Shown here one piece after another: positions 1 through 64,000 of a stretch of 64,000 bases of DNA. The position numbers were made by a program, and so were the translations under genes. How positions within the stretch are numbered: the first letter of the stretch is position 1; each line of letters starts with the position of its first letter. The DNA is from Paragordius varius (taxonomy: Eukaryota; Animalia; Nematomorpha): contig OZ176054.1 in the NCBI GenBank assembly GCA_964247055.1, positions 3,348,001-3,412,000 of the forward strand. The letters run 5' to 3'. Below the pieces are notes generated by a model that saw only the letters and a program-made list of their open reading frames with translations, did no database searches and had not been told where the DNA came from.

Positions 1-117
1 TAGAGCTGGTGCAATGAATGGGAATAAGAGGGCATTTATGCCAACAAAAAAACCGCCAGACCACAAAAACGTTTTCCAATTCGGTGGTAAATTAAGTGTA
101 GTTGTTGTTTCACACAT
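1..117 (-). CDS. ATPSCKMT: First coding exon (runs off window start) of a FAM173/ATPSCKMT-like mitochondrial protein-lysine methyltransferase
   Basis: ATG at 117..115 gives MCETTTTLNLPPNWKTFLWSGGFFVGINALLFPFIAPAL, open to base 1. A hydrophobic stretch ending in PFIAPAL resembles the recalled FAM173B N-terminus (GGTLVAVYAVATPFVTPALRK). Confidence 0.65.
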   Translation of the reverse strand, partial: MCETTTTLNLPPNWKTFLWSGGFFVGINALLFPFIAPAL

Positions 118-361
118 ACAGAGAAGAGTTTTGATTTAAAGTCAAAAAATTCGTTTCATTTCATATGGTTATTAGGTTAGGAAGGACTAATTATAGAATA
201 ATTTCACGTGTTTACACCCCTTACGGATAATACATATTATTTCCACCCCACAAAATGGGCTTCTAAAAGAGTATGTATGTATAATTACAATATGCATATC
301 CAAATCATGAGAGATTGCTGTTTTATAAAAATTAAATAAAAGCAACTTTAAATGTATAATA

Positions 362-3300
362 TCAAGTAAAACTAATTTCGACATCCATCACATAATGCGT
401 TACCAAGGGGGCATAAGATTTGACACGTGTTAAACGCCTAATACATATATCATAATTTGGGATTGTCGAAATATTTTTCCCAAAATCTTTTAAGAATTTA
501 AAATCTAGAATTTTCTTTGCACAGCAGGTAAAGTCAAAAGCCATTTCAATCAACCATATTAGGGGGAGAAAACGTTTATAAAAGAGGGTTTTATTACTTT
601 GTTTTCCATCAATTTGCTCTAAATATGTTTTAAATAGACTAAGAGGTTGGTCTTGGAATTTATCAAAATGCGATACATGTTTCACCCATAGATTGCTAAT
701 AAGTTCACGGTTAAACTTTAAGTTTTTCACAGTATTGAGCATATCTAAATTCTTTTTACCATCATCATCAAATTTAGGTTTAATACCAAAAATTTGAGAT
801 ATGATTTCTGAAAAACTTTGCAGAGATTGGTCATTTTCATTATCTTCATCGGGGAGCCTGTTTGTTGAAATTAAATTTTCCCTAGATATCATAATTTCTG
901 CTATAAAATCCAAAAAGGTAGCGATGTTTTTTTCGTCTTCTAACAACCTATCTCCATGCCGTATTCTTAATAGCTATAATGTAAAAAAATAAAAAATATT
1001 ATAAAATTGGACAGAAAATGATATTATAAGATGTTAAAATACAGATTGTTTCAAACGCTTTTCCATGGTACGAACATCACAATTCTCATGAATATGCAAG
1101 ATTTTGGTCGAATAATTTGGTTTATCTAAAGAGAATTTTTTAAATAAAACGCATTTAAAAATTTGTTATTAAAAACAACTTATATACCATTTACAGTTCA
1201 TATCCACCCTTAAAGAATTCAAATTCGCCCTCAAAGAAAATTGTTTTTTACGATCAAAAATTACCAATATTTTTATATATTTTTAAAAATATAAAAATTT
1301 TGTTTTAATATAATACTGAAAAAATAATAAAATATGCCATATTAATAATGAGTTATATTGGTTTTAAGATGAATTTGAATTGTTAAAGGGTAATTTGAAC
1401 TGTAAATGGTATATTAAAATAGATCTAAACATTATATTTAAACTTTTTATAATATAATATTTTTGATATATATTTAATCAAATCAAAAGACAGAATTTTA
1501 AGAAATATATTTCGGGCTAAAAAACTACTTTTACCATTTGTTGTAGGCAACTTTAGTGCGTTTACGGCAGACTCCCATGAGGCTTTAGAAGATGGAATTA
1601 AGCCTAATATAACTCTATCGGCAACATTTGAAGGAGTTACCTTGAAATGATAAAAAGAAAATTAATTTTTTTAATCCAATAAAGTAAAGATTTAGTTAAA
1701 AAAGTAAGGATTTCAAAATCAAAAAATATATTTTTAAAAACATCTAGATATCAAAATACTTTTATATTTTATCTAAAAGTGGTTATATCTGCACAATATA
1801 CATATGTGTAAAATTTTATCAATTAATTATATATTCCATTTGCAGTTCAAATTTACTCTCAAACAATTAAAATTCACCCTAAAATAAATTATGTGCTTTT
1901 TAAAATTTAAAATTACCTACATTTTCTAAATTTTTTTAAAATTGAAATTTTGTTTTAAAATATTATACTAAAAAAATAATAAACAATCTCATAAAGATAT
2001 ACATATTAATGTTAAGTTATATTAACCCGAAAATTAAATTTATAATTTATTTTTAGGGTGAATTTGATCTGTAAATGGTATATATATGTGACAAAACATA
2101 CTTGGCGGTTGTCCCCCTGAATAATTGTACACCGATTTTCCCAGTCCCTAGAAATTATTTGCAATTATCAGACTAAAATTCTAAATAATAAAAACCAATA
2201 AAATTGAAAACCTATAATTTTTAACGTATACATTTTTTAAAACCTTCATTTTTTTATAAGGCCTATATCGTTTTGGCTTGCGAAATAAGAAATAAATATA
2301 AAAATTGGTAATAAAATTTTAGATTTTTTGGTTATAGAGAGGTAATCAACGATAAAAATGGTTTTTACCATTAATATTTTTATATTTACTGGGTATATTA
2401 AATTAAATTTTTAAAATTCCAATTATAATATTTCTCGCAAACATTACCCAATAGCTTTGGCATTGTGCCTTAAATTGCTTCGAAAATATTGCAAAGCAAC
2501 CGGATTCCAATCAATCGCATATAAATGTCCAATTTTTCGTTCTTTATTTAACGCTAACAGGGGTAAACTAAAATAACCTAAAATTAAAAAAAAAATATTT
2601 CAGAAAAATATTAAAAATATTGATATAAATAATCGTTTTTAACAAAAAAAAATCATAATAAAACTTAAACCTATCCCCACAAACATATCGACAACACATT
2701 CCCCTGCTCGATTAAGCGTGGGCAGGCGTATTTTTTCATTAACATTTCCAGGACTAAACATAAGACGCGTGGCATCATACTGATATCTGAAATTTTTAAG
2801 ATTAAATAAATTTCTATAATTGGTTTCAAAATCATTAAAAATGTGATTAACACTTGGCGGCTTTAAATTTAACTGGCACTAAATTGGGGTTTCTTTGTAA
2901 TAAAAAACATATGGATTGGTCAATTATGACATAAAATTAACAAACAACCTTAAAAATTATTGTTTTATACTTTTGTAGGTTATATCTAAAAAAATATCCT
3001 TTTATTTTGACACAAGTCATAAAACAAAATTAACATCGAAAAAATATATTTACAAAAAGTAATAAACTGTTAAGAACCACAATCAAGATAATTTATACAA
3101 TTTAATCGTTTTTGGATTTCATAACACGGATCGACAAAAGCAGAGTTTCGTCCCTTAAAAAAGTTATTGGACGTTTAAAAATTTAAACTGACTTACAATT
3201 AATAAATTGCGTTTAAATGACAAAAGTATTATTACTTGATTCCATATTGTATAACAGTGACTTCTTTTTGACCGTACAAAAGTTTAACATCGGCACTTCT

Positions 3301-3500
3301 AAAATTATCGGATTGAACGGGGTTTTGCTGTAAAATACTATTTACTTTTAATTGCTGACAAATTTGTTTGCATTCATCTTTATTTAGGAATTAAAATATT
3401 TACCATCATTCAATGTAATAGATTTATCCAGAAATACTAATGCATCCCCTTTTATTTCAAAACGAATCTTCTTATTAATTATATCGGATAGGGTGCACAT
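362..3500 (-). CDS. TRMT12: tRNA wybutosine-synthesizing protein 2 (SAM-dependent aminocarboxypropyl transferase), 8 exons, about 443 aa
   Basis: Exons 3404-3500, 3236-3377, 2671-2786, 2448-2577, 2102-2147, 1535-1640, 1043-1125, 362-973; all GT-AG and phase-consistent (1332 nt). TYW2 motifs: MFSPGNVNEKIR, VVDMFVGIGYFSLP, AIDWNP, GDNRQ, ADRVILGLIPSS, ILHIHEN, VKSYAP..HYVMD. Confidence 0.92.
1183..1413. mobile_element. MITE family A (TA-flanked, TIR TATACCATTTACAGTTCA), in a TRMT12 intron
   Basis: Left TATACCATTTACAGTTCA and right TGAACTGTAAATGGTATA form a perfect inverted repeat; related copies elsewhere in the window. Confidence 0.8.
1829..2083. mobile_element. MITE family A copy, in a TRMT12 intron
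   Basis: TATATTCCATTTGCAGTTCAAAT ... ATTTGATCTGTAAATGGTATA; internal similarity to 1183-1413. Confidence 0.75.
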
Positions 3501-4222
3501 TTACTCTAATATATAAAAAATTAAATTGTCATGGAATAGTTTGTGGCAGGCTCAAGAGAGTGGCATCTGAAATTTTTCATTATATATTTGTGCGCTAAAA
3601 ATAACAATTAATATTAAAATTTGTTTTTAGCCTAATTTACCGTTTCTGTTTTTCTTCAATATATTTATTTTATCGAAATTACCAATATTTTTTTTCAAAA
3701 AATTATCTAAACTAATGAACGATCAATAGGTGAAAAATATTTTATTTGATTGTTTTTCTCCCAAAACAAACATATTAGGGTATAAATTAAATGTTTTAGG
3801 GACAATATATAGTTAATAAAGCTCGATTTAAAAAGATATAAAAAACATGTTTTAGCCACAAATATGAAATAAAGCTTGAAAATTCATCAAAAATATTTTG
3901 ATGCTAATATTTTATCACTATATAATTATTAAATTTCTGTGTTAAAGACAGGTGATGTCTCATCAAACCATTTCAAATTATTAAATTTTTTAAAACCAAT
4001 AATATAGTAAACATATTATTTTTTTAAAAATGAAGAAATAATAATCGTTTTATAACCTCTAAAATTATTTAAAATAAAAAACTACGCTAAGATATAATTT
4101 AAAATTATGACTTACGTTTTAAAATCCCGAGTCTGGCCCTAAAATTTCAATAAATACTTGCAAAATATGCTAATATTGAAAAAATAAATCAATGTGGAAT
4201 AAATCATTTAAAAGTGTTACAT

Positions 4223-6727
4223 ATGCTATTAAATCGGCATGCCTTTTGCCTCTGGAAAACTCAGCAAAATTTTATGGGAGTTGCCAGCTTCAGATCAAAA
4301 CAATATAAATTTGTGAAGAATGAATTACCAGAATATTTACTTATTAGTTATTTTATTTCCTAATCGTCAGATGAATCCAAACTTGAAATGGATCATATTG
4401 AACCAACGCAACTTAGAAAACCATATAATTTAAGTGTTAAAGCGGAAAAGTTAGTTAGTTTCTAAAATTTTTAGTGCAAGCCCTTTGGTCAAAAAGCTTT
4501 TATCTATAGAATATGGTGTTCAAGTACTTTTTAGTTTTAAATATTTAGCGTGATAGATATAAATTATTTGCTGATAAATTAATCGCTATTGCTCAATTAC
4601 ACCCAAACGATTATAATTCACCAGAAATTAAAAGTAGGACTTTTGTATATCCTATAAAAAATGTTGGTTTTTTTTTTCTATTGCTTATTGCTATTAGGCA
4701 ATAAAAAATTATTTTTTATAACGATTTTTATATTACATTTTATTTATTGGCCTATAGAAATCATGTTCTGTTAACCGCATTTTTTTAATAAACCCCAAAT
4801 ATTATTTATTAGTAATAATAAGCAATTTTTATAATATCAAAATTATAAAGGTTAAGCGAATATATATTATTAATATTATTTAGTGATTTATATATACTGT
4901 TTCTAGAAATTTTCTGAATTGTTAATATTTTTTGCATTGTAATTACTCAAATTCATATTAGTTATAAAAACAATGATAAGTTATCAAATATTTTTAAGCC
5001 ATGTGTATACTATATTTTTGGAAACTATTTGATATAAATATATCCTGTTAAAATATTAATTTGTTGGCCTTTTTATTTCAAAAAGCCCTTTGTTATATTA
5101 AACTTCATTACCTTTTTGCTTATTGGTCCTAGTTTTTTTGGGGTAGATTATATGCGGTTCAATGAACTACAGTTTTAATATTTTAGTTAAAATTCAATTA
5201 TCCAATAATTTTTTCATGTGTTAGATAAAAAAGATAATATTTTTTACAGTTTAGTGTATTCTATGTAAAATTGGGACAGCTCCAAGGTTATAACAAATAG
5301 CTGAGATTAAAATCATAATATATCAAATTTTTGCTGGTACAAGCTTTTTAAAGTTAATTATACATTTTCTAACCATAATATACATCTATATGCCTGTTGC
5401 ATGAGCGATCTAAATATTTATTAAAAAATGGCGGCAAAAAAGTTTGTGAGATTTTTTTACAATTTAAGATTTTTTTAAAAAAAAAATTGTAAAATGCTCT
5501 TTAAAAGCTAAACATAGCATTTAAATTCTGCTTAATACCTTAAATACTTTTTAAGTATATTCGAATTAAAAATCGCTCTGGGATACAAAACTACCCCAAA
5601 AGGTAATGGAGTGTTAATAGAATACTATTTTGCTGTAAATATTGTAATATTATAAATATAATACGTTAAAACTAAAAGACTAATATTTTTTATAAGGCAA
5701 CACCATTTTTTTCCCTTGTTTTTTATAAAAATCGATTGAAGACATTCGGAAACACATTTGATTATCTCACAATATAAATCATTTAGATTATATGTAATAT
5801 ATTAAGTGGTCATTAGTTTTAAGTTTTGTTTTTATAATTTCATTTTTACCGTGATATAAATATAGTTGCACTCCTGACCGCTACTATTAGAAGAAAAATG
5901 GAACATATTCGATCCGGTAAAAAATGGAAAATTATAAACAGCCTTCATAACGATATAAAGGAACGGAGAGAAATATTAGGCCTACTTCATACCTATGATC
6001 GTCAAAGGTAAATATTGATTTTGATTATTAAATTATAGACTAAAAAAAATAATTTTTTAGGCAACCTTAAATCCGAATATCGAGAAATTATTTTAAGAGT
6101 AATGTATTTAAAATTTACAATCAAGGTTCAGCTATTTAAATGTGTGGATGTTACAACTTTATATATGCCCCTTTTAATCACTCATCTATTTATTTAAAAA
6201 AATATAGATACAAATAAATTTCTTAGAGTGATGACTCTATTTTTCATATTGCAATAATAGTTGTTGAATTATTTTAAAAGTACTCATTATTTTGCGAATG
6301 TTTTTTGCAATCTTGTTTTATTTATCAAAAGTACCATTATTAAATGAAAAAAATAGTCTACTTTTTTAGTTTTGTCATGATAAATTTGATTTTTACTGCA
6401 TATATAATTTCTATCATTACATTTAGATATGATTCCATTTGTGAAAAACTTGGTATCACATGGCAAAAATCTGTTGAACCACTGAAAGAATATGTCCACC
6501 TAAACCAAATTAGGGTTGCTAATGAAAAAGCCGACCAGATAATACATGAAAAAACTGAACAATATCGCAAAAAGTTAGAAATTGATAAGGAAACGTTTCG
6601 CCTTAAAAAGGCTAAACTATATGAGCAATTTGAGGAGATTAAACAAAAATTGGCAAATAAAGAAACCCTCCTTCAACTTATGAGGGAGGAAGATCAAAAA
6701 ATGCGAAATGTGGATAAAAGAAATTAA
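4223..6727 (+). CDS. MRPS15: Mitochondrial ribosomal protein S15 (uS15m), 6 exons, 259 aa
   Basis: Exons 4223-4346, 4371-4449, 4475-4523, 4549-4633, 5866-6007, 6427-6727 (780 nt). Basic targeting-like N-terminus, then ASPLVKKLLSIEYG, HPNDYNSPEIKIALLTATIRR..EH, YDSICEKLGITW and a coiled C-terminus, matching the recalled uS15m pattern. Confidence 0.85.
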
Positions 6728-7474
6728 AAATCATTTTAGATATTTTGTATGATACAGATGTGTAATAAATTAATTATTGTATGGAATTCGATGGCAAATC
6801 CTTTTTTATTGGGCTTGAGTCGATTAAAATGGGGTGTTTTTTGACATAATATCATGACTTAATGGGGAAACGGAAATTTTTAATACTTATATTATTTTAT
6901 TTATAATATTGGGGTCCAGAGCAGATTGGTTACGATTTTATCCTCGATTTAATGAAAATATATAGCTTTATAGTTTTTATTGATATTATTGTTACCAACT
7001 AAGTAAAACTAAGGGACACAACTATCGAAAGTAGGGAAAAGGGTCATATAAACTAATTACTTCAGCGAACTACAGTGGCACAAACGAAATCCTCATGCAA
7101 CATATGTATATATATTTTGATAAGTGATTTTTGGTTTAGGTCTTAGGAGTGCGATAAGAAAATTACTTGCACTTTTGTTCTACATCTTCGATATCTAAAA
7201 AAAGTTTGCTTTTGTTAAATGTAAATGATTATTTTGGCAGGAGTTAAATTTCTAATACCAAAAGCAAAACAATATTTTATAAAATTTTAACAATTGGATG
7301 TGGGCTCCGAAAGTCCAAACTGTTTCGCCATTTTAAAATGGGCTGGATCGCTTAAAGTAGAGGCAAAAAGGCTGAGATCTTGGGTAAGAATTTCTATATG
7401 ATAGATTATGGCATCAAAAATATTTTTTAAAATGCTTTTCTGTAAAATTAAAATTTTTGTAACATTTGGTTAAG

Positions 7475-7729
7475 ACGTCGTGGTATTTTAAAGCATGGTT
7501 AAAACGGTATGAAAACGATTTGAGATATCACAAAAACTTTTTATAAATTAAATGTTGCTGAACCTTTCTATAACCTTATAGTTGTCTGCATTAAAATTAA
7601 TTTTACAAAAATATATTACTTCTGCGATTATAAAAACGTTAAGCAGGATTGAACATTATAGAAAAAGTATTTTTAAAATATCTTAAGCGTTTTTATATCG
7701 TTTTCACCATGTTTTTATATCCATGAGGT
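7475..7729. mobile_element. MITE-like element with imperfect ~45-bp terminal inverted repeats
   Basis: Left ...CATGGTTAAAACGGTATGAAAACG versus right CGTTTTTATATCGTTTTCACCATG... Confidence 0.5.
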
Positions 7730-8271
7730 AAAGAAAAAAAATAGCAAAAATTAATATTATAAAGCAGAGTAATCTCGGCAATTTTGCGCTTATAAAAACT
7801 ACCCTATATATTTTCGAAGTCTACGTAAAAAATCTATTTTGGTTCACATGACTTATGATATATTTTTAAGTTTTACATCTAGCTCTAAAAATATAAAATT
7901 TTTAATCGCTCATAACCCTGAACTAAAAGTACTATAAAATCCACTTTGATTTATAATTTTAAATAGGATACTTTTTTCTGTGCACTAAGTAATATGCGCT
8001 AATTTTAATATATGTCCCTTTGGCGCAATTATATTGTAAAATATCATGCTTAATCAAAAGCATCAATCTCAAAATTTATATAAGATTCATATTTTATCAT
8101 ATTTATATATACAAGAAATATGCATACTGAGTTTATAAAAGTTATAAAGAAAAAAACTTGCTTGCACATCATAAATGGGTATGTAGCAAACGATAATAAA
8201 TTAGTAACCTCATTTTAACTTGATTATACAAAAGTTCAATATTATTTAAGACCCATTTTAAAATTTTTTTT

Positions 8272-8849
8272 ATGAACTATTTGATTCGAATTGGGGTATC
8301 TAAATACCCCAAATTTGAGTTAGGATTTTTAAAAAACTACTGAGAACGGCCAATTTAAATTTATGCTTCTATCCTAATAAAAATTATATAAATATGCCAA
8401 AATATTTGAATCAAATTTTGTTTTGCAAAAAAAGTTCCATGTCAAACTACTTCGACGCCATTTTATTTTACAAAGTTTTTCAAAATAACGTCTTTATTTA
8501 ATTTTAAGGGTAAAATTAAAGTTAATTTTTTATTTAAATTACATCTAACATTGAGAGAAATAGAAAAAGTTGTTGATTTTGCATTATTTTTAAATTTTAC
8601 CATTGCACGCGCGCCACGTTGACTAAATTTTTACCTTTTGGTTTTAACTTAAAATAAGTAATATCAAGTATTTTTGAATAAATTTTTTTATATATTTCGG
8701 TGTTTTAATGTTATATAAGTGCAAGATTTTGCCATGGCTTTGATTCCTTCCATATTTTTTTAAGAATGTTTTTTAAACAGGCCTGGGGTACTTAACTACC
8801 CCAATTTGAATCGAAGAACTAAAATGAATGTGTTGTATCTAAGTGTTAA
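8272..8849. mobile_element. piggyBac-like non-autonomous element (family B), copy 1
   Basis: ~580 bp homologous to three other copies; right end CCCCAATTTGAATCGAAG-spacer-AGTG|TTAA; left end degenerate. Confidence 0.75.
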
Positions 8850-8915
8850 ATCATTTATATAAACCATATGCTATACACTTAATTTCGACATCCTTTTACA
8901 CCATCTGAGTACACG

Positions 8916-10134
<1,219 letters not shown>

Positions 10135-10699
10135 CTTTCACAAATGTGTGGACTTCACCTCGATATTATATTTGTTATATATTAATAAATTAAAAATGAA
10201 CTTACTAAAGATAATATTTTTTATATTTCATAAAAATGACAAGCTAAAAACTAACTATATACCCAAAATCTACAAACAAAACAAAAAAGGCCGTTAAATT
10301 GGAATTTTTTTGGTTTATTTTAACCCCGTCAAGGCCTGAAGTCCAAGAATATCTTGACAACAGCGTTTTTCTGGTTATTTGTTCCAAAATTATTAATTTT
10401 TACAAGTATTTATTAAGGACATCAACCTGATTACAATAATATTTAGTTTTGGTAAATATCAACAAACTTGCAAGTGTTTTAATAAAGTTTTATAAATTCA
10501 GTTTACGCTTTATTTGTATATTGATTCCGACATTAAATGATCAAGTTGGAGTCCTAATTTCTAAAATATACTGGGCAAACTTATTAATTTACAGTTTGAT
10601 CAATTTTATTTTTTAAAATTTAAAAACCTGAAAAGGCTATAAGGTTTATTTTTTGAGTAAGAAAAAAAAATCATTTTAATAATAATGGAAACTTTATTC

Positions 10700-10852
10700 C
10701 AGTGGTACTCACGAAAAAATTAAGGGCCGTCAACAATGTTTCACTTGTCTCATAGGTTATGACCATATAATATCGATACAAAGCTGTTTGAAATTTTTTT
10801 TAGATAGCTCAGGTTTATAAATCACTTTTAGGAGGCGGTTTGAGCATCACTG
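10700..10852. mobile_element. hAT-like MITE
   Basis: CAGTGGTACTCA...TGAGCATCACTG imperfect TIR; flanks CTTTATTC/TTTTATTT (6 of 8 match, candidate 8-bp TSD). Confidence 0.55.
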
Positions 10853-10984
10853 TTTTATTTCATCACCAGATGTATAATTATATAATTATTTTAATGAGGA
10901 TTAAAGTTTGATATAAGTGACTTTTTAAATCAAATTGGGTTCTCATATCGTTTATCCCATTAATATTTCTGTGTGATTTAAAAC

Positions 10985-11618
10985 ATGGATCATGTAGTAA
11001 CCATCAGGTCGTTGTTTCTCCAGAAGTAGCTAGCTTCCATATTTTTGATCGAAATAACTTGCGATCGAGACGGTCGTCTTTGGTTTATAGAGTTATGTTT
11101 TAGGTCATAGCTGATGTTTTTTCCCAATCATGATATGGTCTGCCTGTCTGAAATTGATGCTCGGATCGAAGGATCTAATTTCGTTTATCCAGCCATTTGA
11201 GCGTATATGGCCCAGTATCTGAGACGATTGAGAAAAGAGACTATGTATGCTTTTATTATTTGTTTTATCTTTGTGGTACTGATTGGTGAAGATGAGGATT
11301 TTTCTTTTTATTTCTCATAATTATTTTCATTAGTTTGATTTAAAGGCCAGCATTCACTAGCATATGTGAAGGCAGGGCGAATGGCAATCGTGTAGATTTT
11401 CCCTTTGTTTGGGTTTGAAATGTGTTTGTGTTTCATTATATACTCGAGTTTAAGGAATTCGGTTCAAGCTTGATGTCTTCGTGTTGTGGCGCTTTTAATA
11501 TTGGTATCACCTAGGTAATTATATTTGTTTACTATTTTCGGTGTAGGTAGTTTGCGTGGGATTGTCTGGGTTTATATCTGGTGTTGCCCAAGCTTTACAC
11601 AAAATTTTCAATGATTAT
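10985..11618 (-). mobile_element. Decayed RTE-clade LINE, post-RT 3' portion
   Basis: Interrupted frames give YNYLGD, KGKIYTIAIRPAFTYASECWPL and DDRLDRKLFRSKI, typical of RTE ORF2 C-terminal regions. Confidence 0.8.
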
Positions 11619-12270
11619 TAACTGCGCCTAATACATACCATTAAAATTACTTGAACATGCAACAAAATTATTCGAAATTTTAATACAAGGGAAAACGCCA
11701 TATTTATTCTTAGAAGGTTACAAGAGAACTACAGATGCAAAAATATAGCCTTATATCACATCTTTATTGATTTAAGTCGTGAATTCGACTGCATCCCGCG
11801 GTCCATGATCACATTATATTACAAAAAAATAAATTTCTGAATGGACAAATTTACTATATAAGGACACTACTAGTTGCGTGAGAACTCTTGTGGGAGATAC
11901 CAATCAATTCCCAGTGTCTGTCGGGCTACACCAGGGCTTCATCCTTTTATCATTATTATGGATGTAATAACTGATAATATAAAAACAGGTTTGCCTTTCG
12001 AGAAGATGTACGCTGACGACATAATACTAACAGCCACCAGCAAAACAGCCATCATCAATAAATATAACCTCTGGAAATTTAGGTTAGAAAAATTTGGCCT
12101 CAAAATTAACACAGATAAAACAAAGGCTTTATTCACAGGCCCACCTGTACCTTAAATAAAATTCCCTTGCTCCATTTGTCACTCTGAAGTGAAACTTAAT
12201 TTCATAAAATGCACTAAATGCTAAATGTGGGTTCACAAAAGGTGCTCACAAATTAAGGGAAGTTTATTAA
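11619..12270 (+). mobile_element. Decayed RTE-clade LINE, RT domain plus Cys/His finger, inverted relative to its 3' part
   Basis: KLLEHATKLFE, FIDLSREFDCIPR, FIIIMD..YADD..GLKINTDKTK, then FPCSICH..CTKC*MWVHKRCSQIKGSL; contains stops and frameshifts. Confidence 0.85.
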
Positions 12271-12766
12271 GTATAGATTACGTAGTAATAAATTTATTTT
12301 GTTCTACAACACTAACATACAAAATAAAGATTTTATAAAAGTTTCAATTATAAAATGCAAAAGATTGTGTGATGGTAAATGCTTTTTTAGCTCTAGTTAT
12401 CACGTTATGTTTGAGTGAGAATTTGGTATAAATTAATTAATGATATATTACAGTTGTGAGCCTTCTTTGGTAAATACGATTATATTTTTTATATAATTAT
12501 AAATAGGTTAAATAAAAAATAATAAATTCTAGGTAAAAAATATATTTCAAGATGTATAAATGCAATGTTGAATAGTAAATGGAAAAATGTAAATTATAAA
12601 ACCAAAATCGTTCACTAGTTAAAAAATAAGTCATTTTATGTTTCATAAAGTAGGAAAAAATAAGCCCTTTTTAGACTTGGAGTTTTATAAAATTCTTATT
12701 AGATTGCAAAGGAATTATGTTTAAGCATTATTCCGTTTGTTCTCCAGAAAAAAATATCAGTATTTT

Positions 12767-15008
12767 TCATTCTACATTTCCATTAGATGGTATTTTATTC
12801 AGCAAATTAACATTGAAATAAAGATCTTTCGTTAACATAGAAACTATGGAGCAACATTGTTTCTTGGCATGCATAGCCGGATCATCGGTGTTGGATTCAA
12901 AAGTACAAACATAAGCATTAACCCGGGTAAGAATACGTAATAAATCTAATTCATGAGCGAATTCACATAGGGCACGGCATAAACTTTGTATGAACCAAGA
13001 ACCTTGGCTACAGTTTCGCCAAGAGTAATAACCTTAAACGCATATTTGTAATGAAAATATTTAGCAATTATTTGAAATCTAAAATTAAATGGAATACATT
13101 AGGTTTGAATTTTGAATATGCATTCTAGATAGATTAATAAATATATAAAGATTAACAATATAATTTTATACAAAAAAGGTAAAACTAAAAACATTAAAAA
13201 CATTTTATAAGAGCCCTTATCAAAGAAGGGTCATTCCATTTAAATGCTTTAAATTTATACAGTAAAATTGTACGGACACAATGTAAACACATGAAGATGT
13301 TTTTTATAAACTTGAGTTTTTTATATTACGCTCCATATATTTTTAACACGCGCATATCATCCGATACATTGCATCAATTATATCATAAAATAAAAGCCTT
13401 TTTGTACACTAAGAAGATCCAAAACATCATAAAAACAGAAAAAAATAAATGCAAAAAAATGGGGGACTTTTTAGTTTGCGAAAAATAAAATGCACATTAC
13501 CAGGAACGGAAGAATAAGCTATAAGGAAATCAGCTTCGACCGGAATGCGTTTTATAACGCGGGAATCAACATCATCCAAGCCTGTGTCATCCGTCGCTTC
13601 GATTCCATCATCGAGTTTGGTTCCTCGACATGCCTAATCAATTTTTTTTAAAAATGTAAAATATTTTTTGGGATAAAGTTTTATCTTATTCCTATGGGTA
13701 AAATTTATTAGACTTATATAAATATTGTTGCTTAAAGAGTCTAATTTTATCATAAAACTTCAACTTGGAAAAACGGCCCTAACAAAAATAAAATATGGCA
13801 CTAGATATAGTTTAAGGTTTATAGCAAATAATTTATATTTATCAAATTACTAAATTCATCCAACTTTATCAATTATAAATGTTAATCAATAAAAATAATC
13901 AGATTGATAACCAATTTAAAACCTAAAAACTTCTTAAAAAAAGTACTTGTATGAAAAATAATTTAGGCTTTCCAGCTAAGGTAGGACAAACGTCACCCCT
14001 AAAGAGAGAAGTTAGCTCCTCCATTTTAAAGGTGGCATCTGTGCCCCAAATGTTTCCATCATCTTCGCCGTGAGATAGGAAAACCGTAACAAAGCAATCC
14101 GATTGACTAAAATCTTCATGGCTAACTATATATATATAACATAATAAATATCATAATTTGACACAATAAGATAGATTATTTTAAAATAATAAGATAAATT
14201 GCATAAAACATTTTATTAAAGTGCTAAAAAATGTTCGATAGTTTATTTATTAGCGCAAAAATAATTTTTTGGTTTGAATTGAATGGCCTGATAAAACTAT
14301 TTCATACAAAAAATACTTATAAATGTGACAATGTCAAACATTTAAAAATATTCAAGCACGAAAGTTACAATAGGAAATTTAATTATATTAGCCAAAAATA
14401 AATTATTTCAAAAGCAAATATTCCACAATAAATTTTTTTTATTACCTATTGACATTACACGCATAATATCGCGCACAGTTAAATTATCGTAAACCATGGT
14501 ATCAAAACCCAAATTGAGCATAATGTTTTGAATAGCCTTGGCATCTCTATCTGTTCCGTGACGTGCATTTAATTCCGTACAGGGATGAAAATCACGATTA
14601 TTTATAATTATGGCTTTGCCCCTATATCGATGGCCAAAATTATAGATAAATTTATCTGACAAATAATGTTGATAGTGGCTGGCATATTTGTTTAAATGTG
14701 TCGTATTAGATTTTATAATCTCTGTATGTTCATCGGGATTTGGAGTGGGAGATAGGGTGGGTTTGTGAATTAACCCATTTTTGCGAAGATTATACCGTGT
14801 TTCACGTAATATTGATGTGAATCTAATGTAAAGTTTCAGTAAAATATATTGAGGAATTGGTAAAATGTTTACAAAAAATAATATTGAACAAAATATATTA
14901 TTAAATTTTAAAATGCTACTCTGTCACGTAAGAATCGTTATTGTCTTCTAATTTTTTTTCATAATTTATGTCTCCATTTCCTATTGGGATTTCTAAGCTA
15001 TCATCCAT
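12767..15008 (-). CDS. Effector caspase (caspase-3/7-like), 5 exons, 347 aa
   Basis: Exons 14920-15008, 14446-14822, 13947-14125, 13501-13633, 12767-13032 (1044 nt). [26 protein letters not shown]|[33 protein letters not shown]; catalytic His and Cys intact. Confidence 0.95.
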
Positions 15009-15502
15009 TAATCAGGCCCCCTCTCAATTGACAGATGTTTTATTTATAGACTTTGTATAAAAAATGCGCATGTGTTTTAAATATGTGAAAATATTATCTA
15101 ATAATTACGAAAGAGTTAAATATATTAAATTTATGAGATAAACTAGAGTTTAACTCATTAAATCATAAGAACCATAATATGTGATGCTAAAAGAATTTAA
15201 AAATAATAACTTGTTTTTACAATCAATATTTTAAATTTATGTAAAATACTTAATTTTTTTAATTTTAGCCACATTTTTGGGTTAAAACAAGAATTTGATC
15301 CAAATTTTTTTAATCATTTATACCATTCGTTAATGTTTTTAACAGTTCTTTCTTTTCCTCTTGGTGACTTGATGTTTTTGCCTAACTTACAACTTGTAAA
15401 AATATATAAAAGTTGCATTTTCCATCGGAACATGGTAAATATAGAGAGTCCTCTAGGGTATAATGATATCCCTATTTGTGAAATATGAAATTGATATATA
15501 AG

Positions 15503-15606
15503 GATTCTAATATTTTTTGAAATTTACGAGTCAGAAAGTTATAAATTTTATAATGATTCTAATATTTTTTGAAATTTACGAGTCAGAAAGTTATAAATTT
15601 TATAAT
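15503..15606. repeat. 52-bp tandem duplication
   Basis: GATTCTAATATTTTTTGAAATTTACGAGTCAGAAAGTTATAAATTTTATAAT occurs twice head-to-tail (starts 15503 and 15555). Confidence 0.9.
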
Positions 15607-16327
15607 AATGTCCATATCGTGTCACGAATTTGGAGCACTCTTAATATAAAAAGGTTTTTGAGTTAGAGACAAAAAAATCGAGCCTATTTATATCACAGAA
15701 GACAGAATTTGGTGGTATAAAAAATATTCGGATATAATATATAATTTATATAGATAAATAAATGTTTTAGTAATCATGGTAAGTTTTGGACCTTACCATG
15801 ATACATATTACTACTTTTTCATAATTAATACATGTTAAAAAATGTCTAAATGCAACTCGCAAATTATTTTGATATATAGTTAAGAAAACGTAGAATTATC
15901 TAAAGCTTTAGATTAGGGGTTTACAAGTGTATAATATAGTTTCACATTTTGTGGTCTCTCCATATGGAAAAATCAGCCCAAATGGTTCTAATAATGCATA
16001 GCTTTTTTAAATAACCAAAATATTTATCAAACTTTTAGTCTACTTTGGTAATGAAAGGTTAGTGGGTATCAAGAAGATAATATATTAAACATTTTGTTCA
16101 GACACAAAAGTAGTGTATTTACATTTTTAGTACGGTCAAAACCACTATCAAAGAATTTTGATGCTTTATCTCATATAAATATAAATCAAAATATTTATGT
16201 CCATATAATAAATTTATATTTTTACCCCATTTACTTAAATATACCTTTTTATGTTTGGTTCCCATTTACATGAATTTAAATTTTATAAACTTTACTATCC
16301 CTCTTTTATCGGATTCAAATAATTATC

Positions 16328-18058
16328 ATGAATGATTCTAATCATGAAATATCTACCTTGAGCAACAAACTAAATTCAAGTGATTTGGAAAAAGCAACTA
16401 TTAATCAAGAAAAACGCTTTGAAAAGATTAAACATAAGAAAAAGCGAAAGAAACATTATTTTAATCAAGCCGATTCATCTATTATAGAAGAAAAACTTAC
16501 CAAAAATCTTATATCCAAATTCCATGCTTTATCATCTTCCGGTAAAAAGCAAAAAGATATAATTTTGTCTACCTATGATGAAACCCTTTTTCATCAAATA
16601 GGTCCTTACATATCAATATTTAATTCGGATTATAAATTTAATTTTTGCCTTCAATCGCAACATAAATTTTCAAAATATAAAGTTAAGTTGAATCAAACCC
16701 CTCATAACACGGTTTTCGACTCATTTATTTCTACAAAAACGCAACTTGTCACTCCTTTACCAACAAATAATTCAATAATGCCTTCAGTGTTTAACGATAA
16801 TAGAAATAATCCAAATGTTCAAAATAAACAAACATACGTCTCTTTACTGGATATTTCGAGACTTCGTCAAAATTCCATGATAAAAACGGATCCATCTCCT
16901 CAATCGTTCAATAGAGTTAAAATAAACGTTTCTGTCCCACCCGTTTCCGATGTGATTATTAATGTTAAACAATATTTGGCCACTAAACTTTACAATCGTT
17001 TTGGGAATGTTTCATATGATTTTTCAAATCCAAACGTTTCGTCAAAATCGATTCCTGATATTACATTGGCACAACTAAAATCAAATCTGGTAACTCAGAA
17101 AATAACAACAAGCGATAAAAATCTTGAGAATACTAACCAACCAAAATGTCCTTGGATTTGTAGTTTTTGCCAATTGCCAACTTTTTATAATCTTCTGCTT
17201 GGGGAATTATTTGGACCAATAACTGTGATTACTGACATAAATCGTCTGCTTGATAATGATGATGAAATTTTGAAATTGATAGATACGAATTCAATTTTCA
17301 AAAATGGCGAAAATGTAGAAAGACAACAAAATACATCCAATACTTTGGGTAATTCAGGTGATATTGCAGCTTCACCACTTAGAAAATCTAGAAGAATAAA
17401 TACAACGGGATCACTTGATCATGATAACTCTCATCTAACCAACGCCTTTTCCAATCACCGTTTAAACAATGTTGCTAATGCCAATTTTCAAAATTCTCTA
17501 AAACAATCCACATCTCCAACCTCTTTTGATGTGCAGAATAAGAATTCTCTGCAAACTAAACCATTGTTATTGCGATTTTATTTTCATACACCTTGTTTAC
17601 TTTGGGCTTCACATCTTAGAATAACATCCGTTGGTTATGAAAATTTGGATAAATGTGTGACATCGGCATTTTTTCGGGTATAAATTTTAAATTATAAATT
17701 TAGAAATGCTCTATATGCTCTAAAATTGGTGCCAATATTAATTGTTGTGGCAAAAATTGCTCATCTTGGTTTCATTTTTCCTGTGCCGCTCATCTTAAAG
17801 GTAAAATTTTCATGATTCTGTATGCAATTTTTAATTAATGTAATTTATCGCAATCGACTTTTTTGTTTAATTTTTTATCATCAAAGGTTATTAATATCTT
17901 TGCAAAAGTTACGTTCTATACAATACCATAAAAAACTATTTTAAAGGTTTAACTAAATATTTTATATTAATTTAGATGAATATACATTCGAAGAATCTTC
18001 TTTTTTAGCTCTATGTCCATTACACAAAAATACCCGAGAGAGTTCTTTTAAACGGTAG
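16328..18058 (+). CDS. TCF20/RAI1-like extended-PHD (ePHD) chromatin protein, 3 exons, about 509 aa
   Basis: Exons 16328-17677, 17704-17800, 17976-18058. CSFC..LGELFGP, long linker, FHTPCLLWAS, then KCSICSKIGANINC..CSSWFHFSCA..LCPLH: the split C2HC knuckle plus PHD of the RAI1/TCF20 family. Confidence 0.75.
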
Positions 18059-19439
18059 ATAAACAACGGATTTTATTAATTATAATATTTTTCATTTAAT
18101 TTTTATCGTGAATGTTGGTTAAATTTTTTTCCATACTTTTAGTGCCATCAGTACAAACTCTAAAGGCAGATGATAAAGAAACTTTAGTCCCTTTTTTGTT
18201 CTTAACTAAAAATATTGACTATCCCATCGTATTTAAAATATTCCTGAGTAAAAAGGACGCCGCTTAACAATCGATCAGAAAATATTTCAATGCAACATAC
18301 ATACATTAGTTGATAACATGAAAACATTCATTTAAAAAAAATTTCTTCTGAAAAAACAATTTTTTAAATTTTCCCCCTACTACTATGGAAAAATCGAGAA
18401 AGGACTGCCAAAAATGACTAGAAATAAATACGAGAATCTTTTGGTATGTTAATTACGATTTATGTTGTTTCCACCACCTACAATCATTGATTCTTCCGAA
18501 AACTCTCTTTGATGATCAAATTAAATAACTAAAGATACAAGAATCATTTAATTAAATGGATCTTATCCAATGATTCTGGAAAGAAAAAATCTATATGGTA
18601 TAAAGATAATATCACTAAAGAGCAAAAAAAGCGAATTTATTTCAACAGCATTCTTTGAGATACGACTGGAAGTTTTTGAGATGATACTTAATCATATTAT
18701 GACTAAAAACGCTAAAAAATAATTATTTGGTAGCCACATAATATTCAATCATTAATATATAATTGTAAATAGTATTGAACTTTGATGTATTAAATATATT
18801 TTTTTATTTGCCATACACTATTCTTTATACAGACTATTCTTTATTTTTTTATAATTTATTGTACAGAAACCATCGTTAAAATAGATTAGGTTGATTTTTG
18901 CCGATTTGTTTAAAATAGGGTTGTTCCATAAAAACTTTTTTGTTCCAGATATATCGTTATTTTTGCGTTTTTTAGCTCTTAATTTTTTCTAAATTTTTAC
19001 ATTTTAATCCCTATTTGATTTTTATGCATTTTACTTGTAAAGTTTAAAACATTTGTTTTGATTATTTTATTTTTTTGGTACGGCTAACGACTGGACTCAT
19101 GGTAAAAAAACTCTTAATAAATCGTTTCTTTTAAGTAAAATATTAAAAACTGTTCTTTCCTAAAATTTTCTTTCATGCTTCCATATTTAATTTATAATTT
19201 ATAATTACGGTTTGATTTGTCACACGTTCGTCCTCTCAAACAAAATTTAAATTAAAATCTATATACAATCTAACTCAGTGGTACTCGCCAAAAAAATATT
19301 TTCGTGTCTCAAGGGCCCAGCATCATATAACACCCCAGATAAAGATAGTCCAATTAGAACATTAAAAAATTTAATTAATTATTCATATTTTAAAAATAAA
19401 GGTAACTAAATTCAGTTAACAAGTTTCCCATTTTGTTTT

Positions 19440-20110
19440 CCAATAGCTTGTATTTTCCGCATCGTCATTACTAGTTTGGCGCCTCAGTAAGGTCGTCATA
19501 AATAGTATTGAGCCAGCTTTTGAAGGGCCTACTAGGTTTCGAGCTAGGTTTAGAGCAGTGATTTCAAAAGAAGAGCAACGCCCCCCAAGGCAGGCATGAA
19601 AAAATCTAAGGGGGGGGGGGATAAATTTGGAGAATTTATCTAAACATATAGAAGGTTTTCAGGTGCGAATTATCAAGATTTGACACCGATATGAATGCAT
19701 ATATAATATAAAGATCTCATTGATTGGGAATTATGATATTATATTTTTTGTTTTTTATTTTAGAGGCTCAAAATTTTTTTATATTCAATTTGGTGGGACG
19801 TTAACGAAAAAAGGTTGGAAATGACTGGTTTAGAGTATACATCATTATATTTATGCAATTATCTGGAGGTCTACGATGGATGTGACCTGCCCATCTTAGT
19901 TTTTTGGCTCTTAGATAGGGGTCACTAGCAGTGAGTTAAAAGATTTGATAAGGATCCAATAGATTGATTATTAAAATTAAAGAGTTTGGGATTATGCAAT
20001 AGATTTGTTTTGAGCATAATTTACCAATTTAGACTAGGTCAGTATTCCGTGCCATTAGATTGCGCTAGACGGATGATGGAAGAATATAGCTAGGATTTCC
20101 TTTAAGTTTA
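19440..20110 (-). mobile_element. Decayed RTE-clade LINE 3' fragment interrupted by a hAT MITE
   Basis: YLRAKKLRWAGHIHRRPPD on one side of the MITE and SRPFKSWLNTIYDDL on the other. Confidence 0.65.
19556..19827. mobile_element. hAT-like MITE with a perfect 8-bp TSD
   Basis: CAGTGATTTCAA...GGTTGGAAATGACTG flanked on both sides by GTTTAGAG (19548-19555 and 19828-19835). Confidence 0.85.
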
Positions 20111-20754
20111 TTAAATTTATTATAAATCATGTGTTTTAATCAATGGTGTTATTTCCCTGCTTCAGACTTTACCGATACCTCCCTTGGCGCATATTTCATC
20201 ACCAGAGATTCCGTTTTAAAATTTGGTAAATACACTATTTAAATTCAAAAATCATTATTAATTTAATGTCCCGTTTTTTACCTATATTATACGAAAGTTA
20301 GGGCAACACTTCATAAATACATGCAAAAAACGAAAAAGACTCTTGTTTATGACAGTGTGGAATGCTCATTTTTCCCCAGATATTTACAAAAATATCCATA
20401 AAATTGGTCAAAAAACTATTTTCTTAATGTTCAACTATGAAGTTAATATGTGAGTCAAGCATTTTACACGCTCTTTCATATAATAAATTTAACTGGCTTG
20501 CAAATCCAATTGTTTAGTTTGTTCAAAATTTATTAGTGAAATAATATATATTAATTATATTAACTACAATTAAGTTAAACTGGAATAGAATGAATATATA
20601 TATGCAAAAAATAAAAATATAATTTCAAGTCAAAAATATATAATTTGTTGTAAATAATTATTGAATCACGGTAAATATGAAGAAAAATATAATGTAATAA
20701 GTATTGGGCAAAAATTATTTGAGCCCTATATACCTCTTAAAAATATGTAGAAAG

Positions 20755-20756
<2 letters not shown>

Positions 20757-20790
<34 letters not shown>
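20757..20790. repeat. (TA)n microsatellite; others near 23091-23129, 26294-26323, 42173-42237, 53290-53333 and 62597-62621
   Basis: Direct inspection. Confidence 0.9.
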
Positions 20791-20793
<3 letters not shown>

Positions 20794-21087
20794 TTAACAT
20801 CACAACATTTGCAAATATAATTGAGTAAGAGAACATTTTTTATAAATCTTTTCAAAAAATATATGTCACGTTAAGTATTGAGATGGATGTGTAAAAATCA
20901 GATCAATATTTGGTATTATTTGGCCCATAATGAAACAATATGAAACGCAAAAACTTAATGTGTAAAATCACACCACAAATGAAATTGGATATATTAATTG
21001 CATAAAAAGTGTGAAACCAGAAAATAAATTATGGTAAATGCTAAAGTAGCACTAGAAATCCCCCCCCCCAATATATATTGTTTTTTT

Positions 21088-31433
<10,346 letters not shown>

Positions 31434-32255
31434 TTTGAATTTATTTTAATACGAGATAATTTAACACAAATAAATTAATTGAAGTTAAAGCGCAAGTAAT
31501 CACTTAATTGAATAAACAAAGATACGTGCAATAAATGTAATAAAAGACAAACAATTTAAATGGCCAATGCGAATACGTATTTTACTCCATTAGCATAACT
31601 TCATAGAACAGTAAGAATAAACATGCCTTAAATATAAAAATTAATTTTATTACTGAAAAACAGGTAAATTATATAAAAGAGACACAAATGCTACAAAAGG
31701 ATGTATCATGGTTAAAAGGTCCTATCTCACTGGCAGATGTATATATAGAGTATACAAAAAAATCTTATGATATATATGCCAATAGATAAATATACTGAAT
31801 TATCATAGGCTTTCTTTTGGGCCTTATGAAATATTTACAGTTAAGATTGCTTCATATGGAAGTAAAATCGTATTTAATTTAGAAATATGATGAAAACAGC
31901 ATTAACACTCTATGTTATAAATATTTAATTATATAAGGCTTTTCTATATAATTGGATTATCAACAATTCAATCCTCTCAAATTTAAATTTAAAGGTTTGA
32001 TGCAATCAACTTTTTTTGAAAAAAATTATGAGGTGACTAAATATTCAGCATCATGGAATCTTATAGAAAAAGTGTTAAAATATCTTAAGTAGTTTTTATT
32101 TTCTATCATGCATCAAAATAGCAGGAAATGACTTCCAGATTTGCCAAAAATTAAATATTTTTATTAATTTGTTATTCATTTTTATATTTTTCTGATGTAT
32201 TATTTTAGCATTTAGTTAAAAAATCTGGATAAATCTCGCCATATTTGGGTTTATA

Positions 32256-32776
32256 TTAACACTTCGCTTCAAATTGAGGTTGTATCTATATCCAAACTAA
32301 ATTTAAATTAATATTTTAAAAAACAACCGAAGGAAACGGTTTAAACTTATGCTTCTATCCTAATGAAAATTATATAAAATATCCATGTGATTTGTTTTGA
32401 AAAAAAAGTTCCATGTCAAACTACTTCGACACCATTTTTATTTCACAAAATTTTTACAAAAATCGTCTTCATTTTATTTTAAGGGTAAAATTAAAGCTAA
32501 TTTTTATTTAAATTACATCTGACATTGATAGAGATAGAAAAAGCGGTTTATTTTGTATTATTTTTTTATTTTACCATTTCACACATGTCACGTTGACGAT
32601 TTTTATACCTATCGGTTTGAGCTTAAAATAAGTATAAGTATTTTTAAATCAAATTTATTATATATTTCGGTTTATAATGTTATATATGTGCAAAACTTTG
32701 CCATGGTTCCTGGGGTAATTAACTACCTTAATTTGAATCGAAGGACTAAAATGAGTGTCTTGTATCCAAGTGTTAA
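32256..32776. mobile_element. piggyBac-like family B, copy 2
   Basis: TTAA|CACTTCGCTTCAAATTG ... AATTTGAATCGAAGGACTAAAATGAGTGTCTTGTATCCAAGTG|TTAA. Confidence 0.8.
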
Positions 32777-33273
32777 GGAGCCAAGCCCATTTTAGAAAGT
32801 GCCAAAAATTTGAAAATGTGGCAACTACATTGAAAAATAAATAGTTAAAAAAATCGAGAATCGAAAATGATCTATTTTACTGATATTATTGGAAGCTATC
32901 TTTTTGATGGGGACAAATTTGGCGTTTTACAATATAGAGCAAAACTGTAAATTATTTACTTATATCGCTCTTAAGGGAAAAAAAATCACCATGATACTGA
33001 TAAATTTTATTAGATTATATATTTCATCAGGATCTTATACCCCCAATTTTATGCACAGTGTATGTATGCGTAGCTGTAAAATAAAATTTTAATAATTTTA
33101 TTCAAAACCTGCTTTTGTGGCCAAACACTTTAAGCCACATAAGTAAATTCTAAAAGATAAATATTAAGAAAATATATGTTAAAGGACACTGCTGGTAAAT
33201 GATTTTAATTATTATTATTATCTTTTGGATGTGGAATCCACATAAAAATTAAAATTTATTGATAATTTTTTAC

Positions 33274-33780
33274 TTAACATTCCACTTCGATTCAAAATGG
33301 GGTGTCATTACCCCAGACTATAGTTAAGTTAAACTTTCAAAAACTAAGCCGATATATCTAAATAAAATTTGGTTTTCAAAAAAATTCCATATAAAACTAC
33401 TTCGTTGCCATTTTTATTCATCAACCTTTTAGCAAAATATCGTCGTTATTTGATTTTAAAGATAAAATGAAAGCTATTTTTTATTTACATCACATCTAAC
33501 ATTGATTGAAACAGAAAAGTGGTTTAATTTGTAATAATTTTAAATTTAACAAATGCACACATGCCATGTTAACTTTTACCTTGAGGTTTTGCCTAAAAAA
33601 AGTAATATCAAGTATCTTTAAATAGGATTTTTTATATATTTGGGTTCATTAATGTTATAAATGTGCATATTTTTGTCATGGTTTCAATTCATTCCATGTT
33701 ATTTATTTTTAACCGTCCTCGGGTTAATTACGCCGAATCGAATTGAAGGACTAAAATGAATGTGTTGTATCCAAGTTTAA
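33274..33780. mobile_element. piggyBac-like family B, copy 3 (more diverged)
   Basis: TTAA..CACTTCGATTCAAAATGGGG ... GAAGGACTAAAATGAATGTGTTGTATCCAAGT|TTAA. Confidence 0.7.
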
Positions 33781-33839
33781 TTCATACGTAATTATTCAAA
33801 ATTATAAATAAACATATTGAGCACCCTTTTTCAAATATA

Positions 33840-35821
33840 ATGCTTTCAAGCGATATCGATTCAGACGCCGAAGTAAATAAATTTTTTAATTAAAGTTACA
33901 AGACGCATTTGAGAAAGGACAGCTAAATCCAGGAACATATATCTCTGAAGACGCACCAAAAAAGTTTGTTTATAATAAGGTAATTGTTTTATTTAAAATT
34001 ATTAAACCTTAATTTAAATTTAAATATAATTGCAGACAGCTCTTGATGGTGCCTTTCAAATTCTAAAATCAAAGCGTTCAGATTTTTTGTTTCCTGAATA
34101 TTTGGATGCAAGTGCACCCAATATATCCCTTGATGCAGATCAAGATGTATATGATTTTAAAAACCCTCCTTCAAATACATTAAAGAAAAATGAAATGACT
34201 AAACAACAAGAAAATTTGGCCAAAAACGATTTTCAACGGGAGACATACTTGTATTTGTTCTTTGCAATTTATTTTTTAGTTACAATTTAGCCCAGACATC
34301 TGCTTATAATCTTATTTCTGAGTTAAACAAAATTATGAAAACCCAAAGGCCAGATGATTATTTTGCAGAAATGGTTAAATCAGATCAGCACATGGATAGG
34401 GTAATATTAAATTCACTGATTCTGTGTATCAGCATTAACATTTTTTGTAAAGATTTAATAAAATTCAATGAATTAATATTCAAGTTTTGTGGGATTCAAT
34501 CGTTAAAATAGATTGTTTATATATTTTTCACGTTGTAAATTTCAGATAATTAAATATTCTGGTTTAAACCATTAGTACATTTAATGGTGAAGTTTCACTT
34601 ATTGACATAACAAAAAACAAAATATACATTGTATATCAAAAATAGATATTTTATAATTATTTTTTCAATATAAAATTTTTATTTATTTGCTTTGCTAGAT
34701 AAAAAGAGTCCTTGCTGCCAAGCAGGCTAGTTTACAACGCATCGAAAAAGTCACGAAAGAACGGAAAGAACGATCACTTTCCAAAAAAATGGCTAAATTG
34801 GACAAGGCTAAAAAGCAGGCTGACCTACGGAAAAAATTGACTAAAACTAAGCTTTGGAAAAAGAGTTTACATACATTTTTTTCACTATAATTTGGCTATT
34901 TTATACATAAAATTAGACTATATGACAGTACATTTTCAATGCTCTTATTATATATCTGTTTATTATTTTTTAGGCCATATTAATTTTTCCAAGTTAATAT
35001 TTTGATTGACTTCTTTTTTCGCAATTAAAGTTATTTATTGCCTTCTATTGCCTTTTACTGCTTATAATGTTTAAAATTCTATCTTCATTTCTATTTTATA
35101 AATATTTAATGTAATAGGACCATATTGCTACAATATAATATTTTTAGGAAATAGTGTATGGATTTTTCGTTTATTTTAATATTATATAGTCTTTTTAAGA
35201 TTTCCACTTTTAAAAATCTTAAATTTAATCAAACTAATGCATTTAACAGGGTATATCGCTTAATTTTTATGCAATTTACCGATATAATAATTAATAAACC
35301 AGCTATACAGAAATTAATAAAGTTCTCTATATTGTATTTTTATATTCTAAGAAATCAATGTTGACAATTTGGATGAAGAGTTGTCGACTTCTCAGCCTGG
35401 TAATAAAAAGAAAAAATTTGGGCAAAAAGATGATTTTAAAAATAGAACTTTGAATGTTCCTGGAAATAAAAAGCTTAGGTAACATTTTTTTTTTATTTAA
35501 TTCCAAAATTTTATGGTATTTTGGCTCTAAATTTTTAATATTTTTAGTAAAAAAGCACAATATAAACTCAAAAAATTTGGGAATAAAGATCACGTCACTG
35601 AGGGTGGTTTTAAACGCAAACGTGGTTGGAAACGGAATAATATGAAGAAAGATGATTTAATCGCCTTCACCTCTAAAAACACCAATAATAATAAAAATAG
35701 GCCTGGTGCCAAAAATAAACACAAAAATTTTGGGAACCGGAAAGGACAGAATATATCTAAAAAGAATAATAATAACAATAAAAAATTTGGTGGTCAGCGT
35801 AAGAAAAGACGACAAAAATAA
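33840..35821 (+). CDS. EBNA1BP2: rRNA-processing protein EBP2, 7 exons, 339 aa
   Basis: Exons 33840-33872, 33896-33979, 34036-34250, 34280-34400, 34699-34864, 35352-35478, 35548-35821 (1020 nt). ELQDAFEKGQLNPG, NDFQRETYFYNLAQ, TQRPDDYFAEMVKSDQHMDRIK, Lys/Arg-rich C-terminus. Confidence 0.92.
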
Positions 35822-36263
35822 ATTGATATAGTTTATATTTCTATATTTAAATAAATTCTAATTCAAAAATGTCCGACCTGATTCTACTCGTAAATATTGT
35901 TTTAAACGTCTTTTCGGTTAATCTTATTGAACAATATTTAAGAAAATATTTGTTACTAAGTGTGAGTGTTATTTACCATTTTTCGATTTTGGCTAAATGA
36001 AAAGTTAAAGTAGTTTATTAGTTATCCTCTTGCAAATCTTGATGATTTTTTTTATCAGATACGCTATTGTATTGTATCCTTAGTAATCAGCACCAAAACC
36101 AACGCAATTAAAACATGTTGTACCAAATATTAAATTCCGTGATATTGTGTGTATTGCACTATGAGACAACATCTTTTGCCAATAATAATTTTTATCAAAG
36201 CCAAACAGATAGGTTTTAATGGGTTTAGTCTTATTCATTTTTAACAAATATTATAGATTCAGT

Positions 36264-38136
36264 TAAAATAATAATTTGTATTCTCGTAAAATTTATTAAA
36301 TTCAAATTATATCCAAAATTTTTGATACATGAGAGTATCTTTTTCAATGGATTAAGTAAAACAAAAGAAAATAATAATAAGATTAATTAAAACAATATTT
36401 GAAAAATATAATTATAAATTATGATAACAAAAAATGCAAAGTGATGTGCATGTGTTATTGTTTTTTTCTTGGCGTGGTAAATATTTTGAAGTAATCTGTT
36501 TCTTTTAAGAAGTCTTTTGTGACTTTGTTAAGTTCTTTCCTTTCTTCTCTTCTGTTGATGAGGTAGGTGTATACTGTTTGAATGGATAAAACAAGCCTCC
36601 AAAATCAACCTATCGGATAATTTGTCGGCTTGTGCTACAATGGATGCTGGGCCGAAGGTGTGGCCTGTATTCTTGCAATGGTCGTAGACGGCCGAACCTT
36701 TTCTATTGTGTTCTTTTTCTCTAATATTTATAGGGCGTTTAGATTGTCCAATATAGTGCGCTGGACAATCATTACATCTTTTGTGGTAGACGGTACATTC
36801 GTTTTTTGGTTCTCGGCGTGTCTTAACAAACTTAATAAATTCTTTGGTGGTTTGTAATAAGCACATCCTTTTTTGTAATAATGTTGTTAACTTTTTTGGA
36901 TGTATTGTTATAAGTCAGAAAATACATCTTTCGGGCGGATTTTGCTTTTCTTTTGGGTTTAATATATTGTTTATTGAATCTGTTTTCCAATGCTTTTTAT
37001 AACCTTGATCAAGTAATATGGTTACGATTTCTGATGTTTGTGATGTTCGTACCTTTATGTCATTTGGTAGTCTAAGCGTTCTTTTTAGAAACGCGTTTGT
37101 TATGGCTTTGTAAGTTGCTACTGGATGGTTAGACGTAATGGGTAAAAATTGGTAAGAGAAAAGTTCTTTATAATGGACTTGTATGGATATACTATTGATT
37201 CTACGGGTAAGATTGAGGTCTAAAAAGTTGATACTGTTGTTTTTTTCTTCCTCTATTGTTAGTTTTAACTCGGATATTTTGTTGATAATGTTTTGAAAAA
37301 CTTTTATATTGTCAATGGTGTCGATGATTAAAATATCATCCACATAACGGGTATATAGGTTTGGACGAAATTTTTCAAAAGCCTGTTGCTCAATTAGTCT
37401 CATGCAAACTTCACCAATGATTGAACTGAATGGTGAACCCATTGGAGTTCCGCGAATTTGTTTATAGAAACTATCATTAAACGTAAAATAAGTATTATGC
37501 AGCGCAATATTTATTAGGGATTGAAGCGCACTTCGATGGATATGACTGTTAAAATAATCAATGTTATCATTAATTGTTTTGTTTAACGCCTGAAACGCTA
37601 AGATGTAATGATTGTCCAGCGCACTATATTGGACAATCTAAACGCCCTATAAATATTAGAGAAAAAGAACACAATAGAATTGGTTCGGCCGTCTACGACC
37701 ATTGCAAGAATACAGGCCACACCTTCGGCCCAGCATCCATTGTAGCACAAGCCGAAAAATTATCCGATAGGTTGATTTTGGAGGCTTGTTTTATCCATTC
37801 AAACAGTATACACCTCATCAACAGAAGAGAAGAGAGGAAAGAACTTAACAAAGTCATAAAAGACTTCTTAAAAGAAACAGATTACTTCAAAATATTTACC
37901 AGGCCAAGAAATAAACAATAACACATGCACATCACTTTGCATTTTTTGTTATCATAAATTTATAATTATATTTTTCAAATTTTGTTTTAATTAATCTTAT
38001 TATTATTTTCTTTTGTTTTACTTAATCCATCGAAAAAGATACTCTCATGTATCGAAAATTTTGGTTATAGTTTGAATTTAATAAATTTTACGAGAATACA
38101 AATTATTATTTTAACATAAAATATTCGTTCTCGTTG
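36264..38136 (-). mobile_element. 5'-truncated Penelope-like element (RT plus GIY-YIG) with ~517-bp inverted arms and a 14-bp TSD
   Basis: Minus-strand RT (GTPMGSPFS, YTRYVDD, INFLDL, SNHP) and GIY-YIG (CNDC..YIGQSKR..REKEH..LEACFI). Arms 36262-36780 and 37600-38115 are near-identical inverted repeats. ATTATAGATTCAGT occurs at 36250-36263 and 38137-38150. Confidence 0.9.
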
Positions 38137-38491
38137 ATTATAGATTCAGTATTGAAATATTTTTATCATAAACGTATTTAACTATATGATTGTAAAAAAT
38201 CTTTACAAACTATAAAAAACGTTAATACTGGTTTACCCCGCCTGGATAATAAAATGCGACGGAATCTTATAATTCTTTTTATGCATACATTTTCACAAAA
38301 AGTAGATGATCATATGTATTTATTTGTGTAAATTAATTATGCCGTGGATAACCTCACTCTCTCTGTATAAATAAAAATAAATCTTGTGAAACAATATACA
38401 CTAATTTATTTAATTAATTTTATTTTAAATGGCGCGATTTATCAATCGATTGTTTGAATGATTTTGGTCATGGAATTAACCGATTTTGTCA

Positions 38492-41400
38492 TCTATATAT
38501 TAAAAATGGAAAATGGTGGTTTTGTGATCTGTTTCCGGAAAACCGGTAGACCCGTTCAAATCCAAATGTCGTAAAAATATAATCATTAATGAATGCCCCG
38601 ACAATAGCTTCGCCTTTTTTTAAATTAGGTCCCCAGTTCGGGCCCAACCTCTGTAAATAACGTTTTTTTTGAAAACATAAGTCCACAAAAATCGGTCATT
38701 GAGACAATTTTCCCGAAAACATGTTGGAACATTCGATTTTAAATATGATTTTTTTTATATATTTTCGATTGCGCCGAACATAGACGGCTCGCTTTTTTAA
38801 TTTAGTCCCTATTTTTACCCGCGAGATTTACGCTGGTAACAAATTATATACTAGCTTTAACAAGTTTTCCCACAAAATTGGACGTGGGAGTCATAAAAAT
38901 ATTGTGTAAAATATTTATATTTAAGAAAATTGCATGAGGATTCTTATGCTGTTTTATTTTTGGATAGTTATAAAAGAAAGTTATTTTCACTTTTTTGTTC
39001 ACAGAAAATTAGCCCACAATACTATATATTAGCTAAAGGTCTTATTCCAAAAAAATATTTTTAAAATATATCATACTACATTTATAAAAGCAAAGCTATT
39101 TATAAACTTAATGTGCGATATACAAGTTTTGGGTTTCCTTTAATATGGAATAATTTTCTTAAAATAAGGGGTATAAACATTTTTAACATATACTAGATTA
39201 TGATGCATAATTCAAAATTTTTTATGGATTTTATGGTATTAAAGCATGGTGGTAAAGATATTTACAATCCATTATCTTTTGGGGTAGTTATATATTTCAG
39301 ATGAATTTGAAATTTAAATATCTTAAAACGTATTTTTAAGCCGATTTTTTTAAAAAAATTTAAAATTGTAAGAAAATCCTTATCCACTCTTTCCGTATAA
39401 TGCCATTTTTTTCAAAAAAATTAAGTCCACAAAAATAATTTTTTGAATCTATTTTTCGCCCAGGGTATGAGACCTAAAAAATTTAATGAGGATTCCAGGT
39501 ATTCCCTGTTAAAAGGCAAAAATTATAGTCGTGCGTTTTTTTATATTGGCTGCTGGGTAAACAGATACCCGCTAAAAACTGCCCCGTCATATCGAAATAG
39601 CGTGCCTTTGGAGCTAGACTTCATAAAATCTATCAGTCCATGTGAGTTCAATAGTAAAATATTACCCGTAACAAGGCAAAAATTTAGGTCCGGTTTTTCA
39701 AAATTAGCCGTTAATTAGGCCCTTCACGCCTTGAAAAATGCGCCACATATAATGATTTTTTAACTTTAAGAAAACTTTTCCAAAAACTAAGGAGAGCATA
39801 TGGAATCAATCTTGATTCCAGATATTATCCGTATTAAGGCAAAAAATTTAATCAAGCGCTTTTTTGTATCAGCCTCTTGGCATGGAGCTACCCGCCTAAA
39901 ACTGCTGGCATGGAGCTACCCGCCTAAAACTGCGCCACCATATCGAAATTGCGTTGTTTAGGACTTAAATTTAGGAAAACTTTTCAGGCCACATAAGTTT
40001 AAAAAGGACCTGAAATATTACCCGTAAAAATAAAAAAATTTAAGTCGAGCGGATTTTTTTAAATTAGCCGTTAATTAGGCCCTTTACGCCCTAAAAAATA
40101 CGCTATCATTGAACTATTATTTAGTTTTGAAGCCATTCTTCCAAAAACTATTAAGAACATAAATAATAATTGATGGATGATTTTAGGTATATCAATATAA
40201 AGGCAATTTTTATGGAACGTTTTTTTATATTGGCCTCTGGGTAGGGGACTACCCGCTTCTAATTGCGCCACCATATCGAGAGAGCGTGTTTTTGGAAGCA
40301 AATTTTAAAAAACATATCTGGCCAAATGAATAATGGCTTAAAATATTACCCATAAAAAGGCAAAAATTTAAGTAGAGCGGTTTTATTAAGTTACCCGTAG
40401 AGTAGTTAGACCTTTGCCCTGCGCAACCATAGCATGTCTTTTTGGTTTAGAGGCAATTTTTTAAAAATCCCATAAGCGGAAATGTTATAAATCATGATTC
40501 CATGTCTCCGAATTAAGGCAAAAAAATTTATCGAGCGATTTTTGTTCCCCCCCCCTGGTTAGTCGGCTACCGTAAAACTGCTTCATCATATCGATACAGC
40601 ATGCCTTTGGAGCCAAATTCTTCAAATATTAGACTAATAGAAACATCTGGAATCCATCATAATTCCAGATATTCCCGATATAAAGGCAAAAACTTTGCTT
40701 ATCGCTTTTTATATTTGCCCCTGGGTAAGGAGTTACCCGTTGGAGCCAAATTCTTCAAATATTAGACTAATAGAAACATCTGCAATTCATCATAATTCCA
40801 GATATTCCCGATATAAAGGCAAAAACTTTGCTTATCGCTTTTTATATTTGCCCCTGGGTAAGGAGTTACCCGCAAAAAACTGCGAATTGCGTTGTTTTGG
40901 ACCTAATTTACAGAAAATTTATGAAGCCATATGAGCTCATTAAAAGCTTAAAATATTACCCGTAACTAGGTAAAAATTATGGTCGGGCGTTTTTAGCCGT
41001 TAATTTGGGTTTATGTCCTAAAAATACGCCATCATATAACGATTATTTAGTGTTGAGGTATTCTTTTCAATAAACCATGAGACGATGGTATTTAAAGAAT
41101 ATTTTAAATTTTTGCCATATAAAGGCAAAGAATTTAACTCAGCGCTTTTTCCATATAGGTCTATGGGTAGAAGTCTACCGGTTAAAAACTGAAACGCTAT
41201 ACGAAAAATGACGCGGTTTTGGAGCTAGTTTTCAAAAACTAAAGACATAAGATTTAGTTAAACACAAGTCTGGGGAATTTGTATATATCATTTTTTTCTT
41301 TAAAAAGGGACCACAAATTACTTTTTATATCCCTTGATCCCAGCTGTGCGAAAACAATTTCAAAATAAAACTTTTAACCATGATTTCGTAAAACAAAAAA

Positions 41401-41637
41401 CTTAAAATAAATCCAATCATAGTTGAATATTAACTTTAATAAGGGACAGATTAAATATGGTCAATTTCGAGTAAACAATATTTGAGCCTATGCAAAAACT
41501 CGTAAAAGATTAATTAAAGGCATTCTATTTGTTAAATATGTTTTTTATTATTTTTTCCATTACTTCTTCTATTTATTGCAAATTAAGAAAAATATCGGTG
41601 AGACGACGTCACAGCGAAGCGTGACAGGGCTAGCTAG
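38492..41637 (+). mobile_element. Non-autonomous Helitron (~3.15 kb)
   Basis: 5' A|TCTATATATTAAAAATGGAAAATG; 3' hairpin GTCAC(A)GC-GAA-GC-GTGAC followed by AGGGCTAGCTAG|T, consistent with insertion in an AT dinucleotide. Pairing of the two ends into one element is inferred. Confidence 0.7.
39430..41250. repeat. Degenerate tandem array, ~330-bp units built of two diverged ~160-bp halves
   Basis: AAATATTACCC(G/A)TAA near 39657, 40013, 40341 and 40951; AAGGCAAAAA motifs roughly every 150-190 bp; recent internal 28-bp (~39878) and 133-bp (40607/40740) duplications. Confidence 0.8.
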
Positions 41638-42169
41638 TACATATATATTTTTGATAAAAAGAAGTATCAGGATTATCATAGTGCTTTTAGGCTTAACCCC
41701 TACGAGTGTTTTCACTTTTGTGGCAACTACTCCCTTTCAAAAATGCAAAATTTGAAAACATATTGTCAAATACATTTTTTGGGAAAAGCTAAATGGCTTA
41801 TTTTAAAAAATATCACTAAAATATATGATAAACTACTCAATAAAAGCAAAACAAAATTTATACTTTTGATTTTTAGATGTGGGCTCCGAAAATTTTCGCA
41901 TAATTCTTTCGCTTATGAAATACATGTCCTAAAATTACAGACTGACTATAAGAGCCCATATCTGAAAAATTACTTAATACAAATATTTAGAGATAAATTT
42001 ATGATTTATACTGACATTTTTTGGAATGAAGCATTTTGCTTGTCCCAATTATTTTTAGCAAAATGTGCAGAAATTTTACCATTTTAGATTTGCGTTTACA
42101 ACAAAATGTTCATATTTTTCTTATATCACTCGTAAACAAATACCATAAGAATCTAATACATTTACCCAT

Positions 42170-42240
<71 letters not shown>

Positions 42241-42300
42241 CTATTTTTACGTTTTTATTCTCTCAACAGTTATAATGAAAGAGTGAAATTACTGTTTGAG

Positions 42301-45300
42301 ATGAGCGAAGACCATTCATCGCGACCCCACAAGGGAATTCTCAAAACCTCCTCTAGTATTGATGACCATCGCAAAAAAGGTTCTGAACGTAAAGAAAGGT
42401 TTTTTATTTATTTAATATTTTAGCCTTAAGGACGATATAAAATGGGATGAAATGAATATATTGGCCACACTGCATCCCGAGGGTAAAGATTATGGCCATA
42501 TGAAAGTTGATGAACCAAAAACTCCTTATTCCTATGACTCTGCCGGCTCATCAGAGCTTGATCCTAACCAATTGGCAGCATCGTAATTTTATTATATTTT
42601 CCTTTATTTGCAATTATATGATCTAATTATTTTTTCTAAAAATATAATTTTCGGTGTGTGTAATGTTTTTAATAAATATCTGTGTAATGAAATGCTGTTT
42701 CTATCGATTTTTACATTAAAAATTAATAAGACTATTTGTTTTTAAGCTAAGTGTGAATAAGTAACATAATGTTAATTCTGACCATTTGATGCTTTTATAA
42801 AATTTTAATTTGTTTTTATCAGGATTTAAAAACTCATTGCATTTATTTAATTATATAGGTTTTTTATATTTAATTAAATTTTTCAACAAGTTTTTTAGAC
42901 TCTATTATTATTACATATTAAAAATTTCTTTAGATTGAATGCGGCAGTTAGTCACTCAAATGAAAAATCTGAAGCTAAACGGACCTCCCCTCCCCGACCA
43001 CATTCACCACCTCCCCCCTTATTAATTGCTCAAGAGGATAATCTTGATTTTGATGAAGGTTTTTTTATCAACTAAAATAAATTTTTAAGGGAAAAAATTA
43101 TTTTTTAGTTTTTCATTAACGAAATAGCCAAAATACTTAACTTTCAAGCTTAATTTCTTGCTTCTATATTTTTTAGGTTTTTAGATTTAAGTAAAATATT
43201 TTGGTAAAGTAAAGATTACGTTGAAGGTTTTTCGTTTAAAAATCGTTAAATTTTTATTATTAAAAAATATTTTTCATCAAAAAATAATTTTACTTCATTA
43301 ACACTCCGATTCAAATTGGGATATCTAAATACGCCAAACTAAATTTGAATTATGAATTTTAAAAAATTACTGAAGGAAACGGTTCCAATTTAAATTTATG
43401 CTTCTATCCTAATAATAATTTTATAAAAATGCCAAAATATCTAAATAAAATTTTGTTTTAAAAAAAGTTCCGTGTCAAACTAGCTTGACGCCATTTTTAT
43501 TTTAAATATTCTTGCAAAATACCGTGTTCATTTAATATTAAGGGTAAAATTAAAGCTAGTATCTTATTTAAATTACATATAACATTGATTGAAATAGAAA
43601 AAGCCATTTATTTTGTATTATTTTTCAATTTTACCATCGCACACATGTCACGTTGACTAAATTTTTACCTTTCGGTTTTAGCTTAAAATAAGTAATATGA
43701 AGTATTTTTGAATAAAGTTTTTTATATATTTCGGTTTATTAATGTTATATAAGTGCAAAATTTTGCCATGGTTTCGATTCCTTCCATATTTTTAAAGAAT
43801 TTAATTCTAAACGGGCCTGGGGTATTTAACTACCCCAATTTGAATCGAAGGACTAAAATGAATGTGTTGTATTCAAGTGTTAAAAATTAGTATTTTAATA
43901 TAAGTTAATTCGTTTACTCCGAAACGTAATATTTATATTTAACAATAAGATTATTTAAAGGTATATTGGGAATGAAAGTTGATAAAATGTTTAAAGGCGA
44001 ATCTACAGTGTTAATGATATATTTAGAAAATTAATTTTTTAACATAATTTTTTTAAACTAATGAATTTCCGGTGTTTTTTCACACATTTAATTTGTTTGA
44101 CAAACCCTTTTTTTGTTTTTATCCACTAAGTTAATAGTAAGAAATTTATTATGAAGCGACAAAGGGAGTTTATATATTTTTTTAAATAAAGTTTTAGTAA
44201 GATATTAGGATGATTCTAGAATATAAAAAAATTGTAAATTATCCCAAATATTTTTATTATTACACCATATGGTATCGCGCGCGAAATTAAGGTATCTAAA
44301 CTTATTTAAAATTGCATCACTAAATATATTCGCCAAAACGATTGCAAACGCAAAATGACTCCTAATTTAATTGTAAATTAATAGTTAATATTTGACAAAA
44401 AAATATTTTCCAAGTTTTTTGTCTCCCTAATCGTATATATATCGATAAAAAAGATTCAATTTTTTCGCTAAAATTTTTGAATTTTTTATTATTTTTTTTT
44501 CCCTACTTTTATGAATATCAATTTTAAATTAAATTTAAATATAATTTCGCTAAAACCGTTGTTTTTATTTTATTTTCCATATGTGTGTTTTAATAAGCAC
44601 ACATCGCTTTCCAAAACATGCGCCGTAAACATTACGATGAAGGACACTTTTTTGAGATTGGTCGTTCTCTCGCTGCCGCCGACGAAGAAATTTCAAATTC
44701 AACCTCTTTAATAAAAACAGATTCAGACAGCCCTGAAAAAATTTATGTTGTCGCAAATTTTGTTGACAACAATAGTTTAAGTAGCGCTCCTGGTGATATT
44801 GATACAAATAAACCTTTAATAATGAGTCATGAAGAGAAGAAGACTAAAACCACCATTTGTCAATCTTTGGTGGTAGAAAATTCTAGTAATATTCCCATAT
44901 CGTCAATTATTTCATCCTTGCCGACTATTGTAACAGATAATAAAGTTAATGAACAAAATGCTAAATCTAAAGAAGAACACACTTTCTCTGCGCTATTAAA
45001 TAATAAACCTTCTGTTGTTCCAGAAATAAATAAGAATAAAAACCCGGTTTCCGCAAAAACAGACCCGAAAAAAATAAGTAAAAAACTCCCAGAAACTAAT
45101 TCAGATGAATCCAGTTCTTCTGATGAGGAAAATGATTCTATAGCATCCACAAAATCGACCAAGAGCACAAAATCTCAAAAATCTCGCGCTAAAAAATCGC
45201 CTTTCAAAGAGGAATCATTAAAAACGTCTAAAACTAAAATTAGTCCTTCAAAAACCTCCATATCATCTGATAGTAAAAGTGCAAAATCAAGCGATAAAAA

Positions 45301-48012
45301 AGTTAAGAAAGTTTCTCCTTCATCGTCGCACAAAAAAGTTTTGTCGCCTTCAAAATCACAACAAAGTATCAACAAGAAAAAAGCGGTCACCAAAAATAAA
45401 TGATTTTTGCATTTTTAGTGCGCGGTTGTTAAATATTAATTTATCTGTTACATTCCAGAAATATAAAGTTTTAAAAAATCGAACTTTAAACATTTCAATT
45501 GTTTTACGCGTCGCAATATCAACCCATTTTTTATGCTTTCATAACGCATCGCAATAATGTAATTTTAAATTGATTAACCAATTTTTATATTTAAACATAT
45601 AAATTATGATTTAAAAATCTAAAAATCCGAATATCTAAAAATATCAATAAATTACGTTCATGTCGCATCGCAATAATATAATTTTAAACTGTTAAACCAA
45701 TTATATTTTCTCACTTGCAAATTATGATTCACGAATCCACAAATCCAAATTCAAAAGCATTAATAAATGGATTTATTTTGCTATTGATTAATTGTATTAC
45801 AGTATCGCTTATTGAAACCTGGTAGCTAAAGTATCTCCTGTTTAATTATGTTGGATTTTTTTCGCGTTCATAATTTCGTTAAAAACTTTTTTAAATAAAA
45901 GTAATATAGTTAATGAATGGATCGATACCTTTTTGTTTTCCTTTCCTTTTATGTCCTTCTACCGTTATTAGAGATTTAAAACTATTTTCATATTAACGGT
46001 AAATGCAATTACTATTATTATCCAATAATTTATTATTGGTTTTGCCATTAACGCTTGGCCTATCGACATGTTAATGTGTAAAGCTTTTAGATAAAAAAAC
46101 CTGATCTATTATTAACACATTGTTAGAATATCGTATTATTAGATTAATTTTATCATGAGTGTTATTGAGATTTAAACAGTATTTGAAATGTAATTTTTAC
46201 TAATTAACTTGGAAACCAGAACGGATCTCAATAATTAAAATGAAATGTAAAAACGTCGTTATCAGATTAATTGCAACTGAAGTGATTTATGTGATTAATT
46301 TTATCGCAATTGGCCAATAAACCCGCGCCTTTTATCAATTATTCCTTCTTTTTTTTAAAGTATAATTTATACGCATCTAATATAATCTTAACTCATTACA
46401 AAAGTAGGGAGGGATATTAAATGAATTTTTTAACATAGGAAATTAATTACATTTCCATTTTTGGAATATTTTTTGTACTGATACTATGACATTCATTGGT
46501 TCTGGATTTTACACGCTTTTTTAATCTCCTAGCTCTCTAATTTTTTCTGGTGACATGGTTAAAGCAGTTTCGATCGAATGTTTTGAGTTTAATCGTCGTA
46601 TCAATAATCCTGATTTTTAATTGTTTTTATTCAATTAGTTTGCAGCATCTTTCGCCAACACTGCATTTTCAATATATTTTTCATTTCCCCCTTCTTTTCA
46701 TATAAAAGTAATGTCAACATTTTCACCTATTCTTTGTTTCTTCAAAAATATAAAATATTTTATAATTATCATATGATAAAAATAATTTATTAAAAGTTAA
46801 AATAGTTTTATGTAAAATGTCAAAAATCATTGTTTACCCCCAAAAAACCGATTTCCATATGGGCATTTAAAACCGCAACACAAAATGCGTTATAAAAACA
46901 TGGATATTTGCTATTAAAAATTTATTTCGGTTTTCTGTTCAGGTTTTCTATTTTAACTGTTTTAAAATTACGGAGTTATATTAGGTCTAAATTAACACTT
47001 AAAAATACGAAAGATAGCGGTATTTAAAATGGCATTTCTTCACGCATGACTTTATCGCTGATACGCTATTCGATAACTAATAATTCACATTAGGCCACCT
47101 AAATTTAGTCTGATATGTAATTTTGATAAGCGTTTACAATATAACAGATTATTAACAGTTGTTAAAATCTGTAAGATAACGATAAATAAAAATTAAATAG
47201 AATTAAATGAAAGTATAAATAGAAATTATAAACGATATGTGAAACCCTTCGTCAATAGTAATCGCAGACTAGTTTCGTGCTTGTTGGCACTCATCAGTAC
47301 GACACAACTATTTGACTTGGGGTTTTCACATATCGATTTCGTATATATATCTAACTTTGCAATTTTGGTATAAATGCAGTTGGTTATACGAATTTAAATT
47401 GAATTTAATGGAATTTATGAAAATTAATCTGAAATTTTGAAAATAAACTGAAAATTAACTCTAGGGGTGAGCCTAGATTTAGAGTATAGCTACTTAGGGA
47501 TTTCATAGAAATCAATTTAATAACTAAGAAGCACTCTATTTTGATAAACATAAGATAAAGATGATATTTTAATGGCAAATAACGGATTGGTTATGTTTTG
47601 TAATAACAGTTGTTTAAATCCGTAAGTAACGATAAAGGAAAATTAAATTGAATTAAATGAAAGTATAAACAAAAATCATAAACCACTATAACAGATTATT
47701 AAACCTTCACATCTTACATCCAATCCACCCATAGGATTGTGCATTTCAAAAAATTTAATTAGATTGTTTATAAATGATAAATATGTATTATATATAGATA
47801 TGCAACACCATGACCCCGAGTTTGAAAAGAAACGACGTATGCATTACAATGAATATCAAGCCGTAAAATTGGCCAAAAAACTGCTATCAAATGAAATCCC
47901 TGACGCTGATAAACTTGCCGCCGAAGAGGATAGAAGGATCAAAGAGGCCGAACTCAATGCCAAAAAGAATTTGCAAATACTGTCACAATACAAAAATGGC
48001 CCCGATAAATAA
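42301..48012 (+). CDS. PPP1R2: Protein phosphatase 1 inhibitor-2, canonical isoform, 4 exons, 198 aa
   Basis: Exons 42301-42398, 42424-42582, 42934-43058, 47798-48012 (597 nt). [46 protein letters not shown]. Confidence 0.93.
43298..43883. mobile_element. piggyBac-like family B, copy 4 (PPP1R2 intron 3)
   Basis: TTAA|CACTCCGATTCAAATTGGG ... CCCCAATTTGAATCGAAGGACTAAAATGAATGTGTTGTATTCAAGTG|TTAA. Confidence 0.85.
44598..45403 (+). CDS. PPP1R2: Putative alternative terminal exon of PPP1R2 (395-aa isoform with a Ser/Lys-rich tail)
   Basis: Pyrimidine-rich acceptor ..GTTTTAATAAG at 44597, phase 1 like exon 3's donor. Opens [25 protein letters not shown], which aligns to the HYNE helix. 806-nt open frame; AATAAA overlaps the last codons. 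Confidence 0.7.
47156..47686 (-). mobile_element. Retrozyme-like / Penelope-derived non-autonomous insert (~451-bp unit plus ~78-bp terminal repeat, 16-bp TSD)
   Basis: TATAACAGATTATTAA at 47140-47155 and 47687-47702; imperfect direct repeats 47156-47233 and 47607-47683; carries a hammerhead motif. Confidence 0.7.
47261..47303 (-). ncRNA. Minimal type I hammerhead ribozyme
   Basis: Minus strand GUCGUA-CUGAUGA-GUGC(CAACAA)GCAC-GAAAC-UA-GUC^UGCGAU: full conserved core, 6-bp stem I, 4-bp stem II, palindromic ACUAGU in place of helix III. Confidence 0.85.
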
Positions 48013-49804
48013 TTGCTAAATATACCTTCCTTTATTCTTTTACAATACAATGAATGGCCTAAAATATGTAAAGTAAAAGTCCAAGAAGAAGTTTTCTTAA
48101 TATAGAGCCGAGAAAACTTTGAGATAAAAGCATTTTTTTTTTCAAAGTTAAATATATTTTTGAAACCTTATTTCTGTATAGCTGATTAGTTTTGTTAATT
48201 TGGCGTGTGAAATATAAAATTGAGTTCCTTTACCATACCCCTAAACCACCTTTTTATGGCTATTTCATATAAGGAATTTAAAATACGGTTGACATTTTTA
48301 AAAAATCACCGTGTTTTATTTTAAAGTTGCCGTTTTATGATTCAATAAACACTTACTTTAAATATTTTCCGAATTATATTTTCAGTTTTTTACAATAGCC
48401 TACAATGTGATGAATCAAAGTTTCTCATCAATACAACAATTATCTTAGACAATATAATTCCATTTAAACTATACAGACAAAACTTAAAAGCTTAAAGACA
48501 AACATTTTTGAAACAACCATATTATTTAAATTTTATATTTAAATATAACTCTTCTTTTTTGAAATATAATCAATTATATTACTTATTATAATAATATAGT
48601 TTATATGGGAAAAAGCCAGTATTTTTTTAAATATTGTACTTTTATTTTTACTCTCTCTGTAAAATTTCAAAATAACTGTAAATTTTCAACCTGTTATTCA
48701 TATGACCTAAACATAATCTGTATTTCCCTATTTACATATTATTTCCAATCCACATGTTGGGGTGCAAAGAAACACATCAGTCTTTAAAAATAAGTTTTCC
48801 TTCATCATCCCAAATAAGGTTAAAATGTGATATTACAGTAATTTTTTTACACAAAATTTTAAGGAAAGTAAAAATTGAAATTAAACGTACAAAACGTAAA
48901 AATATAAAGACAAATATTTTTTTAAAAAAGAAAATCAATAATATTTTTTAAATTTTTATTTTTTGAAATATAACTGATTGTTTTAAACTGCAAATAAAAT
49001 AAATTTTTAAATTGGTAACACAATCAATCATATATTTTATTACAATTGAAAATTGTCTTTATATTTTTACATTTCCGTATAATATCAATTTATACCGTAA
49101 TTTAAGTTTTGTGTCTTTATAAGGATTAATTTCATATGGTTGCCAATCACACAAAACATTTATTTTAATTTTTTGATATAAATTTGATAATATCTCATTC
49201 TTTCGATTTTATGTTTTATATATGACGTTGTATTCATTATGAATATTTCCAACACACATTGAATCTTAATCTTTCAATTATATTTATTTATTGAATTACA
49301 TTTACATTTTTTTATGGCACGAATTTTTACGTTTCCACACATAAAAGATATATAGATTAGATTTGTCTTAATAAATGGCACATATAAATTTTTTGACTTT
49401 TCAACTAAATTTATATATTCATCCAAAAGGTTAAATTTTAATATTTGGCTATATAATTATCAAATATATTCTAATTTTTTACATTTTTATTTACAGTGTA
49501 AAATCGGGTATCTCTTAAACCTAAAACTAGTTTAATAAATTGTACTATTTGCTTATCATAACTAAATGAAAATAATTTTGTTTTTAAGCCAGTATTTTAT
49601 AAAATAACAAAAAAATGTACAAAATATATTTTTATAATGCGTTTTAAAGACCATAAAATGCATACTTTTTTAAATTTACCCTATCCAATATTATGAATAT
49701 TTTAAAGATGTTAAAATATAAAATCTTGCGGTACAATTCAAGTTAGATTTTTCCACATACTCAATTATATATATTATTGCAATTTTAATAATTTTTACAA
49801 TGTT

Positions 49805-52800
49805 TCAAGGATGACGTAAGACATTGAAAAATATTTCGTAGAAATAAAACATGAGACCAGTACTAAGACCGGCTTTAATAAGCGTTGGTAAAAGTCCCTT
49901 ATAGAATCCGGAATATCCCTCATTTTGTATCATTTTGGCTACACAATCTCGTAAACCCAAATATTGTTCAAACTAAAAAAAATTATAATAATAAAATATA
50001 ATGAATGCAATGCAATTTTATATAATTTAAAATTTGATTGCTTTAAGTACAGTAAATTATACGGACAAAAGTTAAAAATATAAAGACAAAAATATTTTAG
50101 TTCAAAAAATAACCCACATACTTTTTTAAACCTTAATTTATCCATAAAGTTCATTAAATTACAATAGTTATATACATAATTAATTGTGTCACCAATTACT
50201 CCATTTCATACTTTACAATAAACAATGAGTTATAATTACAAAAATCAAGATTAAATCAAACAGCAGTCTTTAGCAAAAAAATATTTTTTTTTTATTTTTA
50301 CTTTTTGTCCGTATAATTTCATATAAATTTGAATATTTTGTGGTAAGATAATTTTTTTTTACTTTTCCAAAATGTATTCGAGACTTTTCAAAACCCTGGA
50401 TTTGAAATCGTTTTTTGATTGTGTCCAAGGGATATACAATGATTTTGGCTAACGTACCGGCCATAGCACCATTAATTAAATTGAGATAAGATTTATTCTT
50501 TTTGTTGGCAGCCGTAGGTATGTTAGTATCTAAATAATTTTTTGGATTTATGAAATAAAACATAATGGAATTTCAAAAAAAGGTTTTATTGAAAATTGAG
50601 TTATTACTAAAAATTATAGGTAATTAACTATCTGATTGAAAATAAAAATATAATAAATCCTAATTTTTGTTTTAATCCAAGGTTTAAAAATGTCTGTGAA
50701 GAAAATTTGAAATAACAACATATAAAATTAATATTACAAAAAAAAATAAAAGAAATAATTTTTCATAATATAACCATATTTTTTTAACTTTAACTTTTGG
50801 AATATATAAAATAGAGATGTGATAACATTAAAATACTTCGCAATCGTATAGGTAGGTTGTATAGAAAATCAAGACTAAAAAATCGTCTCTTAAAAATATG
50901 TTTTAATAGGTTTGATTTTGATAGTTTTAATCATTCAAATTCTAAATGAAAATAAAAAATAAGGTTTACTTTGAAAGAAAGTTTTTGAATTAGTTCCGTA
51001 TAAAATAAATTTTAAGCCCGAAACAGTAAAAATAAAAATATACGCAAAATTATTTTGCATTGATAATAATATTAAATACCTACCTTTATTTCTCGTTTGG
51101 GCAACATTTGAATGCGAAAAAAATGATGATTGATTATGAGTAAAAAACGTGGTATTTTTGAGTATTCCATAAAACATAAAATAGAGACCAGAGTAAGGGG
51201 CTATTTGAATAAGGCTGGGTGTAAGTCCACGAAAAAAACCAGGTATACCCTCAGATTTGTACAGCAATTTGCTACCATGAATTACACCTTTGTAAATCTA
51301 TATAAAAAAATGTGTAAATATATGAAACGAAAATTTGCGTTACAACAAGATTTGTTGAAGGAACCGAGGACAAAAGTATTCTAGTATCTCTTTTTTTTAA
51401 TAATCATCCTCTGGTTGAAATTTCAGAGTTTGATATTTAGTTTTATTTAAGAAATTGTAAGAGTCGGTTTATTAAGCCTATTCTCTAGCAACAACTAATT
51501 ACTGTGTCTCATATTTGCTTATCGAAATAAGTATGAAAAAGAATTTTGAAAAATTTATACCTCTCTTTCATACAAAAAGAAAATATTTTTTTATTCAAAC
51601 CTTTTTCAAAAAACAACCAAATTTTTTTCGATCATAACATTTTAAATCTCAATGACAATGTTATTAAATTTTATTTTTCCGTTAAAGGCATCCTTTAGTA
51701 CAAACGACATTTCATTAAAAGTATAACTAATTCAAAAAACTTTAAAACTTTTAATTCTCCATATTTTCCAAATAAATAATTCCTTCTTTATGGATAAATT
51801 GATTTCAAAGAAATATGATGCTTTAAAAAAGGGTTGTTTTTTGATGTAAAAACATTGTTTTTTCAAACAAAAAAGTATGCTTACTTTATTATATAAAACA
51901 TCGATAAAACTTAAATAAATTAAAAGAGAAAAAAACCAAATTATTAGTTTATAAAAAAACTAAAATAAATACTTTTTTATTTTGATATTGTGATATGAGT
52001 CGTGTTTTAAACAAGTCGAATGGAAAGGTGACACAGGTAGCAGCCATCCCAGCAATACTTCCGCTTATGAAAGCGTTTTTATTCAAATCTTTAGAATGGG
52101 CAGTTTTAAGCTCCAATTGTTGAGCAGCGGGGTGAGGCCCGTTCAATTCATAATTTATTAATTGTTGATTTATGGTTTCGTATGTCACAAACTTGCTTTT
52201 CACAAATAAAAAATGGTAGAAAAATAAGCGTATATTTACATGTTTTTACTCAAAAATATCAAAATGAAGTGTTTTATAATATAAATTAGATGAATGATAA
52301 TTTTGATTACATTGAAGTTTTGGGAATAATAATTTTAAGTGAAAAGTTTGCACACTAAAAAACACCTGGTAATAAATAAATATTGAAAAACTGACATTTA
52401 TTTATTCTTAGAAGCAATTCGGTCAATATTTATTTATTATTTAAAATTTGAGATAAAGTTAACTGAATATACGCTCAGAATTAATTAAACTAAAAGAAAT
52501 CGACACTAAATTAGAGAAAAATATTCCAAAAATTTTGTCGTTTTAACCACAATTCATATATGGGTTATCAATAGATACTATTTCAATTGTAAACAAAATT
52601 AAATATCAGAAAAATATATAATGTTAATCCACAATTTCTATTATTGCGAATAAAAAAGTAATAATTTCAAAAAAAGAGCTAATGGGAGAGAAAAATTATT
52701 TTTTAAAAATAAAATAGTTGTTAAATTAAGATAACGCCTTGAAAAAAATCTTTATTGAAGCTATCATGATATAAATTTAGCTCCACCTAATAAGCTTTCT

Positions 52801-53150
52801 AAAATTTTCAGGAAAATGGATGTGAAAATAACCCTCACTCTTTAATATCCAAAAATAATTACCTGAACGCCACCATACACCATAGACATGTATTGAGCGG
52901 GCATGTGGCCTTTCCAAAACGCCCTAACACCTTCCTCCGAATATATTTTCGCAATTGCATCACGCAAGTTCTTATACTTGCTATTCGATAAATCTTCCAA
53001 TTGTAACTTGGAATATATAAGTCATAAAAAAACTTGAAACCGAATTTTTATCACATCTAAAGGTTGACAAATAATGCGAGTACATATCCCACTAAGATTA
53101 CCTGCCACAAAGGGTATCCAATAACTTTGCCCTTTTTTCTGATAACTCAT
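49805..53150 (-). CDS. SLC25A19: Mitochondrial thiamine pyrophosphate carrier, 6 exons, 342 aa
   Basis: Exons 53034-53150, 52863-53006, 51973-52191, 51084-51297, 50363-50529, 49805-49972 (1029 nt). Three carrier signatures ([36 protein letters not shown]), plus FWKGHMPAQ and IAPYSGL. Confidence 0.9.
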
Positions 53151-53247
53151 GAAAATTGCTCATGACATTATCATATCATGTGTGTATTACATTTATAAGG
53201 GAGGATCCATGTGCTTTTTCTCGCCCCTACTTTAGGCACCGTATGGA
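53151..53247. promoter_or_regulatory. Putative bidirectional promoter / shared 5' region of SLC25A19 and MOB1
   Basis: Only 97 nt separate the two divergent ATGs. Confidence 0.5.
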
Positions 53248-53286
53248 ATGAGCTTTCTTTTGTAAGTTAAATTACATTTTTGATTG

Positions 53287-53335
<49 letters not shown>

Positions 53336-55424
53336 GTCTAAATAAACCAACGCTTTGGCAATTAATTTTTAAAACTTAACCGGTGTTACCTTAATATACT
53401 TGACAATTTTTAATTTAATATTGCATAACTTTGTTTTCATTAGTGGTGGAAGGTCATCAAAAACATTTAAACCCAAGAAATATATACCAGAAGGAACTCA
53501 TCAATATGATTTGATGCAGCATGCTGCCCTAACCTTAGGAAGCGGAAATTTGAGATTAGCAGTTATGTTACCCGATGGCGAAGATTTAAATGAATGGATA
53601 GCTGTAAACGGTAAATATCTTAATTTAAATATTATTACATATAAAAAGATATACCCATTAGTTATTTACGGCCATAAAAAATATTCTTTACCACAATTTT
53701 ATTAAAATGCTATTATTTAGAAACAACCCATAAACTTAATTTATAACGTCTTTTACCGATAAAATAGCTTCGAGTAGTGTTGATTTTATATATTTATACA
53801 TATATATCGTAAAACATGTTAATAACAAAAAAATTTAAAATGGCTTTTTAAAAAAGTTATCCGTCTCATTTCTTTGCTTTATCTATGATTTTATTCTTTA
53901 CCTTTTATAGTGGTTGATTTCTTTAATCAAATTAATATGTTATACGGGACAATTACTGAGTTTTGTACACCCCTAAAATGTCCGGTTATGAGCGCCGGTC
54001 CCAAATACGAATATCATTGGGCCGATGGAATCACCATTAAAAAACCGATAAAATGTTCGGCTCCGCAATACATTGATTATCTCATGACTTGGATCCAAGA
54101 TAGATTGGATGATGAAACATTGTTTCCTTCAAAACTTGGTAGGAATTTTAAAATTTTATTAATCGGTCAGACATACCGCTTATAAATATAGTTAGCTACA
54201 GTTATGACCGTGTTAAGGTTAAAAAGTAATGATAGACAGTGTAAACGCTTATGATTTCCAAAATAATTTCAAAGTTTTTTAAACCGAAAATTTTTTTAGT
54301 AACGGCATAATAATAACCTGTCAGCTCGTTTTTAATTAATAAATGATATTCAAATAATATTACGCAGACGAAAATTTTTGAACCAGTGAAAAATAACATA
54401 ATGATTAGCTGACCGATTATGAATGCAGTCATTTGGGTCATAAACTTAAAAATTTTTGTTAAAACTTATATATTACCGCTCAAAAATGTGGTCAACTACT
54501 CTTCCAACCTATAAGTTTTTATACGGTAAATAATGGTAATAAACTGTTTTAGATCGTTTTTCAGTTAATAACCGTTTTTAATTATTATAACATATGTAAA
54601 AAAGAATTTGCAAACGGTAAAAAAACTACATAATAACTGTGTAAGAATGCAGTCATTTGCGGTTACAACTACAATTGCAAACAGTATAACATCAATTGAA
54701 ACAATCCCTCAAGTCCCATGGAAAATTTTAAATTTTTTAAGATAATTTTTGATATATTTTTGGCAAACATATCATAAATTTTAACTTTGCCACAATCATG
54801 GTCTTTTGTGCATTAAAGATTTTATTTATACGTTTGGGCCTCAAAGTTTTTGACTTTTTTATTGGTATATGATGGCTATAAGTTCCTTTTACTTAATTCC
54901 ATTTATTTGAATTTATTTGCATCTATCATAATAGGTGTTACTTTTCCCAAAAATTTTATTCCTACCATCAAAGTTATAATGAAACGCCTTTTCCGAGTCT
55001 ATGCCCACATCTATTACCTCCATTTTGGCGACATTATGAAATTGGGTAAACATTTTTTTTGCTAGAGTTGAAAATTTGCTTTATGTTTCCAAAAAAATAT
55101 AATCACTAAAAATTTATTTAATCCAAACAAAAATGTATAATATGAGTTTTAATAACCACCATTTTTAAACTAATTGAGTGATTTTTACCTATTATTTATA
55201 CTTCAATATGTTTCAAGTTTATCATATAAATAGGTTTTTAGATGATTTTTTACCACATATCTATTTATATTTTACACTTAGGTGAGGAGCCTCACCTCAA
55301 TACATCATTCAAACATTTCATATATTTCACGCAAGAGTTCGATATCATTGATAAGAAGGAATTGGCGCCATTACAAGAGTTGATTGAAAAATTGTTGACT
55401 AAGGATTGTAATAGTAAAAATTAA
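53248..55424 (+). CDS. MOB1: MOB kinase activator 1 (Mats/MOB1), 5 exons, 220 aa
   Basis: Exons 53248-53261, 53444-53610, 53911-54138, 54935-55045, 55282-55424 (663 nt): MSFLFGGRSSKTFKPKK, LGSGNLRLAVMLPDGEDLNEWIAVN, CPVMSAGPKYEYHWADG, EEPHLNTSFKHF. Confidence 0.98.
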
Positions 55425-55931
55425 AAAAAAAGCAATTTTTATATCTAAAGGAGAACTGGCTCACAATCATCTGTGCATTTATTTTTTTCATAAAAAAATA
55501 GGTAAATCATATTTATTTTATATTAATTGTCAATCTATCGGAAAAATAATTTAATAAATATTTAAATTTATGATAATAAGATTTGATTGATTGCATTAAT
55601 TTATAGTTTGATTGTGGTAAATGCATATTTTTCTTTTTGTAAATATATTAAAATAATAAAATTAATATGTCAAAAAATAAAATTCAATGTGGAAAAATGC
55701 GGGTCATTTCAAACCAAAAATATTAAGCTTTAGATTTGAGGTATTTTGTTGCATGGCTTCTGGGTTCTTTGGGAAGTGGTCGATTTTTTATATTGTTATT
55801 CATATCTTTGCCATTAATCCTATATATAGTTTTTAATAAAAATTTATTACAAAAATCGGGTTTATGAAGAAATTGGAGTAAAAAATATAGAACTTAAAAC
55901 TTTAATTAAAACAAAAATTGGTTATAAAAGT

Positions 55932-58900
55932 TTACATGCTTTTCTCCAACCAAGACATTCGTTTCCAGAAATTTCCACCCAAATGATTGTTGTAATCTTC
56001 TTTCGTCAAATTTATCGCTACCGCATTGCTCGTCAAAATTTTTAAACTAATTATAAAAAGAGAAAAATGAATCAAACTTAGGGATTTATAATAAAAAAAA
56101 TTTAGGAGAAATTAAAGAAAAGGCCTTTTAAAAAATTTAATTACAAATGTTTTATAGGATGTACGGTAGAAATTGAATTTTTATAGACAGAACTATAAAT
56201 AAAACACAAATATATTTAATACAATCATTTTAGTATTAAGTTTTGTCTCTACAATTTTAATTGCAATAATTACTTTTCTTGACTTTGGAATTTCTTTATT
56301 TTATTTTGTTGTCCCTGAAAACCACCTTCTCTGTTATTCCCATTCATGTTTCGAGATTCAATTTTATTGTTATTTTGAGTTGCTTGACGATTTTCGGCTT
56401 GATCGTGCGTTTTGAGATAATTATTTTCTGGAACTGAGTCTATCAAAGGATCCGGCGGCACTTTTTTACTACTGGGATAATGTTTTATGTAGCTGCTTGA
56501 CATTGGATGTGGCCTAGAAATATAAAACAAAAATATATGTGGCAGTCAGAAATATTCAAATATGACTTCAAATAAATGAATGAGCTTATAATGAAATTAC
56601 GCTCTACATATTAAAACACTCATGTATGTATTATGACCGTACCTGTAACCGCATAAAAAAACATTCAAAACCTGTTAAACATATGTTTATCAGTGATATA
56701 TAATCTAAGGCTTTAATTTGGAGAAAACATATAATTATTATTTAAACAATAATGGGTATAACAAAAAATTTCTTGGAAATTTTTGATTTATTTCCTGTAA
56801 ACATAATTTGCCTAGTGGTATATATCTGGTTAAGTATGAATGACTGCATACGGTAACTGTTATTAGACCGGCCACTAACTTTAGCTTATACAAGCATGCT
56901 AAAAAATAATCAAATTGATACGCATGGCCAGTTTGATTAAAAATATCAACTGTCCGTTATTTCAACCTGCACATTTGGTAGGAAAGAGTTGAAATAAAGC
57001 ATCAAATTTAACCTCCACCAATAGAGATTCACAATTAACTTAATCTAATTTCCCTATGACATTGATTATCGACAGTCCAACTTTTGAGTGTTTTACAAAT
57101 TTAAAACTCATGCTTTTTTTGAATTATATAATCCGTTCCACTTCTATTTGAAACTATGGAAATATCTTATAGCGAAAGCAAAACTTTACATATTAACTGT
57201 AGTCCGTTTACCGAGTCTATTTTTTCATAATAATTTAATAAAAAATTAAAAAGTTTACAGAATCGAACTCCAATTTAAAATCCTGTTGAAATAATCTTAC
57301 GAGTATGAAAACAAAAAATAGCCAGGTAAAAAATAGTTCAAATAACTGTATTTAATTTTATGGGTGGAAATATAATTTGCGAATAGGTTTTTATAAAAAA
57401 AATATGATTTTAAAAATATTATGGTAATACAATCTTAAAACATGGTATTGTTAGAACAAAATTTTCATAAAGTAAATAAAAAATTAACCGATTAATAATT
57501 ATATTAATTTTTACCAATTAATAATTAAAATTTTTTAAAAAATCATGTAGAAATTATACTTTGAATGGCCGTTTTGAAGCATTATGGGCACGGTGGGTTG
57601 TTTATATTGCAAATATGGTGGTTCATAAAATTTATTAGCATGAGTCATGCTATCCATTTTATCAATACGGGAAAATCGATTTTTATAATTATCCTCATCT
57701 CGGATTGGCAAATAATTAATTTTTTGTTTTAGGTGAGGGAAGGTTATTTTTGACTCTCTAGAATGTATCAAATCCTGGTTTAGTATTTTAGCACCGGGTA
57801 CATAATTGGGAGGAGAATATTTACTTATGTAGCAATGAGTATTTTCAACCGGTTTATAATACGGATGATCTCTCCAATGTGAATTATATCGTAAGGGTTC
57901 ATTAGAAATCCTCACAGGATAATAATAAAATGGTCTATGGTTGGCATTCGTAAACTCCTGGGTTTGTGTATAAGGTTGGTAATATTCCTTATTTATCAGA
58001 TCTACAAATTCGTCTTTATTGGGATTAGTTGGAGATCGATATGCATGGAATTGGTTGTAAAAGGGCATAGCTGATGAAGGAGATAAATACTGTCCGTCAA
58101 AACTATAAATGAATCGAATCAAATTAGGGAGATACTCAAATTTTATATATTGAACCGATACACATCAATTTCATTTTTTTTTTGTTAAGCATGATAAATG
58201 AAACAAGTGACAAAATAATTGGGAATATTTTTAAATTTGGAATTTACTAGATTAAGAAAACTGAATATCGAGTGTGTGAGAGGCAAATTAAGAAAATGTC
58301 GCATTTTAAACTTTGTTATTTTAAATATCGATACTCCCCCGCTCCTAAAATCCAAATCTGGTTCATTGCATAAGTGGCCACACCCTATGATTATCAGGCT
58401 ACTTTTGGAATTCGTTATTTTAAAATTTATACTTAGAAAATCATTAAATAATTAGCATAAAGATTTATTGCTATATTTTTTATAAAACCTCAATCTCAGC
58501 CGAAGGAGGTAATCATATGTTTTTATTAAAAAAAATGAAAATATTAAAAATAAACATTTTGATATTTATTTAAATAAAAATTTTTGCATTTTAGATGCCT
58601 TGCTATTTACATATTGAAACAGGAAGCAATTTGTGTGAATTTTAATATTATTTCGATGTTTAGGTTATTGGCTTCATATATAAAAAATTTCTTTAGAAAC
58701 CGCTGCTTCAAAATCAGTTTTTTTGTTTCTGTGCAACGTGACCCCCATTTTTAAGTTTTTGATCGTTAATAAGTTTCTCTATCTAAAGAAAGACAAAATC
58801 CTTATTAACCCTAAATCAAATATATACCGATTATATGATTGGGGTATTTGCGGTGCGTAATTAAATGGCACAGATCTGTCCAAATGTTTTACAACAAAAT

Positions 58901-61900
58901 GATTGGTATTGTTGTATGGACTTTTATTAATAGGTGCTGGCATTCGAGACGAGGGGAATGAATATTTTCTACCAAAATTCATAGGGTTTCCATCATCATT
59001 CTCCTGTAATGGTTGTTTTTGTTGCATTCTTATTGCATTACAAGGATTCGTGGTTGATAAATCATTCATAGATTTATTGTTCCGCATTAAACTAATTTGC
59101 TTACGTGTATACATATTTAAACGGTGTTGATTATTAAAATTGGGTCTTAGTTCATTTGATCGACTTGGCAAGTAGCCGTCACGCCTTTTAGGGGGAATTG
59201 GAGGAGGTAAGCTATCTAAAAAATTATATATATATTATCAAATTTTCATAATTATAACAATTTGATAAAAATGATATTTTAAGGTTTTATAACCTCTGTG
59301 ACAATATTTTGTTGGTATCGAAGGGGGATCATTGTGTGCAGTCATTTGATTTTGTTGTGCCGTTCTCCAATTCCTTTGAATTATATCCTTTTCAAAATTT
59401 GCGTCCATATCAGGGAAGACTAAGCCTGCATTGTGTTGAGCCTTTAATTCCGAATAAGACATAGGTCTAGATTTGTCATTACGAACAGGGATTTGCCAAG
59501 AAGAATTATAGGGAATTTCATTTTTAGAGCAAATCGAAAATCTTTTATTGTTATGGTTGATGTCATGAGATTTAGGCATTATAGGATAATTTTTATTTTT
59601 TACATCCAATCGCTCATATATGTTGTTTTGGGCATCTTGGAAACTATGAGTCTGTTGTTTAAAATCATGGGGTATTGCTGCATTACTCGAAGATAGCAAA
59701 GTCTTTTTAGTTTTACGCTTGGCAAATTTGTTGGCTGCGTGGTTATGTTTTTTATCCATATCAATGTCCAGCTCTTCATAAATATCACTATCATACAAGT
59801 ATTTGAATTGATTGCTGATGAAATTGGATGTAATAGAAGATATGGATGAGTTGATACTTTTAATCGATCCCGCGTCCAACTGTTTTGTGGTATTGATTTT
59901 AGTTTTAGCTATCATTTGATCGATATTTTCTTTGGCCAGGAGTTCACTTAACATAAACTTATCAGTGCAAGAGGCTTTTTGATTCCCAAAATCTTTTTCT
60001 TGTTTTAGTATCCAATTACCATTTTCAATGTATGGCTTTTGTGCCCTCTTCTCGCTGGTCCCATTAAGGTCATCACAAGATTTTGAAAATTGGCAATTAT
60101 TTTTCATATTGTATGGAAGATTGTTTTGTGGAGAATAAGACTTACTTGGAAGCATTGATGAAGCCTCAGCATGTGATGGGAATGGATCAAAGGTGGTCAA
60201 AGCATGATATGCGTGGATATGACAATTATGTACATTTATAGGAGAATTGTTTGTTTCAATTGCATCCTTTGCATAACTACTCTTATTAGGGAAATTGATA
60301 GCTCTCTGTTGTGTGTTGTTTTCTGTATTGGCATCGAAATTGCAACCAATATAGTTGTTGCTAATATTTTTATAAGGGTTATTATGAGTATCATCCGATG
60401 AGTTATGACTGCTATAACCCGTATCTTCATTATGCAAAGCCATCACTCTAAATCCCCCCTCAATCCTTTCCATATCTTTAGGTTTTCCATTAAGCTTGGT
60501 ATCAAACCAAGCCCCAAACCGTTTATTAGGTTTAGATATCTCTTGAATATTATCGTCTACACCATTTTTGCGACCAAACTTATTGCAAATCGGTTCCGAA
60601 TTTTCTCGTTTTTCTTCTGCACTGCTGCTATTGCTTATGGGATAATCTGAAGAAGACGATGTTCCCTGGTGTTTATTACCAGCTTCTGCCAATGCAAATG
60701 ATTTTTGCATTTGCAAATCATAGTACATCATTCCATGAATATACGGATTATTTTTGTTTAACATTGGAGTTTTGGCCTCTAGTGCACCGTAAGACTTATT
60801 TTTATAGGGATTTTCTAGTGGCTTAATCAGCAAATTATTAAAATCATTGTGAAAATTGTATTGTTTTTGCTGGTGTTGCTCGTACTTATAATCGATAGGT
60901 TGTGAAATGGGATTCGTAACATCCATGTTATTGATGTTATGTGTGGATGCGGATTTTGTTTTATCTATGATGCATTTGTCGTTTAATTTTCCATATTTTA
61001 CTACGGGTGAATTTTTAGGGTGTGCTGATTTTTTGGTTGCATGGTCATTTATATTCTGTCTTGTTTTGTCCAAAGAATTGATAATGATTGGTGTTTTAGA
61101 TGATTTTGTCATGATTAATGGAAAATATTTACTAAATGCAGATTGATGGTGACTAACACTGCAAACTACGACATCACCTGAGTTGGCGAAATTTGTGTTT
61201 GCAAACATTTCAGATTTTGATAAACCAGATATATCTTTTGATACGTTTTGTTGTGGAGAGGACATTAAATTTTTTGAATCATTTTGATGATGGTAATAAT
61301 TATGCTGCTGCTGCTGTATTGACATAAGTTTTTTAAACAAATTCCATTGTGAATCACGACTTTTGTCTGTATCTCCTCCCTTTCCAGCTTCTTTTAAGTT
61401 GGGAGTATTTGAGTTTTTTGGGTTATTGTTCGAAGGCGTTGGATATACGATTTCGGTTTTGATGTAGTGCTTGGTAGGGTGATCGTCGTTTAATTGAGCT
61501 TCAGTGTTAAAAATTATTTTTTTATTATCGCGATTTTTATTCTCTGGGCCTTCATTGTAGACAAAAGATTGTGTTAATGTCATACCATTAGAATCTTCTT
61601 CTGCGGTGATAAAGGTATTACTTTTGCTCTCCCCTAAACTTGTATTGTTCACAGAGTAAGAAGAATTTTCTGTAGGTGTTGGCTCCTGATTTCGGATACT
61701 AGATTTTCTCCAGAGATCAAGCTTATCACTTTGCATATTTTCATTCTTTGCAGTAGTATCTGTGATCCAACTAAGTGTATTATCAAAATTTATTTTAGAA
61801 GCTAAATTTGCGTCAGATAGCGTGGAATCATATTGTGTTGATGATAAATAACTTGACCCAATACAATTGGATGAACTACCTTCAGTTATACAACTTAAAT

Positions 61901-62171
61901 CGCAATGACTTTTAGCCGAAGTGATACCGCCCAGTAGTTTTCGTTTTCCATACAATTTGTGTTCCGATTTCTCTTGTTTTTTATTGTTCGGGTTACCGGA
62001 GTCAGAATTTTTGCCGCGGTTCTGCCACCAAAATAATTTAGATTTCTGTATTTGGAGACCCGTTTTATTCCTTTTATTACTGTGCTGCTTATCGATTGCC
62101 ATCCCTTCATATGCTACTGAAAAATATTTGGAATTTTTTTTCGTAAAATTAGGTTCATTTATTTTTTCCAT
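55932..62171 (-). CDS. Uncharacterised ~1,387-aa Asn/Ser-rich, probably disordered protein (5 coding exons)
   Basis: Exons 59294-62171 (frame open to an acceptor at 62261), 58828-59215, 57560-58102, 56274-56513, 55932-56046; phases consistent (4164 nt). No recognisable domain. Confidence 0.75.
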
Positions 62172-63317
62172 CGTTTCGGATATAGCTAGGTCGCCAATAT
62201 TACTATTATTATCTAATAAATGCGTTCTTTGACCGTTATTCTGGGTTATGTGGTGTGCTGCCTATTCACATGGAAAGATAAATTTAAATCGATTATAATA
62301 ATGTCTGTTAAAAAATCGATCGATTACAAATCACTATTTATACTATTGATAAAACGTTAATTAGTTAATCATCGAGTGAAAGCGGGAAGGGAGAAAAGCA
62401 TAAAAATCCATAATGCATTTTGTACTAATTTTTATTTTTATACCTTTTTCTTTCTTATATATCATTAAAATTTAATGATGCATACTAAAACAAAGAGATA
62501 ACCCACACCACCCATGTTTTACTCAAATCAAACCAAATCAATCACTAAAATTTTTGGTTGATTTCAAATTAAGTTATATTTTGTTAAATAATTTGTAATA
62601 TATATATATATATATATATATACTAAATATTTAAAAAGCTAAAAAAAGTTAACGCACCTACCTTGGCACCATTCAGTCAAGCGTTAATGACATAATCCCC
62701 TTTATTGAATCGACAACTTGTTATGTAAAAATTTTTAGAATTAACAAAATTTAGGAGACTTTATATTTGGAGGAAAGTTATTTTAAACAAAAATTTTTTA
62801 TTTTTTTATAAAAAATGATTTTAAAATAAATTAATTAAATTATCATTAGCTAGATATAATCGGATTATAGTATACCTGCTTGCACATCTTCCTTTTAACA
62901 AAACAAACAAAACAAAAATAGAAAAAAAGTATGCGTACGAAATAGGTTTAATTCTAAAGAGCAATATTTTTTGCACAAATTTTGCTTTTGCGTTAGGAAA
63001 TAAAGGTATTACTTAGCAGAATTGTCAAAAAACGTATTATAATAAAATATATGTTTGCTATAAATTTTATATAGATTTTAAAGTATCCCGCCTCTTTCCC
63101 ATCAATTTCAAATATATATAATGGAAACGAAACTAAAATTTTAAACTAATTATTATCAATCAATCATATTTTTTTATTATATAGCTAGCTATAAAATAAA
63201 TTGTTGAAAAATTTTTTACATCATATTTTCTAAATATTATTTTTCAGAAAACTATCTTGATCAATAGATAATAGTTTCCTAGATGCTAACTACAGGATAA
63301 TTTGAAAAGATAAGGCG

Positions 63318-63619
63318 TAGTAATATATGTTCAATAAAAGCCAGTTAAGTTTTTTATAAAAGGCCGCAACATAAAAAGTAAAATACTGTCATTTTTATAG
63401 ACCTTGATTCAAAATACTTATTATACACCCTATATCAGCGGTATTCACCAAAATTTTTTAAAGGATAAATATTTTCATTGTTAAGGGCCACACCGATAAA
63501 AATTTAAATATGTTTGACACATTTTAGAAGATTTTTGTAATCTAAATAAGATCGTCCAAAAATATTAAAAATTTAGGGGCATAAAAAGCACTTTTAGGGC
63601 CGCGGTTTAAGTATCACTG
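63318..63619. mobile_element. Degenerate hAT-like MITE remnant
   Basis: Right end GGGCCGCGGTTTAAGTATCACTG matches the CAGTG(A/G)TACTC ends seen at 10700 and 19276; left end degenerate. Confidence 0.4.
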
Positions 63620-64000
63620 CCCTATGTGAATAAATGGGCTGAATATGGGGTTATATATAAAATTTCGAGCATAAGGTAGTTTTTAAGTTGGCCATCGAAC
63701 ATGTAGGCCAAAACCTTGGTTTAAATTTATCAATATTATAGAAAAATACGTAAGCTGCACACTGATATAAAGCTTCAAATGATTGCTTATATATTCTGTG
63801 TTTGCAATATATAAATATAATTTTCCATAAAAAATACGGTTTGATATTGCAATCCAAAATTTATATATGTGTTTGTAAAACAAAATTATTGTACAATGTG
63901 GCCATAAAGAATGTAAAAATACAACCTTATTTTGATTTTATCAATAATTATTTTTTTTGGAATGAAAAATGAATAATCTATGTTATCTACAATGACAATG

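Follow-up and report, generated by a model that had tools for sequence, protein, structure and literature searches.

A candidate alternative last exon, apparently derived by duplication, in the Inhibitor-2 gene of the hairworm Paragordius varius

The long open reading frame (ORF) found in the last intron of the Inhibitor-2 gene (I-2, PPP1R2) of the hairworm Paragordius varius raises the question of whether it might be a second, alternative last exon of that gene. The window, by which we mean the whole stretch of DNA analysed, comprises 64,000 nucleotides (64 kb) of contig OZ176054.1 in assembly GCA_964247055.1, and all positions are counted from its first letter. I-2 proteins are marked by a SILK motif, a degenerate RVxF motif, a PxTP threonine and the HYNE motif inside the IDoHA helix (PMC11561318), and the references for the family were Pfam PF04979 (IPP-2) and the PP1:I-2 structure PDB 2O8A. 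The gene model in the window has four exons encoding a product of 198 aa, in which all four elements are found, as KGILK, KW, EPKTP and HYNE, respectively. Its parts are as follows.

42301-42398, + strand: I-2 exon 1, with the start codon and KGILK, the SILK-type PP1 motif
42399-42423, + strand: first intron of I-2, 25 nt, GT-AG
42424-42582, + strand: I-2 exon 2, with KW as the degenerate RVxF site and EPKTP as the threonine site; Pfam IPP-2 E 1.2e-12
42934-43058, + strand: I-2 exon 3, ending in phase 1, with the donor GTTTTT at 43059
47798-48012, + strand: canonical I-2 last exon, 71 codons, with the HYNE helix; Pfam IPP-2 E 4e-6

Exon 2 alone (49.1 bits) and the canonical last exon (28 bits) both score above the IPP-2 cut-off of 25 bits, and the latter aligns with residues 139-171 of chain I of 2O8A (E 2e-4). 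The third and last intron, which contains the extra open frame, is 4,739 nt long. The initial annotation had proposed just such a gene, with a third intron of ~4.7 kb and a same-strand, phase-compatible exon inside it, and its coordinates proved right throughout.

The extra frame lies on the same strand as I-2 and extends over 268 codons (44598-45403), from an AG at 44596-97 to a TGA at 45401-03. It is the third longest open run in the window, which is 73% A+T. None of 300 Markov simulations reached 268 open codons (the maximum was 210), and when the ORF's own sequence was shuffled, none of 20,000 shuffles remained open. Furthermore, its codon log-likelihood is +0.43 bits per codon, positive in this frame only and in all three thirds of the ORF, a value inside the range of the known exons (0.31-0.71), whereas intron controls peak at -0.46. 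These properties support the view that the ORF is a real coding sequence, non-random in both length and codon usage. A transposon ORF or other repeat was considered and rejected, since the ORF is single-copy within the 64-kb window.

The similarity to I-2 is concentrated at the very start of the frame.

44598-44690, + strand: diverged copy of the I-2 IDoHA/HYNE helix (F-x3-RR-x-HYDE-G...), detected by Pfam IPP-2, BLASTP and its Atlas cluster

Compared with IPP-2, the whole ORF gives an E of 0.19 and its first 47 aa an E of 0.0052 (17.9 bits, below the cut-off of 25); the match covers profile positions 100-127 of 130, and IPP-2 is the sole Pfam family matched. By BLASTP, the ORF start aligns with the canonical last exon, as had been claimed from the letters alone; the E is 3e-4, with 10 of 34 residues identical (29%). 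The nearest Atlas cluster of the helix copy also carries IPP-2, with a score of 0.75 that falls within the range reached by shuffled proteins, and phmmer with the helix copy gave no match to the solved I-2 chain (2O8A). In a six-frame translation of the 64 kb, HY[ND]E occurs only twice, both times within the I-2 gene. The candidate exon shares with known I-2 a common F-x3-R-[KR]-x-HY-[ND]-E pattern at its start, but differs from it in having HYDE for HYNE, glycines at two positions of the presumptive helix, and a tail of 240 aa that known I-2 proteins lack. Taken together, the comparisons support identification of the ORF start as a diverged copy of the I-2 HYNE helix.

The reading we favour, to which we give about an even chance, is that ORF 44598-45403 is an alternative last exon of I-2 that arose from a duplicated last exon. 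Joining exon 3, which ends in phase 1, to 44598 produces an uninterrupted protein of 395 aa, so the product length proposed earlier was reproduced by computing the join. The sites that bear on how the frame might be entered are given below.

44276-44285, no strand assigned: E2F-like CpG-rich site GCGCGCGAAA, ~320 nt upstream of the ORF, a putative internal promoter element
44558-44597, + strand: putative acceptor, with a 70% pyrimidine tract and an AAG end, overlapping two in-frame TAA stops; matrix score -1.6
44618-44620, + strand: first ATG of the open frame, with A at -3; start codon if the ORF is a nested gene

The pyrimidine tract of the candidate acceptor equals that of good acceptors elsewhere in the window; its AAG end is absent from the 13 homology-guided acceptors there (10 TAG and 3 CAG), and on a crude matrix it scores at the level of the median AG in the window. 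This weak AAG acceptor counts against a spliced exon, as does the ATG (A at -3) that follows the AG by seven codons and permits independent translation.

Both features suit a different explanation, possible although clearly less probable, namely that the ORF is a gene in its own right, of a single exon and nested in the intron, with a promoter somewhere between ~43885 and 44617, a start at ATG 44618 and a product of 261 aa. The coding-like character of the ORF would fit such a gene equally, and so would the rare CpG-rich E2F-like site, which is indeed present at 44276-85, near the position (44276) where it had been noted; matches to TTTSSCGC number 5 in 64 kb, compared with ~1 expected from composition by our own estimate. 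Such a product would begin inside the old helix motif and would have neither the SILK nor the KW docking site. What stands against it is that the resemblance to I-2 depends on the six codons preceding the ATG, including a conserved Phe at the correct spacing: when translation begins at 44618, leaving out these six codons that follow the AG, the IPP-2 match vanishes. Because the AG is immediately preceded by two in-frame stops, the six codons could be translated only through splicing from exon 3, and we therefore prefer a spliced exon to a nested gene that starts at the ATG. Were the ATG a long-standing start, the codons before it would be free to drift. Moreover, a new duplicate exon would presumably meet selection first through its copied acceptor rather than through a new promoter.

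It seems to us improbable that the ORF is a duplicate or insertion out of use, whether expression has ceased or has yet to begin, with a frame still open only because the event or the disuse is recent. The weak splice site would be in keeping with this, and so would a search of sequencing runs, in which only DNA-like runs matched the stretch and the very small runs that may be RNA contained none of it, and the searches for relatives, which returned nothing usable. A word search with the whole ORF and with residues 1-40 found no homologue, and phmmer with the ORF against 1.84 billion representative proteins found no credible relative; its lone match, at 26% identity, was to a protein of 2,912 aa that contains six identical repeats, and was judged a repeat-inflated false positive. 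An exact look-up of the 261-aa ATG-started product gave no match, nor did a protein search with a neighbouring 977-aa ORF, taken as a route to a related hairworm locus. In contrast, the age of the duplication argues against disuse. In a DNA alignment of both last exons with their flanks, similarity is confined to the helix core, only the first ~30 residues being alignable, and the flanks are dissimilar; this, with the strong divergence of the helix copy from its parent, suggests that the duplication is old. About 4.9% of point changes in the ORF would create a stop, so that neutrality predicts ~39 stops per unit of divergence in its 801 nt, and exon-like codon usage is kept along the whole ORF. 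Since the frame is intact although the helix copy is only 29% identical to its parent, we infer long-term selection on the ORF.

Least probable, and in our judgement very unlikely, is that a real coding ORF unrelated to I-2 begins with a HYDE stretch that resembles the helix by chance: the 10 identical residues of 34, the Pfam score below the cut-off, the lack of a phmmer match to the solved chain and the Atlas score within the shuffled range would all allow it, but three methods point to the same family at the right profile positions, the E of 0.0052 over 24,736 models amounts to ~2e-7 per family and still to ~4e-5 once corrected for the whole intron in six frames, and the match shares the strand of the parent exon, occupies the intron immediately before it, opens the frame and has the phase that a join to exon 3 requires.

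If the ORF is an alternative last exon of I-2, its history and use may have been as follows. The last exon of I-2 would have been duplicated in tandem long ago, leaving an additional copy in the intron before the original. The copy would have retained the start of the helix that covers the active site, with HYDE replacing HYNE, and would later have acquired a disordered tail of 240 residues with a strongly basic Ser/Lys-rich end. Splicing from the donor of exon 3 (43059) to the AG at 44596-97 would make the copy the more proximal of two alternative last exons, with the transcript ending a short way beyond the stop at 45403. The resulting isoform of 395 aa would keep the SILK, KW and threonine-site regions and swap the helix and C-terminus. 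The splicing to 44598, the place of the 3' end and any consequence for PP1 or for localisation are our inferences. A possible polyadenylation signal had been pointed out at the stop.

45395-45403, + strand: AATAAA (45395-45400) followed directly by the TGA stop; non-significant by frequency

Its position stands, but it carries no significance, since the hexamer turns up on this strand every 315 nt on average and an occurrence at the stop is expected by chance. A literature search on spliced-leader trans-splicing in Nematomorpha found nothing.

Tandem exon duplication is an established general mechanism giving rise to alternative or mutually exclusive exons, including alternative last exons. 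The hairworm case resembles it in that the intron adjoining the parent exon contains a diverged copy on the same strand and in a compatible phase, both copies being intact, and departs from the typical case in that the copies differ greatly in length (71 versus 268 codons) and can be aligned over only ~30 residues. A limited literature search found no described I-2 isoform with an alternative IDoHA helix. A further comparison is with the human PPP1R2 paralogues expressed in sperm: PPP1R2P3 and its relatives are, like the hairworm candidate, additional forms of I-2, and they have changes in regulatory residues and are used in particular tissues only (PMC3606321). Unlike the hairworm candidate, they are separate retrocopied genes spanning the whole protein rather than an alternative exon, and they are not known to carry an added basic tail.

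Whether I-2 acts as an inhibitor, an activator or a chaperone is debated, and the HYNE/IDoHA helix is central to the debate (PMC11561318). An isoform in which the docking half is kept, the helix replaced and a basic tail added would, if real, be a natural experiment on the contribution of the helix. It is tempting to go further and to suppose that one I-2 gene yields two PP1 regulators that have the SILK/KW/threonine-site half in common and differ in their active-site helices, the second form being anchored to chromatin or to another polyanionic structure through a basic tail regulated by phosphorylation. We regard this idea as rather unlikely; were it true, the IDoHA module would have been exchanged in nature, with PP1 control retargeted or retuned as a result. 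We put forward the 395-aa form of I-2 as a well-founded annotation hypothesis in a little-studied phylum and not as a demonstrated isoform.

The tail itself makes up most of the candidate exon.

44691-45400, + strand: orphan tail, with a mixed middle, an acidic serine patch and a Ser/Lys-rich basic end

The initial annotation had described a Ser/Lys-rich continuation of ~240 aa with an acidic Ser patch, a basic end, SPFK and two copies of SPSK, and each of these elements was located. The basic end has a pI of 10.7 and a net charge of +21, with SPFK once and SPSK twice. Coding-like codon usage extends through the whole tail, which is predicted to be disordered (AlphaFold of the ORF alone, pLDDT 40). 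No tandem repeats were found in it, and recent slippage was rejected as its origin for this reason. A Pfam search at E up to 1 returned no family for the tail or the middle part. The description of the tail as histone-H1-like could not be sustained, as it matches no Pfam family and is Ser/Lys-rich rather than Lys/Ala/Pro-rich: Ser and Lys each account for 29% of the basic tail and Pro for ~5%, with little Ala, whereas H1 C-terminal tails are rich in Lys, Ala and Pro. Unlike linker histone H1, moreover, the hairworm tail has no winged-helix globular domain and no Linker_histone Pfam match. The resemblance to the tails of H1 and sperm histones is one of charge only, an analogy and not a family relation; what the tail has in common with SPKK-type tails, such as those of linker histone H1 and sea-urchin sperm histones, is its basic end and three S-P-x-K sites that fit the CDK consensus.

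The window, 73% A+T in composition, carries on its plus strand a compact gene for Inhibitor-2 (I-2, PPP1R2), a regulator of PP1, with the following parts.

42301-42398 (+): exon 1
42399-42423 (+): first intron, 25 nt, GT...TAG
42424-42582 (+): exon 2
42934-43058 (+): exon 3, ending after the first base of a codon
47798-48012 (+): canonical last exon

Joined, the four exons encode a 198-aa protein with KGILK, KW, EPKTP and HYNE. Exon 2 and the canonical last exon each score above the Pfam cut-off for IPP-2, and the latter aligns with the solved structure of I-2 (2O8A_I, residues 139-171). All four PP1 contact points described for PPP1R2 (PMC11561318) are thereby represented in the hairworm protein: SILK, a degenerate RVxF, the Thr73 site, and the HYNE of the IDoHA helix. 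The 25-nt intron is required for the frame of I-2. Two of the three I-2 donors, at 43059 and 42399, read GTTTTT, and neighbouring genes show GTAA or GTAG; donors this weak might matter for regulated splicing of I-2.

The last intron, 4,739 nt between exon 3 and the canonical last exon, holds a 268-codon open frame at 44598-45403 (+) (hereafter the ORF), as the initial annotation had observed. It extends from an AG at 44596-97 to a TGA at 45401-03 and is directly preceded by two in-frame TAA codons; only two open runs in the window are longer. Its openness is not due to chance: simulating the whole window 300 times with a first-order Markov model never produced 268 open codons (maximum 210), and when the letters of the ORF were shuffled 20,000 times, no version remained open. 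With a codon table trained on ~2,200 codons from the other exons of the window, the ORF scores +0.43 bits per codon in its own frame and negatively in the five others, which is true of each of its thirds; known exons score 0.31-0.71, and 297 intron controls never rose above -0.46. A transposon fragment was ruled out, as no second copy of the stretch was found in the window, and so was a slippage product, as the stretch contains no tandem repeats.

The start of the ORF is very probably homologous to the I-2 helix, judging from sequence comparison. IPP-2 is the single Pfam family matched, at profile positions 100-127 of 130, corresponding to the region matched by the canonical last exon (95-125). 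With correction for 24,736 models, the whole ORF gives an E-value of 0.19 and its first 47 residues one of 0.0052 (17.9 bits); the latter match has a probability of ~2e-7 for the one family expected from context, or ~4e-5 once all 47-residue windows of the intron, read in six frames, are allowed for. BLASTP aligns the ORF start with the canonical last exon at E 3e-4 (10 of 34 residues identical), and the nearest cluster in an ESM Atlas language-model search carries IPP-2 (score 0.75, weak alone). The motif HY[ND]E has just two instances when all 64 kb are translated in six frames, one in the canonical last exon and one in the ORF. On the other side, the Pfam score lies below the cut-off, and phmmer with the ORF start failed to recover the I-2 chain of known structure. 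We regard a chance resemblance as very improbable.

Because the helix copy differs greatly from its parent exon, and no alignment is left between the intron sequences on either side, the duplication is old. About 4.9% of the point substitutions possible in the ORF would turn a codon into a stop, and roughly 39 stops are expected per unit of neutral divergence, indels not counted. Together with the intact, codon-biased 801-nt frame, this suggests that the ORF has been translated. That it is an unexpressed copy seems improbable.

The initial annotation read the ORF as a duplicated alternative last exon giving a second I-2 isoform, which would be a case of an exon duplicated in tandem in a well-known regulator of PP1. 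We consider this plausible and the best-supported option, yet unproven and evenly balanced. Joining exon 3 to 44598 does keep the frame and yields the claimed 395-aa product, although a phase-compatible AG in a short open lead-in has an estimated chance of about half. The 37 bases preceding the AG are 70% pyrimidine, the level of the better true acceptors. Most tellingly, dropping the six codons that separate the first ATG (44618-44620) from the AG abolishes the IPP-2 match (none at E up to 10, in 261-aa and 41-aa versions). These codons include a Phe at conserved spacing ahead of RR-x-HY and, because stops lie immediately upstream, could be translated only via a spliced-on upstream exon. The acceptor itself is the weak part. 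Thirteen acceptors were placed by homology in I-2 and in four neighbouring genes, which we take, from sequence patterns, to be the following.

50270-52245 (-): mitochondrial carrier
53373-55424 (+): MOB1
30332-30958 (-): GFAT
34030-34508 (+): EBP2

These comprise 10 TAG and three CAG, whereas the candidate is AAG, and its score in a small matrix built from them equals the median for the window's 2,458 AGs. This weakness would suit a nested single-exon gene inside the intron, as would the ATG, which lies seven codons into the frame and has A at -3, and a rare CpG-rich E2F-like site ~320 nt upstream (the window has five such sites, where ~1 is expected). However, the IPP-2 match requires the codons upstream of that ATG, and we regard a nested gene as unlikely.

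The helix-like start of the ORF is followed by a middle rich in Ser, Ile and Asn, a Lys/Asn/Pro-rich stretch, an acidic serine patch and an 82-residue end (29% Ser, 29% Lys, pI 10.7, net charge +21) bearing SPFK once and SPSK twice, as noted initially. Middle and tail match no Pfam family at E up to 1, and the mean AlphaFold pLDDT of the ORF is 40, consistent with a predicted disordered basic tail with CDK-type sites. The proposed histone-H1-like character is an analogy of charge and not a family relation.

Neither the whole ORF nor its first 40 residues retrieved a relative in word searches, and the sole HMMER match among 1.84 billion representatives was rejected as a false positive inflated by repeats. 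None of the sequencing runs on record as RNA contains the stretch. Two other long ORFs of the window may be lineage-specific, fast-evolving proteins.

59238-62171 (-): 977 aa, no Pfam family, no relative in the word search
16328-17683 (+): 451 aa, no Pfam family

As the 977-aa ORF did not retrieve even itself, the species is apparently absent from the searched collection, and the empty search therefore says little about conservation of the I-2 intronic ORF.

The following repeats and mobile-element traces were also found.

47257-47308 (-): hammerhead ribozyme match (Rfam HH9, 29 bits, E 1.8e-4, under the gathering score)
47150-47233 and 47601-47683: 84-nt direct repeats, 88% identical, flanking the hammerhead match
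43297-43884, 8283-8850, 32255-32776 and 33348-33780: ~580-bp repeat family, 76-87% identity
36528-37921: reverse-transcriptase fragment (RVT_1, E 0.002)

The hammerhead match and its direct repeats share the last I-2 intron with the ORF, and the first-listed ~580-bp copy lies in that intron upstream of it. The reverse-transcriptase fragment is flanked by two inverted ORFs that weakly resemble GIY-YIG (E 0.03). Together they look like the remains of a Penelope-like retroelement, and members of this class are known to carry hammerheads.
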